A stretch of 64,000 bases of DNA from Steroidobacteraceae bacterium (GTDB taxonomy: Bacteria; Pseudomonadota; Gammaproteobacteria; Steroidobacterales; Steroidobacteraceae), in NCBI GenBank assembly GCA_046347045.1, contig JAXMGX010000002.1:136124-200123 (forward strand), read 5' to 3'. The notes beneath the pieces were generated by a model. The model saw nothing but the letters and a program-made list of their open reading frames with translations. It made no database searches and had not been told where the DNA came from. Within the stretch, counting starts at the first letter, position 1. Each line of letters begins with the position of its first letter. Position numbers and translations under genes: made by a program. This document shows positions 1 to 64,000 of this stretch, in pieces.

Positions 1-362
1 CGAACCGGCCCTACAAGGCCGGCTGGGATCCGGCTGAATCGCTGGCGCGGATGGCGAGCTGGAAGGGCCAGTTCGACGAGGAGGTGCTGAAGGCCTTCAT
101 CAAGAGCCTTGGCATCTACCCCACCGGCTCGCTGGTGCGACTGACGTCCAACCGCCTCGGCGTGGTGGTGGAACAGAACGCGAGCAAGATCACCTCTCCC
201 AAGGTGAAGGTGTTCTTCTCGCTCAGCAGCCGCTCGCAACTGCTGCCCCAGCTAGTCGACCTGGCGCAGCAGGGTTGCACCGACAAGATCGTCGGCCGCG
301 AACCGCGCGAGAACTGGCCCTTCGAGAATCTCGAAGACCTCTGGCAGGCCGCACACGCCTGA
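1..362 (+). CDS. HD-GYP-type phosphohydrolase domain protein, C-terminal fragment (5' end outside window)
   Basis: Frame open from nt 3. Translation NRPYKAGWDPAESLARMASWKGQFDEEVLKAFIKSLGIYPTGSLVRL resembles the conserved tail of HD-GYP domains. Stop at 360-362. Confidence 0.6.
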   Translation, partial: NRPYKAGWDPAESLARMASWKGQFDEEVLKAFIKSLGIYPTGSLVRLTSNRLGVVVEQNASKITSPKVKVFFSLSSRSQLLPQLVDLAQQGCTDKIVGREPRENWPFENLEDLWQAAHA

Positions 363-449
363 GCGCGGTTGCGGGCAGCGGCGGTTGCATCGACGCCGGC
401 GGCATGTACTAGAGTAGCCCTCGGGGAATCCATAGCGCCGGGGGGCGAC

Positions 450-2453
450 ATGTCCAATCGCAGAATGCTGGCCGCACTGGCCCTGATGTGGGCGGGGCTG
501 CCTGCGTTGTCATGGGCGGCCGATGGCACCACGCCCGGCCGGCTGGTCATCGATCCGCCGACGCTGGTCTCGCTGGGTTTCGCCTGGCCCATCGACGGCG
601 ACGACAATCGCAATGCGCAGGTCAGGATCGAATACCGCACGGCAGGTGCAACGGCGTGGCGCCGCGGACTGGACCTGCTGCGCACGCAACGCGAGGAAAT
701 GTTCCTGCGCTTCGCCTACGACGTGACCCTGCCCAATCACTTCGCGGGCAGCCTGTTCGACCTGACTGAAGACACCGAATACGAGGTGCGGCTGACGCTG
801 TCGGATCCGGACGGCGTGAACGGCGCGGCCGTGCAGACCGTGAAGGTGCGCACCCGGCCCGAGCCCCGGCCCGCCAGCGGCGGCCGCGTATTCCATGTAT
901 ATCCGCCGGGCTTCAAGGGACCCACCGAGCAACCCGCCTTCTTCGGACTGCTGGCGGCGTACTACATGGGCTCGCTGGGCGGAGACTGGAGCCGCGCTTC
1001 GCCGCCGCGCGTTCGCCCCGGCGATGTCATCAAGGTGCATGCGGGCGTCTATCTCAGCAAGCACGATCACTACTCGCACGAGATCAACTCCGGCTTCACG
1101 ACCTGCTGCGGCACGCCCTGGGACGGCACGTACTACCTGGCGCAGAAGGGCACGGCCGAAAAGCCCATCACGATCGTCGCGGCCGGCGACGGCGAGGCCA
1201 TCTTCGATGGTGACGGCAACACCGTGCTGTTCAATGTGATGGGCTCGCAGTACCACTACTTCGAGGGCCTGACCTTCCGCAATACCGGCACCGTGTTCGA
1301 AGCCGGCATGAAGGACATCGCCGGCAGCGTCGGCCTCACGGTGAAGCGCTCGAAGTTCAGCGACATCGGCACTGCCGTGCACTCGGACTGGTCCGGGTCG
1401 CGCAACTTCTACATCGCCGACAACGACATGCTGGGCCGCGAATCGCTGGACCATGTGTTCACCTGGTATGGCATCGCGCCGTGGGTGAACCGGCCGGACT
1501 TCGCCGAGCGCGGGAAGATGAAATCCTTCTACGCCGTGTCGATCTACGGCGGCGGGCACGTGATGGCGTACAACCGGGTGCGCGGCTTCCACGATGCGCT
1601 GGACCATGCCACCTACGGCTCACCCGATGGCTGGCCCGACACGCCGGCCGATCGCCTGCCCGCGGGCATCGACATCTACAACAACGACGTCAGCGTGATG
1701 CACGACAACTGCTTCGAGACCGATGGCTCGGTGCGCAATGTGCGCGTGATGCGCAACCGCTGCTTCAATGCCGTGCTGGGCGCGATGAGCCCGCAGCCGG
1801 TGTTCGGCGGGCCGGTGTATTTCATCCGCAACGTGGTCTACAACGCCTGGTGGGGTCCGGTGAAGATCCACGGCGAGCCCTCGGGGATCTACTACCTGAA
1901 CAACACCTATGTGGGCGAGTTCCGGCAGATCATGCCAGCCTCGAACATGCACCTGCGCAACAACCTGATCCTGGGCCAGGGCACGCAGCAGCGCGTGTTC
2001 TCGGTCGACACCTTCACCAACTACAGCACTTCGGACTACAACGGCTTCCGGCCGAATCCGGGGGCGGCGCAGTCATTCGCGTGGAATTCGCCGCCGTTCA
2101 CCGAAGTGCGCAATTTCTATCCCGCGCGGCGCGCCGAGGGGCTCACCGGCCAGACGGCGCCGCTGGTGCAGCGCGCCTTCGCCACGCTGGCCGAATACTC
2201 GAAGGCCACGGGACAGGACCTGCACAGCCGCATCATCGACTACGACGTGTTCGTCAATGCGAAGCAGCCGGACTTCAGCGATCCCACGCATGTGGTGGAT
2301 GTGGACTCGGTGGACCTGAGGTTGCGCAAGGGCGCAGCGGCCATCGATGCGGGCGTGGCGCTGCCCAACATCACCGATGGATTCCTCGGCAAGGCCCCGG
2401 ACCTTGGCGCCTATGAGTTCGGCGCACCACTGCCACACTACGGCCCGCGCTGA
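450..2453 (+). CDS. secreted right-handed beta-helix repeat protein (pectate-lyase fold), function unknown
   Basis: ATG at 450 gives the signal peptide MSNRRMLAALALMWAGLPALSWA. Asn/Asp/Gly-rich repeat turns (NNDVSVMHDNCFE, MRNRCFN, LRNNLILG). C-terminal APDLGAYEFG motif is common in beta-helix proteins. Confidence 0.7.
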   Translation: MSNRRMLAALALMWAGLPALSWAADGTTPGRLVIDPPTLVSLGFAWPIDGDDNRNAQVRIEYRTAGATAWRRGLDLLRTQREEMFLRFAYDVTLPNHFAGSLFDLTEDTEYEVRLTLSDPDGVNGAAVQTVKVRTRPEPRPASGGRVFHVYPPGFKGPTEQPAFFGLLAAYYMGSLGGDWSRASPPRVRPGDVIKVHAGVYLSKHDHYSHEINSGFTTCCGTPWDGTYYLAQKGTAEKPITIVAAGDGEAIFDGDGNTVLFNVMGSQYHYFEGLTFRNTGTVFEAGMKDIAGSVGLTVKRSKFSDIGTAVHSDWSGSRNFYIADNDMLGRESLDHVFTWYGIAPWVNRPDFAERGKMKSFYAVSIYGGGHVMAYNRVRGFHDALDHATYGSPDGWPDTPADRLPAGIDIYNNDVSVMHDNCFETDGSVRNVRVMRNRCFNAVLGAMSPQPVFGGPVYFIRNVVYNAWWGPVKIHGEPSGIYYLNNTYVGEFRQIMPASNMHLRNNLILGQGTQQRVFSVDTFTNYSTSDYNGFRPNPGAAQSFAWNSPPFTEVRNFYPARRAEGLTGQTAPLVQRAFATLAEYSKATGQDLHSRIIDYDVFVNAKQPDFSDPTHVVDVDSVDLRLRKGAAAIDAGVALPNITDGFLGKAPDLGAYEFGAPLPHYGPR

Positions 2454-2459
2454 AACGCT

Positions 2460-4004
2460 TCAGACGAGCCAGCGGCCCAGGTGCGCGGCAATGCGCGCCG
2501 CGTCGCCGGCCGTGGTGCGACAGGCTACATAGCCGTCGGGCCGGATGAGGTACAGAAGGTCTTCCCTGCCGGCGCCATAACGGCGCGCCAGCTCTTCGCC
2601 CGCCGGCAGCCGATGCGATGCCAGCAATGGCGCGAACCTTGCCTGCAGCGCGTCGAGTGTCGTCGCAAGCGCCGCGGGATTGCCTGACGATCCGGGCACG
2701 CCCAGCAACGAATAGCCCGTGGTGCGCGTGGCGGCAAACAGCCGGCGCCCATCGGCCAAGTCCACATCTGGCGCGCGGTCGCCCGGCCGCGGACCCGACG
2801 AAAGCGAATCCGTGCCCTGCTCCGCCTGCTCGCGATACGTGTAGGAAATGCCCGAGCAGCGACCGACGACGGCGTCGAGGAACTGCGGATCGCTGATGCG
2901 CGCGGTACGCTCGGCAATGCTCTTGCCATGACCCATGAAGATCTCGTGCAGCGCTGAAGCGGCCCAGATCACCTGCGAAGCGATGGGCTTGCGCTCGGCT
3001 TCATAGGTATCCAGCAGGGATTCGCGCGCGCGGCCCTGCAGCACCAGCGCCAGCTTCCAGCCCAGGTTCCAGGCATCCTGCAGACAGCAGTTCATGCCCT
3101 GTCCACCCGACGTGGAATGCACATGGGCCGAATCGCCCGCGAGGAAGACATTGCGCGAACGGTAGGTGTGCGCCAGGCGCACGCGGCTCTCCCACTTCGA
3201 ATGCCACACTACCTCGCCCAGGCGCACGCCATCGAAATGCTGGTCGATGACCCGCATGAAGCCCTGCTCCGGCGTCACATCCGGCGCGGCGGCCTCGCCA
3301 CGGTCGCTGAGCAGCAGCCGGTGGTAGCCGCCGGGCAGCTTCACGATCATCACGAAATGGCCGAGGCCGGTGCAGTAGTGCACGTACTCGTCGGTATCCG
3401 GAAAATCGTGCAGGAAGGCATCGAGGTTCTGCATGACCGAGCCTTTGTAGTCGCTCTCGTCCTGCAGCAGCTTGAGCGAACGCCGCACGCGCGAATTGCC
3501 GCCATCGCAACCCACGACGTAGCGGGCCTCGATGACCTCGGTGCGTCCGTCCGGATGCTGCACGCGCGCCCGCGCGCCGCCGTCGACATGTTCGACATCG
3601 ACCAGCTCGGAACCCCACTCGGTGGACTGGCCGTGCTCGGTGCGCAGGAAGTCGCGCAGCACCCCCTCGGTTTCGTGCTGGCCGTGCACATACAGGCGCG
3701 GGTAGCGGCAATCCAGCGTGGTGAAGTCGAGGCCGGGGCGCACTTCGCTGCGCCGACCCGCATCATCCACGAAATGCAGTACATAGCCCTTGCTGGGCAG
3801 CGCGCGCGCAAAGTAGCGATCGAGCAGCCGCTGATCGAGGCGCTCCATGATTTCCATGGTGCGCGCATGGAGGGTGACCGCGCGCGAAGTGGGCGCGGGT
3901 CTGGGCAACCGGTCGATGGAGCGCGTCTGCACTCCCCGCCGCGCCAATTCCAGATGCAGCAGAGTCCCCGCCGCACCGCCCCCGACGATGAGCACCGGAA
4001 TCAT
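2460..4004 (-). CDS. FAD-dependent aromatic-ring monooxygenase (PheA/TfdB-like)
   Basis: Start at MIPVLIVGGGAAGTLL (GxGxxG dinucleotide fold). FLAGDSAHVHSTSGGQGMN FAD motif. Length about 514 aa. The ORF-track N-terminal extension was discarded. Confidence 0.85.
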   Translation of the reverse strand: MIPVLIVGGGAAGTLLHLELARRGVQTRSIDRLPRPAPTSRAVTLHARTMEIMERLDQRLLDRYFARALPSKGYVLHFVDDAGRRSEVRPGLDFTTLDCRYPRLYVHGQHETEGVLRDFLRTEHGQSTEWGSELVDVEHVDGGARARVQHPDGRTEVIEARYVVGCDGGNSRVRRSLKLLQDESDYKGSVMQNLDAFLHDFPDTDEYVHYCTGLGHFVMIVKLPGGYHRLLLSDRGEAAAPDVTPEQGFMRVIDQHFDGVRLGEVVWHSKWESRVRLAHTYRSRNVFLAGDSAHVHSTSGGQGMNCCLQDAWNLGWKLALVLQGRARESLLDTYEAERKPIASQVIWAASALHEIFMGHGKSIAERTARISDPQFLDAVVGRCSGISYTYREQAEQGTDSLSSGPRPGDRAPDVDLADGRRLFAATRTTGYSLLGVPGSSGNPAALATTLDALQARFAPLLASHRLPAGEELARRYGAGREDLLYLIRPDGYVACRTTAGDAARIAAHLGRWLV

Positions 4005-4063
4005 CGTCGGAGTGTAGCGGCTCGGATGGACAATGGGCGCTGCGATTCCCGGGCCGCCTGGAA

Positions 4064-5302
4064 TCAGGGCCCCTGGAAACCCAGGTCGCGCCGCGGCGGC
4101 ACCCATGGACTTGGCTTCGCGCAGTGTGCCGGGTCCCGGCCGTCGATCAGCAATTCGGCAAAACCCGGGCCGTTCTCGCGGTCATAGCGCAGATCGCCGA
4201 GGATCCAGCCCCGCGGCGATTTCGCCGCGAAGGGCGCGCGCAGGAAACTTGCAAGCCGCTGCGCATCGCAGCTTCCCGTGGCCAGTGCGGCGAGCGAACG
4301 CCTGTCCATGGTGTACTCGCCCGTCCAGTGCATGCCAGACGACACCGGCCGGTTCATGACGCGCAGGGGTGCCGTGCCCGCATTTTCAGGCAGCCGCGAA
4401 CAGCGGCGTCCCGACTCCGAAGCCAGGTGCAACTGCCCGATGCGGGCCACATAGTCCTCGCCCTCTTGCTGCAGCAGCATCACATCCCAGCACAGCGGGG
4501 TTGCGGGTGCCGGAGACAGCACCAGATCCAGCGTCGAGGCGCCCGGGAATTGCCGCGCCGCCAATGTCTCGACGCGTCGGACGACCACCGCATGCGCCGC
4601 TGCGAAGGCACCCATCACCGCACACAACAGCACCACCGACAACAGTGACGCTGTCCGCGGCGTCACGCGCCTGGAAATCCACAGCAACAACGCGGTGACC
4701 AGTGGCAGGCCCAGCCAGGTGAGCACGGACCCATGCAGTGCCGCCACGGTGACGCAGCCCAGGCCGAGCACCAGACCCAGGAAGATTCGCGCAGGCCGCC
4801 GCTGCAGCGCGAAGAACAGCGGCGTCGCGGCCAGCCAGCACAGGGGTTCGACGATGAATACCGCATCGCCGTAGTACCAGCGGTTGTTCCAGGGCCAGAA
4901 GGGATGAACGCCATATTCGTTCATCGCGTCCATGCCCAGGTGCAGCATGACGGACAGCAGCGCCATCGCACCGAACAGCACCACGTCCGGTGCGCGCAGC
5001 CGATGGCGACGCGAGCGCAGCAACAGCAACGTGCCCGCGAACAGCAGCACGGCCAACAGGACACAACCCAGCAGCGTGTGCGTATAGCCGCGATGCTGAA
5101 CCAGATAGGTCAGGCGGTCGCCGGTGAAGATCGGCATGCTCCACAGCAGGTCGGCATCCGGCAGGTTGCCGCCGATCATCCCGGTCAGCAGCAATGCGGT
5201 GCGCCGGACCGGTGGCGCGAGACCACGGGCTGGCGCAGGCGCGCAGCGCGCCACGGCCTCGCCGGCCACGAGGCCGATCAGCGTGTGGGTGAGATTGTCC
5301 AC
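4064..5302 (-). CDS. membrane-bound metal-dependent hydrolase (YdjM/DUF457-like N-domain) with extra C-terminal domain
   Basis: [17 protein letters not shown]-terminus and several hydrophobic segments with conserved His/Asp ([18 protein letters not shown]). Confidence 0.65.
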
Positions 5303-5309
5303 ACCGGCA

Positions 5310-6689
5310 TCAGCACTCGATGACGTTGACCGCGAGGCCCCCGCGCGAGGTTTCCTTGTACTTGGTCTTCATGTCGGCGCCAGTCTCGCGCATGGTCTTG
5401 ATGACCTTGTCGAGCGACACATAGTGCGTGCCATCGCCCCGCAGCGCCATGCGGGCAGCGTTGATGGCTTTCACGGCCGCAATCGCGTTGCGCTCGATGC
5501 AGGGAATCTGCACCAGCCCGCCCACCGGATCGCAGGTCAGGCCCAGATGGTGTTCCATGCCGATCTCCGCGGCGTTTTCCACCTGCGCTGGTGAACCGCC
5601 GAGCACGGCGCACAGCGCGCCGGCCGCCATCGAACAGGCCGTCCCCACCTCGCCCTGGCAACCCACTTCGGCGCCCGACAGCGAGGCATTTTCCTTGTAC
5701 AGGATGCCGATGGCCGCGGCCGTCAGCAGGAAATCGCATACGCCCTGCTCGGTTGCACCGGCGATGAACCGCGAGTAGTAGTGCAGCACCGCCGGAATGA
5801 TGCCGGCCGCGCCATTGGTGGGGGCGGTGACCACGCGGCCGCCCGCGGCGTTTTCTTCATTGACCGCAAGCGCATACAGATTCACCCAGTCGAGCACCAC
5901 GAGCTGGTCGCGCAGCGCCGCCTCGGGATTGCTGGTGAGCTGCGCATGCAGGTCGGGCGCGCGTCGCTTCACCTTGTATCCGCCCGGCAGCACACCCGGC
6001 GTGGAGCAGCCGCGCTTCACGCATTCCTGCATCACCTTCCAGATGCGGGCGAGTCCGGCATCGATCTGTGCATCATTGCGCCAGGCGCGTTCATTGCGAC
6101 GCATGATGGCCGCGATGCTCAGCCGCTCGCGCTGGCATATGCCCAGCAACTGTTCGCCGGTGGTGAAGGGATGCGGCAGCACGGTGGCATCGGCGACGAT
6201 GGTCTTTTCCCCGGCATCGTCGCCGCTGACCACGAAGCCGCCGCCCACGGAGTAGTACACGTGCTCGGCCAGCACGACACGCGCGGCGTCGAAGGCAGTG
6301 AAGCGCATGCCGTTGGAATGCAGCGGCAGGGATTCGCGCCGGTTGAACAGCAGGTCGGCCTTTTCGTCGAAATCGACGGCGTGGCGCCCCAGCAGCCGCA
6401 CCTGACGCGATTCGCGCATGCCCGCCAGCAGCGCGGGCACGGCCTCCACATCGACGGTGTCCGGCTCATGGCCGGCCAGCCCGAGCAGCACCGCCTTGTC
6501 GCTGCCGTGCCCCTTGCCCGTGGCGCCAAGAGAGCCGAAGAGCTCGGCGCGAATCCGCGCAGTGGCGTCCAGCAGCCCGGTGTCCGCCAGACGGACCGCG
6601 AACAGCCGGGCCGCGCGCATGGGTCCCACGGTGTGCGAACTGGAGGGACCGATGCCGATCTTGAAGAGGTCGAAAACGCTGACGGCCAT
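5310..6689 (-). CDS. sdaA: L-serine ammonia-lyase (iron-sulfur L-serine dehydratase, single chain)
   Basis: N-terminus [24 protein letters not shown]. 459 aa, collinear with SdaA/SdaB. Confidence 0.93.
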
Positions 6690-6726
6690 GCCGATGATTA
6701 TCGGCGGCCGCCAGCGGACGCGCCAC

Positions 6727-7398
6727 TCAGTCGGCGCGACGGATGCTGATGACCTTCACTGGCTCTGCCAGCATCTGCCCCTTCATCGATCCATCGCCCG
6801 CCTGCTCGGACTTCGGCAGATCGAGCATGGCGCGCAGCACGGGCAGGCCGTCGGTCACATGTCCGAAAGCCGCATAGCCCACGTCGGGGCCCTCCGGCTT
6901 GGCATCCAGCGAAGTGAGGTCGCCCAGCACGAAGAAGAAATCCGCCGTGGCGGTACCCGGCTCGCGCATCGCCATGGAGATGGTGCCATCGAGGTGCGAA
7001 AGACCGGTGACCTTGGTGGATTCATGCGCGATGGGCTTGTAGATCAGCTTTGGATTGCCGCGCAATCCGGCCTGCATCAGCCCGTACTGCCCGTCCTCGC
7101 TGATCTTCACCGCGCGATAGAAGGTGATGCCGTCGAAGCGCTTCGCATCCACATAGCGGAGGAAATTCGCCACCGTCACCGGTGCGCGATCCTTCTCGAG
7201 CGCGATGCGCACATCGCCGCGCGCCGTGTGCAGCACCACATTCACCAGTGCGGGCGTAGCGGGTGGCGTGGCGGCAGCGGCCGGGACAGGGGGCGCGGTT
7301 GCAGGCGCAGGTAACGGGGCTTCCTGTGCGTAGGCCAGCGGCAGCGTCAATGCCACGAGGACAAGCGCGCGATGCAGCGTGTTGCCGAACATGTTCAT
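6727..7398 (-). CDS. periplasmic cyclophilin-type peptidyl-prolyl cis-trans isomerase
   Basis: Start [24 protein letters not shown] (signal peptide). Cyclophilin-like core (FLRYVD...[28 protein letters not shown]). Confidence 0.8.
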
Positions 7399-7702
7399 GG
7401 CGCCATTGTGCACTCCGGCGCGGCGGGTTCTCAATTCCTACTGTCGCATGCGGCAGCGGATTACACGCCCTATGCAGGCGTGTTCGCACACTCAATCACG
7501 TTTATGTGCATGAGCCACGACATCCTTTACCGACAGTGGTTCAGTGGACCGGTTCCCGCGGCGCCGCAGCGGCCCTGCATTGATCGATGCGGGCACAGGC
7601 GCCCCATCGCGGGCTGCCGCCGCAAGGTGGTCGGTCGATCCCTGGCGGTACTCACCCGCACGATGGCGTGGCGATACGCAAAGACAAGGGCGCGGTGACC
7701 CC

Positions 7703-7864
7703 ATGATCCGAAAGCTGCCTTCGGGACAGTTCAGGCTGTATTCGCGCAAGGTGGATCCGCGCACCCTGCGTCGCAGGAATCTGGGTACCTTCGCCACACT
7801 GGACGAAGCCAAGCAGCACGAGCGCGAAATCCAGCGGTTCAAGCGGGAGCACGCGCCGCGCTGA
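7703..7864 (+). CDS. small hypothetical protein (53 aa), possible AP2-like DNA-binding fold
   Basis: ATG at 7703. MIRKLPSGQFRLYSRKVDPRTLRRRNLGTFATLDEAKQHEREIQRFKREHAPR has a beta-beta-beta-helix pattern like AP2 domains. Sits in an otherwise empty 440-nt gap. Confidence 0.45.
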   Translation: MIRKLPSGQFRLYSRKVDPRTLRRRNLGTFATLDEAKQHEREIQRFKREHAPR

Positions 7865-7874
7865 GACCCCGCAA

Positions 7875-9176
7875 CTACTGCAGCAAGCTGCGCAACATGG
7901 CCACTTCGGCGGTGATGGCCGTGCGCAATGCAGGGTCCACATCCGGCGCAAACTGCGGTGAATGATTCGAGGGCAATCCGGCGCCGCCGTGGCGGGCCGC
8001 CGCCAGCAGCCCTGGGTTGGCGCCGCCCAGGAACATGAAGAAACCCGGAATGCCCTGCGCCACGAATTCCGAGAAGTCATCCGAAGCGGACTGCGGCGCC
8101 CCGCTCACCACATTCTCCTTGCCCAGCGCCGTCTCCAGCACGGCGCGCATGCGGTCCGTCAGCGCCGGATCGTTGTAGACCGCAGGCGTGCCATGGGCAT
8201 GATCGATCAGCGGCGCACGCGGGGCACCGGCCATCTGCGCCTGGGCATTGATGACACGCGCGATGGAGTCGACCATCCTGCTGCGCACCTCGGGCGAATA
8301 GGTGCGCAGCGTGAAGCCGATTTCCGCGTCATCGGGAATCACGTTGTTCTTGGTGCCGGCATGGATGTAGCCCACGCTGAGCACGGCCACCTCGCCTGAC
8401 TTCACTTCGCGCCCGGGAAGCATTTCCAGCGCCTCGACGGTGCGTGCGGCCATCAGCACCGGATCGATGGTGGTGTGCGGCATGGAACCATGTCCGCCCT
8501 TGCCGTAGAGCACCACGCGATACGCGTCGGAGGCCGCGGCCATGTTGCCCGCCAGCACGCCGACCTGACCCGCAGGCTGATCATTGCCCACGTGCAGCGC
8601 CAGCATGGCATCGGGGCGGCCGAACCTGTCGAACAACCCCTGCTTGATCATGTCCGATGCGCCGCTGACGGTTTCCTCGGCGGGCTGGCCCACCAGCATC
8701 AGCGTGCCATGCCAGCCACTGCGATTCTTCGCCATGACGGCGGCGGCGCCCACCAGCGCGGCCATGTGCAGGTCGTGCCCGCACATATGAGCCACGGCCA
8801 CATCCGCGCCGCTGGCGTCCTTCACGCGCACCTTGCTGGCATACGGCAGGCCGGTCTTCTCTTCGATGGGCAGCGCATCCAGTTCCGTGCGCAGCATGAT
8901 GGTCTTGCCGGCACCGTTCTTCAGGATGGCCACGATGCCGTGACCGGCGACGTTTTCGGTCACGGTGAATCCCAGCGCCCGCAACTCGCCCGCAAGTCGC
9001 GCGGCGGTATTCACTTCGGCGCCGGAGAGTTCGGGGTTCTGGTGCAGGTGGGTGTAGAGCTGACGGGCGCGCTGGAATTCGGATTCAAAGTCGGCGGACG
9101 CTGGTGGCGGGGCGCCGGCAGCGAGCAGCAGCGGTGACAGCAACAGCCAGGCGGTCGATGCGAGGCGGATATTCAT
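7875..9176 (-). CDS. secreted M20-family amidohydrolase (hippurate hydrolase/aminoacylase-like)
   Basis: Signal peptide MNIRLASTAWLLLSPLLLAAGA. Motifs MCGHDLH, GQPAEE, GGHGSMPH are typical of M20D amidohydrolases. Confidence 0.85.
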   Translation of the reverse strand: MNIRLASTAWLLLSPLLLAAGAPPPASADFESEFQRARQLYTHLHQNPELSGAEVNTAARLAGELRALGFTVTENVAGHGIVAILKNGAGKTIMLRTELDALPIEEKTGLPYASKVRVKDASGADVAVAHMCGHDLHMAALVGAAAVMAKNRSGWHGTLMLVGQPAEETVSGASDMIKQGLFDRFGRPDAMLALHVGNDQPAGQVGVLAGNMAAASDAYRVVLYGKGGHGSMPHTTIDPVLMAARTVEALEMLPGREVKSGEVAVLSVGYIHAGTKNNVIPDDAEIGFTLRTYSPEVRSRMVDSIARVINAQAQMAGAPRAPLIDHAHGTPAVYNDPALTDRMRAVLETALGKENVVSGAPQSASDDFSEFVAQGIPGFFMFLGGANPGLLAAARHGGAGLPSNHSPQFAPDVDPALRTAITAEVAMLRSLLQ

Positions 9177-9225
9177 CGCGCGCTCTCCTGTTTCACTGCC
9201 GGCAAGTATCACACTTCGCAGGACG

Positions 9226-10125
9226 CTACGCCGCGAAATGAGCTTCCAGCTCCGCCACCAGCGGATGCATGCGGCGGCCGCGCGGGCGCACCAGGAACAG
9301 CGTCTGCTTCACCTCGTCCGTGCGCCCGACCACACGCAGGTGATTGCGATCGAGCACTTGCGATTCGATGGACGTGGGCACCGCAATCACACCCAGCCCC
9401 GCCTGCGCGAAACCCTCGAGCAACGCGCTGTCATCCACGTGTCCGGCGATGCGCGGCCGCAGCCGGTGGCGCGAAAACCAGGCCTCCAGCGCCTGACCGA
9501 TCAGCGAGCCGGGCGCGGAACCGGCAACGAAGGGTGCATCGTCCAGGCTGTCGGGAAATCCCGGCGCCAGCTTCGTGGCCAGCGTGCGCGCGGCAACGAA
9601 GCTCATGCCCGATGCCGCCACCTCCACACCGGCCAGGCCGCGCGTGAGGTTGCCGGGCACGGGCGCATCGGCCAGCATCATGTCGAGTTCGCCGGTGGCG
9701 ATGCGCCCCAGCAGTTCCGCCTGCGGCGCTTCCTCGCAGTTCAGCTCCAGATCGGCACGATGGCGATCGACCAGCGGCTGCAGCACGTGCAGCGTGAGCA
9801 GCTTGGGCACGCTGTCCATCACCCCCACTCGCAGCAACTGCTGGCGCGGCCGCGCGCGGCCCTTGAGCACACCGGCCAGTTCATCGCCCAGCGCGAAGAT
9901 GGCGTTGGCGTACTCCAGCGTGGTGGCACCCTGCGGCGTCAGCACCAGGCGGCGCCCCACCCGCTCGAACATGCGCTGACCCACGGCGTCCTCGAACATC
10001 CGAAGCTGCGCGCTCAAGGTCTGCGGCGCCAGGTGCAGGGTGCGCGAGGCCGCTGTCACCGAGCCCCGGCGGGCGATCTCGGCGAAGTAGCGCAGATGCT
10101 TCAGATTCAGGGCATTACGTTCCAT
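9226..10125 (-). CDS. LysR-family transcriptional regulator
   Basis: N-terminal HTH LKHLRYFAEIARRGSVTAASRTLHLAPQTLSAQLRMFE. About 300 aa with a LysR substrate-binding domain. Confidence 0.9.
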   Translation of the reverse strand: MERNALNLKHLRYFAEIARRGSVTAASRTLHLAPQTLSAQLRMFEDAVGQRMFERVGRRLVLTPQGATTLEYANAIFALGDELAGVLKGRARPRQQLLRVGVMDSVPKLLTLHVLQPLVDRHRADLELNCEEAPQAELLGRIATGELDMMLADAPVPGNLTRGLAGVEVAASGMSFVAARTLATKLAPGFPDSLDDAPFVAGSAPGSLIGQALEAWFSRHRLRPRIAGHVDDSALLEGFAQAGLGVIAVPTSIESQVLDRNHLRVVGRTDEVKQTLFLVRPRGRRMHPLVAELEAHFAA

Positions 10126-10232
10126 TCATCCTATTTTATAGGATAAGGATTGCGATTCTTTCTGGTTTTTCCTGCCTATGGGTGCAGGTAGACTGCCTTG
10201 TTTGAATCCGGGACCCTCCCGGGAGGATCTAC

Positions 10233-11114
10233 ATGAAACGTGTATTGCTGTTCGTCCTGACCAACGTCGCCGTGATGGTGGTGCTCTCGGCAGTGGTGTA
10301 CCTGCTGGGGCTCGACCGCTACCTGCGCGGCACCGGCGGCATGGGCGGACTGCTGGCGGTGGCCGCCATCTTCGGATTTGGCGGCGCGTTCATCTCGCTG
10401 GCCCTGTCCAAGTGGATCGCGAAGCGGTCCATGGGCGTGCAGGTCATCGAGCAACCCGCGAACGCAACCGAGAAGTGGCTGGTGGAAACGGTGCGCGCCT
10501 ATGCGAAGGAAGCGCATATCGGCATGCCCGAAGTGGGCATCTTCGAATCGCCCGAACCCAATGCCTTCGCCACCGGCGCACGCAAGGACGCCGCATTGGT
10601 CGCCGTGAGCACCGGCCTGCTGAACCGCATGCGCAAGGAGGAAGTCGAAGCCGTCATCGGCCACGAAGTGGCCCACGTCGCCAATGGCGACATGGTGACG
10701 CTGACGCTGATCCAGGGCGTGGTGAACACCTTCGTGTTCTTCATCGCGCGCGTGATCGGCAACATCGTCGACAACGCCACGCGCGGCAACAGCGAGCGCA
10801 GCGGCCCGGGCATGGCCTACTTCGTCACGGTGATATTCGCCGAGATGGTGCTGGGCATTCTGGCCAGCATGATCGTCATGTACTTCTCGCGACAGCGGGA
10901 ATTCCGCGCCGACCACGGTGGTGCGTGGCTTGCCGGCAGGCAGAACATGATCGGCGCGCTGGAGGCATTGCAGCGGCAGCGCGATCCCCACGGCCTGCCC
11001 GCCAACATGGCTGCCTTCGGCATCAATGGTGGCGTGCCCACGGGCCTGCGTCGGCTGTTCATGAGCCACCCGCCACTGGAAGAACGCATTGCAGCGCTGA
11101 AGGCCGCGGCCTGA
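10233..11114 (+). CDS. htpX: membrane zinc metalloprotease HtpX
   Basis: HEVAHV zinc motif, N-terminal TM helices, 293 aa, C-terminal SHPPLEERI. Confidence 0.93.
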
Positions 11115-11115
11115 T

Positions 11116-11373
11116 TCAACCGGGGGCGAGGCGCTTCCTCAGCACCAGGAACGCCACGACCGAGTAGACGGCCGCGCCCAGCGGCAGGCCCGCGAATATC
11201 GCCACGGCGGCATTGGGCGTGAACAGGTTCAGCAACGTGGTGGGCCAGTCCACCACGCTGGCCAGGCCGCCGAACCCGGCCTGGGTGACCAGCAGTGCTG
11301 CGACCTGCAGCAGACCTGCGAGCCCAAGGCCCACGGCCGCGGAGACAACTGCAATCCTGGTCTGGTGGCGCAT
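11116..11373 (-). CDS. small hypothetical membrane protein (85 aa)
   Basis: Two or three hydrophobic helices (AVVSAAVGLGLAGLLQVAALLV, AVAIFAGLPLGAAVYSVVAFLVL). Convergent with htpX. Confidence 0.5.
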   Translation of the reverse strand: MRHQTRIAVVSAAVGLGLAGLLQVAALLVTQAGFGGLASVVDWPTTLLNLFTPNAAVAIFAGLPLGAAVYSVVAFLVLRKRLAPG

Positions 11374-11453
11374 CGTGCTGCAGCATACCCCGGCTCAAGT
11401 ATGCGGGTGCGCTGCCGATAACGACTGCGAACGCCCCCAAGGGCGCCACCGCC

Positions 11454-12587
11454 ATGCCCATCGACCCGACATCGAAGCCCGCGCGACGCAGCCTGTTTCC
11501 ATGGTCCAGTTCCGAATTCGTGCAGACCGTGGCACGCCTGGGGATCGTGGGTTGCGCGATCGCCTACTCCTTCTCTTCACTCTGCGTCGAATACTCGACG
11601 TCGCCGCGCAACGTGCTCATCAGCAAGTGGGCCTCGGTGCTGGCCGGGCTCGTGGCTCTGGTGCTGCTGGTCTGGACCGTCCGCCAGTCCTCGCCCAGCG
11701 TCTGGCGGCGGCTGGTGGGCGTGACACACGACACACTGGCCATTTCGCTGGCCATGTACCTGGGCCGCGAGGCCAATGCCGCCTTCGGCGTGCTGTACCT
11801 GGTGGTGATCGTGGGCAACGGATTTCGCTTCGGCGCGCCATACATGGGCTATGCCACGCTGTGCTCGATGCTGGGTTTCTTCCTGGTTCACCGCAGCAGT
11901 GCCTACTGGCAGTCGAATCACACGCTGAGCTTCTACATCGCCGCCATCCTGGTAGTGGTGCCGGGCTACATGTACTTCCTGCTGCGTTCGCTGCACAGGG
12001 CGCGTGCCGAACTGGAACAGCGCGCGAACCACGACCATCTGACCGGCCTCATGAACCGGGCCAGCATCGAGCAGAAGATCATGGACACGGTGGCCGCAAA
12101 TCCCCGTGGGCATGTGCTGCTGTACCTCGACCTGGACCGCTTCAAGGGCGTGAACGACAACGCGGGGCACGCAGCGGGAGACCGTCTGCTGCAGGAGGTG
12201 GCGCGCCTCATCCGCCGCAATGTCCGCGACGAGGACTATTGCGCGCGGCTGGGCGGCGATGAGTTCTGCGTGCTGCTCACCGACTGCAGCATGGGCACCG
12301 CGGCGCAGATCGCCGAGCGCATCCGCGAGCAGGTGCTGAAGTTCCGCCTGCCGTGGGGTGGGCGGGTGTATTCCGTCGGCACCAGCATCGGCGTCGCCGC
12401 CAGCGATTCGGTGGAAGATGGCCCGTCGCTGCTGCGACTGGCCGATGCGGCCTGCTATGCCGCCAAGAACCAGGGGCGCAACAGCGTGCATGTGCTCGAC
12501 CTGCACCATCGGCCGGCCGATACCGGCCTGCTCCGCGGGCTTTCCGCCGTTCCGACGAACGGCGTCCTGCAACCGACGAAAGGTTAG
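11454..12587 (+). CDS. membrane-anchored diguanylate cyclase (GGDEF domain)
   Basis: Start MPIDPTSK. Multi-TM N-terminal half, then HDHLTGLMNR ... RLGGDEFCVLL ... AKNQGRNSV GGDEF signature. Confidence 0.88.
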   Translation: MPIDPTSKPARRSLFPWSSSEFVQTVARLGIVGCAIAYSFSSLCVEYSTSPRNVLISKWASVLAGLVALVLLVWTVRQSSPSVWRRLVGVTHDTLAISLAMYLGREANAAFGVLYLVVIVGNGFRFGAPYMGYATLCSMLGFFLVHRSSAYWQSNHTLSFYIAAILVVVPGYMYFLLRSLHRARAELEQRANHDHLTGLMNRASIEQKIMDTVAANPRGHVLLYLDLDRFKGVNDNAGHAAGDRLLQEVARLIRRNVRDEDYCARLGGDEFCVLLTDCSMGTAAQIAERIREQVLKFRLPWGGRVYSVGTSIGVAASDSVEDGPSLLRLADAACYAAKNQGRNSVHVLDLHHRPADTGLLRGLSAVPTNGVLQPTKG

Positions 12588-12675
12588 CCATCCGACGAAC
12601 GGCAGCCAGGGCCCGACGGACTGCGTGGACAGCACGGCGCCCGCGCTCCTAGCATGATTGCCAAGGAGAAGGCCC

Positions 12676-12876
12676 ATGTCGGAACTCAAACGCAACGCCG
12701 ATTTTGCGCAAGGTCACCCCGCCAGGAAGACGCCGGCCGCCGGCATCGACGAGTCGCAGCCCTGGCGCACGACAGACATGCAGCAGGCCATGGAACGCTG
12801 GGCCGTGTCGGCCGATGCGGGGTTCGACCCCTACAACCACGTGGGCACTTCGGCCATCAAGCCGCGCGCGGCCTGA
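12676..12876 (+). CDS. small hypothetical protein (66 aa)
   Basis: Strong Shine-Dalgarno AAGGAGAAGG 5 nt upstream of the ATG at 12676. No recognisable domain. Confidence 0.5.
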   Translation: MSELKRNADFAQGHPARKTPAAGIDESQPWRTTDMQQAMERWAVSADAGFDPYNHVGTSAIKPRAA

Positions 12877-12947
12877 ACCGCCCGTATAGCGCCCTGATGC
12901 GCGCAGCGCGGGAAGTGCTGCGCGGCTGCAGCCCGAAGCTGCCGCCC

Positions 12948-13292
12948 CTACAGCTTGTCGCTCCAGTGGAACCGATGCAGCAGCCGGTGCAGGAACGGCG
13001 CCATCACCAGCGTGGCCATCACCAGGAACACGATGCCGGAATACAGCGCATAGAGCCCGGCAAAGGTCTTTCCGGCCACCGTCAGCGGCGGATTCACCGG
13101 TCCCATCCCGCTCAGCAGCATCGCGGCATTCAGGAATGCATCGATGACCGGCAGGTGCTCGAAGTGCCGGTAGCCGAGAATGCCGATGCCCAGCGACACC
13201 GCCAGCAGCACCAGCGCAACCGCCGCATGAGAAGCGATGCGCCGCGCGAACTCCGCGCGCGTGAGCAGATACTGGTGCCGGGTTTCGTACAT
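12948..13292 (-). CDS. small 2-TM membrane protein with ion-channel pore-loop-like topology
   Basis: TM1 AAVALVLLAVSLGIGILGY, re-entrant-like LPVIDAFLNAAMLLSGMGPVNP, TM2 FAGLYALYSGIVFLVMATLVMAPF. Confidence 0.6.
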   Translation of the reverse strand: MYETRHQYLLTRAEFARRIASHAAVALVLLAVSLGIGILGYRHFEHLPVIDAFLNAAMLLSGMGPVNPPLTVAGKTFAGLYALYSGIVFLVMATLVMAPFLHRLLHRFHWSDKL

Positions 13293-13419
13293 GAGACCTT
13301 GCCTCTCCCCCGATCATCGTAGCGAGGCGGAATGACTTCTTCAAACGCGTGATGCGCGCACATATACTGCGGTCGCGGGCCAATCCAGGCGCAGGAGACA
13401 AGCCAAGGAGCATGGCTAC

Positions 13420-14079
13420 ATGAACGAAGGCGTGTCCACGCCACGCCAGCGCCGTGTGCTGATCCTCGACGATCACCCGATCGTGCGGCAGGGTATCAAG
13501 CTCATGGTCAACGCCGAACCCGACATGACCATCGTCGGCGAAGCACAGACCGAACTGGAGGCGCGGCGCCTGGTGCGCGAACTGCTGCCCGACGCCGTCA
13601 TCGTGGACCTGTCGCTGGCGCAGGGCGACGGCTTCAACGTGGTGCGCGACGTCAGCGCCCACTTCCCCGACATCCGCATCCTCGTCCTCTCGATGCATGA
13701 CGAGACCATCTATGGCGAACGCCTGCTCGCCGAAGGGGCGTCCGGCTACATCATGAAGGAAGCCGCAACCGAGCAGCTGGTGACGGCGCTGCGCACCGTG
13801 TTGCGCGGCGAGCGCTACATGAGCGACAACCTCCGTCGCGTGCTCGAGGAACGCAAGAGCCGCAGCGGCCAGTCCTCGCTGCTGTCGATCCGGGAGCTGC
13901 AGGTGATCAGCCTGATCGGGCTGGGCCAGGGTACGCGGGAAATCGCCGAAGCGCTGTCATTGTCGGTGAAGACCGTCGAAGCGCATCGCCAGACCATCAA
14001 ACGCAAGCTGGCGCTGGAAACGAATGCGCAGCTCGTGCAGTACGCGCTCAAGTGGCATGGCACGCATACCGCGTGGTAG
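13420..14079 (+). CDS. NarL/FixJ (LuxR C-terminal) family response regulator, no adjacent histidine kinase
   Basis: Receiver domain VLILDDHPIVRQG...DLSL. LuxR HTH LSIRELQVISLIGLGQGTREIAEALSLSVKTVEAHRQTIKRKL. Confidence 0.9.
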   Translation: MNEGVSTPRQRRVLILDDHPIVRQGIKLMVNAEPDMTIVGEAQTELEARRLVRELLPDAVIVDLSLAQGDGFNVVRDVSAHFPDIRILVLSMHDETIYGERLLAEGASGYIMKEAATEQLVTALRTVLRGERYMSDNLRRVLEERKSRSGQSSLLSIRELQVISLIGLGQGTREIAEALSLSVKTVEAHRQTIKRKLALETNAQLVQYALKWHGTHTAW

Positions 14080-14122
14080 TCGCGCCGGCAGATGATGCGC
14101 GCGGGCGCCCCGGCGCCCGGTA

Positions 14123-14644
14123 TTACTGCGCGGCGTTGATCACGGAGCCGATGGTCACCGGGCAATGGCTCTGCACGCAGACCTGCTCCTCGCACAGCCG
14201 GCAGATGATGTCGGCCTCGTGCTTGCACTGCGTGATGGCCGTCAGCATCACCTCGAGCAGGCCGACCAGATTGCGCTGCTGCTGACCGTTCAGCGTCTCG
14301 AACACCTCATCCAGCGCCTCGCGCCGCGCCCTCAGCACCTTGCGCTTGAGCTCCCTGCCCAGGGGGGTGAGGTGCAGGGAAAGGGTTCTGCGGTCCTTGC
14401 CGGGACGCCGCTCGATGAGACCCTGTTCGTCGAGCTTGTCGACCAGTCGCACACAACCAGAGTGGCTCATCCGCAGGACGCCGCTCAGGAATTCGACGCT
14501 TTCGCCGTAGTTGTGCCCGATGGTGACCAGGGCCGCCGGTAGCTGCCCCTCCAACCCGCAGGCCCTTTCGGCGTGCGACTGCATCCGGTCGTTGACCGCT
14601 GTGACCAGCGCGCCGAGCAGGTTTTGACCTCTTGCCACGTGCAC
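14123..14644 (-). CDS. MarR-family transcriptional regulator with Cys-rich C-terminal tail
   Basis: Winged helix SVEFLSGVLRMSHSGCVRLVDKLDEQGLIERRPGKDRRTLSLHLTPLG. The tail CKHEADIICRLCEEQVCVQSHC contains 5 Cys. Confidence 0.85.
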   Translation of the reverse strand: MHVARGQNLLGALVTAVNDRMQSHAERACGLEGQLPAALVTIGHNYGESVEFLSGVLRMSHSGCVRLVDKLDEQGLIERRPGKDRRTLSLHLTPLGRELKRKVLRARREALDEVFETLNGQQQRNLVGLLEVMLTAITQCKHEADIICRLCEEQVCVQSHCPVTIGSVINAAQ

Positions 14645-14817
14645 TTTGAGTCCGCTCCCGTGTCCTGGGTGCCCATTCTAGTCCACGCGCGACCCCAAAC
14701 CCACGTCCGGGCGCCACCCCGCCAGATTTGACTTCCAGATTTGCCCTGTCAGGGCAGGGCGTCGTTATATGTAGCCCGCATATGTCTGGTCACCACCATT
14801 CGGGAGGGTATTTCTGC

Positions 14818-15927
14818 ATGAAATCGGATACTAGACCTGCAACAGGAGACCTGGCCGATATCCTGTCGGTCCTGGGCAGGAACAACGACCCGGGCAGCCT
14901 GGGTGCGGACATCGACGCGGCCAACGTCGAGCTCCTGAACCCGGACATCGATCCGGAGCTGAAGAAGCAGCGCTTCAGACAGTGGGCCAGGCGTCACCAG
15001 CCCTGCCTTTTCGGAAGACTGGGGGCGAAAGGTGCGGCAGGAGTGAACTACGACCTGTGCTGGATCGATCGCGACATGCTCTGTCGGGGCAGCCAGTGGG
15101 TATCGGAGGAGATCCAGCGTGCGCGCGAAAGCTGGAAACACCGTGCGGCACGGGGGCTGTCGCACGGCTTTCTCATCATGTTCAACGCGCCCGAACTGGC
15201 CTGTGCGCGGCCCGGCCCCGAGCTGCTCGACGCCTGCCGCGCGCTGTGCGACCTGTACCTCATCGAGCATGCACCGGTGGAGTTCGACACGATCTACACC
15301 GAATCGGTGCCTTTCCATCAGGCCAATGGGGACATCATCTGCCTGCGCGGCGGCATCAATGTGTTCTATGGCGGCGCGCACCGCACGCGCAATCATGACC
15401 GCCGCGTGCCGGGTGGAATACTGGTTTCGGTGAACTCCCCTGGCGTGCTGGCGCACAGCATGGTGAGTCGCGGCCTTGCACCCGACCTGAATGCGGCGCT
15501 GGAGAAGGTGCGCAATCTAGCCTGGGCGTCGATCGGCAATGGCGGGCATGCGCTCGAAAAGCGCGGCGCCTCGAGTTGCACCTGGCACAACCGCGATGCA
15601 GACCGCCCCGCCGGCGAATGCCCGATGAAGCATCGGCCGTCGCATGTGCCCGAGGATTTCTCCGCCGACTTCTACTCGGCGCACTATCACACCGATGTGC
15701 TGCTGCCCAGCAGCGTCATGTCGGACCTGCGCCGGGACCTGCCGCGCGCAGCAGGCGAGGTCTGGCGAAAACTTGATTTCGAATACATAACCGCCCAGCC
15801 CTTCGATGAGGATCACGAGAGCCATGGCTTCGTGCACGGCACGCGCGTGGACCCCGACATGGAATACCGCCACCGGTGGGCGCCACGCCTGCCATCGGCG
15901 CTGACCGACCTGGGAGAAGCCTCATGA
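14818..15927 (+). CDS. conserved-looking hypothetical protein (369 aa); tentative YqcI/YcgG-like resemblance
   Basis: ATG at 14818 preceded by GGGAGGG. Coding-like composition. Motifs HQPCLFGRLGAKGAAG, GFLIMFN and RTRNHDRRVPGGILVSVN loosely recall the YqcI/YcgG family (from memory, unverified). Confidence 0.6.
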   Translation: MKSDTRPATGDLADILSVLGRNNDPGSLGADIDAANVELLNPDIDPELKKQRFRQWARRHQPCLFGRLGAKGAAGVNYDLCWIDRDMLCRGSQWVSEEIQRARESWKHRAARGLSHGFLIMFNAPELACARPGPELLDACRALCDLYLIEHAPVEFDTIYTESVPFHQANGDIICLRGGINVFYGGAHRTRNHDRRVPGGILVSVNSPGVLAHSMVSRGLAPDLNAALEKVRNLAWASIGNGGHALEKRGASSCTWHNRDADRPAGECPMKHRPSHVPEDFSADFYSAHYHTDVLLPSSVMSDLRRDLPRAAGEVWRKLDFEYITAQPFDEDHESHGFVHGTRVDPDMEYRHRWAPRLPSALTDLGEAS

Positions 15928-16868
15928 ACGCGCATCGCTCCGCTTATGTATTCGCGGCGATCGGCGCAACACTGTGCTGGGGCGCGGGCATGACTCTCAC
16001 CAAGCTCGCTCTCGAGCATTTTCCGCCGTCGCTGCTGCTGCCGGTCCAGCTCGTCGCCAGCATCGCATTCCTGGTCGTCGTGCTGCTGGTGACGGGCATT
16101 CGCACCATTTCCTGGCCGCAACTGCTGCGCAACAGCGGACTGGGTGTGCTGGAACCCGGCCTGGCCTACTTCCTGGCGCTGGAAGGACTGAACCGCATCG
16201 GCGCCGCCGAGGCAGTGGTGCTTTCGTCCACCGAGTCGATCGCGGTGGTGCTGCTCGCCTGGTTGTTCGCCATCGAGCGGCCGCGCGGTGTGGTGCTGCT
16301 GCTGGCCGTGGTCGGCGCGGCCGGCGCCGTGCTGGTGGCCGGCAGCCATCTGCAGTACACCGGTGGTGCGATCTCGCTGTGGGGCGACGTGCTGGTCGTG
16401 GGCGGCGTGATCAGCGCGGCGATCTACGTGGTGTGCTCGGCACGGCGCGCATCGGCCACGCAGCCGATACCGGCGCTGATCGGACAGCAGGTTGTCGCCC
16501 TGGCCTTCGCCATCGGGGTGCACCTGGCCTTCAGCAGCGCATCGCTCAGCATGCCGTCTGCGTCCACTTATGGATGGGTGCTGGCCGCCTCATCGGGCAT
16601 CGTCCAGTACGCCTGTGCGTTCTGGCTGTATCTGTGGGCGCTGAAGGGGTTGCGCGCCGACGAAGCCGGCCTGTACCTCAGCCTCATCCCGGTGTTCGGC
16701 CTGCTGATCGCCATCCCCGTGCTGGACGAACGGCTCACGGCAACACAGTGGATGGGCACCATCGTGATCATCGGGACGATCATCGTGCTGACGCGCATCA
16801 GGGAGGAGCAGCCGGTCGATGCGCAGGAGGCCGAGGACGCGAGCAAGCTGCGGTCCGCCGTCTTGTGA
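15924..16868 (+). CDS. EamA/DMT-family transporter (10 TM)
   Basis: ATG at 15924 overlaps the upstream stop (ATGA). Two EamA repeats of hydrophobic helices. Confidence 0.85.
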   Translation: MNAHRSAYVFAAIGATLCWGAGMTLTKLALEHFPPSLLLPVQLVASIAFLVVVLLVTGIRTISWPQLLRNSGLGVLEPGLAYFLALEGLNRIGAAEAVVLSSTESIAVVLLAWLFAIERPRGVVLLLAVVGAAGAVLVAGSHLQYTGGAISLWGDVLVVGGVISAAIYVVCSARRASATQPIPALIGQQVVALAFAIGVHLAFSSASLSMPSASTYGWVLAASSGIVQYACAFWLYLWALKGLRADEAGLYLSLIPVFGLLIAIPVLDERLTATQWMGTIVIIGTIIVLTRIREEQPVDAQEAEDASKLRSAVL

Positions 16869-16886
16869 CGTCGGGTCGCCGCGGCG

Positions 16887-17132
16887 TCAGGTCGAAGGGT
16901 CTGCCGCCGCGGGGCTCGAAAGCACCATGCTGTCGCGACGCGACTTCGCGGCCTCGCGGCGCCGCTGCAGGGCGGCGTCGGGATCGATGCCATTGATGCG
17001 CGCAAGCCGGCAGACCAGCGCATGCACTTCGCGCAGCACCTCGGCGTAGTCGCGTTTCGCGACACCCATGGCAGCAGGCGAAAGGTCATGAAGGGCGCGC
17101 TTGATCGCGCCGACGGTGGGTTCATCCGCCAT
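16887..17132 (-). CDS. hypothetical protein (about 81 aa)
   Basis: ORF with start MADEPTVGAIKRAL. No domain recognised. The start choice is uncertain (ORF track extends to 17264). Confidence 0.35.
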   Translation of the reverse strand: MADEPTVGAIKRALHDLSPAAMGVAKRDYAEVLREVHALVCRLARINGIDPDAALQRRREAAKSRRDSMVLSSPAAADPST

Positions 17133-17381
17133 GGTCGGCGAAGGCAGTGCATGAACAGCGTTGTCGGTATCGCTCACGTAGATGATCCCGGCCGGCCTTT
17201 CGACCACTGCGCGCAATATATGCAGAGCACATATTTTCTGCAAGACAAGGGAAGATGGGCGCAATGCAGCACGCGCGCATTGTGAAATGCGCGCGAAGGA
17301 ATCATGGATTGCGGAGTCTGGAATGGCGCCCGACGCGGGGCGCAGCTGCCGGATTGGCCGGACGCAGCTAGAGGGCCGACT

Positions 17382-17615
17382 TCAGAGGTAGCGGTCGGCG
17401 TGGCGCGGCGTGTCGCGCGCCATGCGGTCGAGCTCGACATTGGCGCCGGCCACCAGATCGACGCCGGCCTTGCCCGCCAGCATGATCAGGTACAGCAGCA
17501 GGTCGCCGTATTCCTTCTCGACGTCCGCGCGGGGCCGGTCGGCGCGGCTGGCAGCGAATTGATCGAGCAGCCGCTTCACTTCAGCCAGGGTTAAATTGCC
17601 GTGCTCTTGAGTCAT
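17382..17615 (-). CDS. small MazG-like nucleotide pyrophosphohydrolase-family protein
   Basis: 77 aa, all-helical. EKEYGDLLLYLIMLAGKAGVDL resembles the MazG EExxE/D helix pair. Confidence 0.55.
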   Translation of the reverse strand: MTQEHGNLTLAEVKRLLDQFAASRADRPRADVEKEYGDLLLYLIMLAGKAGVDLVAGANVELDRMARDTPRHADRYL

Positions 17616-17700
17616 CCGAAACCTTACGGGCTCTTTGGGACGGTCATCGCCGCAGCCAGTCTACAACTCTGGGGCTGATCGGAGAAGCTGCTGGCCTGCC

Positions 17701-19815
17701 CTATTGCGCACTGACGCCGGCGCAGATCGACGAGGGAAACCGCCGGCTGGCCGAAGCCGTCCGCGCGGTGCGCGGCAGGTAGCGGAAGCGGATCGCCTCG
17801 CCGCCTCCCGGCGCCAGCTTCAGCTTCAGCGTGGCGCCCCGCGTGACGGGGCACTTCTCGATGGTGTGCGCAAAGCGGTCGCCGCGGTAGTCGGCGGAAT
17901 CCGCATCGCGGTAGATCTCGGCCATGTACTCCCGGCCGGGCGCGAGGAAGCCGAGTCCGACGGACAGTTCGCGCGCGTCCTCGTCGGTGACGCTGCCCAG
18001 GTACCAGTCCTCGCTGTTGCGGTCCTTGCGGGCGATGGTGACGTAGTCGCCCACCTCGCCGTTCAGCACGACGGTGTCTTCCCAGTCCGCGGGCACATCC
18101 TTGATGAACTGGAATGGCGCGGGGAAGCGCGCGTAGTTCTCGGGCAGGTCGGCGGCCATCTGCACCGGCGAGTAGATGACCACGTACAGCGCGAGCTGCT
18201 TGGCCAGCGTCGAGAGAATGGGCTGGCCACCACGGCCCGTGAGGCTGAGCACGCCCGGCGTGAAATCCATCGGACCGGCCAGCAGGCGCGTGAACACCAG
18301 GTTGGCCTCGTGCTCGGGTGGATTCGGCGGGCTGCCCCAGGCGTTGTATTCCATGCCGCGGGCGCCCTCGCGGGAGATCCAGTTCGGATACGTGCGCCGG
18401 AGCCCCGTGTCCTTGATCGGCTCGTGCGGCAGCACTGCGATATGCCGGCGCGCCGCCTCCTCGACCACCTTGAGGTGATGCCGCGACATCACCTGCCCAT
18501 CGTGCCACTCGAAGCGGATGACGCCATCCGCCCCGCGCGCCTTGACGCCGCCCGCGTCCGCCACGTAGCCCGTCTTCACCACATCCACGCCCAGGCGCTG
18601 GTAGAGGTCGAGCGCAGCGCCGAGCTGAGGCTCGTAGTGCGCGATGTTGGCGGAGGTCTCGTGGTGGCCGATCAGGTGCACGCCTTTCGAGCGCGCGTAG
18701 TCGGTTACGGCCTTGATGTCGAAGTCCGGGTAGGCGCGCGTGAAGCTGAAGGTCTCGCCATTGGCGAACCAGTCGCCATCCCAGCCCTCGTTCCAGCCCT
18801 CGATGAGCACGCCACGAAATCCGTTGCGCGCCGCGAAGTCGATGTACTGCCTGGCGTGCTCCGTGGTCGCACCATGCTTGGGCCCGGAGGCCCAGCTCCA
18901 TGTATCCAGGTGCATGGCCCACCAAATGCCCACGTACTTCGAAGGCTTGAACCAGGACACATCGCCGAGCTTGTTGGGCTCGTTGAGGTTCAGGATCAGG
19001 TCGGACATCGCAAGCCCCGCGGCGTTGCCGGCGATCTGCAGTGTTCGCCACGGGGTCGCGAACGGCGCCGCGCGGCTGACGCGGGCCCCCGACGAGGAAG
19101 GCGACAGCACGGCCTTGAGGCGCTGGCCCTCGACACGCCGCAGCCACATCGCCGAGTAGTCGACCAGTGCGGCCTCGTGGATCGCCAGGTGCACGCCGGA
19201 CTGCGTCCGCATCGTCAGCGGCGTGTGGGCCTGGGCTACCTGGTCGAGCGCCGTGCGTTGATACAGGTACTCGTAGCGATTCCACTCGCCGCCGGGTATC
19301 CACCAGGCCGTGGCCGGCTCGGCAATGGCGAACTCGGTGAGCTCCTCCTGGATGTTCACCTGGCGCAATGATTCCTGCCCGGGGAATTCGTAGCGGAATC
19401 CCACGCCATCGTCGAACACGCGGAACACGACGTCGAGGCTGCGGGCGCCCGGCGTGGTCTCGGTGAAACGCGCGCGCAGCTCGTTGTAGTGGTTGCGCAC
19501 GTGCAGCCTTTCACCCCATGGCAGGTTCCAGGCTTCATCCACGCTGCTTCGCGCCGTGTCCTTAAGCGCGAAGTTGCGCTCCAGCTTCGGCGCATCCGTC
19601 AGGATGAAACCCAGGCGCGATTCCTCGACCAGGAGCTTGCCCTCGCGCAGCACCTCGTAGCCGATCCGGCCCTCGCCATTGAGCGTGAGGACGACGCGAA
19701 GCTTTCCGCCCGGCGATGCCACCTCCGCCACCGGGGCCGCCAGGGCCAGCGTGGCCGCGAGCAGCCCGCCCGCCAGGACCGCGGCAATCCGTTGCAGCCA
19801 ACGCATCCGGTTCAT
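17701..19815 (-). CDS. glycoside hydrolase family 97 alpha-glucosidase (SusB-like), secreted
   Basis: Signal peptide MNRMRWLQRIAAVLAGGLLAATLALA. GH97-like blocks EGWNEGWDGDWF, IGHHETS, REGARGMEYNAW. Start overlaps the upstream stop (ATGA at 19812-19815). Confidence 0.88.
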   Translation of the reverse strand: MNRMRWLQRIAAVLAGGLLAATLALAAPVAEVASPGGKLRVVLTLNGEGRIGYEVLREGKLLVEESRLGFILTDAPKLERNFALKDTARSSVDEAWNLPWGERLHVRNHYNELRARFTETTPGARSLDVVFRVFDDGVGFRYEFPGQESLRQVNIQEELTEFAIAEPATAWWIPGGEWNRYEYLYQRTALDQVAQAHTPLTMRTQSGVHLAIHEAALVDYSAMWLRRVEGQRLKAVLSPSSSGARVSRAAPFATPWRTLQIAGNAAGLAMSDLILNLNEPNKLGDVSWFKPSKYVGIWWAMHLDTWSWASGPKHGATTEHARQYIDFAARNGFRGVLIEGWNEGWDGDWFANGETFSFTRAYPDFDIKAVTDYARSKGVHLIGHHETSANIAHYEPQLGAALDLYQRLGVDVVKTGYVADAGGVKARGADGVIRFEWHDGQVMSRHHLKVVEEAARRHIAVLPHEPIKDTGLRRTYPNWISREGARGMEYNAWGSPPNPPEHEANLVFTRLLAGPMDFTPGVLSLTGRGGQPILSTLAKQLALYVVIYSPVQMAADLPENYARFPAPFQFIKDVPADWEDTVVLNGEVGDYVTIARKDRNSEDWYLGSVTDEDARELSVGLGFLAPGREYMAEIYRDADSADYRGDRFAHTIEKCPVTRGATLKLKLAPGGGEAIRFRYLPRTARTASASRRFPSSICAGVSAQ

Positions 19816-21410
19816 GGGGTTTTCTCCAGAATGAGTCCCGAGAATCCCGGCAGCAGCACCGCCTGCGGATTGCCCGTTTGCGCCAGCGTGCGCCATGTGG
19901 TGGGCGCGCTGGCCGGTCGAGGCAGCGGTGCCGACGCCAGGTTGAAGACGCAGCGCAACTGCTGAGTGGCAGTGCGCCGCTCGATGACGAGCAGCGCATC
20001 GCCCGCTTCGAGCACCTGAAGGTCACCCTCGCGCAGCGCCATATTCGTCTTGCGCAGCGCCATGAGCTGCCGCGTCCATGCCAGCATCGAACCGGGCTGC
20101 CGCTGCTGGTCCGACACGTTCAACGCCAACTGTTCCGGCACCACGGGCAGCCACGGCAGGCAAGTGGAGAATCCGCCGAAGGGATCATCGCCGCGCCAGG
20201 GCATCGGGGTGCGCGCGCCGTCGCGGCCCAGTGTCAACGGCCAGTTGGCGATGGCCTCGGGGTCCTGCAGGTCCTCGAAGTCGATGCTGGCCTGGGGCAG
20301 GCCGAGCTCCTCGCCGTAGTAGAGGAACACATTGCCGCGCAGGCTGATGAGCAGCAGCATGGCGAGCCGGGCGAAAGCGTCCCGGTGTTCGGGTGCGGCC
20401 CAGCGGGAAACGGCGCGTGGCGCGTCGTGGTTGGAAAATGCCCAGCTCGGCCACAGTGCATCCCCGTGCGACGGCCATGCTTCCAGCACGCTGCGCACCA
20501 GCGCGGGCGTCAGCCGCTCGGCGTAGAGGAAATCGAATCCATAGGCGGAGTGCAGGCGATCGGTTCCCTGGATCAGCATCTTCATCGCCGGCAGCGCATC
20601 CAGCCCGCCCACCTCGGCCACAGTGAACTTTCCGCCATGCTCCTCGGTCAGGCGACGGATGCTGCGGATGAAGTCCAGCAGCAGCGGATGTCCCTGGTTG
20701 TGGATGGGAAGCTGGAAATCACTGGGGCGTGTACGCACGGTGCCCCGGTCCGGCGCCGGCGGGTTGTCCCGCAGTCCCGGATCGTGCATGGCGTAGTTGA
20801 TGGCATCGAGCCGGAAACCATCGACGCCGCGCTTCAGCCAGAAGCGCGCCACATCCAGCAGTGCCGCCTGCACCGCCGGGTTGTGCACGTTGAGGTCGGG
20901 TTGCGCCGGCAGGAAATTGTGCAGGTAGTACTGGCGGCGCCGCGCGTCCCAATGCCAGGCCGGTCCGCCGAACAGGGACTGCCAGTTGTTGGGCGGCGAG
21001 CCATCGGGCTTCGGATCGGCCCAGACGTACCAGTCCGCACGCGGATTGTCGCGGCTCGCGCGGCTTTCCCGGAACCACGGATGCTGGTCGGAGGAATGCG
21101 AGTAGATCTGGTCGACGATCACCCGCAGTCCCAGCTCGTGCGCCCGGCTGACGAGCCGGTCGAAATCCGCCAGCGTGCCGAACACCGGATCGACATCGCA
21201 GAAATCGCTGACGTCGTAGCCGAAGTCGAGCATCGGGGACTTGTAGAACGGCGACAGCCAGATGGCATCCACGTTCAGCGCCGCCACATGGGGCAGCGCG
21301 GCGGTGATGCCGGGCAGATCCCCCACGCCATCGCCGTTGGAATCGACGAAGCTGCGCGGATAGATCTGGTAGATGGTGGCTCCCCGCCACCAGGGCGCAT
21401 CGCCGCTCAT
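19812..21410 (-). CDS. GH13 alpha-glucosidase / oligo-1,6-glucosidase
   Basis: MSGDAPWWRGATIYQIYPRSFVDSNGDGVGDLPGI, GVDGFRLDAINY, EVGG. ATGA overlap with the upstream amylase stop (21407-21410). Confidence 0.9.
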   Translation of the reverse strand: MSGDAPWWRGATIYQIYPRSFVDSNGDGVGDLPGITAALPHVAALNVDAIWLSPFYKSPMLDFGYDVSDFCDVDPVFGTLADFDRLVSRAHELGLRVIVDQIYSHSSDQHPWFRESRASRDNPRADWYVWADPKPDGSPPNNWQSLFGGPAWHWDARRRQYYLHNFLPAQPDLNVHNPAVQAALLDVARFWLKRGVDGFRLDAINYAMHDPGLRDNPPAPDRGTVRTRPSDFQLPIHNQGHPLLLDFIRSIRRLTEEHGGKFTVAEVGGLDALPAMKMLIQGTDRLHSAYGFDFLYAERLTPALVRSVLEAWPSHGDALWPSWAFSNHDAPRAVSRWAAPEHRDAFARLAMLLLISLRGNVFLYYGEELGLPQASIDFEDLQDPEAIANWPLTLGRDGARTPMPWRGDDPFGGFSTCLPWLPVVPEQLALNVSDQQRQPGSMLAWTRQLMALRKTNMALREGDLQVLEAGDALLVIERRTATQQLRCVFNLASAPLPRPASAPTTWRTLAQTGNPQAVLLPGFSGLILEKTP

Positions 21411-23221
21411 GGTGCCGCGGCGGCGCACACCGCCATCTCCAGCGGGGGAAGCGTCAGCGCATAGCTGCCGGGAGATGTCGGCGATGCCGGGCAATCGCCA
21501 TACAGGGTTTCGAAGCGCCGCGACGCCACGTCGGTCTGCACCTGGGCGCTCAGCGGATGTGTGGACGTGTTGAAGGCGATGAGCACTTCCCGCCCGGTGG
21601 CCGGGTCGATGCGCGAAACCGCGAACAGCCCGGGCTTGTCTTCATAGGCGCGAACCAGCTGGATTCCCCTGCGCAGTGCCGCGGTCCGCGTGCGCAGGCG
21701 CGCCAGCGTGGCGATGTGCCGGAACAGCGGATGCTGCACGTTGAAGCTGCTGGTGGCGGTGGTGGCGCTGGTGCCAAGCAGGGGCTGGTCGTTGTAGGAC
21801 GCCACCCTGCTCGCGAACATGTCCTGCCGCGCGTCCTGGTCGCCGCCCCTGCCGATGAAGCCCTGTTCATCGCCGGAGTACACCACAGGCACGCCACGCA
21901 GCGTGAACAGCATGGAATGCGCCAGCTTCACCCGTTGCAGCACTTCGGCATCACTGGCGCCGGGAAACGCCGCGTGCACCGCGAAAGCCAGCCGGCCCAT
22001 ATCGTGGTTGCTGACGAAGGTGGGCAGCTTCAGGGCTGCCGCTGCGCCACCTTCGTAGAGTGCATCGTCTTCGAACAGCCTCGCCAGCACCGACGTCCCG
22101 GCGGAGCCAGCCAGCGTCTGGCGGACGGCAGCCGCGAAGGCGAAATCGAGCACCGCGGGCAGGCGATCCACGCGCGTGTGCCGGGCCAGCAGCGCCACGT
22201 CCACATCGGTGCTGTAGACCTCGCCGAAGATGTGGAAGTTGGGAATGCCCCGCGCCCTGGCCCGGGCGAGCATGGCTGGCACGAATGCCTGCCAGAACTC
22301 CGGGTTCACGTGCTTGGCGGTGTCGATGCGAAAGCCATCGATGCCGAGCCGGTCGATCCATTGCCCGTAGATGTCCACGAATCCGCGCACTACGCGCGGA
22401 TTCTCGGTCATCAGGTCATCCAGGCCCGAGAAATCGCCCATTTGCGAGCTCTCGCCGGCAAACGTGGAATCGCCGCGGTTGTGGTAGTAGATGGGATCGT
22501 TCAGCCACGCCGGCACCTTGCGATGTTCCTCGCCGGCGGGCACGAAAGGCGTGTAGGCGAAGTCGGGCCGCGTCAGCCTCGCGAAGTTGGCGAGCGTCTG
22601 GTGCGGGGGCTGGTCCCCCGCGAAGCCAGCATTGATGGGCGCGCCGGTTGCGCCGCCCTGCGCGTCATAGGGGAAGTCGGCGCGCGAACGATAGGGGCAG
22701 GACGAGGTCGGGCACTCCCGGTAGGCAATGACATCGGCCGTGTGGTTGGTGATGATGTCCAGGTACACCTTGATGCCGCGCGCATGCGCCGCATCCACCA
22801 GCTCGCGCAGCTCGGCGTCGGTGCCCAGGTGCGGATCCACGCTGGTGAAGTCGGTGATCCAGTACCCGTGGTAGCCGGCGGACTCCGCCCCGGGGGCGCC
22901 CTGCACCGGCTTGTTGCGATACACCGGCCCGAGCCAGATCGCCGTTGCGCCCAGCGCCTCGATGTAGTCGAGCCGCTGGCGGAATCCCCGGAGATCCCCG
23001 CCGTGGTAGAAGCCCTTGTGCGACGGATCGAAGCCATTCACCAGCCGGTCGCCGCCGAGGCCGCCACGGTCGTTGCCCGGATCGCCGTTCTCGAAGCGAT
23101 CCGGCAACGCGAAGTACATGAACTCGTCCTGCGGCAGCCGCTGCCGGTACGCGCCGGCGGCCTGCGCCGTGCCACACAGCAGGCACAGCGCCAGCAGGAC
23201 ATGCCGCATGTTGATGGCCAT
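21407..23221 (-). CDS. secreted GH13 alpha-amylase-family enzyme
   Basis: Signal peptide MAINMRHVLLALCLLCGTAQA. GH13 regions DIITNHTA, GIDGFRIDTAKH, FGEV, FVSNHD. Confidence 0.9.
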   Translation of the reverse strand: MAINMRHVLLALCLLCGTAQAAGAYRQRLPQDEFMYFALPDRFENGDPGNDRGGLGGDRLVNGFDPSHKGFYHGGDLRGFRQRLDYIEALGATAIWLGPVYRNKPVQGAPGAESAGYHGYWITDFTSVDPHLGTDAELRELVDAAHARGIKVYLDIITNHTADVIAYRECPTSSCPYRSRADFPYDAQGGATGAPINAGFAGDQPPHQTLANFARLTRPDFAYTPFVPAGEEHRKVPAWLNDPIYYHNRGDSTFAGESSQMGDFSGLDDLMTENPRVVRGFVDIYGQWIDRLGIDGFRIDTAKHVNPEFWQAFVPAMLARARARGIPNFHIFGEVYSTDVDVALLARHTRVDRLPAVLDFAFAAAVRQTLAGSAGTSVLARLFEDDALYEGGAAAALKLPTFVSNHDMGRLAFAVHAAFPGASDAEVLQRVKLAHSMLFTLRGVPVVYSGDEQGFIGRGGDQDARQDMFASRVASYNDQPLLGTSATTATSSFNVQHPLFRHIATLARLRTRTAALRRGIQLVRAYEDKPGLFAVSRIDPATGREVLIAFNTSTHPLSAQVQTDVASRRFETLYGDCPASPTSPGSYALTLPPLEMAVCAAAAP

Positions 23222-23265
23222 CACCAGCCTCCGACCCTGCCGCAGCAATCGCGGTTGGCGCGAGG

Positions 23266-26121
23266 CTACTGCAGCTTGTAGTTGATGCCCAGCAGCACCT
23301 GCCGGCCGTACTCCTGGTAATCCTGCTGCCGCGTGCCGATGCGCGCATAGGCGATGTAGGGCTCGTTGGTGAGGTTGTTCACCTGCAGCAGCATCGACAC
23401 GCCACGCAGGCGGGTTGCATCACCGAAGGCATAGCCGACCTGCAGGTCCGTGATCTGGTCGCCCTTCACGAACTTGAAGCTGCGGTCGTTGGCGAAGTTC
23501 GTCACCTCGCCGATGTACTTCGAGCGGGCGCGCGTGGCGATGCGCGCCGAGAACCCGTACTTCTCGTAGTACAGCATCGCGTTCCACACCGTCTTCGACA
23601 GGCCGGGCAGCGAGATGTCGCCCAGGCCGTTGCCGGTGATGAAGTTGTTGCCCGGCGGATCCTGGATCGAGATGTTGCTGTCGGTGAGCGAGACGCTGAC
23701 CGTGGCGCCGAAGCCATCGAGCGCCTCGCCGAACATCGAGCCCTGCACCGAGAGCGCGAACTCGGCGCCCTTCAGCTTGCCACCCTGGCCGTTGACCGGG
23801 CCGGTGAAGCTGCCAGTAGTCTGGATGTTCGAGATGCAGTTCGGCGCCGGTCCCGGAAAGCAGGAGGGCAGCGTCGCGATGAAGTCCGAGAAGTCATGCG
23901 ACTGGTCGGTCTGGTTGTAGATGTAGGACTTGAGCTTCTTGTAGAAGACCGCCGCCGAGATGTAGGCATCGCGGGTGAAGTAGTTCTCGAACGACAGGTC
24001 GAAGGCATCGGCCCGCCAAGGATCCAGCTTCGGATTGCCGCCGCTGCCGCCGGGCACGCCGAAGTTGCTGATGCCCTGCTCGCTGGAGGCCTTGAGCTGG
24101 TCCATGCGGGCGCGGGCGATTTCACGCGCCAGGCCCAGGCGAATGGTGCGCTGCTCCGAGAACTGGAAGGCCAGGTTCATCGCCGGCAGCACGTCGGTGT
24201 ACTTCTTGCCGTTCGTGAAGTTGATGTTCTGGCCGTTCGAGCGGGCGATGGCCGTTGAGCTCTGGTTGGTGCGCACCACCTGCACGCCGATGTTGCCCTT
24301 CAACGTCAGGCCATCCGAAAGCGGATGATCGAGCAGGCCGCGCACATAGCCCGTCGTGACCTTCTCCTCCACGCCCCAGTTCTTGCCGATCAGGTAGTCG
24401 AAGCCCGGGGTGGTGGGCGAGCCATAGACGATGGGCTGGTAGTACGCCTTCAACACGCCCAGCACGTCCCAGGCCAGCGCCGCGTTGGCATTGGCGTACG
24501 ACAGGTTGGTGGGATCGAGCAGGTACTGCGAGCCGACCTGGTGGTAGTTGCCCGTCGTGTTGTTCAGGGTGTTCAAGCCGCCCTCGGGTTGCAGCTTGTC
24601 CTTGGTGCGGTCGGAGTAGTTGAGACCCGCCGACACAGCCGACAGCCAGCCGTCGAACTTGCGCGTGATGTCTGCGCGCGCCGACTTAAGCTCGTCCTCC
24701 ACGTGCGGGATCTTGCTGTAACCGGCGCCATAGATCGTCGGCCCCAGCCAGACATTGGCCGGGTTCGCGTAGTCCAGCGCGAACTGCAGCTGCGGCATGG
24801 AATTCGCGCTGATGCTGAACGAGCCGGTATCGTAGACATTGCGCGGCGTGCCGGCGGCTGCGTTCAGGTTTGGCAGGTACTGCGCATTGGTCTCGTACTG
24901 CCGCTCGTCGCGCTGCGCCTTGGAGTAGCTCACGTCGGCCGCCACAGTCCATGGACCGCTGGTCCACTTGTTGTTGAGGCCGGCGGCCTTGATGTCGTCC
25001 TTCGTCATGAACAGGAAATTGCGCGCCAGCGGCACGCGCTTGTTCAACGCCGCGGCCACGACGGTGTTGTCGACGACCGTGGCGTTGGAATAGCCGAAGA
25101 TGGTGTTGGCGGGGAAGGTGCCATCGCAGCACGGGGCCGGGTAGCCGCCCAGGTTCACCTCCAGGCTGCGCGCATTGTCGTTCTGCTTGCGCCGCGTGTA
25201 GTACAGGTCGAGTACGGCCGAATAGGCTTCGTTCGGACGCCACTCCAGCGCGGCCATGGCGCCGGTGCGCACGTTGGTGCCCATGTCGGTGCGCACCTTG
25301 ATGCCATCGGTAACGTACACGTCGGCACCAACGCCAGGATTGACGTTGGTGCCGGGTGTGCCGTTCGCGTGCCACGGTTCGTAGGTGCCGGCGCCGCGCG
25401 TGGCTAGGGGGGAATCCAGGCGCGCCACGCCCAAGGTCACACCGACCGTGTTGTCCGCAAACTGGTCGATATACGAGAAACTCAGGCGATTGCCATAGCG
25501 CTTGGAATCCGCGCCCAGGTGGCCGTTGCCGTTGCGCTCGCCGCGCACGTTGAACACCAGCGCGCGCCGCCCGTAGTCCAGGGGCCGCGTGGTGCGCAGG
25601 TCGATGGTGCCGGCCAGGCCCTGCCCCACCAGCTGCGCGTCGGGGGTCTTGTACACCAGCACGCTGCTCAGCAGTTCGGAAGGGTACTGGTCGAATTCGA
25701 TGCTGCGGTTGTCGCCGGTGCTGACCTGCTCACGTCCGTTGAGCAAGGCGCTGGTGAAACCGGGGTCGGTGCCGCGCAGGCTGATGGCCGAGGCGCGCCC
25801 CTCGGCGCGCTGCGAGGTCAGGCCCGGCAGCCGGGAGATGGATTCGGCGATGCTGGTATCGGGCAGCTTGCCGATGTCCTCGGCCGAGACGGCCTCGACG
25901 ATGCTGCTGGATTCCTTCTTCAGCTTGATCGAGCTTTCGATGCCGCCGCGGATGCCGGTGACCACCACTTCCTCGAGCTCGTCCGTGGCTGGCGCGTCGG
26001 CGCCCTGGACGATGCCCGCGGCTGCGAGCAGCGAAACTACGGTCAGTGCCGCAGGCCAGGAAAGCGGGTTCTGATGGGAAATGCCTGCAGCGGCAGACGC
26101 TAATGCGTTTGAATCGTTCAT
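23266..26121 (-). CDS. TonB-dependent outer-membrane receptor (maltodextrin/oligosaccharide type)
   Basis: Start MNDSNALASAA with a long signal region. Plug motifs EEVVVTGIR, AESISRLPGL. About 950-aa beta-barrel. Heads the glycosidase operon. Confidence 0.9.
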   Translation of the reverse strand: MNDSNALASAAAGISHQNPLSWPAALTVVSLLAAAGIVQGADAPATDELEEVVVTGIRGGIESSIKLKKESSSIVEAVSAEDIGKLPDTSIAESISRLPGLTSQRAEGRASAISLRGTDPGFTSALLNGREQVSTGDNRSIEFDQYPSELLSSVLVYKTPDAQLVGQGLAGTIDLRTTRPLDYGRRALVFNVRGERNGNGHLGADSKRYGNRLSFSYIDQFADNTVGVTLGVARLDSPLATRGAGTYEPWHANGTPGTNVNPGVGADVYVTDGIKVRTDMGTNVRTGAMAALEWRPNEAYSAVLDLYYTRRKQNDNARSLEVNLGGYPAPCCDGTFPANTIFGYSNATVVDNTVVAAALNKRVPLARNFLFMTKDDIKAAGLNNKWTSGPWTVAADVSYSKAQRDERQYETNAQYLPNLNAAAGTPRNVYDTGSFSISANSMPQLQFALDYANPANVWLGPTIYGAGYSKIPHVEDELKSARADITRKFDGWLSAVSAGLNYSDRTKDKLQPEGGLNTLNNTTGNYHQVGSQYLLDPTNLSYANANAALAWDVLGVLKAYYQPIVYGSPTTPGFDYLIGKNWGVEEKVTTGYVRGLLDHPLSDGLTLKGNIGVQVVRTNQSSTAIARSNGQNINFTNGKKYTDVLPAMNLAFQFSEQRTIRLGLAREIARARMDQLKASSEQGISNFGVPGGSGGNPKLDPWRADAFDLSFENYFTRDAYISAAVFYKKLKSYIYNQTDQSHDFSDFIATLPSCFPGPAPNCISNIQTTGSFTGPVNGQGGKLKGAEFALSVQGSMFGEALDGFGATVSVSLTDSNISIQDPPGNNFITGNGLGDISLPGLSKTVWNAMLYYEKYGFSARIATRARSKYIGEVTNFANDRSFKFVKGDQITDLQVGYAFGDATRLRGVSMLLQVNNLTNEPYIAYARIGTRQQDYQEYGRQVLLGINYKLQ

Positions 26122-26210
26122 CCGTCCCCCTTGAAGTGCGCTGCGCGCGCCTGCGAGGTAGGCAATATCGATGAGGGCGTTCACAATGCCAAGAGGCTGC
26201 ATACGTATTC

Positions 26211-27245
26211 ATGGACAAACCCACTTCTCTCGTCATCGCCCACCTGGCCGGCGTCTCGCAGCCCACCGTCTCTCGGGCGCTGCGCGGCAGCCGCAGCGTC
26301 AGCGAGGAAACGCGCCAGCGCATCGAGGCCATCGCGCGGCAGCTCAACTACAAGGTGGACAAGAACGCCTCGAACCTGCGCAGCCAGCACTCCAACACGC
26401 TGGCGCTGCTGCTGTTCGAAGACCCGACGCCGGATGATTCGCTGATCAATCCCTTCTTCCATCCCATGCTGGGCTCGATCACCCGGGCCTGCGCGCAGCA
26501 CGGCTACGACCTGCTGATCTCCTTCCAGCAGCAGTCGGGCGACTGGCACGTGGACTACCAGGACAGCCACAAGGCCGATGGGCTCATCCTCCTGGGGTAC
26601 GGCGATTACCTCGAGACGCGCGCTCGGCTGGAGTCACTGGTCCGGCATGGCACGCACTTCGTGCGCTGGGGCGCAGTGCTCGCCGACCAGCCGGGGCTTT
26701 CGATAGGCTGCGACAATTTCCAGGGTGGCTTCGACGTCACGCATCACCTGACGAAGCTGGGACGGCGGCGCATCGCATTCCTGGGCCACGCGTCGAACCA
26801 CTATCCGGAATTCTTCGAACGTTATCGTGGCTACTCGGCCGCATTGCAGGCTGCCGGACTTCCCTGCGATCCGCGCTTGCAGGTCGACGCCATCACCACG
26901 CAGGCCGCCGGGCACGCGGCTGCAAGGCAGCTGCTGGACCGCGATCTGCCATGCGATGCCATCGTCGCGGCCAGCGACCTGATCGCCATCGGCGCCATGC
27001 GCGCGCTGCAGGAGGCGCGGATCGACGTGCCCACGCAGGTGTCGGTGGTGGGATTCGATGACATTCCGGCTGCGAGCCTAACCCGCCCGCCGCTGACCAC
27101 CGTGATGCAGGACACGCACCTGGCCGGTGAAGTGCTGGTCGAGACACTGCTGAAAGTGGTGCAGGGCCTGCCGGCGCAGAGCCAAACGCTGGGCGGCCGG
27201 CTGATCGTCCGGGAATCCTGCGGCGCTCAGCGCGCGCCGGGCTGA
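26211..27245 (+). CDS. LacI-family transcriptional regulator
   Basis: N-terminal HTH LVIAHLAGVSQPTVSRALRG and a periplasmic-binding-protein-like core. Divergent from the TBDR gene. Confidence 0.9.
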   Translation: MDKPTSLVIAHLAGVSQPTVSRALRGSRSVSEETRQRIEAIARQLNYKVDKNASNLRSQHSNTLALLLFEDPTPDDSLINPFFHPMLGSITRACAQHGYDLLISFQQQSGDWHVDYQDSHKADGLILLGYGDYLETRARLESLVRHGTHFVRWGAVLADQPGLSIGCDNFQGGFDVTHHLTKLGRRRIAFLGHASNHYPEFFERYRGYSAALQAAGLPCDPRLQVDAITTQAAGHAAARQLLDRDLPCDAIVAASDLIAIGAMRALQEARIDVPTQVSVVGFDDIPAASLTRPPLTTVMQDTHLAGEVLVETLLKVVQGLPAQSQTLGGRLIVRESCGAQRAPG

Positions 27246-28756
27246 GGGATGCGCAGTGCGGCCAGCGCCGCGAGCCCGAAGCACACGCCGCCGATGACCA
27301 GCGCGTAGATCGGCTGGCCGCCGAACACCAGCTTCAGCACTACGCCGAGCACGGTCGCGGCCAGCAGCTGCGGGATCACGATGAAGAAATTGAAGAAGCC
27401 CATGTACAGGCCCATCTTGCTGGCCGGCACGGCGTCGGAGAGCATCGCGTAGGGCAGCGACAGCACCGAGCACCACGTGAATCCGATGCCGACCATAGGC
27501 AACAGCAGCCAATTGGGATCGCGGATGAAGGGCATCGACAGCAACGCCGCCGCACCCAGCAGCAGGTTGAACTGGTGGCTGCCGCGCAGGCCGAACTTGC
27601 GCACCATCAGCGGAATCACCATCGCGGCCAGCGCGGCGAAGCCGTTGTAGCAGGCGAACAGCACACCGACCCAGTTGGCGCCCTGGTTGTAGCGCTCCGA
27701 GAGCGGATCGGTCGATCCGAAATGCACCTGCGCCACGGCCGGCGTGGTGTAGATCCACAGCGCGAACAGCGCGATCCACGAGAAGAACTGCACCGCGGCC
27801 AGGCGGCGCATGGTCTGCGGCATGCCCTCGAAATCGCTCATCATGGTGCGAAACGCATTCATGCGTTCACCCGAGCTGTGGATCACGAGAGCCGTGCCCC
27901 AGGCGATGAGCGCACCGCACAGCAGGTAGAGCTGCTGGTCCCACGACCGGCCGCGCACCAGCAAGAATCCGATGGCCCCTACCACGAGCCATATCAGGCC
28001 GCGGCGCCGACTGGCGCGCCGGTCGATGGCGACCGGCGTGGTGGCCGACAGCGTACTGTCGGCAAAGGACCGCAGTTCATCCGGCGGATATTCCCGGGTC
28101 CTGAACACCGTCCAGCCCACCGCCAGCAGCAGCACCAGCGCGCCGATATCGAAGGAATAGCGGACCGTGTCGGGAATGGCAGCCATGCCCGTGGTGCCGG
28201 TGGCGTGGTTGCTGACGCCTGCATGCGCCAGCAGCCAGGGCAGCAGCCCCGCGACCACCGCGCCGGTGCCGATGAAGAAGCTCTGCATCGCATAGCCCTT
28301 GGCGCGCTGGGCCGGCGCGAGCTGATCTCCGACGAAGGCGCGAAATGGCTCCATTGCGATGTTGATGGAGGCGTCGAGGATCCACAGGAACACGGCCGCG
28401 AACAGCAGCAGCGGCGAGCGCGGCATGGCCAGCAGCGCGATGGCCGCCAGCAGCGCGCCGGCCAGGAAGAACGGCCGGCGGCGACCCAAGCGTGTCCAGG
28501 TGCGATCCGACCAGTAGCCGATCAGCGGCTGCACCAAGAGGCCGGTGAGCGGCGCGGCTATCCACAGCAGCGGGATCTGCTCCAGCGTCGCACCCAGCGA
28601 CTGGAAGATGCGGCTGACATTGCTGTTCTGCAGAGCAAAGGCAAACTGGATGCCCATGAAGCCGAAGCACATGTTCCAGATCTGCCAGAACGAAAGCTGC
28701 GGGCGGTTGCGGCCTGTGGCGGCCGGCGCGGTTTCAGGGGATGTGGCCGACACCAT
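27227..28756 (-). CDS. MFS/GPH-type sugar (maltose/maltodextrin) inner-membrane transporter
   Basis: 12 predicted TM helices. SDRTWTRLGRRRPF loop motif is typical of GPH/SLC45-like sugar symporters. 3' end overlaps the lacI-family gene by 19 nt (convergent). Confidence 0.85.
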   Translation of the reverse strand: MVSATSPETAPAATGRNRPQLSFWQIWNMCFGFMGIQFAFALQNSNVSRIFQSLGATLEQIPLLWIAAPLTGLLVQPLIGYWSDRTWTRLGRRRPFFLAGALLAAIALLAMPRSPLLLFAAVFLWILDASINIAMEPFRAFVGDQLAPAQRAKGYAMQSFFIGTGAVVAGLLPWLLAHAGVSNHATGTTGMAAIPDTVRYSFDIGALVLLLAVGWTVFRTREYPPDELRSFADSTLSATTPVAIDRRASRRRGLIWLVVGAIGFLLVRGRSWDQQLYLLCGALIAWGTALVIHSSGERMNAFRTMMSDFEGMPQTMRRLAAVQFFSWIALFALWIYTTPAVAQVHFGSTDPLSERYNQGANWVGVLFACYNGFAALAAMVIPLMVRKFGLRGSHQFNLLLGAAALLSMPFIRDPNWLLLPMVGIGFTWCSVLSLPYAMLSDAVPASKMGLYMGFFNFFIVIPQLLAATVLGVVLKLVFGGQPIYALVIGGVCFGLAALAALRIPQPGAR

Positions 28757-29164
28757 TGCTTGTCCTTCAGGCGCTGAGCCGACTCATCAGGTCGGCGACG
28801 TCCATCGCGGCCAGTGCTTCAGGGCGGATAGGAATTTCAAACCATTCCCGCAGGTAAGTCCAGTTCGTTGCCTATACCGCACATTCCGGCGCTCCTGAGA
28901 CGAGCTGCAGCCGACGGTCTGAAGCAAACCCAAAGAATAGTAGAGTAGCCAGGGCAAGTTCACGAGCTCGATGCGCACGAACGGAAAGGTTGCCTGCGGA
29001 ATGAGGCAAGAAGGATTCGTCAAATGGTAGCTGGATCGATTGCGGCGGGACTCCCGGGTCTTCAATCGCATTGGCGACGCCTCGCACACATGTTCGCGAT
29101 TTTCGCCAGCAGTACGGTGTGCGCGTTGGTGGGATTTGCGGCGACGCCCTCGCTGCCGGCCACG

Positions 29165-30097
29165 ATGGCGGTCGCGGCTTTCGATCATGGTGGCGGTCCG
29201 GAAGTACTCGGCCCGCGGACGATGCCCATTCCGCATCCCGGTGCCGGTGAGGTGCTGATCAGGCTGCGCGCGGCAACGGTGGGAGCCTGGGAAGCCGGCA
29301 CGCGCCGTCAGCCATCGCCTGGGACGAAGTTCCCGGCTGTCCTCGGCGCCGAAGGCGCGGGCACGATCGTGGCGCTCGGCGCCGGTGTCCACGACTTCAG
29401 ATTGGGCGATGAAGTTTTCGGAACAGGCGATGGCTTCTATGCCGAATACGCGATTGCACTCGCCGACAACATCGCGCGCGTGCCCGTGGGCCTCGACGCA
29501 AAGTCCGCCGCCGCTCTCGGCATCAGCGGGCTATCCGCGTTGCAGGGGCTGGACGAAGTGCTGCAAGTGAAGGCCGGTGAGCACCTGATCATCCATGGGG
29601 CAACGGGCGGTGTCGGCGTGCTTGCCATCCAGTTTGCCAAACGCCGAGGCGTGAAAGTGTTGGCGACCGTCGCGAGCGATGAAGGCTTCGCTCTGGCGAA
29701 GCGGCTCGGCGCGGATGTGGTCGTCAACGGGAAGACGGGCAATATCGCCGCCGCCGCCAAAGAGTTCGCGCCGCGCGGCGTGGATGCAGTGCTGGGTCTC
29801 GTCGGCGGTCTTTCGCTCGAGGCCTGTGTCGATACTCTGCGCGAAGACGGTCGTGGCCGCGTTGCCTATCTCTATGGCATCGAGCCGCTGCCCCGGCCCC
29901 GTTACGGCCCACGCATGTCGCTGTACAGCTACCGTGCCGGCCGCGATGAAATGCTTGCTCTGACCCGGATGGTGGCTGCCGCTCATGTCGAGGTGCCGAT
30001 CGCCGCGGAGTATCCACTCGCGAAGGCTGCCGATGCACACGTGCAACTCGAGGCCGGCGGACTGCTCGGCAAGATCCTGCTTCGCATGGGGCCCTGA
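29165..30097 (+). CDS. zinc-type alcohol dehydrogenase/NADPH:quinone oxidoreductase family protein
   Basis: MAVAAFDHGGGPEVL...GEVLIRL... and the GATGGVG cofactor motif. The ORF-track 5' extension was discarded. Confidence 0.8.
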   Translation: MAVAAFDHGGGPEVLGPRTMPIPHPGAGEVLIRLRAATVGAWEAGTRRQPSPGTKFPAVLGAEGAGTIVALGAGVHDFRLGDEVFGTGDGFYAEYAIALADNIARVPVGLDAKSAAALGISGLSALQGLDEVLQVKAGEHLIIHGATGGVGVLAIQFAKRRGVKVLATVASDEGFALAKRLGADVVVNGKTGNIAAAAKEFAPRGVDAVLGLVGGLSLEACVDTLREDGRGRVAYLYGIEPLPRPRYGPRMSLYSYRAGRDEMLALTRMVAAAHVEVPIAAEYPLAKAADAHVQLEAGGLLGKILLRMGP

Positions 30098-30180
30098 AAA
30101 GCGCTGCGATGCCCTGGCCGCCGCTTCGTACTCGACGTAAAGTGGCTGCGTCGCAAGTCGCGGCGTATCGGAGATGCATC

Positions 30181-30615
30181 ATGGCGCGCCATTCGTTGAT
30201 GGGTTCAATCATGATCCTGGGACTTTGCGCAGCGGGCGCAGGTATGTGTGCAGACACCCCGCCGGCGGCTGCCACCGAAGCGGTCAAGCCGCTGATGCAG
30301 AAGGCGTTGCAGGGCGATCCTGGCAAAGAGGTCCTGATGCTGACCGTGGAGTACCTGCCGGGCGGCGCCTCGCTTTCGCATCGGCATGATGCACAGGTGT
30401 TCGTGTACGTGCTGGAAGGCACGCTCAACATGCAGGTGGCCGGTGGGCCTTTGATGACTCTGCACCCGGGCGAAACGTTTTATGAAGATCCCGCCGACGT
30501 GCACACGGTTTCGGCCAATGCCAGCAAGACCAAGCCTGCCAAGATCGTCGTGTTCATGGTGAAGGACAAGGCGGCCGCTCCGACCCGACCGGCGCCGCAG
30601 ACGATCAAGCATTGA
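30181..30615 (+). CDS. secreted cupin-domain protein
   Basis: Signal peptide MARHSLMGSIMILGLCAAGAGMCA. Cupin motifs GGASLSHRHDAQVFVYVLEG and GETFYEDPADVH. Confidence 0.75.
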   Translation: MARHSLMGSIMILGLCAAGAGMCADTPPAAATEAVKPLMQKALQGDPGKEVLMLTVEYLPGGASLSHRHDAQVFVYVLEGTLNMQVAGGPLMTLHPGETFYEDPADVHTVSANASKTKPAKIVVFMVKDKAAAPTRPAPQTIKH

Positions 30616-30954
30616 GGTTCGCCGCGGCAGCCCGGCCGTGATTGCATGGGCGCACACGAAGAATCGAAAAGCGCGCCGCCGGGTGCGATGGCGTGGGACA
30701 GACCTCGACGAGCGCGCCGCGCTCATCCACCCATTTCAGAATCGTTTCGGACACGATATTGGAGGAAGCGACAGGCGCGGCGTCGGCACGAACAGTTCGT
30801 CTTCGAACCACCTCTTGCCGACTTTTCCGATGCACGCCAGTGACGCCGGAAGCTCGAGGGCGCGGCGCCGTTTCACGTCGTGGTTCTTGTTTGCGGCGAA
30901 GTACTCTTCCATGAAGCTGTGGATCGCCTCGACGTGTTCCGGCGCCCGGCGAGG

Positions 30955-32697
30955 TCAGCGCAGCGCGTGCGCGGCCAGGCTGAAAATCAGCGCCAGCGCC
31001 AGCAGCGCGGTCAGGGACTGCCAGAAGCGAAGCGGATTGCGTTCGTACAACGACCGGTACCTCGTGGATACGGGCTCACCGCGCGCCATGGCGCCGTCGA
31101 GTTCCATCGACATCTCGAGCACGTCGCCGAAGCGGGCGCCCGGATCGGGCTGCAGCGACTTCGCCAGCAGGTGGCCGAGCCAGGCCGGCAGATCGGGGCG
31201 ATGCCGCGACAGCGGGGTCGGCTGCGTGAATCGGGGTCGCGTGAAGGGTTCGATCTCGCCATAGGGATATCGCCCGCTGAACATGCGGTACAGCGTGACG
31301 CCTGCCGCGAACTGGTCGGAGGCCTCGCTGCCGGCATCGCCGTCGAACAATTCGGGCGCCATGTAGCTGGGCGTGCCCGGAATATCGGTGGAGGGAAACT
31401 CCTCCATCAGTGGAATGCGCACCACGCCCAGGTCGATCAGCCGCAGCCCGCCGTTGCCCTCCAGCAGCACGTTGTCGGGCTTTATGTCGCGATGGATGAT
31501 GCCGGCGCGGTGCAGTGCAGCCATGGCACGCAGCAGCTTCTGCGCAATGGACAGTCCCTCGTCGAGCAGAATGCGCGGCGCGCGGCGCAGGCGGGCTTCC
31601 AGCGTCTCACCCTCGTAGAAGGGCATGACCGAGTACAACCGTGTCTGCCTTTCGGCTGGCAGCTCGATGGTCTCGCCCAGATAGGGGCTGTGCAGCCGGG
31701 CCGAGACCCAGGCCTCGCGCACGAAGGCTTGATGATAGGTGGAGGCGGTCGCCACGTTCGCCTGCGGGAACTTCAGCACCACGAGTGCCCCGCCCTGGCT
31801 GTCGCGGGCGCGCAGCAGGCGGCTGTAGCGCCCGTCGGACAGCAGGCCCTCGATGACGAAACCATCGATGGTATCGCCCACGGCGGGCGGCGACAGGATG
31901 GGCAAGGCACGGATGTGTCCCAGCAGTTCCTGTGCGCCGGCCTCGGGCACCTCGAGGACATCGACGATGGCGCAGCTGACGTTGTCCTGGCTGCCAGCCG
32001 CGAGCGCTGCCTCGACGATGCAGGCCGCATCCTCGTCCGGCGATCGCCGGCGCAGCAGCAGCGCGCGCAACTGCTCGTGCCGCAGCGAGGCATGCACGCC
32101 GTCGCTGGTCAGCATGATGCGGTCATGGGCGCGCAGCGGATGTGCGCCGTGATCGAGCCGCAGTGTGGGCTCCATGCCCACGGCGCGCAGCAGGATGTGA
32201 TCGCGCTCGGGCTGCTGGATGGTGTGGTCTGCGGTGAGCGGCACGAGCTGCTCGTCCTGCAGCAGATAGGCGCGCGAGTCGCCCACGTGCACCACGTGCG
32301 CGCTGCGGTCCGCGAGAATCACCGCGGTGAAGGTGGTGGACGCATGTTTCAGGCGCGGATCCGTGGTCGCCTGCGAATGCAGCCAGCTGTTGATCGCCGC
32401 CATGTTGCGCGCCGCGCTGCGCGCGATGCCCGCCGTGGGCGCGGTGCCGTAGTGCGCCTCCAGGAAACTGCGCACAGTCAGCTCGGCCGCGATCCGGCCC
32501 GCATTGCCGAGACTGACGCCATCAGCCATCGCCACCGTGTGGCCATGGACGCTCGAAGGCCCATCGCAGCAGAGGCCGACGTAATCCTGGTTTTGCTCGC
32601 GACGGCCGCGCTGGCTGCTGAAGCCTGCAGTCACGCGCAGTGTCCTGTTCTCTCTCACGCGACGAGATGCTCCGTTTTCGGTCAGCGCTTGCCCCAT
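30955..32697 (-). CDS. bifunctional PP2C phosphatase / Ser-Thr protein kinase, C-terminal TM anchor
   Basis: PP2C motifs (SQRGRREQNQDY, MADGVS, GSQDNVSCAIV), then Hanks kinase motifs (HRDIKPDNVLL, DLGV, GTPSYMAPE) and the terminal helix LTALLALALIFSLAA. Confidence 0.88.
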   Translation of the reverse strand: MGQALTENGASRRVRENRTLRVTAGFSSQRGRREQNQDYVGLCCDGPSSVHGHTVAMADGVSLGNAGRIAAELTVRSFLEAHYGTAPTAGIARSAARNMAAINSWLHSQATTDPRLKHASTTFTAVILADRSAHVVHVGDSRAYLLQDEQLVPLTADHTIQQPERDHILLRAVGMEPTLRLDHGAHPLRAHDRIMLTSDGVHASLRHEQLRALLLRRRSPDEDAACIVEAALAAGSQDNVSCAIVDVLEVPEAGAQELLGHIRALPILSPPAVGDTIDGFVIEGLLSDGRYSRLLRARDSQGGALVVLKFPQANVATASTYHQAFVREAWVSARLHSPYLGETIELPAERQTRLYSVMPFYEGETLEARLRRAPRILLDEGLSIAQKLLRAMAALHRAGIIHRDIKPDNVLLEGNGGLRLIDLGVVRIPLMEEFPSTDIPGTPSYMAPELFDGDAGSEASDQFAAGVTLYRMFSGRYPYGEIEPFTRPRFTQPTPLSRHRPDLPAWLGHLLAKSLQPDPGARFGDVLEMSMELDGAMARGEPVSTRYRSLYERNPLRFWQSLTALLALALIFSLAAHALR

Positions 32698-32798
32698 TTG
32701 GTCGCATCGGCCGATGCGTTGCACCGCTGCGGTCGTCGTTCCGGGGGTGAAGGATTAAAGGCCAGCCGGCACAACTGTTGCAATCCGAACCCAGGCAG

Positions 32799-34028
32799 AT
32801 GTCTCACGGAGTGAAAGCCTCGATGGATGCCGGGTTCTGGAAAGCGGGGCATCGCCCCACGTTGTTTGCCGCATTCTTCTATTTTGACATCAGCTTCATG
32901 GTCTGGGTCATGCTCGGGCCACTGGGCGTCGCGGTCGCGGCCGACCTTGGAATGTCGCCCGCGCAGAAGGGCCTGATGGTCGCGACGCCGGTGCTGGCCG
33001 GTGCGCTGCTGCGGGTGGTCAATGGCATCCTCGTCGATCATCTGAAGCCCAAGCTCACGGGCCTCCTCGGCCAGATAGTCGTCATCGTCGGCCTGCTCCT
33101 CGCATGGAATCTTGGCGTGCACTCCTTCGGGCAGGTGCTGCTGCTCGGCCTGGTGCTGGGCGTAGCCGGGTCGGCATTCGCCGTGGCATTGCCGCTGGCG
33201 TCGCGCTGGTATCCCCCGCAGTACCAGGGCACCGCGCTCGGCATCGCGGGCGCGGGCAATTCCGGCACCGCGCTCGCTGCGCTGTTTGCCCCCTCACTGG
33301 CCATCGCGTTCGGCTGGAACAATGTAATCGGGCTCGCCGTGCTGCCGCTGCTGGTGGCGCTCGGGGTGTATGTGTTCCTGGCGAAGGACAGCCCCAACAA
33401 TCCCCCGCCCAAGCCGGTGAGCGCCTACTTCACGCCGCTGAAGAGCTCCGATGCCTGGTGGTTCATGTTCTTCTACGCCGTGAGCTTCGGCGGGTTCTCG
33501 GGCCTGTCATCGTCGCTGACCATCTACTTCAACGACCAGTATGGCCTGTCGCCGGTGATGGCGGGATACCTCACGGCGGGCTGCGTCTTCGCCGGTTCGC
33601 TGGTGCGTCCGTTCGGGGGCGCGCTGGCTGATCGCGTCGGCGGCATCCGCACGCTCACCGCCATGTACCTGATGGCCGCGCTGGCGCTGTTCGTCGTCGG
33701 CACGAACCTGCCCACCGCGCTGGCGGCGATGTCGGTGTTCGTGGTGGCGATGCTCGCCCTGGGCATGGCCAATGGCGCCGTGTTCCAGCTGGTGCCGCAG
33801 CGTTTCCGCGAGGAGATCGGCGTCATGACCGGGCTGGTCGGCATGGCGGGCGGCGTGGGCGGCTTCTTCCTCGCCTCCAGCCTCGGCTTCGCCAGGCAGC
33901 TCACCGGACAGTATTCCTCCGGATTCTTCATCTTCGGCGGTCTGTCGCTGCTGGCACTCGTGGGGCTCACCAGCGTGAAGCGGCGCTGGCGGACGACCTG
34001 GGGCGCCGTGGTGCAGGCGCGCATCTGA
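32799..34028 (+). CDS. narK: MFS nitrate/nitrite transporter (NarK/NasA type)
   Basis: 12-TM MFS. GALLRVVNG and GLVGMAGGVGGFF nitrate-nitrite porter signatures. First gene of the nas cluster. Confidence 0.88.
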   Translation: MSHGVKASMDAGFWKAGHRPTLFAAFFYFDISFMVWVMLGPLGVAVAADLGMSPAQKGLMVATPVLAGALLRVVNGILVDHLKPKLTGLLGQIVVIVGLLLAWNLGVHSFGQVLLLGLVLGVAGSAFAVALPLASRWYPPQYQGTALGIAGAGNSGTALAALFAPSLAIAFGWNNVIGLAVLPLLVALGVYVFLAKDSPNNPPPKPVSAYFTPLKSSDAWWFMFFYAVSFGGFSGLSSSLTIYFNDQYGLSPVMAGYLTAGCVFAGSLVRPFGGALADRVGGIRTLTAMYLMAALALFVVGTNLPTALAAMSVFVVAMLALGMANGAVFQLVPQRFREEIGVMTGLVGMAGGVGGFFLASSLGFARQLTGQYSSGFFIFGGLSLLALVGLTSVKRRWRTTWGAVVQARI

Positions 34029-34041
34029 TCGGGAGACAGCA

Positions 34042-36579
34042 GTGACACAGCGCAAGATACTCGTGATCGGCAATGGCATGGTGGGCCAGCGCCTGCTCGA
34101 GAAGCTGGCGGCGGCCGAACACGGCTGCCAGGTAACCGTGCTCTGCGAGGAGCCGCGACCGGCCTACGACCGTGTGGGCCTGTCGGGATTCTTCAACGGC
34201 AAGACGGCCGACGACCTGTCGCTGGTGCCCGAGGGTTTCTTCGACCGATCGGGCATCGCCCTGCACCTGTCCGAGCGCGCCGAATCCATCAACCGCGCGC
34301 GCAGGATTGTCATCACGAGTTCGGGGCGCGAGCTGGCCTACGACAAGCTGGTGCTGGCCACGGGCTCGTATCCCTTCGTGCCTCCCATACCGGGCCGGGA
34401 GCGCAAGGACTGCTTCGTCTACCGCACCATCGAGGATCTCATCGCCATCCGCGATGCCAGCCGCAACGCGCGCACCGGTGTCGTGATCGGCGGCGGACTG
34501 CTGGGCCTCGAGGCCGCAAAGGCCCTGGTCGACCTGGGACTCGAGACGCACGTGGTCGAGTTCGCGCCGCGCCTGATGGCGGTGCAGGTGGACGACGGCG
34601 GCGGGCGCGTGCTGCGCCGGCACATCGAATCCCTCGGCGTACGCGTCCACTGCGGCAAGTCCACCACCGCCATCGAGGCGGGCACGCAGCACCAGCACCT
34701 GCTGCGCTTCGCGGATGGCGAATCGGTGGAAGCGGACGTGGTGGTGTTCTCGGCGGGCATCCGCCCGCAGGACGCGCTCGCCAGGGCGGCCGGCATCGAA
34801 CTGGGGCCGCGCGGCGGCATCGTCATCGACGACTTCTGCCGCACCAGCGATCCGGACATCTACGCCATCGGCGAGTGTGCGCTGTGGCAGGGCAAGCTCT
34901 ACGGCCTGGTGGCACCCGGGTACCAGATGGCCGAGGTGGCTGCCACGGGACTGCTGGGCGCGGGCGAGAAGCGGTTCGCCGGTGCGGACATGAGCACCAA
35001 GCTCAAGCTCATGGGCGTCGACGTGGCCTCGCTGGGTGACGCGCATGCCACCACGACCGATGCGCAATGCTGCACGCTCGTGGATGAGCGCGTCGGCGTC
35101 TACAAGAAACTGGTCATCAGCAAGGACGGCACGCGACTGCTCGGTGGCATCCTGGTCGGCGATGCCGCCGACTACGGCACCTGGCTGCAGCTCATGCTGA
35201 ACGGCATGCCGCTGCCATCGAAGCCGGAGTCGCTGCTCGTTCCGGCGAGCGAGGGTGGCGAGGCGGGCGCCGGCATGGGCGTGGCAGCGCTGCCGGCCAG
35301 CGCCCAGATCTGCTCCTGCAACAACGTCAGCAAGGGCGACATCTGCGCCGCCGTCGATGCCGGCGTCACCACGCTCGGGGGCATGAAGAGCTGCAACAAG
35401 GCCGCCAGTTCCTGCGGCGGCTGCGCCCAGCTCGTCACGCAGATCATCAAGGCCCAGCTGCAGCGCAAGGGCATTGCCGTCAACAACCACCTCTGCGAGC
35501 ACTTCCCGTATTCGCGCCAGGAACTGTTCCACCTGGTGAAGGTGGGCCAGATCCGCGACTTCGCGGACCTGATCACGCTGCACGGCAAAGGCCTGGGCTG
35601 CGACATCTGCAAGCCCGCGGTGGCGTCGATCCTGGCGTCCCAGTGGAACGAGTTCGTGCTCAAGCCCGCCAAGGCCGTGCTGCAGGACACGAACGACCGC
35701 TTCCTCGCCAACCTCCAGAAGGATGGCAGCTATTCGGTGGTGCCACGGGTGCCCGGGGGCGAGATCACGCCCGACAAGCTGCTGGTGATCGCGCAGGTGG
35801 CGAAGAAGTACGACCTGTACACCAAGATCACCGGCGGACAGCGCATCGACCTGTTCGGCGCGCAGGTGAACCAGCTGCCGGACATCTGGCGCGAGCTGAT
35901 CGCTGCCGGGTTCGAGTCCGGACATGCCTACGGCAAGTCGCTGCGCACGGTGAAGAGCTGCGTGGGCTCCACCTGGTGCCGCTACGGCGTGCAGGACAGC
36001 GTGGGTTTCGCCATCGAGCTCGAGAACCGCTACAAGGGCCTGCGTTCGCCGCACAAGATCAAGTTCGCCGTGTCCGGCTGCACCCGCGAGTGCGCCGAGG
36101 CGCAGAGCAAGGACGTGGGCGTGATCGCCACCGAGAAGGGCTGGAACCTGTACGTCTGCGGCAATGGCGGCATGAAGCCACGTCATGCCGACCTCCTGAC
36201 CAGCGACATCGACCGCGAGACGCTGATCCGGTACGTCGACCGCTTCCTGATGTTCTACGTGCGCACGGCCGATCGCCTGCAGCGCACGGCCAGCTGGCTG
36301 GAGAACCTCGAGGGCGGCCTGGATTACCTGAAGTCCGTCGTGTGCGACGACAAGCTCGGTATCGCGGCGGATCTCGAGGCGGCGATGCAGCGGGTGATCG
36401 GCTCCTACGAGTGCGAATGGAAGAAGGCGGTGGCGGATCCGGCGACCCTGCGGCGCTTCCGCCATTTCGTGAACAGCGACAAGCTGGATTCGAACATCGT
36501 GCTGGTGGAGGAGCGCGGCCAGCGCCGTCCCGCCACGACCAAGGAGCGTGTGGGGATGACCGAGGCGGTGGGCGCATGA
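34042..36579 (+). CDS. nirB: NAD(P)H-dependent assimilatory nitrite reductase, large subunit
   Basis: GTG start. VIGNGMVG FAD fold, BFD-like [2Fe-2S] CSCNNVSKGDIC, sirohaem/4Fe-4S block SCVGSTWCRYG...VSGCTRECAEA. 845 aa. Confidence 0.95.
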   Translation: MTQRKILVIGNGMVGQRLLEKLAAAEHGCQVTVLCEEPRPAYDRVGLSGFFNGKTADDLSLVPEGFFDRSGIALHLSERAESINRARRIVITSSGRELAYDKLVLATGSYPFVPPIPGRERKDCFVYRTIEDLIAIRDASRNARTGVVIGGGLLGLEAAKALVDLGLETHVVEFAPRLMAVQVDDGGGRVLRRHIESLGVRVHCGKSTTAIEAGTQHQHLLRFADGESVEADVVVFSAGIRPQDALARAAGIELGPRGGIVIDDFCRTSDPDIYAIGECALWQGKLYGLVAPGYQMAEVAATGLLGAGEKRFAGADMSTKLKLMGVDVASLGDAHATTTDAQCCTLVDERVGVYKKLVISKDGTRLLGGILVGDAADYGTWLQLMLNGMPLPSKPESLLVPASEGGEAGAGMGVAALPASAQICSCNNVSKGDICAAVDAGVTTLGGMKSCNKAASSCGGCAQLVTQIIKAQLQRKGIAVNNHLCEHFPYSRQELFHLVKVGQIRDFADLITLHGKGLGCDICKPAVASILASQWNEFVLKPAKAVLQDTNDRFLANLQKDGSYSVVPRVPGGEITPDKLLVIAQVAKKYDLYTKITGGQRIDLFGAQVNQLPDIWRELIAAGFESGHAYGKSLRTVKSCVGSTWCRYGVQDSVGFAIELENRYKGLRSPHKIKFAVSGCTRECAEAQSKDVGVIATEKGWNLYVCGNGGMKPRHADLLTSDIDRETLIRYVDRFLMFYVRTADRLQRTASWLENLEGGLDYLKSVVCDDKLGIAADLEAAMQRVIGSYECEWKKAVADPATLRRFRHFVNSDKLDSNIVLVEERGQRRPATTKERVGMTEAVGA

Positions 36580-38147
36580 GCACGGGAAGACGTCATTTCG
36601 TTTGTGAACTCGAGGACATCTTCGACGGCGGCGGCGTCTGCGCGCTGATCGATGGCGAGCAGGTGGCGCTGATGCGCGTGGGCGAGGAGATCTTCGCGCT
36701 TGAGAACCGCGATCCGTTCAGCGATGCGAACGTGATCTCGCGCGGCCTGGTGGGCGACCAGGCCGGGCAACTCGTGGTGGCCTCGCCGGTCTACAAGCAG
36801 CATTTCAACCTGCGCAGCGGCCGCTGCCTGGAAGACGAGTCCGTGGGCCTGCGCACCTGGCCTTGCGGCGTGCTCGACGGCCGCGTGTGGGTGGAGTCGC
36901 TGCTGGCCACCACCGCGGCCGATGGCCGCGGCAGGCGTCGACTGGTGGTGGTGGGCAATGGCATGGCGGCCATGCGCACCGTCGAGGAACTGCTGCAGCA
37001 CGCGCCCGATGCCTATGACATCACCGTCTTCGGCGCGGAGCCCCGTGGCAACTACAACCGCATCCTGCTGTCGCCGCTGCTGGCGGGCGATGCCGCCCGC
37101 GAGCAGATCATGTCGCACCCGCTGCAGTGGTACCAGGAGCGGGGCATCGCGCTGCATGTCGGCGATCCGGTGGTGTCCATCGACAGGCGCCAGCGACGCG
37201 TGATATCGGCGGCCGGCGTGGTGGCGGGCTATGACCGGCTGCTGCTGGCGACGGGCTCGGATCCGGTGCGCCTCAAGGTACGCGGGCACGACCTGTCCGG
37301 CGTCTTCAGCTTCCGCAGCCTCGATGACGTGGACGGCATGCTCGCCCAGGCCGGCAATGCGCGCGAGGCAGTGGTCATCGGCGGTGGTCTCCTGGGGCTG
37401 GAGGCCGCCAGCGGACTCGCGCGCCAGGGCCTGTCGGTCACCGTGGTGCACATCCGCGAACGCGTGATGGACCGGCAACTCGATGACGAGGCGGCTGCCT
37501 TCCTCTGCCGCACGATGGAGGAGCGGGGCATCCGCTTCAGGCTCGCCGCGCGCACCGAGGCCTTCGAGGGCGATGGCGCCGTGCAGCGGGTGCGGCTCGA
37601 GGATGGCAGCTCGATCGCGGCACAGCTGGTCGTCGTGGCCGCGGGCATCACGCCGCGCACGGAACTGGCGCGCGCCTGCGGCCTGAAGTGCGATCGCGGC
37701 ATCCTGGTCGACGACACACTGCAGACCTTCGACCCGGCGATCTACGCGGTGGGTGAATGCGTGCAGCATCGTGGCGCCACCTATGGCCTGGTGGCACCGC
37801 TGTGGGAGCAGGCCCGCGTCTGCGCGGCGCATCTGGCCGAACGGGGCGTGACGCGGTTCCGGGGTTCCCGGCCCTCGGCCCAGCTCAAGGTCAGCGGCAT
37901 CGCGGTGTTCTCCGCCGGCGATCCGGCGAAGGCGGCCGGCGCGGAATCCATTCGTTACGCCGATCGCGCGGCAGGCGTCTACAAGCGGCTCTGGGTGCGC
38001 GAGAACCGGTTGCAGGCAGCCGTCCTCTACGGCGATACACGCAATGCGGCCTGGTATGCGGACCTGATCGAGCATCAGCGCGACATCTCCCCGTGGCGCG
38101 AAGAGCTGCTGCTGGGTGAAGCCCCCATGCCGGAATCCGCAGCTTGA
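36576..38147 (+). CDS. fusion protein: NirD-like nitrite reductase small subunit + FAD/NAD(P)H pyridine-nucleotide-disulfide oxidoreductase (nitrate reductase electron-transfer subunit)
   Basis: The ATG overlaps the nirB stop (ATGA 36576-36579). The first ~110 aa are NirD-like (GGGVCALIDGEQVALMRV...SPVYKQHFNLRSGRCLED...GRVWV). There is no stop before LVVVGNGMAAMRTVEEL, and the oxidoreductase is about 400 aa. Confidence 0.8.
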   Translation: MSTGRRHFVCELEDIFDGGGVCALIDGEQVALMRVGEEIFALENRDPFSDANVISRGLVGDQAGQLVVASPVYKQHFNLRSGRCLEDESVGLRTWPCGVLDGRVWVESLLATTAADGRGRRRLVVVGNGMAAMRTVEELLQHAPDAYDITVFGAEPRGNYNRILLSPLLAGDAAREQIMSHPLQWYQERGIALHVGDPVVSIDRRQRRVISAAGVVAGYDRLLLATGSDPVRLKVRGHDLSGVFSFRSLDDVDGMLAQAGNAREAVVIGGGLLGLEAASGLARQGLSVTVVHIRERVMDRQLDDEAAAFLCRTMEERGIRFRLAARTEAFEGDGAVQRVRLEDGSSIAAQLVVVAAGITPRTELARACGLKCDRGILVDDTLQTFDPAIYAVGECVQHRGATYGLVAPLWEQARVCAAHLAERGVTRFRGSRPSAQLKVSGIAVFSAGDPAKAAGAESIRYADRAAGVYKRLWVRENRLQAAVLYGDTRNAAWYADLIEHQRDISPWREELLLGEAPMPESAA

Positions 38148-40801
38148 GCGCGGTCACGCGGACCACCTGCCCCTACTGCGGCGTGGGATGTGGCGTGCTG
38201 GCACGCAAGGCGGCGGATGGCAGCGTCACCGTGAGCGGTGATCCCGAGCATCCGGCCAACCGCGGACGACTGTGCTCCAAAGGCACGGCGCTGACGCAGA
38301 CGCTGGGACCTGCGGGTCGCCTGCTGCAGCCGGAGGTGGATGACCAGGTGGTGAGCTGGGCCGCTGCGCTGGCCGCAGCGGCCTCGCGCCTCAGCGACTG
38401 CATCGCGGAGCACGGGCCCCACTCCGTGGCCCTCTATGTCTCCGGCCAGCTGCTCACCGAGGATTACTACGTCGCCAACAAGCTGATGAAGGGCTACATC
38501 GGCACGGCGAACATCGATACCAATTCGCGCCTGTGCATGTCCTCGGCCGTGTCCGGCCACGTGCGCGCCTTCGGCGAGGACATAGTGCCCGTCGACTATA
38601 CCGACCTGGAGGCGGCCGACCTGATCGTGCTCGTCGGCTCGAACCTGGCCTGGTGCCATCCGGTGCTGATGCAGCGCATCCTCGCCGAGCGCGAGCGCCG
38701 CCCCGGGCTGCGGCTGGTGGTCGTCGATCCACGGCGCACGCCCACGGCCGAGCAGGCGGACCTGCACCTGCCGCTGCGCAGTGGCACCGACGTGATGCTG
38801 TTCAACGGCCTGCTGGCCTGGCTGCACGACCATGGCTGCGCGGACACGGCCTTCGTCGAGGCGCACACCGGTGGCGCGGCGCAAGCCCTGGCCGCCGCCC
38901 GCGTGGCCTGTGCCGACATCGCGGCCACCGCGCAGGCCTGTGGCCTGGATCCGGCGCAGCTCGAAAGCTTTTTCACCCTGTTCGCCGGGACTGCGCGGAC
39001 GGTCACTGCCTTCTCCCAGGGCGTGAACCAGTCTTCGGCCGGCGCAGACAAGGTCAACGCCATCATCAACTGCCACCTGCTCACGGGACGCATCGGCCAG
39101 CCGGGCATGGGACCGTTCTCGATCACCGGCCAGCCCAATGCCATGGGTGGCCGCGAGGTGGGTGGCCTGGCCACGCAGCTCGCGGCGCATCTGTCGCTGG
39201 AGGATCCACGGCATCGCGAGGTCGTGCAGCGGTTCTGGAATTCACCCCGCATTGCCGAGCAGCCGGGACTCAAGGCGGTGGAGCTGTTCGACGCCATCGA
39301 TGAGGGCCGCATCCGCGCGGTGTGGATCATGGCTACCAATCCCGTGGTGAGCCTGCCCGATGCAGATCGCGTGCGCCGGGCGCTGGCGCGTTGTCCGCTG
39401 GTCATCGTTTCCGACTGCGTTGCCGACAACGACACGCTGCCCTTTGCGCACATCCGGCTGCCCGCCACCGGCTGGGCGGAAAAGGACGGCACTGTCACCA
39501 ACTCCGACCGCCACATATCCCGCCAGCGCGCATTCCTGCCCGCGCCCGGACAGGCGCGTCCGGACTGGTGGATGCTGTGCGAGGTGGCGCGGCGGATGGG
39601 TTTCGCCACGGGCTTCGACTACACCGGCCCGCAGCAGATCTTCGACGAGCATGCGCGACTGAGCGTCGAGGCCGCCCGGCTCGGCCGGCGCTTCGACGTC
39701 ACCGGCTTCGACGGACTCGATGGGACGCAATACGAGCAATTGACTCCGCGGCAGTGGCCGACGTCCTCGTCGGCGCGCCTGTTCGGCGATGGACGATTTC
39801 CCACGCCCGATGGAAGGGCGCGCTTCATCGCCACCCATGCGCGGGGTCCACGGTTCGCGCCGGCCGGCGAGTTTCCCTTGATCCTCAATACGGGCCGCAT
39901 CCGCGACCAGTGGCACACCATGACGCGCACCGCGCGGGCCACCTCGCTCAACGCCCATGAATCCGAACCCTACATCGATGCGCACCCGCAGGATCTGCGC
40001 GCGGCTGGAATTGAACCCGGCACGCTCGCCCGGGTGAGCAGCCGCTGGGGCTCGGTCGTGGCCCGGGCGCGCAGCAGCGGAGAAGTGCCCGCTGGCATGG
40101 TGTTCGTGCCCATCCACTGGAGCGCGCAGTTCGCGGAACAATCCCGCGTGGGCGCCGTGGTGAATCCCGTCGTCGACGCGCTTTCCGGTGAGCCGGAATT
40201 CAAGCACACGCCGGTGCGTATCGAACCCCTGCCGCATGAATGGCAGGGCTTCCTGCTGTCGCGCCGGCCAGCGGCTCCGCCAGCATGCATCTGGTGGGCG
40301 AGGTCTCCGGGAGAAGACCATCAACGCCTGGAGTTCGCCGGCAATGGTCCCGCGCCGGGTGAAAGCTGGCTGCGCCAGGCGTTTCCGGAACTGCTCGACG
40401 CCGAGTGGATCGAGTTCGCCGACGCGGGATCGGGCGCGTACCGCGTCGCGCTGCTCTCCGGCGGCAGGCTGCAGGCTTGCCTCATGGTATCCCGCACGGG
40501 CTCCCTGCCCGCCCGGGGATGGCTGCAGTCCCTCTTCCAGTCCGCATCGCTTGCCGTCGAGGATCGAGGCGCAGTGCTGCGGGGCGCGCGCAGGGATGGC
40601 ATCGATCCGGGCCCCACCGTCTGCGCCTGCTTCGGTGTGGGCGCCAACACCATCCGCGAGGTCGTGTGCCGGGGCTGCCGCGATGTGGCGGCCGTTGGCC
40701 AGGTGCTCAAGGCAGGCACCAATTGCGGTTCGTGCCGTCCGGAGATCCAGCGACTGGTCAACGAGCTAGCATCGCGCATCATGGAGGCAAAGGCCTCCTG
40801 A
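38144..40801 (+). CDS. nasA: assimilatory nitrate reductase catalytic subunit (Mo-bisMGD) with C-terminal BFD-like [2Fe-2S] domain
   Basis: TTG start overlaps the upstream TGA. N-terminal 4Fe-4S motif CPYCGVGCG. Molybdopterin oxidoreductase blocks. C-terminal CACFGV...CGSCRPE. Confidence 0.93.
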   Translation: MSAVTRTTCPYCGVGCGVLARKAADGSVTVSGDPEHPANRGRLCSKGTALTQTLGPAGRLLQPEVDDQVVSWAAALAAAASRLSDCIAEHGPHSVALYVSGQLLTEDYYVANKLMKGYIGTANIDTNSRLCMSSAVSGHVRAFGEDIVPVDYTDLEAADLIVLVGSNLAWCHPVLMQRILAERERRPGLRLVVVDPRRTPTAEQADLHLPLRSGTDVMLFNGLLAWLHDHGCADTAFVEAHTGGAAQALAAARVACADIAATAQACGLDPAQLESFFTLFAGTARTVTAFSQGVNQSSAGADKVNAIINCHLLTGRIGQPGMGPFSITGQPNAMGGREVGGLATQLAAHLSLEDPRHREVVQRFWNSPRIAEQPGLKAVELFDAIDEGRIRAVWIMATNPVVSLPDADRVRRALARCPLVIVSDCVADNDTLPFAHIRLPATGWAEKDGTVTNSDRHISRQRAFLPAPGQARPDWWMLCEVARRMGFATGFDYTGPQQIFDEHARLSVEAARLGRRFDVTGFDGLDGTQYEQLTPRQWPTSSSARLFGDGRFPTPDGRARFIATHARGPRFAPAGEFPLILNTGRIRDQWHTMTRTARATSLNAHESEPYIDAHPQDLRAAGIEPGTLARVSSRWGSVVARARSSGEVPAGMVFVPIHWSAQFAEQSRVGAVVNPVVDALSGEPEFKHTPVRIEPLPHEWQGFLLSRRPAAPPACIWWARSPGEDHQRLEFAGNGPAPGESWLRQAFPELLDAEWIEFADAGSGAYRVALLSGGRLQACLMVSRTGSLPARGWLQSLFQSASLAVEDRGAVLRGARRDGIDPGPTVCACFGVGANTIREVVCRGCRDVAAVGQVLKAGTNCGSCRPEIQRLVNELASRIMEAKAS

Positions 40802-41005
40802 AATCGCTCGGTGTGGCGCTCCCTGAATACGGGACAGTCAGGGACCCACCCCGCCGCTTCATGATGATCTTCGATAGCGGCGTTACAACGTGCCGGCCGG
40901 GATGTCCTCGCAGGTATCAACGGATTCAACGCGGGGTACGGAAAGAAGGACAAGCATGAAGAGGCATCGGATCCGTAGCGAACGTTGCTACGTTTCCGCT
41001 ACTCC

Positions 41006-41048
41006 ATCAACCAAGCACTTGGGAAAATCACTCAAGTGCTTGGTTGAT
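41006..41048. other. perfect 16-bp stem / 11-nt loop hairpin in nasA/hdeD convergent spacer
   Basis: ATCAACCAAGCACTTG (41006-41021) pairs with CAAGTGCTTGGTTGAT (41033-41048). A second 6-bp hairpin lies at 40974-40992. No flanking T-tract on either strand. Confidence 0.6.
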
Positions 41049-41161
41049 TGGCGCGCCCCGCGCGGTGGCGGCGAGTCTCCCGAAGGCGTACCGCCAGCAG
41101 CGAAGCGGCCGGCAGGCCGGCCACTCCCGCCGCGACGATCAGCATTCCGTGCGGCACGGCC

Positions 41162-41692
41162 TCAAGTCGTAGCTGCGCTCGTCAGATTGCGGATCCTGAT
41201 GGCCAGCGCCGAGAGCAGCACGCCCCTGGCGATGAAGCCGAAGCCCACCATGAGCGCGAGCAGCACCAGGCCACCGGCCGGATCAATCGCAAAGGTCACG
41301 TAGGCGCCCAGCACGACATCGACGACACCCAGGATACCCAGCAATATCCGGTCGCTGCTCGCACGGGTCGCGGCCAGGATTTCCATGATGCCGCTGACCA
41401 GGAACAACACGCCGATCAGCCACGCCAGGCTGATGGCGCCGCTGAATGGATTGGCTACGCAGACAATCGCCCCCAGCAGCGCCAGCACGCCAAACAGGAT
41501 GTCGACCACTTTTGCCTGCCAGCCGGCATCGCGAAACGCCGCGGCCAGTGATGCAATGCCGCCGATCAGGAACACGACGGCCAGCAAGGTACCCATCGCC
41601 AGGCCTGTCGCCAGCGGATGCAATGCCGCCAGCACACCGATGACCACCAGGATGATTCCGGTAGCCAGCATCCATCCCCATTGTCTTTTCAT
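41162..41692 (-). CDS. hdeD: HdeD/DUF308-family membrane protein
   Basis: Start MKRQWGWMLATGIILVVIGVLAALHP. Six short TM helices with the repeated G-rich pattern typical of HdeD. The 123-codon ORF-track extension was discarded. Confidence 0.75.
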   Translation of the reverse strand: MKRQWGWMLATGIILVVIGVLAALHPLATGLAMGTLLAVVFLIGGIASLAAAFRDAGWQAKVVDILFGVLALLGAIVCVANPFSGAISLAWLIGVLFLVSGIMEILAATRASSDRILLGILGVVDVVLGAYVTFAIDPAGGLVLLALMVGFGFIARGVLLSALAIRIRNLTSAATT

Positions 41693-42163
41693 GGCACGTA
41701 TTCTCCTCCTGGCGCGGCCAGGCACTTGCGGGCACATTTCAGGCATTGGATTTGGGGATGCAGGTTCATGTGCAGCGATCGCTGCCACCGGGAACTCGGA
41801 GGCCCATGACCATCTCCCCTCTGCTTCGCCCTGTTCTTGTCGCAGGACTGGAATCCAATGTATCGCCGGACGGGATTTTTGCAAAGGATTTCTGTTGACC
41901 CGCAATACCGCGTGCCAAAGCGGCCGGTGCCCGGCGACCTGGTTCAACCGATGCGGCGATCCGACGAGGGTCCCGCCGACGTCGCTGCGACGCGATCTGA
42001 CCCCCGGCTCTACTGCTGGAATTCCGACGTCATGTCCTTGCAGGACTTTCTCGTGAGGCACCTTTGCGCCTGACTACAAGTGCAGGAATCCGGTCGGGCG
42101 CAACTGAGCAAGAACTGTCCGGCCAGCAGAGGGCATGAGCCTCATCATGTGCTGGCCGGAGGA

Positions 42164-43027
42164 ATGATGTCGACCCCACGCAAAGCCCGTTATGCACAAC
42201 GCATCAGCAAGGTGCTGGATTACATCAGCCAGCACCTCGATGAGGAGTTGTCACTGGATACCTTGTGCCAGCTCGCCAATTTCTCCCGCTTTCACTTCCA
42301 TCGTCAGTTCAGCGCCTACACCGGCATCAGCCTGGGCCGCATGGTGCAACTGCAGCGGTTGCGGCGGGCAGCGTTGCAGTTGGTGTTCGCGCGCGATCTC
42401 AGCGTGACCGACATTGCGTTCGCGGCCGGCTTTGCCAATGCGGAATCGTTTGCGCGCGCCTTCAGGAAAGAGTGCGGGCAGAGTCCGAGCAGCTTTCGCA
42501 AGGCGCCGACCTGGCAGCAGTGGCAAGTGAGGATGATCCTCGACAATCCACAGGAGACGGCAGACATGCAGGTAGAAATCGTCGACTTTCCGGAAACCCT
42601 GGTCGCGGCGCTGGAACATCGCGGCCCGGAGCACCTTACTTATCAGACCTCACAGAAGTTCATCGAATGGCGCCGCGCCAACGGCGTGAAGCCGGGACAG
42701 GGCAATACCTATGGCGTGCATTACACCGATCATCTGAGCGTGCTGCCGGAGAATTACCGGCTCGATCTGTGCGTGTCGATAGCCCAGCCGGTGGCGGAGA
42801 ATCCGCAAGGTGTCGTTACGAAGGTGATCCCCGCGGGACGCTGCGCCCGTGTCCGCAACATCGGCACGCGACACGAGCTGCCGGGGCCGCGCTACCTTTA
42901 CGAAACCTGGCTGCCGCAGAGCGGCGAGCAGCTGCGCGACTATCCAATGTTCTTCCACTACGTGAACGTTGGGCCCGGCGTGAAGGAGCACGAGATGATC
43001 ACGGACATCTACCTGCCTCTGCGCTGA
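42164..43027 (+). CDS. AraC-family regulator with C-terminal GyrI-like effector-binding domain
   Basis: HTH region LCQLANFSRFHFHRQFSAYTGISLGRMVQ...GFANAESFARAFRKECGQSPSSFRK, followed by a GyrI-like domain (VEIVDFPETLVAALEHRGP...DIYLPL). Confidence 0.88.
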   Translation: MMSTPRKARYAQRISKVLDYISQHLDEELSLDTLCQLANFSRFHFHRQFSAYTGISLGRMVQLQRLRRAALQLVFARDLSVTDIAFAAGFANAESFARAFRKECGQSPSSFRKAPTWQQWQVRMILDNPQETADMQVEIVDFPETLVAALEHRGPEHLTYQTSQKFIEWRRANGVKPGQGNTYGVHYTDHLSVLPENYRLDLCVSIAQPVAENPQGVVTKVIPAGRCARVRNIGTRHELPGPRYLYETWLPQSGEQLRDYPMFFHYVNVGPGVKEHEMITDIYLPLR

Positions 43028-43113
43028 GTGCCGGATCGTTCACGATTCGACCTGGCGGCGATCCCGCGGCGGCAACACCGGGGCGACAGTCGGTTGCTCG
43101 CCGCCAGCGGATG

Positions 43114-43236
43114 CTACCAAACCGCGAGCAGGCGAATCAGGCTGGACACCATGCCGAGAGCGACAACACTCAGCGCCCAGATTCCGACAAACCAGGCGAG
43201 CCGTCGAAGCGGCGAAGTCTGCTCGCGGCCAGCCAT
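43114..43236 (-). CDS. small membrane protein downstream of cydB (DUF2474-like, 40 aa)
   Basis: MAGREQTSPLRRLAWFVGIWALSVVALGMVSSLIRLLAVW. The ATG shares one base with the cydB stop (TGATG). This is the typical position of the small CIO-operon peptide. Confidence 0.55.
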   Translation of the reverse strand: MAGREQTSPLRRLAWFVGIWALSVVALGMVSSLIRLLAVW

Positions 43237-44240
43237 CAGTGGTACCCCTGCAATCCGACTTTGCCGCGAAATACCCAATAGGCCCAGCCTGTGTATGACA
43301 GGATCAAGGGCACGATGATTGCCGTTCCAACGAGCATGAACGACAGGCTGCTGGACGGTGCCGCAGCCTGCCAGATCGTGACCGCTCGCGGGACCAAATG
43401 CGGGTAGATGCTGATCGCAAGACCAGCAAAGCACAGCCCGAAGATTGCCAGCGCCATGACGAAGGGCAACCGTTCAGCGCCGCGTCGCAACGATCTGAAG
43501 TAGGTTAGCGCACAGGTGACCAGCAGCAGGGGCACCGGTGCGGTCAAGACCAGCCCTGGCATTGCGAACCAGCGCCGCCAGTAATCAAACGCCAGGAATG
43601 GCGTCGCCAGACTGACCGCGCCAATCCCGACCAGTGTCGCTGCACCCAGCAGGACCGCGCGCCTGCGGGCCCGCTTCTGGATGTCGCCCTCTGTCTTCCA
43701 GACGAGCCAGCACGCACCCAGCATGCCATAGCCGCATACCACAGCCACACCGCAAAGCAGCGAGAATGGACTCAGCCAATCGAGCCAGCCGCCCGCGTAG
43801 GCGAAATCCCTGACATTGATACCTTGAAGGATGGCGCCCAACATGATGCCTTGCGCAAGTGCGGCAACCAGCGATCCGGCTGCGAATGCGCGGTCCCACA
43901 GCGACTGGCGCACCGGATCGCGCCAGCGGAACTCGAATGCCACGCCGCGGAATACAAGTCCCAGCAGCATGGCGATTATCAGTGGATAGGTCGCAGGAAG
44001 AATTATCGAATAGGCGAGCGGAAAGGCCGCGAACAAACCGCCACCGCCCAGCACCAGCCAGGTTTCGTTGCCGTCCCAGACCGGCGCTACCGAGTTCATC
44101 GCAACTCCCCGTTCCTCACCCGGAGCCAGTGTCGGGAAGAGAATGCCGATACCCAGGTCGAATCCATCGAGCACGACATACGCCAAGACGGCAAAGGAGA
44201 TGACGCACACCCAAACCATGGTGAGGTCAGTTGCGGTCAT
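43236..44240 (-). CDS. cydB: cytochrome bd-type (CIO) ubiquinol oxidase subunit II
   Basis: MTATDLTMVWVCVISFAVLAYVVLDGFDLGIG N-terminus. 334 aa multi-TM. 14-nt overlap with cydA. Confidence 0.92.
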   Translation of the reverse strand: MTATDLTMVWVCVISFAVLAYVVLDGFDLGIGILFPTLAPGEERGVAMNSVAPVWDGNETWLVLGGGGLFAAFPLAYSIILPATYPLIIAMLLGLVFRGVAFEFRWRDPVRQSLWDRAFAAGSLVAALAQGIMLGAILQGINVRDFAYAGGWLDWLSPFSLLCGVAVVCGYGMLGACWLVWKTEGDIQKRARRRAVLLGAATLVGIGAVSLATPFLAFDYWRRWFAMPGLVLTAPVPLLLVTCALTYFRSLRRGAERLPFVMALAIFGLCFAGLAISIYPHLVPRAVTIWQAAAPSSSLSFMLVGTAIIVPLILSYTGWAYWVFRGKVGLQGYH

Positions 44241-45648
44241 CTTCGCCTCCCAGCTTGGGTTCAACTGCCATGCCTGCCGCCGGTGTAATGCCCGCGGCAC
44301 GCTGCGGCATCGCTGCGGGCTCGGGTTCCCCGGACTGAGGTGGCCGTGCCATGAGCCTCAGGATATAGCCGATGCCCATGCCGAACACGGCGAAATACAC
44401 CAGGACAAAGGCCACAAGCGAAGTCGCGACCGCAGGCGCGGCAATTGGTGATATCGAGTCGGACGTGCGCAGCAGCCCGTATACCGTAAACGGCTGGCGG
44501 CCTACCTCAGTTGTCACCCAGCCGGCGATGACCGCCATGAATCCCGCCGGCCCCAGCGCCACGGCGGCACGGTGAAGCCAGCGGGACTTGTAGAGAGTAC
44601 CGCGCCATCGGGCGAACAGGCTCCAGAGGCCTGCCCCGAGCATGGCCATTCCCAGCGCCACCATGATTCGAAACGACCAGAAGACGATCGCGACCGGAGG
44701 CCAGTCCTGCTGCGGGAAGTCCTTCAGCCCGGGTAGTGGGGCGTTGGGAGCATGCTTCAGAATCAGCGATCCGGCCTTGGGAATCGCGACCTGGAACCTG
44801 ACCCTCTGTTCGGCATTGCTCGGCAGGCCAAACAGCACCAGATGGGCACCATCCGGGCTCGGTTCGAAGTCGCCTTCCATCGCCAGCAGCTTTACGGGCT
44901 GGTGCTCCAGTGTGTTGAGCCCGTGCTGGTCTCCTGCAAGAACCTGGATCGGGGTGACCAGCGCCGCCATCCACATGGCCATCGAGAACATCTTGCGCGC
45001 GGCGGGCTGGCCGGAATCACGAAGCAGATGCCAGGCACCCACCGCGCCGACCAGCATCGCCGTGCTCAGGAAGGCCGCCAGAACCGTGTGGATCAACCGG
45101 TAGGGAAAACTGGCGGTGAAGATGATGTCCGGCCACGAGACGGGAATGAACCTGCCCGCTGCGTCGATCGCATGTCCTGCCGGGGTCTGCATCCAGCTGT
45201 TGACCGCGATGATCCAGGTTGCCGAAATCAGCGTGCCAAGTGCGACCATGCACGTGGCAAGAAGGTGAAGGCGAGGCCCCACCTTCTCCATACCGAACAG
45301 CATTACGCCCAGGAATCCGGCCTCCAGAAAGAAGGCCGTCATCACTTCATAGGCCATCAGGGGACCAACCACCGCCCCCGCCTTTGCCGAGAACACCGAC
45401 CAGTTGGCGCCGAACTGGTAGGACATGACGATGCCCGATACGACCCCCATGCCAAAGGCGATGGCGAAGATCTTCAGCCAATAGCGGAACAGGTCGAGAT
45501 AGATGCTCTTTCCTGTCTTCAGCCACAGGGCTTCCAGAACCGCCAGATAGCTGGCCAGTCCGATCGACAGTGCCGGAAAGATGAAGTGAAAAGAAATCGT
45601 GAAGGCGAACTGCGCTCTGGCCAGGACGGTCGGATCGAGGAATTTCAT
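44227..45648 (-). CDS. cydA: cytochrome bd-type (CIO, short Q-loop) ubiquinol oxidase subunit I
   Basis: MKFLDPTVLARAQFAFTISFHFIFPALSIGL and the GWVTTEVGRQP motif. At 473 aa it is consistent with the short-Q-loop cyanide-insensitive type. Confidence 0.92.
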   Translation of the reverse strand: MKFLDPTVLARAQFAFTISFHFIFPALSIGLASYLAVLEALWLKTGKSIYLDLFRYWLKIFAIAFGMGVVSGIVMSYQFGANWSVFSAKAGAVVGPLMAYEVMTAFFLEAGFLGVMLFGMEKVGPRLHLLATCMVALGTLISATWIIAVNSWMQTPAGHAIDAAGRFIPVSWPDIIFTASFPYRLIHTVLAAFLSTAMLVGAVGAWHLLRDSGQPAARKMFSMAMWMAALVTPIQVLAGDQHGLNTLEHQPVKLLAMEGDFEPSPDGAHLVLFGLPSNAEQRVRFQVAIPKAGSLILKHAPNAPLPGLKDFPQQDWPPVAIVFWSFRIMVALGMAMLGAGLWSLFARWRGTLYKSRWLHRAAVALGPAGFMAVIAGWVTTEVGRQPFTVYGLLRTSDSISPIAAPAVATSLVAFVLVYFAVFGMGIGYILRLMARPPQSGEPEPAAMPQRAAGITPAAGMAVEPKLGGEDDRN

Positions 45649-45722
45649 GGCTTTCGCTGACCCTTGTGTCCGAGTGAACCTTCAACACACCCACCCAGGA
45701 GGGAGGGGACCTGTCGTGATGG

Positions 45723-47993
45723 TCAGGCCAACACGATTCTCACCGGGATGGATTTCGCAGCAGGCGTGCCGCTGATCTCATCGAAATGATCCAGCGGCAG
45801 AAGCGGATTGAGCTCCGGATAGTAGCCGGCCACCGCACCGCGCGGCAGCGGGTAGTCAACCAAGGTCAGACCATCGACCCTGCGCACCATCCCGTCCGTC
45901 GACAGGGTTTCCAGCCCGACACTCGCCTGTTCGACCAGGCCACGATCCTTGCGGTCATCGGCGTTGATCAGCAGCACCATGCGATCATTGTAGATACCGC
46001 GATAACGATCGGAGTAGCTGTAGATGGTGGTGTTGAACTGATCGTGGGAGCGCACGGTGGCCAGGCGCAGCATCGCCGGGTCGCCTACAGGATCATTCAC
46101 GTCAAGGCCGCTGAACAAGACGAAGTTCGCCTTGCCGCTGGGGGTCGGCCAGACCCGTCTGCGGGGCGGCACGTCCAGGTAGAAGCCCGACCTGTCGGCA
46201 ATCCGCGCGTTGAAGTCGGCGTAGATCGCCGGATAGACCTCGGCGATCTTGTCGCGGATCAGGCCGAAATCGCAGGCATAGTTCTCCCAGTCAATCGGAC
46301 TGCCCGGGAGCACGGCCCGAGCCATCCGGCAGACGATTTCCACTTCGGACAAACAGTCTGCGCTCACCGGATCGAGCACGCCTTTCGAAGCCGTGACCCT
46401 GGACATGGCATCCTCGATCGTCACGAACTGCTCCCCGGCCGTGGTCTCGATCCGCTCTGATCGTGAGATCACCGGCAGGATCAGCGCCTCCTTGCCGTGG
46501 ATCACGTGGCCGCGGTTGAGTTTGGTCGAAATGCCGACTGTCAGGTCGAGTCCACGCATCGCGGCATAGGCGCGATCCGTGTCAGGAACGGCGCGGACGA
46601 AGTTGCCGCCCATGCCGATGAACACCTTGGCCGTCCCCGCCAGCATCGCCTTGACCGCATCAACGGTGTGATGCCCGCTCTCACGCGGCGGATCAAATCC
46701 GAACACCTGCTGCAGCCGATCAAGGTATGCGGGCGGCGGTCTTTCATCGATCCCGACGGTGCGATCGCCCTGGACATTCGAATGGCCACGGATCGGGGCG
46801 ATCCCGGCGCCCGGCTTGCCGAAGTTTCCCCTGAGGAAAAGCAAATTGCACACTTGGCGCAGCAGCTGAGAACCCTGTTGATGTTGCGTCAATCCCATGC
46901 CGTAACAAATTATCGTCGCGTTGGAGCGGATGTAGATGTCGGCGCACCGACGGATCTGCTCCTCCGATATTCCCGACACGCGCACCAGATCTGCCCAATC
47001 CTGCGCCAGGGCGTCCTCGCGGATGGCCTCGATGCCCAGGGTGTGCGCATTGACGAAATCCCAGTCGATGACGTTGTCGCCGTGCGACTCCCGCTCGAAG
47101 AGCACCTTCATCATGCCTTTGAGCAGGGCCACATCCCCGCCGATCCGCACCGGCACGTATTCGCTGGCGATCTTCGTCGAACCGAGGGTCGCCATTTCGA
47201 TCACGTCTTGCGGCGGAGTGAACCGCATCAAGGCGCGTTCGGGCATGGGATTCACGGCAACGATCGGGACCCCACGCCGCTCGACCTCGACCAGATCGGT
47301 CATCATGCGCGGTGAATTGGTTCCGGTGTTCTGCCCGATGACGAAGACGGCTTCGGCCCTGGCCCAATCGGCCATGGTCACCGTTCCCTTGCCCACACCG
47401 ATCGACGCCGGAAGACCGCGGCTGGTCGGCTCGTGACACATGTTCGAGCAGTCGGGGAAGTTGTTCGTTCCAAAAGCGCGCACGAAGATCGAATACAGGA
47501 AAGCAGCCTCGTTCGGCGTACGACCCGAGGTGTAGAATTCCGCCTGATGCGGGCTGGCGAGACCGCGCAGGTGACGCGCGATGAGAGCGAAGGCGTCGCC
47601 CCAGCTGACCGGAACATACCGATCGCTTGCTGCATCGTATTTCATCGGTTCGGTCAGGCGGCCTTGCCTTTCCAACCAGTAGTCGGATTGCGCTTCCAGT
47701 TCGGTCACGCTGTATCGCGCAAAGAAGTCCCGCGTCACGCGGAACCTGGTCGCTTCGTGCGCCAGGGCCTTGGCTCCGTTCTCGCAAAACTCCAATGTCC
47801 TGGTGCAGTCGGGATCCGGATAGGCGCAGCTTGGGCATTTGAAGCCACCCGGCTGATTCATCGACAACAACGCCTTTGAACCCTTGGTGACGACACTCTC
47901 CTGCATCAGGATCCTGGCCGTTGCCGCCGCCGCGCCCCAGCCTCCCGCGGGGCTGTCGTAGGGTTCATAATGAGGTTGTTCATCAGCCATCAT
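45723..47993 (-). CDS. FdhF/YdeP-family molybdopterin oxidoreductase
   Basis: Start MMADEQPHYEPYDSPAGGWGA. CPSCAYPDP...C Fe-S motif. About 756 aa, collinear with YdeP-type proteins. Confidence 0.85.
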   Translation of the reverse strand: MMADEQPHYEPYDSPAGGWGAAAATARILMQESVVTKGSKALLSMNQPGGFKCPSCAYPDPDCTRTLEFCENGAKALAHEATRFRVTRDFFARYSVTELEAQSDYWLERQGRLTEPMKYDAASDRYVPVSWGDAFALIARHLRGLASPHQAEFYTSGRTPNEAAFLYSIFVRAFGTNNFPDCSNMCHEPTSRGLPASIGVGKGTVTMADWARAEAVFVIGQNTGTNSPRMMTDLVEVERRGVPIVAVNPMPERALMRFTPPQDVIEMATLGSTKIASEYVPVRIGGDVALLKGMMKVLFERESHGDNVIDWDFVNAHTLGIEAIREDALAQDWADLVRVSGISEEQIRRCADIYIRSNATIICYGMGLTQHQQGSQLLRQVCNLLFLRGNFGKPGAGIAPIRGHSNVQGDRTVGIDERPPPAYLDRLQQVFGFDPPRESGHHTVDAVKAMLAGTAKVFIGMGGNFVRAVPDTDRAYAAMRGLDLTVGISTKLNRGHVIHGKEALILPVISRSERIETTAGEQFVTIEDAMSRVTASKGVLDPVSADCLSEVEIVCRMARAVLPGSPIDWENYACDFGLIRDKIAEVYPAIYADFNARIADRSGFYLDVPPRRRVWPTPSGKANFVLFSGLDVNDPVGDPAMLRLATVRSHDQFNTTIYSYSDRYRGIYNDRMVLLINADDRKDRGLVEQASVGLETLSTDGMVRRVDGLTLVDYPLPRGAVAGYYPELNPLLPLDHFDEISGTPAAKSIPVRIVLA

Positions 47994-48095
47994 CAGGACT
48001 TCGCGTTGCTGATCTCCCGAAGTGAAGTCAGGTTGGCATGGGTAGCAGGGCGGTGCAAGAACATACTGTCGTCTGAAGGACGGCACGTCTAGAGA

Positions 48096-49529
48096 ATGGA
48101 AATGTCAGCCCCCCTGTATCTGCATGTCATTGCCGTGCTCGCCTGCTCGCTGCACATCCTGCTGCGTCGGCACCGCCAGCCCGAGGCGCGCGCGGCGTGG
48201 TTGTTGCTCTTGTTCGCGTTGCCGTTTGCGGGGACGGCGGCCTATCTCCTGTTTGGCACGACCAATATCGGGAGAAGGCGGATCGCCAGATTCCACGAGG
48301 TTACTGCTGCCCTTCCCGACCCTGCGGGGTTCTCTCCCGGAGTGTCGCGTGAACGACTCGATGGCAGCATGGAGCTGTTCGAGATCGGCCGCAGCATCAG
48401 CGGCTATCCGCAGACCGATGGCAACCAGGCCGAGCTGATGACCGATTCCGACACCGCGATCCAGCGACTGGTTGAAGACATCGATGACGCCACGCAATCC
48501 GTTCACCTGCTCTTCTACATCTGGCTGGACGATGGCAATGGACGCAAGGTCGCCGACGCACTCATGCGCGCCGCCGCGCGCGGTGTGGCGTGCCGGGCCC
48601 TGGTGGACGACATCGGCTCGCGTGCACTCATCCGTGCCCCGCTATGGCAGGCGCTGGTTCGTTCTGGCGTCCAGATGCGCCGCGCACTGGCTGTCGGCAA
48701 TCCATTGCTGCGCCCCTTCAACGGCCGGATTGACCTGCGAGATCATCGCAAGATTGCCGTTGTAGACAATCGCCTTGCCTATTGCGGCAGCCAGAACTGC
48801 GCCGATCCGCAGTTCCTTCCGAAGGCGCGCTTCGGCCCCTGGGTCGATGTCCTGCTGCGGTTTGAAGGTCCCGTGGTGCGTCAGAACCAGCACCTGTTCG
48901 CCTCGGCGTGGATGGCAAACGGTGGAGACGACATCGCGATGCTGCTTGATGCGCCAGCGGCAGCAGACAGCGCGAAGAGCGGATTCGTGGCCCAGGTCAT
49001 CGCCGCCGGCCCGATCTATCAAAGCGGTGCAATGCCGGAAATGTTTGCCTCGCTGATCTATGCGGCACGCAGCGATCTGGTGATCACCACGCCGTACTAC
49101 GTGCCGACGGAAGGCCTGCAGACAGCCCTGCGAGCCGCGGCGCAGCGCGGTGTCGATACGACGATCATCTTTCCGGCGCGCAACGACAATTTTGCAGTCG
49201 GGGCGATTTGCCGGGGTCAGTACGAAGGCCTGCTGAACGCAGGCGTCAAGGTCTTCGAGTTCAAGCCAGGCTTGCTCCACGCCAAGACACTGACGGTCGA
49301 TGGCAGTATTGCGCTGATCGGATCCGCAAACATGGATCGGCGGAGCTTCGATCTGAACTTCGAGAACAACATTCTGCTTTACGATTCAGGAATGGTTGCG
49401 CAGATCCGGGAGCGGCAGGCCAGCTTTCTTGGCAAGAGCGATCGCATCGAGCTCGCCCATGTCGCATCGTGGGGCATCCTGAAGAGGTTGCGGGACAACC
49501 TCCTGTCGATGCTTGCGCCCATCCTGTAA
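48096..49529 (+). CDS. cls: cardiolipin synthase
   Basis: Two N-terminal TM helices and two PLD HKD motifs (DHRKIAVVDN and LHAKTLTVDG...GSANMD). Confidence 0.92.
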   Translation: MEMSAPLYLHVIAVLACSLHILLRRHRQPEARAAWLLLLFALPFAGTAAYLLFGTTNIGRRRIARFHEVTAALPDPAGFSPGVSRERLDGSMELFEIGRSISGYPQTDGNQAELMTDSDTAIQRLVEDIDDATQSVHLLFYIWLDDGNGRKVADALMRAAARGVACRALVDDIGSRALIRAPLWQALVRSGVQMRRALAVGNPLLRPFNGRIDLRDHRKIAVVDNRLAYCGSQNCADPQFLPKARFGPWVDVLLRFEGPVVRQNQHLFASAWMANGGDDIAMLLDAPAAADSAKSGFVAQVIAAGPIYQSGAMPEMFASLIYAARSDLVITTPYYVPTEGLQTALRAAAQRGVDTTIIFPARNDNFAVGAICRGQYEGLLNAGVKVFEFKPGLLHAKTLTVDGSIALIGSANMDRRSFDLNFENNILLYDSGMVAQIRERQASFLGKSDRIELAHVASWGILKRLRDNLLSMLAPIL

Positions 49530-49616
49530 CTCCGCCATGCGGCTGGCACGACAGGCCGATGCGCGGCAGACAGGCTCCAGAGCCAGGCCGCACCGGCTCG
49601 ACGGCGCGCTCCAGGC

Positions 49617-50468
49617 CTAGGCGGCCGGCTGGCAGCTTGCCAGCCATTCGCGCGGCGACACGCCCGACTCGCGCCGAAACGCGCGAGACAGCGATGCTGC
49701 CCCCGCATAACCCAGTCTGTCGGCCAGTGATTTCACGGGCTCACCGGCGCGCAGCCCGGCCATGGCGACGGTCAGTCGGAAGCTCGACAGGTAGGCAGCG
49801 GGCGTGACGCCCGTGATCGCCCGGAACGTGGCCGCAAACGCACTGCGCGACATGCCGGCGCACTGCGCCAGATCAGGCAGGGACCAGTTGCGCGCTGGCG
49901 CACGGTGAATCGCCACCAGTGCGCGCGCCAGGCGCCGGTCGGCGAGGCCCGCAAGCATGCCCGTGGTCACACCGACCGTGTGCGGCTGATCGATGATGAA
50001 GCGCAGCAGCTGGATCAGGATCACCTCGAAAAGGCGGTCCGCCAGCACCCGGGAGCCGCAGCGGGCATGGTCTGTCTCCGCGAACAACAGCTCGAGCGAT
50101 GGCCCCAATCCCGGCACCTGGGACAACGGTACGCAGACCAGCGCCGGCAGTGCCGCCACGAATGGATTCTCGCTGCCCCCGTCGAAATGCAGTGTCGCGC
50201 AGGTGAAGTCCGCTCCCTCGCGCGGCGCATTGACAATCGCATGCTTCACGGCCGCCGGATAGAGGAAGAGCGTCGGCTCGCTGATACGCTGCCGCACTGC
50301 CAGACCGCTACCGCTGGCATGACGCAGTTCGACGCTGCCGCGGCGCAGGACGTGAAGGAACGCGCGTCCCGGGTACGCCTCGAACTGCTGCGTGCCGCAC
50401 AGCCTCCCGGTGTGAAACAGCGAAGCCCTGACCCGGAACTTCTCCAGCAGCGCCGAAAGGCGGTCCAT
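49617..50468 (-). CDS. AraC-family regulator (N-terminal cupin + C-terminal HTH)
   Basis: MDRLSALLEKFRVRASLFHTG cupin-type N-domain. C-terminal LPDLAQCAGMSRSAFAATFRAITGVTPAAYL...LGYAGAASLSRAFRRESGVSPREW. The start is uncertain (in-frame ATG at 50537, ATG at 50528 and the ORF-track start at 50564 lie upstream). Confidence 0.8.
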   Translation of the reverse strand: MDRLSALLEKFRVRASLFHTGRLCGTQQFEAYPGRAFLHVLRRGSVELRHASGSGLAVRQRISEPTLFLYPAAVKHAIVNAPREGADFTCATLHFDGGSENPFVAALPALVCVPLSQVPGLGPSLELLFAETDHARCGSRVLADRLFEVILIQLLRFIIDQPHTVGVTTGMLAGLADRRLARALVAIHRAPARNWSLPDLAQCAGMSRSAFAATFRAITGVTPAAYLSSFRLTVAMAGLRAGEPVKSLADRLGYAGAASLSRAFRRESGVSPREWLASCQPAA

Positions 50469-50611
50469 GGGCTCGGGCGCCTCGCCCGAGATCTTCGTGG
50501 ACGATGAGACAACTTTTCTGGACTTCATGTATCCCATGATCCGTCCACGTGCGGCAGGATGCAACTCACGCGCTGCATAGAGAGCGCCTCACTGCCGGAA
50601 CCGGAGGACCC

Positions 50612-51283
50612 ATGACAATGAACCGCCCCCTTCCCACCCTGCTGGGCGTGACGGCCCTGGCCATCGCACAGGCTGCAGGCGCCGCGGCCGACCCTGCGCA
50701 CTCGGCGCCAGGCTACGCCTATGGGCAGCACACGCTTGCCAGGGCGCCCTATACCCTCGAGGACCTCAAGTCACTTGAGAAGACGCTGCTGTTCACCGAC
50801 GACGATGTGAAGGCGCTGCGCGAGAGCCGTGCCATCCTTGCTGACCAGACCGATGCAATTCTCGATGTCTGGTATGGATTCGTGGCCTCCACGCCCGAGC
50901 TGCTCCACTACTTCTCCGACGCAAAGACCGGCAAGGCGGACGCAGCCTATCTTGCGGCCGTGCGCAAGCGATTCGCACTGTGGATCCTCGACACGGCGGA
51001 TGCGAACTACGACCAGCGCTGGCTCGACTGGCAGTACGAGATCGGTCTGCGTCACAACCGTCTGCGCAAGAACCAGACGGATCACGCGGCCAGCGTCCCG
51101 CAGGTGAACTTCCGCTACCTGCCGGCGCTCACCATTCCCGTGACCACCACGCTGCGACCCTTTCTGGCGAAGAAGGGCGCCGCCGCCCGCGACGTAGACC
51201 GCATGCACGCCGCCTGGGTCAAGGCCGTACTGCTGCAGACCATTCTCTGGAGTCAACCTTACATTCGCGACGGGCAGTTCTGA
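50612..51283 (+). CDS. protoglobin (single-domain haem globin) with hydrophobic N-terminal extension
   Basis: GGAGGA SD 3 nt before the ATG at 50612. Collinear, from memory, with Methanosarcina protoglobin (PGY.YG, ILDVWYGFV, YLAAVRKRF..WILDT, WLDWQYEIGLRH, KNQTD, LWSQPY). Preceded by MTMNRPLPTLLGVTALAIAQAAGAAA. Confidence 0.85.
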   Translation: MTMNRPLPTLLGVTALAIAQAAGAAADPAHSAPGYAYGQHTLARAPYTLEDLKSLEKTLLFTDDDVKALRESRAILADQTDAILDVWYGFVASTPELLHYFSDAKTGKADAAYLAAVRKRFALWILDTADANYDQRWLDWQYEIGLRHNRLRKNQTDHAASVPQVNFRYLPALTIPVTTTLRPFLAKKGAAARDVDRMHAAWVKAVLLQTILWSQPYIRDGQF

Positions 51284-51418
51284 CCGCGATCCGGCGGGAC
51301 CGCGCCTCGCCGAACAGCGCGGCGCGGCGCCTGTCCATGCCAGCGGCCGGCCAGCACCGCATTTGTATCGTCGCGCCCGAGATGTATGCTGCTTGGACTG
51401 CGCTGGACGGGAGGGGCG

Positions 51419-52870
51419 ATGGCGTTGACTGCTGCATCCAATCGCCCGCTGCCATGGCTGGTCGCGATTGCATTCCTGATGCAATCGCTCGATACCACCG
51501 TCCTGAATACGGCGGTTCCGTCCATCGCACACGACCTGGGCGTGTCGCAGCTGCAACTGAAATCGGTGCTGGCAAGCTATGCGTTGAGTCTTGCCGTCTT
51601 TGTTCCGGCCAGTGGCTGGGTGGCGGATCGATTCGGCACGCGACGCGTCTTTGCAGCGGCCATCGTGCTGTTCACGATCGGATCGGTGCTTTGTGGGTTC
51701 TCGCGGACGATTCCCGAGCTGGTGGCCTATCGGCTGCTGCAGGGCGTGGGCGGCGCCATGATGGTCCCGGTCGGACGGTTGACCATGGTTCGCAGCTTCC
51801 CCAAGACCGAGCTGGTCCGGGCAATGAGCTTTCTGGCCATACCTTCGATGATCGGGCCGCTGATCGGGCCAACCCTGGGCGGGTTCATAGTCAGCGTCAC
51901 CTCCTGGGACTACATCTTCTTCATCAATGTCCCGGTCGGCCTCATCGGGCTGGTCATGGTCTATTTCTGGATGCCGGACTATCGCAATGCCAGCGTGCCG
52001 CGGTTCGACCTGCTCGGGCTGGTCTATTTCGGTGGCGGCATTTCACTGCTGTCGTGGGTGCTCGAGATCTTCGGGGACCACAGTGCCGGCACTACGGTGC
52101 TGGCCGTGGCCACCACCCTTTCCCTGGTGCTGCTCGCGGTCTATGCGCTGCATTCCCGCAAGTCGGCGAATCCGCTGCTGGATGTCACGCTGCTCAGGAT
52201 CCGCACCTTCGCGACGTCGGTGCTGGGCGGGTTCGTCACCCGGCTGGGGGTCGGCGGGGCGCCCTTTCTGCTGCCCCTGCTTTATCAGACCGGCCTGGGA
52301 TTCTCGCCCGTGCAATCCGGAATGCTGATCATGCCCCAGGCCATTGGCACGCTGGGAAGCAATATCTTCGTCCGGTACGGATTGGCGGCCTTCGGCTACC
52401 GGACTCTGCTGCTGGGAAATACCGTGCTGCTGGGCGTGATGCTGATCCTGTTCGGCAGCATCGGCCCCACCACTCCCGTGTGGCAGATCTGCGTGCAAGG
52501 CGCGATCTACGGCGTCCTGATGTCCACGCAGTTCACGGCGATGAATACCCTGACCTTCGCCGACATCCCGGACGCAAAATCCAGCAATGCGAGTTCACTG
52601 TCAGGCATGTTCCAGCAACTGTCGATGAGCTTCGGGATTGCCGCGGCCGGACTTGTCACCGCGAGCATCGGCGTCACCGCCGCAGATGAACAGGCAGACA
52701 TGGTCGCCAGGGTTCACCACGGCTTCTGGTTTCTGGGCGCAGTGACCATCATATCGGCGAGCATCTTTGCACTGTTGCGCCGCTCCGATGGCGAAAGCGT
52801 CAGCGGTCACAAGGAAGCTCTGGCGATCGCACAACCACCCGCGACCACCCACGCCGGGACGGCAAGCTGA
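51419..52870 (+). CDS. MFS transporter, DHA2 (EmrB/QacA, 14-TM) family
   Basis: LDTTVLNTAVPSIAHDLG motif and GWVADRFGTRRVF loop. About 483 aa with 14 hydrophobic segments. Confidence 0.88.
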   Translation: MALTAASNRPLPWLVAIAFLMQSLDTTVLNTAVPSIAHDLGVSQLQLKSVLASYALSLAVFVPASGWVADRFGTRRVFAAAIVLFTIGSVLCGFSRTIPELVAYRLLQGVGGAMMVPVGRLTMVRSFPKTELVRAMSFLAIPSMIGPLIGPTLGGFIVSVTSWDYIFFINVPVGLIGLVMVYFWMPDYRNASVPRFDLLGLVYFGGGISLLSWVLEIFGDHSAGTTVLAVATTLSLVLLAVYALHSRKSANPLLDVTLLRIRTFATSVLGGFVTRLGVGGAPFLLPLLYQTGLGFSPVQSGMLIMPQAIGTLGSNIFVRYGLAAFGYRTLLLGNTVLLGVMLILFGSIGPTTPVWQICVQGAIYGVLMSTQFTAMNTLTFADIPDAKSSNASSLSGMFQQLSMSFGIAAAGLVTASIGVTAADEQADMVARVHHGFWFLGAVTIISASIFALLRRSDGESVSGHKEALAIAQPPATTHAGTAS

Positions 52871-52993
52871 GCGCCCGATGAAGTTGCACGGGTTACCAAT
52901 TCTTCACGCGCCCATTTCTTCATGCTCCCCTGCGTTGCGCTGCTATTCTTGCCAGCGCGGGCAGGAGCCGAATCAACCCAAAGGGAGGGCTTC

Positions 52994-53725
52994 ATGACCG
53001 AGCGCACCACCAAATCAGTACAGCCCGGATCGACCGAAAGCGATCCTTCGATGTCCATCGAAGTGCAGAAGGACGGTCCGTATATTGTCCACGGCAGCCC
53101 TCCGCTGCACCTGCAGTTCATCGAAACGAATGCCGCCGGTCACTCCTGGTCATACAAGGAAGGCCGCGCCTTCGAGGTCAAGGAAAAGACGGCGCTTTGC
53201 CGCTGCGGACAGTCGCGGAACAAGCCGTACTGTGACGGAACCCATGCGAAGGTACCCGTCGATCTCACCGAAACCGCTTCGTTCGAGCCCATGCTGAACG
53301 ACGCACAGGAGATCGACGGCCCGACGCATTCCCTCACCGACAACGAGCGCTACTGTGCATATGGCCGGTTCTGCGACAACGGCGAACGCATCTGGAACGA
53401 AGTCCAGATGCCCGGCGAAGAACACACCAGGCTTGCCACCTACATGGCGCATCAGTGCCCGTCCGGGCGGCTTCTGATCTGGGATCGCCGCACGGGCGAA
53501 CCGGTCGAACAGGCGCTCAAGCCCAGCCTGTCCCTGATCGAGGACCCGGCGCTCGGTGTCAGCGGTCCGCTGCTGGTTCGTGGTGGCATTCGCGTTCAGA
53601 GTGCCAGCGGCGAAAGCTACGAGATCCGCAACCGCCAGACCTTGTGCCGCTGCGGAGCCTCGTCGAACAAGCCGTTCTGCGACGGCTCGCATGCATCGAT
53701 GAAGTTCCACGACGGGCTGAAGTGA
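52994..53725 (+). CDS. CDGSH iron-sulfur domain protein (two CDGSH motifs)
   Basis: AAGGGAGGG SD. CRCGQSRNKPYCDGTH and CRCGASSNKPFCDGSH motifs, plus a central Cys-containing region (CAYGRFCDNG...QCPSG). Confidence 0.85.
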   Translation: MTERTTKSVQPGSTESDPSMSIEVQKDGPYIVHGSPPLHLQFIETNAAGHSWSYKEGRAFEVKEKTALCRCGQSRNKPYCDGTHAKVPVDLTETASFEPMLNDAQEIDGPTHSLTDNERYCAYGRFCDNGERIWNEVQMPGEEHTRLATYMAHQCPSGRLLIWDRRTGEPVEQALKPSLSLIEDPALGVSGPLLVRGGIRVQSASGESYEIRNRQTLCRCGASSNKPFCDGSHASMKFHDGLK

Positions 53726-53863
53726 CCGAATAAGGCCAGAACCACTGCGCCAGCCGCGCACATCGCTGCGCGGCTGGGCATCCAGGAGCCGCCTTATTTC
53801 ACGCGCTTCTTCCGCCGCCAGAACGGTGCCACGCCGGGCGAATACCGCCAGCCGCAGATCTGA
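53726..53863 (+). pseudogene. 3'-terminal remnant of an AraC-family regulator gene (last ~35-45 codons only)
   Basis: The frame reads ...HIAARLGIQEPPYFTRFFRRQNGATPGEYRQPQI* (second AraC HTH signature). There is no ATG/GTG/TTG start in frame after the preceding stop at 53723-53725. Confidence 0.7.
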
Positions 53864-53887
53864 CGCCACGCGCCATTCAAATCAGCC

Positions 53888-55996
53888 TCATTTGCCGTGT
53901 GTGATGTCCTTGATCACATACGACGATACGTCGGCGATATTCTGCGAGGTCAGCTCATACCTGAACGGTGGCATGGTCTTGCCGCCGTTGGTGACGTGGT
54001 TCAGCACGGTGGCGGATACCTTCGCGGACGGGATGGTGGTCAGATTGGGACCGCCATTGCCGCCGGTGCCCTGCGCGCCATGACAGACCGAGCAGTTCTG
54101 CGCAAAAATGCCCTTGCCGGTCGCGGGATTGCCAACCAGCTTGGTTACGGGCGCGGGCGCCTGCGGCTTTTCGCCCGCATGGAGGATGGCGTGCCCACCT
54201 TTGCCCGCCGCCACCTCGCCCAGCTTGCCGTCCAGCGAGAACAGCCAGAAATTGTCGCCGTGCGCCGTGGCGGCCAGTGCATTGCCGCCGGCGTAGAACG
54301 CCACAAACTGCTTGCCCTTGTGCTGGAACACGGTGGCCACGCTGTTGGCGCCTGCGCCGGTCTGGAACTTCCACAGGTCCTTGCCGGTTGTGGCTTCGTA
54401 GGCGTGCAGCTCACCCGAGTTGGTGCCGACGAAGACCAGATTGCCGGCGGTGACAACCGAGCCTGAGTAGCAGGACGTCGGGTAACGCTTGGTCCAGGCC
54501 ACCTTTCCGGTGACGATGTTGAACGCCACGAAGTAGCCCGCGCTGTGAAAGCCGTTGCCGATGGCTCCGGTGGACCCGGTGTCGATGCTGACCACCCCAC
54601 CCGGCGCCGGCTGCGGGCGCTCCTGGGTTTCGGAGGTCAGGCCTGCCACGCTGTCCTGACCGCAAACAAAGAAGAGATTGTTGTTCGGGTCATAGCTGGA
54701 CGGCGGCCAGTTGGTACCCCCGGCAGGGCCCGGTGCCACCACGACCAGATCCTTCCAGAATGGCGTAAAGATGTCCTTCGAGACGATGGCCTTTTCAACG
54801 CCAACGACCTGCTTGACCCGATCGGCCTCCTCGGGCGTCGGCATATGCGTAGCGAAGTGCGGCAGCGAGGGAATGGGCTGCGTTGCAGAGGTTTTCTGGT
54901 TTGCGTCCTGCGGCACCGGCGTTTCGACGATCGGGTAGATCGGTTTGCCGTTGGTGCGATCGAGCAGATAGAGCCAACCGGTCTTGGCGGCTTCACCGAT
55001 GCCCTTCACGGGCTTGCCATTGAGGGTGGCGTCGAACAGCACCGTCGGACTGGGTGCGTCGTAATCCCAGATATCATGGTGCACCAACTGGTAGTGCCAG
55101 CGGTACTTGCCGGTCTTCAGGTCCAGCGCGACGATCGATGAGGCGTACAGGTTGTCGCCCTCGCGCTTGGAGCCGTCAAAGTCGGGCCCGGCGTTGCCGG
55201 TCGAAAAATAGAGCAGCCCGAGTTCGGGATCGACCGAGGGCGTCTGCCACACGGGCGCGCCGCCGTGCATCCACGCCTCACCGGTCTGGGGCCAGGTTTC
55301 GTGGCCCGGCTCGCCCGGGCCGGGAATGGTGTAGAAGCGCCAGATCTCCTTGCCGGACTTCGCGTCATAGGCCATCACGCGGCCGCGGGTGCCGTATTCG
55401 CCGCCGGCCGTGCCGATGATGATCCTGCCGTCCACATAAAGCGGCGCCGCGGTCAGGGAGTAACCCTGCTGCCATTCCACCACCTGGGTGGTCCAGACCC
55501 TCTTGCCCGTCTTCTGATCAAGGGCCACCAGCTTGCCGTCGAGCTGCCCTATGTAGACCTTGCCCTCTCCCAGCGCCACGCCGCGGCTGAGCCAACCACA
55601 GCAGACCGTCGAAATCGCGTTGTCGAGGCCGGCCTGGTATTTCCAGAGGATCTTCCCGGAGTCCACGCTGACCGCAAACACGTCGTCCGCACCGGTAGGA
55701 ACATAGAGAACGCCATCGTAGGCAAGCGGCTGCGATTCGGCCGAGTACTTGTTGGCGACGCCCGAGCCACCGAGGTGCGTCAGCCACACGCCTTTGAGCT
55801 GGTTGACGTTGCTGGCGTTGATATCCTTCAGCGGCGAATAGCGCTGGTTCTTCAGCGAACCGCCGTTGGTGATCCAGTTGTCGTGCGGCGCCTGGTTCAA
55901 CTGCTGGATCGAGAATGCCGGCGCAGGCACGATGGCGCTCTGGTTCGAGCCCGATTCGGCCGACCAGCATGCTGCTGGCGTAAGCTTCCCCGCCAC
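53888..55996 (-). CDS. PQQ-dependent quinohemoprotein alcohol dehydrogenase, 5' end replaced by IS sequence (signal peptide lost; probably non-functional)
   Basis: Eight-bladed PQQ propeller repeats and a C-terminal cytochrome c domain with CSVCH. The first 6 codons (GTG..ACG, 55996-55979) lie inside the IS3 left inverted repeat. Native sequence starts at ...PAACWSAESG. Confidence 0.85.
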   Translation of the reverse strand: MAGKLTPAACWSAESGSNQSAIVPAPAFSIQQLNQAPHDNWITNGGSLKNQRYSPLKDINASNVNQLKGVWLTHLGGSGVANKYSAESQPLAYDGVLYVPTGADDVFAVSVDSGKILWKYQAGLDNAISTVCCGWLSRGVALGEGKVYIGQLDGKLVALDQKTGKRVWTTQVVEWQQGYSLTAAPLYVDGRIIIGTAGGEYGTRGRVMAYDAKSGKEIWRFYTIPGPGEPGHETWPQTGEAWMHGGAPVWQTPSVDPELGLLYFSTGNAGPDFDGSKREGDNLYASSIVALDLKTGKYRWHYQLVHHDIWDYDAPSPTVLFDATLNGKPVKGIGEAAKTGWLYLLDRTNGKPIYPIVETPVPQDANQKTSATQPIPSLPHFATHMPTPEEADRVKQVVGVEKAIVSKDIFTPFWKDLVVVAPGPAGGTNWPPSSYDPNNNLFFVCGQDSVAGLTSETQERPQPAPGGVVSIDTGSTGAIGNGFHSAGYFVAFNIVTGKVAWTKRYPTSCYSGSVVTAGNLVFVGTNSGELHAYEATTGKDLWKFQTGAGANSVATVFQHKGKQFVAFYAGGNALAATAHGDNFWLFSLDGKLGEVAAGKGGHAILHAGEKPQAPAPVTKLVGNPATGKGIFAQNCSVCHGAQGTGGNGGPNLTTIPSAKVSATVLNHVTNGGKTMPPFRYELTSQNIADVSSYVIKDITHGK

Positions 55997-56027
55997 GTGG
56001 ACAGGTCATAGCTAGAGCTTTCTGGCA
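55979..56027. repeat. IS3-family left terminal inverted repeat
   Basis: CGTAAGCTTCCCCGCCACGTGGACAGGTCATAGCTAGAGCTTTCTGGC aligns to the reverse complement of 57130-57176 (14/14 identical at the tip, then GACAG, CTAGAG, TTTCTGGC blocks). Confidence 0.8.
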
Positions 56028-56050
56028 TGTTAATGCCCAGGAGGCTTGAG

Positions 56051-56317
56051 ATGAAGAAGTCGAAGTTCACCGAGACCCAGATTGTTGCGATCCTGAAGAT
56101 GGCCGATGCCGGGATGCCGGTGAAGGAGGTCTGCCGCAAGGCCGGGATCAGCGAGCCGACCTACTACGTCTGGAAGAGCAAGTACGGCGGCATGGAGGCC
56201 TCGGACCTGAAGCGTACCAAGGAGCTGGAGGCGGAGCTGTCCAAGCTCAAGCGCATGTATGCGGACTTGGCCATGGAGAACCATGCGATGAAGGACCTGA
56301 TCGCAAAAAAACTCTAG
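56051..56317 (+). CDS. IS3-family transposase OrfA (HTH)
   Basis: MKKSKFTETQIVAILKMADAGMPVKEVCRKAGISEPTYYVWKSKYGGME... is a typical IS3/IS407 OrfA with a leucine-zipper tail. Confidence 0.92.
   Translation: MKKSKFTETQIVAILKMADAGMPVKEVCRKAGISEPTYYVWKSKYGGMEASDLKRTKELEAELSKLKRMYADLAMENHAMKDLIAKKL
56305..56311 (+). promoter_or_regulatory. programmed -1 ribosomal frameshift slippery run (A7) joining orfA to orfB
   Basis: GCAAAAAAAC lies 4 nt before the orfA stop. orfB is in the -1 frame relative to orfA. Confidence 0.7.
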
Positions 56318-56367
56318 GGCCGGCCGCCAAGCGACAGGCGGTCGGCCACCTGGTCCAGACCCACCAC

Positions 56368-57162
56368 ATGTCGGTTGCCAAAGCCTGCAGCTGTGTCCGG
56401 CTGTCGCGCTCGGCGTACTACCGGCCACCTGACCACTGGACGGTGCGCGACGCTGAGGTCATCGCTGGTCTTGCCAAACTGGTTGAAGGGCGGCCCAACC
56501 GAGGCTTCTGGAAGTGCCGCAAGTTGCTGCGCCGCCAAGGCCACGAGTGGAACCACAAGCGAATCTACCGTGTGTACAAGCTCATGAGGCTGCACCTGCG
56601 GCGTGCGGCGAAACGGCGCCTGCCAAAGCGCGAGCGGTTGCCGCTGTATGTCCCGAGGCTGCCAGACAGCGTGTGGTCGGCGGACTTCATGAGCGACGCG
56701 TTGCTCTGTGGTCGGCGTTACCGCCTGTTCAACGTGGCCGACGACTTCAACCGGGAGGCGCTGCACATCGAGGTCGACACGTCGATCAACTCGGATCGCC
56801 TGGTGCGGATCTTTGATCGCCTGCGCAAGAGTCGTGGGCTGCCACAGATCCTGAGGACCGACAACGGGCCTGAGTTCCTGGGAGAGGCGTTCACGCAGTG
56901 GGCGAGGAATGCCGGAATGGCGATCCAGTACATCCAGCCCGGCAAGCCGAACCAGAACGCCTACATCGAGCGGTTCAACCGCACCTTGCGCAACGAGCTC
57001 CTTGACCAGCATCTGTTCGTCCGCCTGGAAGACGTTCGTGAGGCCGCCTACTGGTGGATGCTCGAGTACAACGAGGAAAGACCCCATGACTCGCTCGGCG
57101 ACATGACGCCGGTCGAGTTCGCCCAAGTGGCCAGAAACTCTAGTTTAGAACTGTCGCCTTGA
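56368..57162 (+). CDS. IS3-family transposase OrfB (DDE integrase core; expressed as OrfAB fusion)
   Basis: WSADFMSD...RTDNGPEF...NAYIERFNRTLRNE DDE/rve motifs. The frame is open upstream back to the A7 run. Confidence 0.92.
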   Translation: MSVAKACSCVRLSRSAYYRPPDHWTVRDAEVIAGLAKLVEGRPNRGFWKCRKLLRRQGHEWNHKRIYRVYKLMRLHLRRAAKRRLPKRERLPLYVPRLPDSVWSADFMSDALLCGRRYRLFNVADDFNREALHIEVDTSINSDRLVRIFDRLRKSRGLPQILRTDNGPEFLGEAFTQWARNAGMAIQYIQPGKPNQNAYIERFNRTLRNELLDQHLFVRLEDVREAAYWWMLEYNEERPHDSLGDMTPVEFAQVARNSSLELSP

Positions 57163-57176
57163 CGGGGAAGCTTACG
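57130..57176. repeat. IS3-family right terminal inverted repeat
   Basis: The reverse complement CGTAAGCTTCCCCGTCAAGGCGACAGTTCTAAACTAGAGTTTCTGGC matches the left end. Confidence 0.8.
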
Positions 57177-57342
57177 GCTTCGAGCGACTCGAGCTAGCTT
57201 TCCCGAAGTTGACACCCCTCGAAGCCGCACCGGCAATCGCAGATGATCAGATAAAGCTGAGGAAGGCGCGCAAGACCTAGTTGCGATCACGCCCTCGCAT
57301 TACCCCTACGAGGCGCTTAGCTAGGTACGACTGGATCGACAG

Positions 57343-58581
57343 CTATGCCTCGTATTCCTCCCCTGCACTATCCCAGAGCTTCTTAAATAGGGGCTGTAAA
57401 ACTTCACTGACATGGTTTGTCGGTTGCACCTTCTCAACAGAATGATAAATGCGACCATCTACAATCGGCCCCTGCAAACCCAATCCTTTCGGTTTCCGCA
57501 CTTTCAGGTAGAGGTTGTGGATATTCTCAAATCCAACAAACAGCGAAAGGTGGTCAAAGACAAAGCCACTCTGACGGTAGAAGGCTAGATAGTTCTCTAG
57601 CGCATCCGCAAATTGAGCGGACACCATGCCTGCAAGAATGACTTCCTTCTCACCGTCATGTGCAACCAACGCCTGATTGACGCCGACTAGCGCTCCCGTA
57701 TTCTTCCTAAGCTGAGAAACACAGAGGGCGCGATTTTGCTGCGGATTCGAAACTATGTCGCCTGTAATCACGCCATCTTGATTTCGCGACACCCACTGCG
57801 TCCCTCTGGGACCGAAGGCCCGCAATGAAAAGTGATCGTTTACAGCCAGTCCCATTAAGTCTCTAAGACTTTCCGTTTTTGTTCCTGGCGTTGGGCGAAG
57901 CTCGATGTATGCCTGCGGAGCTTCCCTCCATACCACCTCGCCCTTGGAGCCAACCCCTGGGAGTCCAGCATCTACATGAGCTATGACATGCCCATTGGGA
58001 TATCGCCCGGTATCGATCGACTCAAATACCGATCCGACCTTCCCTTTGCCTTCCCCGTCAACCTTGCTCTGACCTTCCGCTCGGGATGCCGCTGCACCGA
58101 GAGCCTCAGTAAGAGACTTTACTAGCCATTCCCTAACCTTCTTCCGCTCCTCCTGCGAAGCGCCCTCTCTCAAACAATAGGTGAGCGGCCATCGACGCGT
58201 CCGCAAATCGAACGGAAGCTCGTCCCTCTTTCCCGTAGCCTCGTTGAATAGCCCAACGATCCGCCTATCTCCGATTGCACGCAGCGCGTAACCCAGCTCG
58301 ATAAGCACGTTTGCATTAGGCGAGCATCGTCCTTCGTCACTTCTGTAAGTAATGCTGAGGTCTGGGCAGAAGACGGCACACGTATCTATCTTGTCAAAAA
58401 TAACTCGCGACACATCGGGCATGCCGGAATACCCCTGGGTGTCCTTATCTAGAACTAACTTGTCGTCGGAGTGGACGGACTGATTGACTTTCGCAATTGC
58501 CTTCTCCAGGCACGACTCGATAAAGGTGCGATTGGTATTGTTCTGAAGCTCACTTTGCCATGCGTAGAATACGGTCTTCAT
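57343..58581 (-). CDS. hypothetical protein: N-terminal TIR-like / nucleoside-2-deoxyribosyltransferase-like domain + unknown ~270-aa C-terminal domain
   Basis: Lower-GC ORF. N-terminus MKTVFYAWQSE..., NANVLIELGYALRAIGDRRIVGLFN, ELPFDLRTRR resemble the COG4271/PF10137-type TIR-like motif set (NV.FELGY ... PSD). The C-terminus is unrecognised. Confidence 0.75.
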   Translation of the reverse strand: MKTVFYAWQSELQNNTNRTFIESCLEKAIAKVNQSVHSDDKLVLDKDTQGYSGMPDVSRVIFDKIDTCAVFCPDLSITYRSDEGRCSPNANVLIELGYALRAIGDRRIVGLFNEATGKRDELPFDLRTRRWPLTYCLREGASQEERKKVREWLVKSLTEALGAAASRAEGQSKVDGEGKGKVGSVFESIDTGRYPNGHVIAHVDAGLPGVGSKGEVVWREAPQAYIELRPTPGTKTESLRDLMGLAVNDHFSLRAFGPRGTQWVSRNQDGVITGDIVSNPQQNRALCVSQLRKNTGALVGVNQALVAHDGEKEVILAGMVSAQFADALENYLAFYRQSGFVFDHLSLFVGFENIHNLYLKVRKPKGLGLQGPIVDGRIYHSVEKVQPTNHVSEVLQPLFKKLWDSAGEEYEA

Positions 58582-58620
58582 CGTGCACTCCCACGATGAT
58601 TCCTAAACAACCTATTCACT

Positions 58621-59590
58621 TCATTCCCTCTCCACTTCCGATCCAGCGAGCTCCCTTAGTGATGCCGCAGGACGCTCAGAACCTTTTTTGAGGTACTCAC
58701 TCACTGATAGACGAGCCGCCGCGCGACCAACATCTCCATGCCCCCAAAGGTTCCTTAGAATCTGCGTGATTGCCTCCGTTGGGTAGTCTGGCAACGATCC
58801 CTGAAGCATCAACATCCACAATTCATTCGCCCTAAGTGGATCACTCTCGCTGAGTCGCGCTAGGCTACGCAGCAACTCTGAGGAGTTGTGGTCTTCATTT
58901 GAATACGGCGCGACCTTCGCGAGTAGGGCCATACTATGGTCATCTAAGCGCTCGACAAATACTGACCACTTACACAAGTACGACGCCACAAGTCGCCCCT
59001 GTTTCGTAGAGACGTCCACTCTTTCGTGGATTGCATCCCAGAGGCGCAAGACCTTGGAGGTGAGCTCGGCGTCCCCTTCCTTTCTCAAAGTCCATACAAA
59101 CCAGGCCAATTGACTCATTTCGTTCGGCTTGGCCCTATTCAACAGATAAGCGAGCAAGCTCTCTGACTTATCTAGAGTTTCGAAATCGTTCACATAGGCA
59201 ATTACGATGTTCTGAATGACTTTGTCAGCCACCTTACTTTTTAGCGAAGGGTCGTCAAGCGCACGTACAAAGTCCCCGTGAACTTTCAGAAACTCGTACA
59301 CATCTGGATAGACTTGCCTCACATAAGAGTAGCCCTGCATCGCACAACGCCATAGATCATAGTGGTCGCTGTCAAATATTTGAGGCAACTTCTCGGTCAC
59401 CCATTCCCTCGACATGTACAGGAAGTTGGGCAGGTAATTCGCCACTAATGTTGAGAACTCGAAACGCCCATTTGCGCGATCGCGCAACTCGGCGTCGAAG
59501 TAGGGCTTGAAACGTTCCCAAATACGAGAATGCCCTGCCCCGGACCGATCGGCCAGGCGGCACGCCCTCAGTGTGAGATTGATCAGTGCC
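58621..59590 (-). pseudogene. 5'-truncated all-helical (HEAT/TPR-like) hypothetical protein; upstream part removed or displaced by IS21
   Basis: The ORF-track 401-aa ORF (58621-59826) crosses the IS21 end at 59591, so only about 323 C-terminal codons are native low-GC sequence. There are 39 nt between its stop and the downstream TIR-like gene. Confidence 0.65.
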
Positions 59591-59640
59591 TGTTGATTTG
59601 CGCCTAAAGCTGACCCGGGATTTGCATCCAAAGTTGACCC
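59591..59640. repeat. IS21 terminal repeat block (istB-proximal end)
   Basis: TGTTGATTTGCGCCTAAAGCTGACCCGGGATTTGCATCCAAAGTTGACCC contains two direct copies of the GATTTGC-N-TGACCC motif. Confidence 0.8.
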
Positions 59641-59663
59641 GCCTTGGTCGTTGTCAGTATCGC

Positions 59664-60439
59664 TCAGGAAGGGTTGGATTTGCCTGTTCGTCGCTCCTTG
59701 CGGGGTTGGGTTGAGCTGTTCTTGAACCGGTAGCTGTCGTTGCCGGTCTCGACGATGTGGCAGTGATGAGTGAACCGGTCCAGCAGTGCGGTGGTCATCT
59801 TTGCGTCGCCGAACACGCTGGCCCACTCCGAGAAGCTCAGGTTGGTGGTCACCAGCACGCTGGTGCGCTCGTAGAGCTTGCTGAGCAGGTGGAACAGCAG
59901 CGCGCCGCCCGTCTGCGAGAACGGCAGGTAGCCCAGCTCATCCAGGATCACCAGGTCAGTGCTGGCGAGACCTCGAGCCAGATGCCCACTGCGGTTCAGC
60001 GCCTTCTCGGCCTCGAGCTGGTTGACCAGATCGACGGTGGAGAAGAACCGCACGCGCAGTCGATGATGCATCACGGCCTGGATGCCGATGGCGGTGGCCA
60101 GATGGGTTTTGCCGGTGCCAGGGCCGCCGACGAACACGACGTTGTGGGCACTGCGCAGGAACTGGCACTCGTGCAGGGTCTTGATGAGCGCGGCATCCAC
60201 ATCGCTGTGCTCGAACCGGAACCCGGCCAGATCACGGTGCGCGGGGAACCGCGCCCCTTGAGCTGGTAGTTGACCGAGCGCACTTCGCGCTCGGCAACCT
60301 CGGCCTTGATCAGGTCTTCCAGTATCGGGCGGGCTTGATTGAACGCAGGTCCATGCTGGGCCGACAGGTCATCCACCGCCTGGGCCATGCCATGGAGCTT
60401 CAGGGACTTGAGGGTGACGGCCAAGGTATCAACCGACAT
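59664..60439 (-). pseudogene. istB: IS21 helper ATPase IstB, frameshifted
   Basis: The N-terminal part MSVDTLAVTLKSLKLHGMAQAV...YQLKG and the C-terminal part ...[10 protein letters not shown]...[11 protein letters not shown]...DELGY are in different frames. The shift lies in the AAGGGGCGCGG run at about 60250-60262. Confidence 0.85.
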
Positions 60440-61953
60440 GGCGATCTCCCAGCAGGTTGTCGTAGCGATCCACGTTGGCCTGTGGCTCTTCCTGCAATGC
60501 CAGGTGCGCCGGCGTGTGGATGGGCGCAGGCGCATCCGTGGCCAGCAGCCGGCTCAGCAGGTTCAGGATGTGCGGCTTGGAGACGGTGCCGGACTCCAGC
60601 GCCAGCTCCACCGCGCACAGCACGGCCTGCTCGTCATGGCGCAGCACCAGTGCGAGGATCTCCACCATCTCCCGATCCCCGCCCGGGCGCTTGAGCAGCA
60701 CGGCCTGCAGTCGCCGGAACCCGTCCGGGAACGTGGCGAACGGCGCGCCGTTGCGCAGCGCGCCGGGCTTGCGCTGGATGACGGCCAGGTAATGGCGCCA
60801 GTCGTAGATCGTGCGCGCCGCGTTGCTGCTGTGATCGCGCGTGAACAGCCGCGCATGCTCGGCGATGATCTGCCCTTCGGCCACCACGACGAGCCGGTCG
60901 GCATAGGCATGCACGCTCACGGGCCGGTTGGCGAAGGAGGCCGGGACGCTGTAGCGGTTGCGCTCGAAGGCGATCAGGCAGGTGGGCGAGACGCGCTTGG
61001 TGTCCTCGACATATCCGTCGAACGGCGATGGCGCGTGCATCAGGTGCGGCTGCTCCTCGGCGAGCACCTCGGCCACGGTGCGATGCGACTGCTCGGGATG
61101 CTTGATCTGGCTCCACTGCGCGATGCAGCGCCGCTGCAGCCAGTCGTTGAGCGCGGGCAGGTCCGGGAACCGGGGCACCTCGTGCCAGATGCGCGGCCTC
61201 GCATCGCGAACGTTCTTCTCGATCTGGCCCTTCTCCCAGCCCGCGGCCGGGTTGCAGAAGTCCGCATCGAACAGGAAGTGGGCGGTCATGGCCCGGAAGC
61301 GCGCGTTGACGGTGCGCTCCTTGCCGCGCCCGACCTTGTCCACGGCGGTCTTCATGTTGTCGTAGATGCCGCGCCGGGCACGCCGCCAAAGACGGCGAAG
61401 GCGTGGTTGTGGGCATCGAAGAGCATCTCGTGGCTCTGCTGCGGATAGGCCCGCAGCAGGAACGCACGGCTGTGGCTGAGCTTGAACTGCGCCACGTAGA
61501 ACTTGCAGCGCTCACCACCGATGACCGCCCAGTCCTCGCTCCAGTCGAACTGGAACGCCTCTCCCGGCGCGAACACCAGAGGCACGAACGTGCCGCGGCT
61601 GGTGCGCTCTGCCTCCTGCTGCCTGCGCTGCCACTGCCGGGCAAAGGCCGCCACCCGGTCGTACGATCCGCGATAACCCAGCGCCTGCAGATCCTGATAA
61701 AGCTGGCGCCAGTTGCGCCGAAGCTTGCGGCCGCGGCCGGCCTCGCGCTCCAGCCAGCAGGCCAACATGTCGGCAAACGGGTCGAGCTTGCTCGGGCTCT
61801 TGCGCTGCGGGTAGACAGGCTCCACCACGCCACTGGCCGGTACTTGCGGATGGTGTTCCGGGACAGCTTGGTGCGCCGGGCAATCTCGCGGATCGGCACC
61901 CCTTCGCGCAGGTGCCAGCGTCGAATAACACTCAATATCGCCACGTCGATCAC
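60429..61953 (-). pseudogene. istA: IS21 transposase IstA, two frameshifts
   Basis: GTG start, MIDVAILSVIRRWHLREGVPIREIARRTKLSRNTIRKY (HTH). Frame change at about 61843-61850, then the DDE core (FQFDWSEDW...), then a second shift in the GTGCCCGGCGC run at about 61370-61375 before RRGIYDNMKTAVDKV. Confidence 0.85.
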
Positions 61954-61984
61954 TCCAGAAATCTCCTGCCCCTGAGAGCAGGAT

Positions 61985-62058
61985 GGGGGTGTACACGTGG
62001 GTCAAAATTGGATGCAAATACCCCTTACAGACGGGTCAGTATTGGGTGCAAATCAACA
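61985..62058. repeat. IS21 terminal repeat block (istA-proximal end)
   Basis: The reverse complement TGTTGATTTGCACCCAATACTGACCCGTCTGTAAGGGGTATTTGCATCCAATTTTGACCC matches the other end. Confidence 0.8.
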
Positions 62059-63148
62059 TGCCGTTCGGCACGACGACGGCGGCGCGCGCCGGGCGGCCCG
62101 CCAAAGTCGGCTGGCGCTTGAGCTTGCGCATGATGAGTTGCAGGAACAGCAGCGCCGTTTCCGCCGTCTGGCGATCCTCGGGGAAGTTGCCTTGAATCCC
62201 TTTCTCTTCCTCCCCGCCGAAAGGCGGGTTAGTGAGGATCACGTCCACGCGCTCCTTCTCGCCGATTTCGGAGAGCCTGAAGCGCAGCGCGTTGCCGGGG
62301 TCGATCTGCGGCGCGTCGAGTCCGTGCAGCAGCAGGTTCATCTGGCAAAGAAGATAGGGAAGCGATTTCGGCTCGCAGCCCGCGATGGTCCTGGTCTGTA
62401 GCTTCTTGCGGTCGGCGACGGTCTTCACCTGTTTCTCAAGGTGGCTGTACGCCTCGACGAGGAAGCCGCCGGTGCCGCTCGCAGGATCGAGCACGGTTTC
62501 ACCAAGGTGCGGGTCCGTGACTTCGACCATGAAACGGACGACGGCGCGGGGCGTGTAGAACTCGCCGGAGTCTCCCGCCGCGTCGCGCATTTCGCGGAGC
62601 ATGGATTCGTAAAGCGCGCCTAGCGTGTGCAGCTCGTCGGACGACGTAAAGTGAATCCCGCCGACCTTGTTCACGATGTCGCGCAGCAGATACCCGCTCT
62701 TCATGCGGTTGTCGACGCCCTTGAACACGGTGGCGATCACGTCGCGGCGGTTGTCGCCATTGGAGCTTGAAAGCCCTCGCAAATACGCGAACAGGCCCGG
62801 CCCCTTCTTTCCGTCGGCCCGCACGGCTTCATCGTTGTTGATGAAGGCGAGAAGTTCGTCGCCGGTGATGCCTTGAGGGTCGGCAGCCCAGTCGCGCCAG
62901 CGACAGGGCTTGTCGATGGCGGGTTTGAACTTCTCGCCCGCGAGCTTGGCCTCCTCCTCGCGCTGCTGTTCGAGGTCGTCGAGGAATTTGAGGAACATGA
63001 TCCAGGTCAGGAGCGGCAGACGGTCGAGGTCGCCGTTCAATCCCTTGTCCTTGCGCATGATGTCGCGGGCGCTTTTGAGGAGGCTGCCGAGCATCTGCGA
63101 GGTGGTCATCGGGGCGGCGGCCTTGCCGCTCTTCTTAGCTTTGGCCAT
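62059..63148 (-). pseudogene. hsdM: type I restriction-modification DNA methyltransferase HsdM, 3'-truncated by IS21
   Basis: HsdM N-domain, AdoMet motif VLDPASGTGGFL and catalytic NPPFGG. The ORF runs into the IS21 end after ...AAVVVPNG, and the last 7 codons are IS-derived. Confidence 0.85.
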
Positions 63149-64000
63149 AGAGGAGTTCTTGCAGGTCGTTTACGGCTTGCCGGAGTTGTTCCGGGCCGCC
63201 GAAGAGCTTGATGATTTCGGCAGGCTGGCCGTGGGTTGAAATTGGTGGAACCTTGAGCACATCCGGCAGGAGGAATTGCGCGTCGCCGTGCTCCGCATAC
63301 TTTTCCAGCAGCTCGTCGAGTATCTGACGGGCTTCCGGGGAGAACTTCTCGAAGTAGTCCTTGCGCTCGGATTTGAGCCGCTGCGCCCGCTCACGGCGGG
63401 AGCGCAGCGGCGCGTTGAAGGCGAGATGACAGAGAAGGTCGAAGGGATCCGCCTCGATCTGTCCGGTCTGTTCGGCCAGCAGCGCGAAGTCGATACCGCG
63501 CTCGGAAAGGGCCGCGATGATTTCAGCGCGCTGCGTGGCATTCGACCAGCGCGAGCGCAGGTCGGCGGAAGTGGGTGCAATGGAGCGGACGCTCTCCGCC
63601 GCGTAATCGCTGTAGCGGACAACGCGAAGCTGGCGTCCGTTGGGGTCGAGCTCATGCACCAGGTGGGCGACGATCTCGACTTGGCCGCCGTCGAAGTAGA
63701 ACTTGCGCGGGGCTTCATCGCCCGGCGGCTCGATGATTCCACCCGGCTCATAGGTTCCAGGCTCTTCCGCAACTTCGAAGACTGTGTCTGTTGCCCCTAT
63801 GGTATTGCCCTCATCATCCACTCGATTCTCGGTGATAAGGACGGGATCCCCGTCGAATTCCGGGTCGGCGAACATGCGGGTTGCCGATCCGGTGTAGTCG
63901 AGGATGTTGAACCAGAGCTTGCCGTAGTCGTCGCGCAAGCGCGTGCCGCGCCCAATGATCTGCTTGAACTCGCTCATGGAGCCGACGATGCGGGCGAGGA
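63135..64000 (-). CDS. hsdR: type I restriction enzyme R subunit HsdR, C-terminal part (5' end outside window)
   Basis: Helicase motif VI QIIGRGTRL followed by an EcoEI-R-C-like C-terminal domain. The frame is open to the window edge. 14-nt overlap with the hsdM start. Confidence 0.85.
   Translation of the reverse strand, partial: LARIVGSMSEFKQIIGRGTRLRDDYGKLWFNILDYTGSATRMFADPEFDGDPVLITENRVDDEGNTIGATDTVFEVAEEPGTYEPGGIIEPPGDEAPRKFYFDGGQVEIVAHLVHELDPNGRQLRVVRYSDYAAESVRSIAPTSADLRSRWSNATQRAEIIAALSERGIDFALLAEQTGQIEADPFDLLCHLAFNAPLRSRRERAQRLKSERKDYFEKFSPEARQILDELLEKYAEHGDAQFLLPDVLKVPPISTHGQPAEIIKLFGGPEQLRQAVNDLQELLYGQS

Follow-up and report, generated by a model that had tools for sequence, protein, structure and literature searches.

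A low-GC segment between IS3 and IS21 elements in a Steroidobacteraceae genome: a DSR1-type sensor pseudogene beside an intact gene for a stand-alone TIR-like protein

A 2.4-kb segment of low GC content in the genome of a Steroidobacteraceae bacterium is probably the leftover of a foreign defence island eroded by IS3 and IS21 elements, in which the dead tail of a DSR1 sensor gene lies next to an independent, intact, stand-alone gene for a TIR-like protein. The window, meaning the whole stretch of DNA that was analysed, comprises 64,000 nucleotides of contig JAXMGX010000002.1 (assembly GCA_046347045.1). The features considered here are listed below with the evidence for each.

55979..57176, plus strand: IS3-family element with orfA at 56027-56317 and orfB at 56368-57162 (HTH_Tnp_1, E 6e-22; rve and rve_3; 42-nt inverted repeats)
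57177..59590, no strand: low-GC inter-IS segment, probably a horizontally acquired defence-island fragment (GC minimum and exact IS3/IS21 bounds)
57343..58581, minus strand: intact gene for a 412-aa stand-alone protein with a TIR-like N-domain, a disordered linker and a novel C-domain (full-length homologue alignment)
57346..58005, minus strand: C-terminal alpha/beta domain of that protein, residues 193-412, putatively sensory or regulatory (domain-only AF2 model)
58084..58581, minus strand: N-terminal TIR/NDT-fold domain, residues 1-166, with the motifs FYAWQSE, DKDT, PNANVLIELGYA (containing E95) and LPFDLRTRR (PF10137, Foldseek, hhalign)
58621..59590, minus strand: 3' remnant of a split-DSR1 sensor gene, 322 codons and stop, a pseudogene (PADLOC Dsr1 match)
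59591..62058, minus strand: IS21-family element with istA and istB (IstB_IS21, E 7.6e-61; terminal multi-repeats; TG...CA ends)
62059..63148, minus strand: hsdM, 3'-truncated at the IS21 end (N6_Mtase model positions 4-189 of 311, and HsdM_N; GC3 0.84)
63135..64000, minus strand: 3' part of hsdR, continuing past the window end (EcoEI_R_C, E 2.9e-32; frame open to 64000)

Composition and boundaries of the segment

The GC content of positions 57177-59590 is 0.523, against 0.653 elsewhere in the window. Relative to all non-overlapping windows of 2414 nt (mean 0.655, standard deviation 0.020, minimum 0.610), the segment is the unique GC minimum, with z = -6.6. GC3 is 0.56 and 0.59 in its two ORFs and 0.83 and 0.84 in the flanking PQQ-dehydrogenase and hsdM genes. 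The segment termini coincide to the base with the ends of the two IS elements, IS3 at 57176 and IS21 at 59591. Exactly two minus-strand ORFs are present, at 57343-58581 (412 aa) and 58621-59826, with a gap of 39 nt between them; a scan of the segment for promoters and terminators returned sites no more numerous than in shuffled sequence.

The IS3 element is delimited by 42-nt inverted repeats at 55979-56020 and 57135-57176, and the IS21 ends were set at 59591 and 62058 by terminal repeats. Both the sensor gene and hsdM are cut by the IS21-family element, the native frame of hsdM stopping as ...AVVVPNG at 62059. The 4-nt direct repeat TGCC on both sides of IS21 is compatible with a simple insertion of this element into an already existing junction. 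A preliminary description of this DNA had noted the drop in composition at about 57.2-59.6 kb, the two co-directional minus-strand genes 39 nt apart between IS3 and IS21, and the location of hsdM and hsdR on the same strand (all minus); the measured composition and the ORF and IS-end coordinates agree with it on each point. Its reading of the segment as foreign, defence-related DNA adjoining a type I restriction-modification remnant is likewise upheld.

The upstream gene is a DSR1-type sensor pseudogene

Identification of the upstream ORF relies on its match to the PADLOC Dsr1 model PDLC04166, which spans positions 905-1213 of 1227, the last quarter of the model, with E 3.6e-48. The mechanical ORF at 58621-59826 is 401 aa long, of which only 58621-59589, or 322 codons, lies outside IS21; the annotated 336-aa ORF (P0121) begins inside the IS21 end. 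An exhaustive phmmer search with the fragment yielded 927 matches, the closest full-length ones being proteins of 927-945 aa aligned at about residues 619-938. The fragment is 55% identical to residues 619-938 of one of its relatives (P0149, 939 aa) and corresponds to residues ~614-933 of the ~935-aa relatives, while fused relatives of 1227-1256 aa are more distant in the phmmer search than the ~935-aa forms. Sequence searches of the fragment against PDB chains gave nothing significant, and those against NCBIfam and PHROGs gave no matches. The first homologue search returned short proteins only, as if the fragment were a stand-alone protein of 300-545 aa. This reading was rejected because four ORFs of one relative's locus (L001) together tile positions 6-1222 of the Dsr1 model and because the exhaustive search recovered ~935-aa full-length forms; the short proteins are contig-end or broken fragments.

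In intact relatives, a SIR2 gene of ~306 aa is followed by a separate sensor gene of ~935 aa, an arrangement termed here split DSR1. The SIR2 gene lies directly upstream of the sensor, in another reading frame, in every locus whose upstream DNA reaches 950 nt or more (57 of 57), and in L090 and L001 the tail of the SIR2_2 gene and the beginning of the sensor gene overlap. No conserved third gene was found downstream of the sensor, any such gene being shared by at most 5 of 61 loci. DSR1 depletes NAD+ upon infection (10.1101/2021.12.14.472415); its sensor, a TPR domain shared with Avs7, recognises the phage major capsid protein (PMC12803255). An intact split DSR1 comprises a SIR2 NADase gene and a gene for a helical TPR-type Dsr1 sensor, and it is only the last 322 codons of the latter that the window keeps.

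In tblastn searches of the window, queries with full-length P0149 and the L090 SIR2 protein detected neither a SIR2 gene nor the N-terminal part of the sensor; relocation of the missing DSR1 parts to another place in the window was thereby rejected. With neither the SIR2 gene nor the first ~613 codons of the sensor in place, the split-DSR1 system is dead in the window, and the ORF at 58621-59590 is a DSR1-type sensor pseudogene with nothing functional left; the NAD+ depletion that phage provoke through DSR1 is not to be expected of it. The preliminary description was right that the 5' end of this gene is missing, cut off at the IS21 boundary, that the copy is probably inactive and that neither gene of the segment resembles a housekeeping family, and wrong in assigning the gene to an undescribed type. 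The appropriate annotation for the helical ORF is DSR1-type sensor pseudogene. The split form is the rule among the nearest relatives of the window sensor, and its natural separation of effector and sensor could serve in studies of DSR1 activation.

Relationship between the two genes

The two genes had been described as the remnant of a single, undescribed sensor plus TIR-effector system, inactivated by IS21. Some properties of the locus are in keeping with this: the genes are co-directional, 39 nt apart and alike in GC (0.52) and GC3, and Dsr1-type sensor domains are known to pair with different, exchangeable effectors (PMC12803255). A distant 412-aa homologue (L021) is also located near a Dsr1-like gene. 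However, that gene is convergent, ~850 nt away and of another clade, and close 412-aa homologues follow unrelated genes encoding PD-Lambda-1, a DUF1835 protein and a STAND-like protein. A comparison of the loci of both proteins also argues against a common system. None of the 81 sensor loci contains a 412-aa homologue; 51 of these loci are informative in that they include at least 1300 nt of downstream DNA. No homologue of the fragment is present in the loci fetched for 412-aa relatives (0 of 80 genome and 0 of 5 metagenome loci; 0 of 85 altogether); hence, the pair never co-occurs in these other genomes, an outcome that the preliminary description had itself named as refuting its model. The partner of the sensor in 57 of 57 loci is SIR2. 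A single two-part system is therefore very improbable, and recording the pair as a new two-gene system is not warranted. As judged from these locus comparisons, the sensor remnant and the 412-aa gene are functionally independent neighbours.

Domain organisation of the 412-aa protein

The downstream gene is intact. A GGGAG ribosome-binding site lies 7 nt ahead of its ATG, and homologues of 405-430 aa align with the protein from end to end (100% of its length). Approximately 30 full-length homologues share 24 invariant positions, E95 among them, and all 24 residues are kept in the window protein. The AF2 model has a mean pLDDT of 85, with the N-domain mostly at 84-96, and a disordered linker of ~25 residues connects this domain to a C-domain of 220 residues.

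The only Pfam family matched is PF10137. The match of the window protein (E 0.0036, 17.7 bits) is below the gathering score of 24.7; 16 of 28 family members match at E <= 0.01, the best at 5.2e-5, and one relative of the N-domain (P0066) exceeds the gathering score with 27.3 bits. In Foldseek searches, the N-domain matches the SfSTING TIR domain (7un8) with probability 1.0 and E 4.5e-5 and the nucleoside 2'-deoxyribosyltransferases (NDTs) 9emx, 8pqs and 6qai with probability 1.0 and E 1.5e-4. The top match of the whole chain is the SPARTA TIR-APAZ protein 8i88_C (E 3.5e-5); the SPARTA and RPS4 TIR domains are likewise matched with probability 1.0, and DNPH1 is matched as well. The preliminary claim of a TIR-like domain in the downstream protein is thus confirmed, both by the PF10137 region and by the fold matches to SfSTING, SPARTA and RPS4 TIR domains and to NDTs. 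Sequence searches of PDB chains with the protein and with its N-domain gave nothing significant. The putative catalytic glutamate, E95, is conserved in all 28 sequences, falls within the stretch aligned to the PF10137 core and sits in the motif PNxNVLIELGYA, which resembles the catalytic-Glu motif of NDTs.

The C-domain is predicted with confidence when modelled alone (pLDDT 91.8, pTM 0.89). A fold search of the PDB found no match for it (best E 0.025, AdoMetDC prozyme, TM ~0.3) and one of BFVD nothing significant (best E 0.0029, TM 0.28); Pfam, PADLOC, NCBIfam and PHROG yielded no match either. The N-domain aligns with that of a sister class of ~474-aa proteins at an hhalign probability of 100. 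Homology of the two C-domains was considered and rejected, with a probability of 0.6 on the same scale. The N-domain recurs with unrelated C-domains, which is the modular pattern of defence proteins. The wider N-domain superfamily, FYxWQSD...PNPNVLIELGYA, comprises at least 576 matching stretches in species-representative genomes, with interchangeable C-domains.

Neighbourhoods and proposed function

The defence neighbourhood of the 412-aa family was judged from strong PADLOC matches, with no genome-wide background. Strong matches near homologues include pAgo (1.5e-203) together with Aga-TIR, HerA (9.4e-177) and PD-Lambda-1 (9.5e-109); AbiEii/AbiEi, mad3 and Dsr1 are further strong matches. 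Some homologues lie among ordinary metabolic genes (L085, L088). No neighbour is conserved among the 19 genome loci with full-length homologues, and a PADLOC scan of the immediate neighbours found no match to a CD-NTase, a cyclase or ThsA. In the window, as in each of the four close relatives with available upstream sequence, a co-directional gene ends at most 39 nt ahead of the 412-aa gene, so dependence on the upstream gene is possible.

The likeliest reading of the 412-aa protein is that of a single-protein sensor-effector working on its own. It is predicted to be an N-glycosidase, probably an NADase; its catalysis, substrate, trigger and antiphage role are described here as we infer them. 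The C-domain would keep the enzyme off until a phage-derived cue is encountered. The TIR-like domain, probably on oligomerisation, would then cleave an N-glycosidic bond, with NAD+ the likeliest substrate, and the resulting metabolite depletion would stop phage replication. As the N-domain is as close to nucleoside 2'-deoxyribosyltransferases as to TIRs, the substrate may not be NAD+, and substrate and product of the family may differ from those of known TIR NADases. Our tentative proposal is that the family constitutes a new single-protein antiphage system, in which the novel C-domain senses a phage component and switches on the TIR/NDT-like N-glycosidase. Members of the wider superfamily may likewise be antiphage sensor-effectors.

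The position of the gene would also suit a portable accessory effector that travels directly behind defence genes of various kinds and either responds to the protein encoded upstream or serves as its backup. Homologues follow a co-directional gene at -4 to +39 nt in the window, L085, L086/L087 and L089, the upstream family differs each time (Dsr1 sensor, DUF1835, PD-Lambda-1), the start of one homologue is overlapped by a 1720-aa STAND-like gene in L009, and no promoter-like site was found for the 412-aa gene itself in the window. Such a role is nevertheless improbable: many of the 19 genome loci have a divergent or tiny upstream gene or none at all, the protein has a large, well-folded non-catalytic domain of its own, the usual seat of regulation in single-protein systems, and we know of no mechanism by which one effector could read partners so unrelated. 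It is similarly doubtful that the protein is not immune at all but an NDT- or DNPH1-type enzyme of nucleoside or nucleotide metabolism or salvage, or a mobile-element toxin, which occurs in variable regions by chance. In Foldseek, NDT and DNPH1 structures are matched no less well than TIR domains, the E95 motif resembles that of NDTs, and some homologues are found among metabolic genes. A function of this kind is at odds with the patchy distribution of the family, its foreign composition and IS flanks in this genome, the strong defence systems that adjoin many homologues and the swapping of the N-domain onto unrelated C-domains; moreover, at the sequence level it is CBASS/Pycsar TIR effectors that are matched consistently, and not Pfam NDT families.

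For the discovery of defence systems, a stand-alone TIR-like family with an unclassified, confidently folded C-domain is a useful find. The N-domain superfamily is large, absent from PADLOC 2.0 and mostly below Pfam thresholds. Stand-alone TIR proteins were explicitly left aside in a recent systematic survey of TIR signalling (10.64898/2025.12.03.692087), and the class is therefore under-studied.

Comparison with known defence systems

Like DSR1, the relatives of the sensor fragment combine the helical sensor with a SIR2 NADase module. The nearest of them differ in being encoded by two genes (SIR2 of ~306 aa and sensor of ~935 aa) instead of one protein of ~1230 aa, and the window copy, lacking SIR2 and ~613 sensor residues, is a pseudogene.

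The 412-aa protein can be compared with several families of TIR proteins. The CAP12/Pycsar-type TIR effectors (PF10137) have in common with it the fold, as seen in SfSTING TIR, and probably the central motif with its conserved Glu. In contrast to them, it contains no STING, SAVED or cyclic-nucleotide-binding domain, its family has no CD-NTase or cyclase gene nearby, and its C-domain is without known relatives. Thoeris, CBASS and Pycsar differ likewise, as no signal-producing or signal-reading partner gene lies beside the 412-aa family (19 loci, PADLOC). The SPARTA TIR-APAZ proteins are of similar length (~420 aa) and their TIR domains superpose on that of the 412-aa protein, whereas the whole chains do so poorly (rmsd ~25 A, TM 0.24). 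A TIR-APAZ protein without Ago, suggested by the top whole-chain Foldseek matches, was rejected because the C-domain model (pLDDT as above) alone finds no APAZ or Ago-N match and no pAgo neighbour is conserved. The 412-aa protein has no DUF4062 or SEFIR match, and one member of the ~474-aa sister class weakly matches the C-terminal region of bSEFIR. In overall plan, it resembles bSEFIR and the DUF4062 protein Swarozyc, reported as a phage-portal-activated NADase (10.64898/2026.05.01.722283): each is one protein, encoded in defence islands, that joins an N-terminal TIR-superfamily domain to an accessory domain at the C-terminus.

A low-GC segment bounded by two insertion sequences

The segment at 57177-59590 has a GC content of 0.523 compared with 0.653 in the remaining window, and forms a unique minimum (z = -6.6) against all 2414-nt windows of the 64-kb window that do not overlap it (mean 0.655, sd 0.020, minimum 0.610). 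GC3 is 0.56 and 0.59 in its two ORFs versus 0.83 and 0.84 in the adjoining PQQ-dehydrogenase and hsdM. Both products were found at 100% identity (U1F39_00905 and U1F39_00910) in the source, a Steroidobacteraceae MAG.

57343-58581, minus strand, ORF of the 412-aa protein
58621-59826, minus strand, sensor-remnant ORF, of which only 58621-59589 lies outside IS21

The ORFs are 39 nt apart on the strand of hsdM and of hsdR, which extends past the window end. The preliminary description is confirmed on the GC drop at about 57.2-59.6 kb, on the co-directional gene pair, and on the loss of the upstream gene's 5' part at IS21, the sensor N-terminal part being absent from the window.

Both borders of the segment are IS ends. 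The IS3-family element has 42-nt inverted repeats (55979-56020 and 57135-57176), and the IS21-family element has TG...CA ends at 59591 and 62058, placed from its terminal repeats. The same IS21 breaks hsdM at 62059 and stands between two truncated unrelated genes, hsdM' and 'sensor, that are mutually out of frame. A 4-nt direct repeat, TGCC, flanks IS21 (59587-59590 and 62059-62062) and resembles a target-site duplication; these flanks reflect either a deletion junction older than the IS21 insertion or a chance repeat (about 1 in 256). The flanks of IS3 show no matching 3-nt repeat. The minus-strand ORF of the PQQ-dependent quinohaemoprotein dehydrogenase (53888-55996) has its start codon within the IS3 inverted repeat (55979-55996) and no obvious signal peptide at its N-terminus; the true 5' end of this gene was probably lost to IS3.

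A remnant of a split DSR1 sensor

DSR1 causes NAD+ depletion upon infection (10.1101/2021.12.14.472415). According to a 2026 preprint (PMC12803255), its sensor is a TPR domain that also occurs in Avs7, recognises the major capsid protein of phages and goes together with a variety of effectors. The upstream product, previously regarded as the helical sensor of a system of an undescribed type, belongs here: residues 74-382 of the mechanical ORF match positions 905-1213 of the 1227 in the PADLOC Dsr1 model (E 3.6e-48). An exhaustive HMMER search with the fragment gave 927 matches, headed by P0149, a 939-aa protein with 55% identity whose gene lies directly behind, and overlaps by 8 nt, a 309-aa SIR2_2 gene. 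The nearest full-length forms are 927-945 aa long, with the fragment aligning to ~619-938, and the fused Dsr1 forms (1227-1256 aa) are more distant.

A metagenome scan for the sensor provided 80 further loci. Fifty-seven loci contain the sensor N-terminus together with 950 nt or more of upstream sequence, and in every one of them a SIR2 gene in another reading frame ends where the sensor starts; the nearest family of the fragment is thus a two-gene split DSR1. These nearest relatives (L090-L170, e.g. L090:2872-6613) always consist of a ~306-aa SIR2 and a ~935-aa sensor in different frames, in contrast with the single ~1230-aa protein of fused DSR1.

A word-indexed search with the fragment returned only proteins of 300-545 aa, which were rejected as whole proteins given the exhaustive search and the tiling in locus L001. 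There, four consecutive ORFs cover Dsr1 model positions 6-301 (SIR2_2 domain), 309-408, 520-627 and 704-1222, the sensor gene being split over three ORFs behind the SIR2 gene (L001:3415-7138) through either pseudogene decay or assembly indel errors.

Neither SIR2 nor the N-terminal sensor part was found anywhere in the 64-kb window, and the window copy, homologous to the DSR1 family but without SIR2 or a full sensor, is a pseudogene stub. A second independent truncation at a similar place is seen in L132:3772-4794, where only sensor residues ~584-936 persist and 3.7 kb of upstream DNA lacks SIR2. Behind split DSR1 stand a Schlafen/AlbA_2-type gene and, after it, a type I hsdR in L102:8829-13674 (also L098, L108 and L149), and a GmrSD-type nuclease in L105:9053-10711; it is hence repeatedly embedded in R-M/defence loci, as in the window.

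Co-occurrence of the two genes

The sensor and the TIR-like protein had been proposed to form one new system, with orthologues expected to co-occur, and this was not borne out. A 412-aa homologue was present in 0 of 81 sensor loci, 51 of which have at least 1300 nt 3' of the sensor, and a fragment homologue in 0 of 80 genome loci found through the alignment of the 412-aa family and 0 of 5 metagenome loci that carry the nearest homologues of the 412-aa protein (45-54% identity). No gene is conserved behind the sensor, none being shared by more than 5 of 61 loci, and in the 19 loci whose 412-aa homologue is full-length the only repeated neighbour families are those of two closely related contigs. 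The sole partial exception is L021, in which a distant 412-aa homologue and a Dsr1-like gene from a different clade are convergent and ~850 nt apart, an arrangement that defence-island co-location would give. The two genes do not make up the novel system that was proposed. Their similar GC agrees with their having arrived together as neighbours in a donor island and does not imply functional coupling.

Domains and neighbourhoods of the 412-aa protein

The 412-aa gene is intact, aligning end to end with 405-430-aa homologues and keeping 24/24 invariant positions. The AF2 model (mean pLDDT 85, disordered linker 171-192) predicts a flavodoxin-like N-terminal domain (residues 1-166). Structurally it comes closest to TIR domains (SPARTA TIR-APAZ, SfSTING, RPS4/RRS1), with nucleoside 2'-deoxyribosyltransferases (NDT) and DNPH1 matching about equally well (E 3.5e-5 to 1e-3, probability up to 1.0). 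The sole sequence-family match is Pfam PF10137 (CAP12/Pycsar TIR), detected in 16/28 family members at E <= 0.01, the window protein itself falling below threshold; weak PADLOC matches to CBASS TIR effectors were also seen. Glu95 is invariant within PNxNVLIELGYA, a stretch aligning with the PF10137 core. The TIR-like domain assigned earlier is upheld by these matches.

The C-terminal domain (residues 193-412), modelled alone with pLDDT 91.8 and pTM 0.89, gave nothing significant against the PDB (best E 0.025, TM ~0.3), BFVD or any profile library searched. It is therefore not APAZ, a candidate rejected on these grounds, and is new.

The N-domain is common to a large set of proteins with other C-termini, its relatives being encoded in at least 576 stretches of species-representative genomes and on 29 viral contigs. 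The widespread ~474-aa class (P0046-P0120, alignment A5) carries it as FYSWQSDLPN...PNPNVLIELGYA...LPFDLRTRR; hhalign relates this class to the 412-aa family with probability 100 over residues 1-174, whereas the C-domains are unrelated, that of the ~474-aa class being mostly helical. P0090, which belongs to this class, shows a weak match (E 3.1e-7) to the C-terminal region of the bSEFIR model in PADLOC.

Strong PADLOC matches adjoining family members include pAgo with Aga-TIR, SIR2-HerA, AbiE, PD-Lambda-1, MADS, PARIS-like and Dsr1; some homologues lie in ordinary contexts. In L086:1897-4467, L087:1616-4186 and L089:2-1845, 10-12 nt separate a homologue from the PD-Lambda-1 (SNIPE/T5orf172) gene ahead of it. 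This subclade, ~51% identical to the window protein, has two downstream contexts (ResIII/Abi_alpha/SMC and SIR2-HerA), and the pairing may be recurrent within it. In L009:4758-11251, there is a 4-nt overlap between the gene of a 1720-aa STAND-like protein, which PADLOC matches weakly to PDC-M54A and Avs4, and the start of a distant homologue.

Proposed function and comparison with known systems

The fold, the conserved motif, the modular build and the gene neighbourhood are best read as pointing to a one-protein sensor and effector that works autonomously. Its TIR-like domain would act as an N-glycosidase, probably an E95-dependent NADase, switched on by infection; regulation or sensing would fall to the C-domain, and the DSR1 stub would have no function. 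Joint action of the sensor and the 412-aa protein is highly improbable given their separate occurrence. The protein might instead be a portable accessory effector for whichever gene stands upstream. This is unlikely, though in the window and in close relatives it does follow unrelated genes at distances of -4 to +39 nt. An equally small chance attaches to a non-immune NDT-like enzyme, with which the NDT and DNPH1 structural matches agree and against which stand the PF10137 matches.

What remains is one uncharacterised candidate single-gene defence family. Stand-alone TIRs were deliberately left out of a recent systematic survey (10.64898/2025.12.03.692087). The 412-aa family, with its new C-domain, is a member of neither bSEFIR nor the DUF4062 'Swarozyc' proteins (10.64898/2026.05.01.722283), but its putative working mode likens it to both as a stand-alone TIR-superfamily defence protein.
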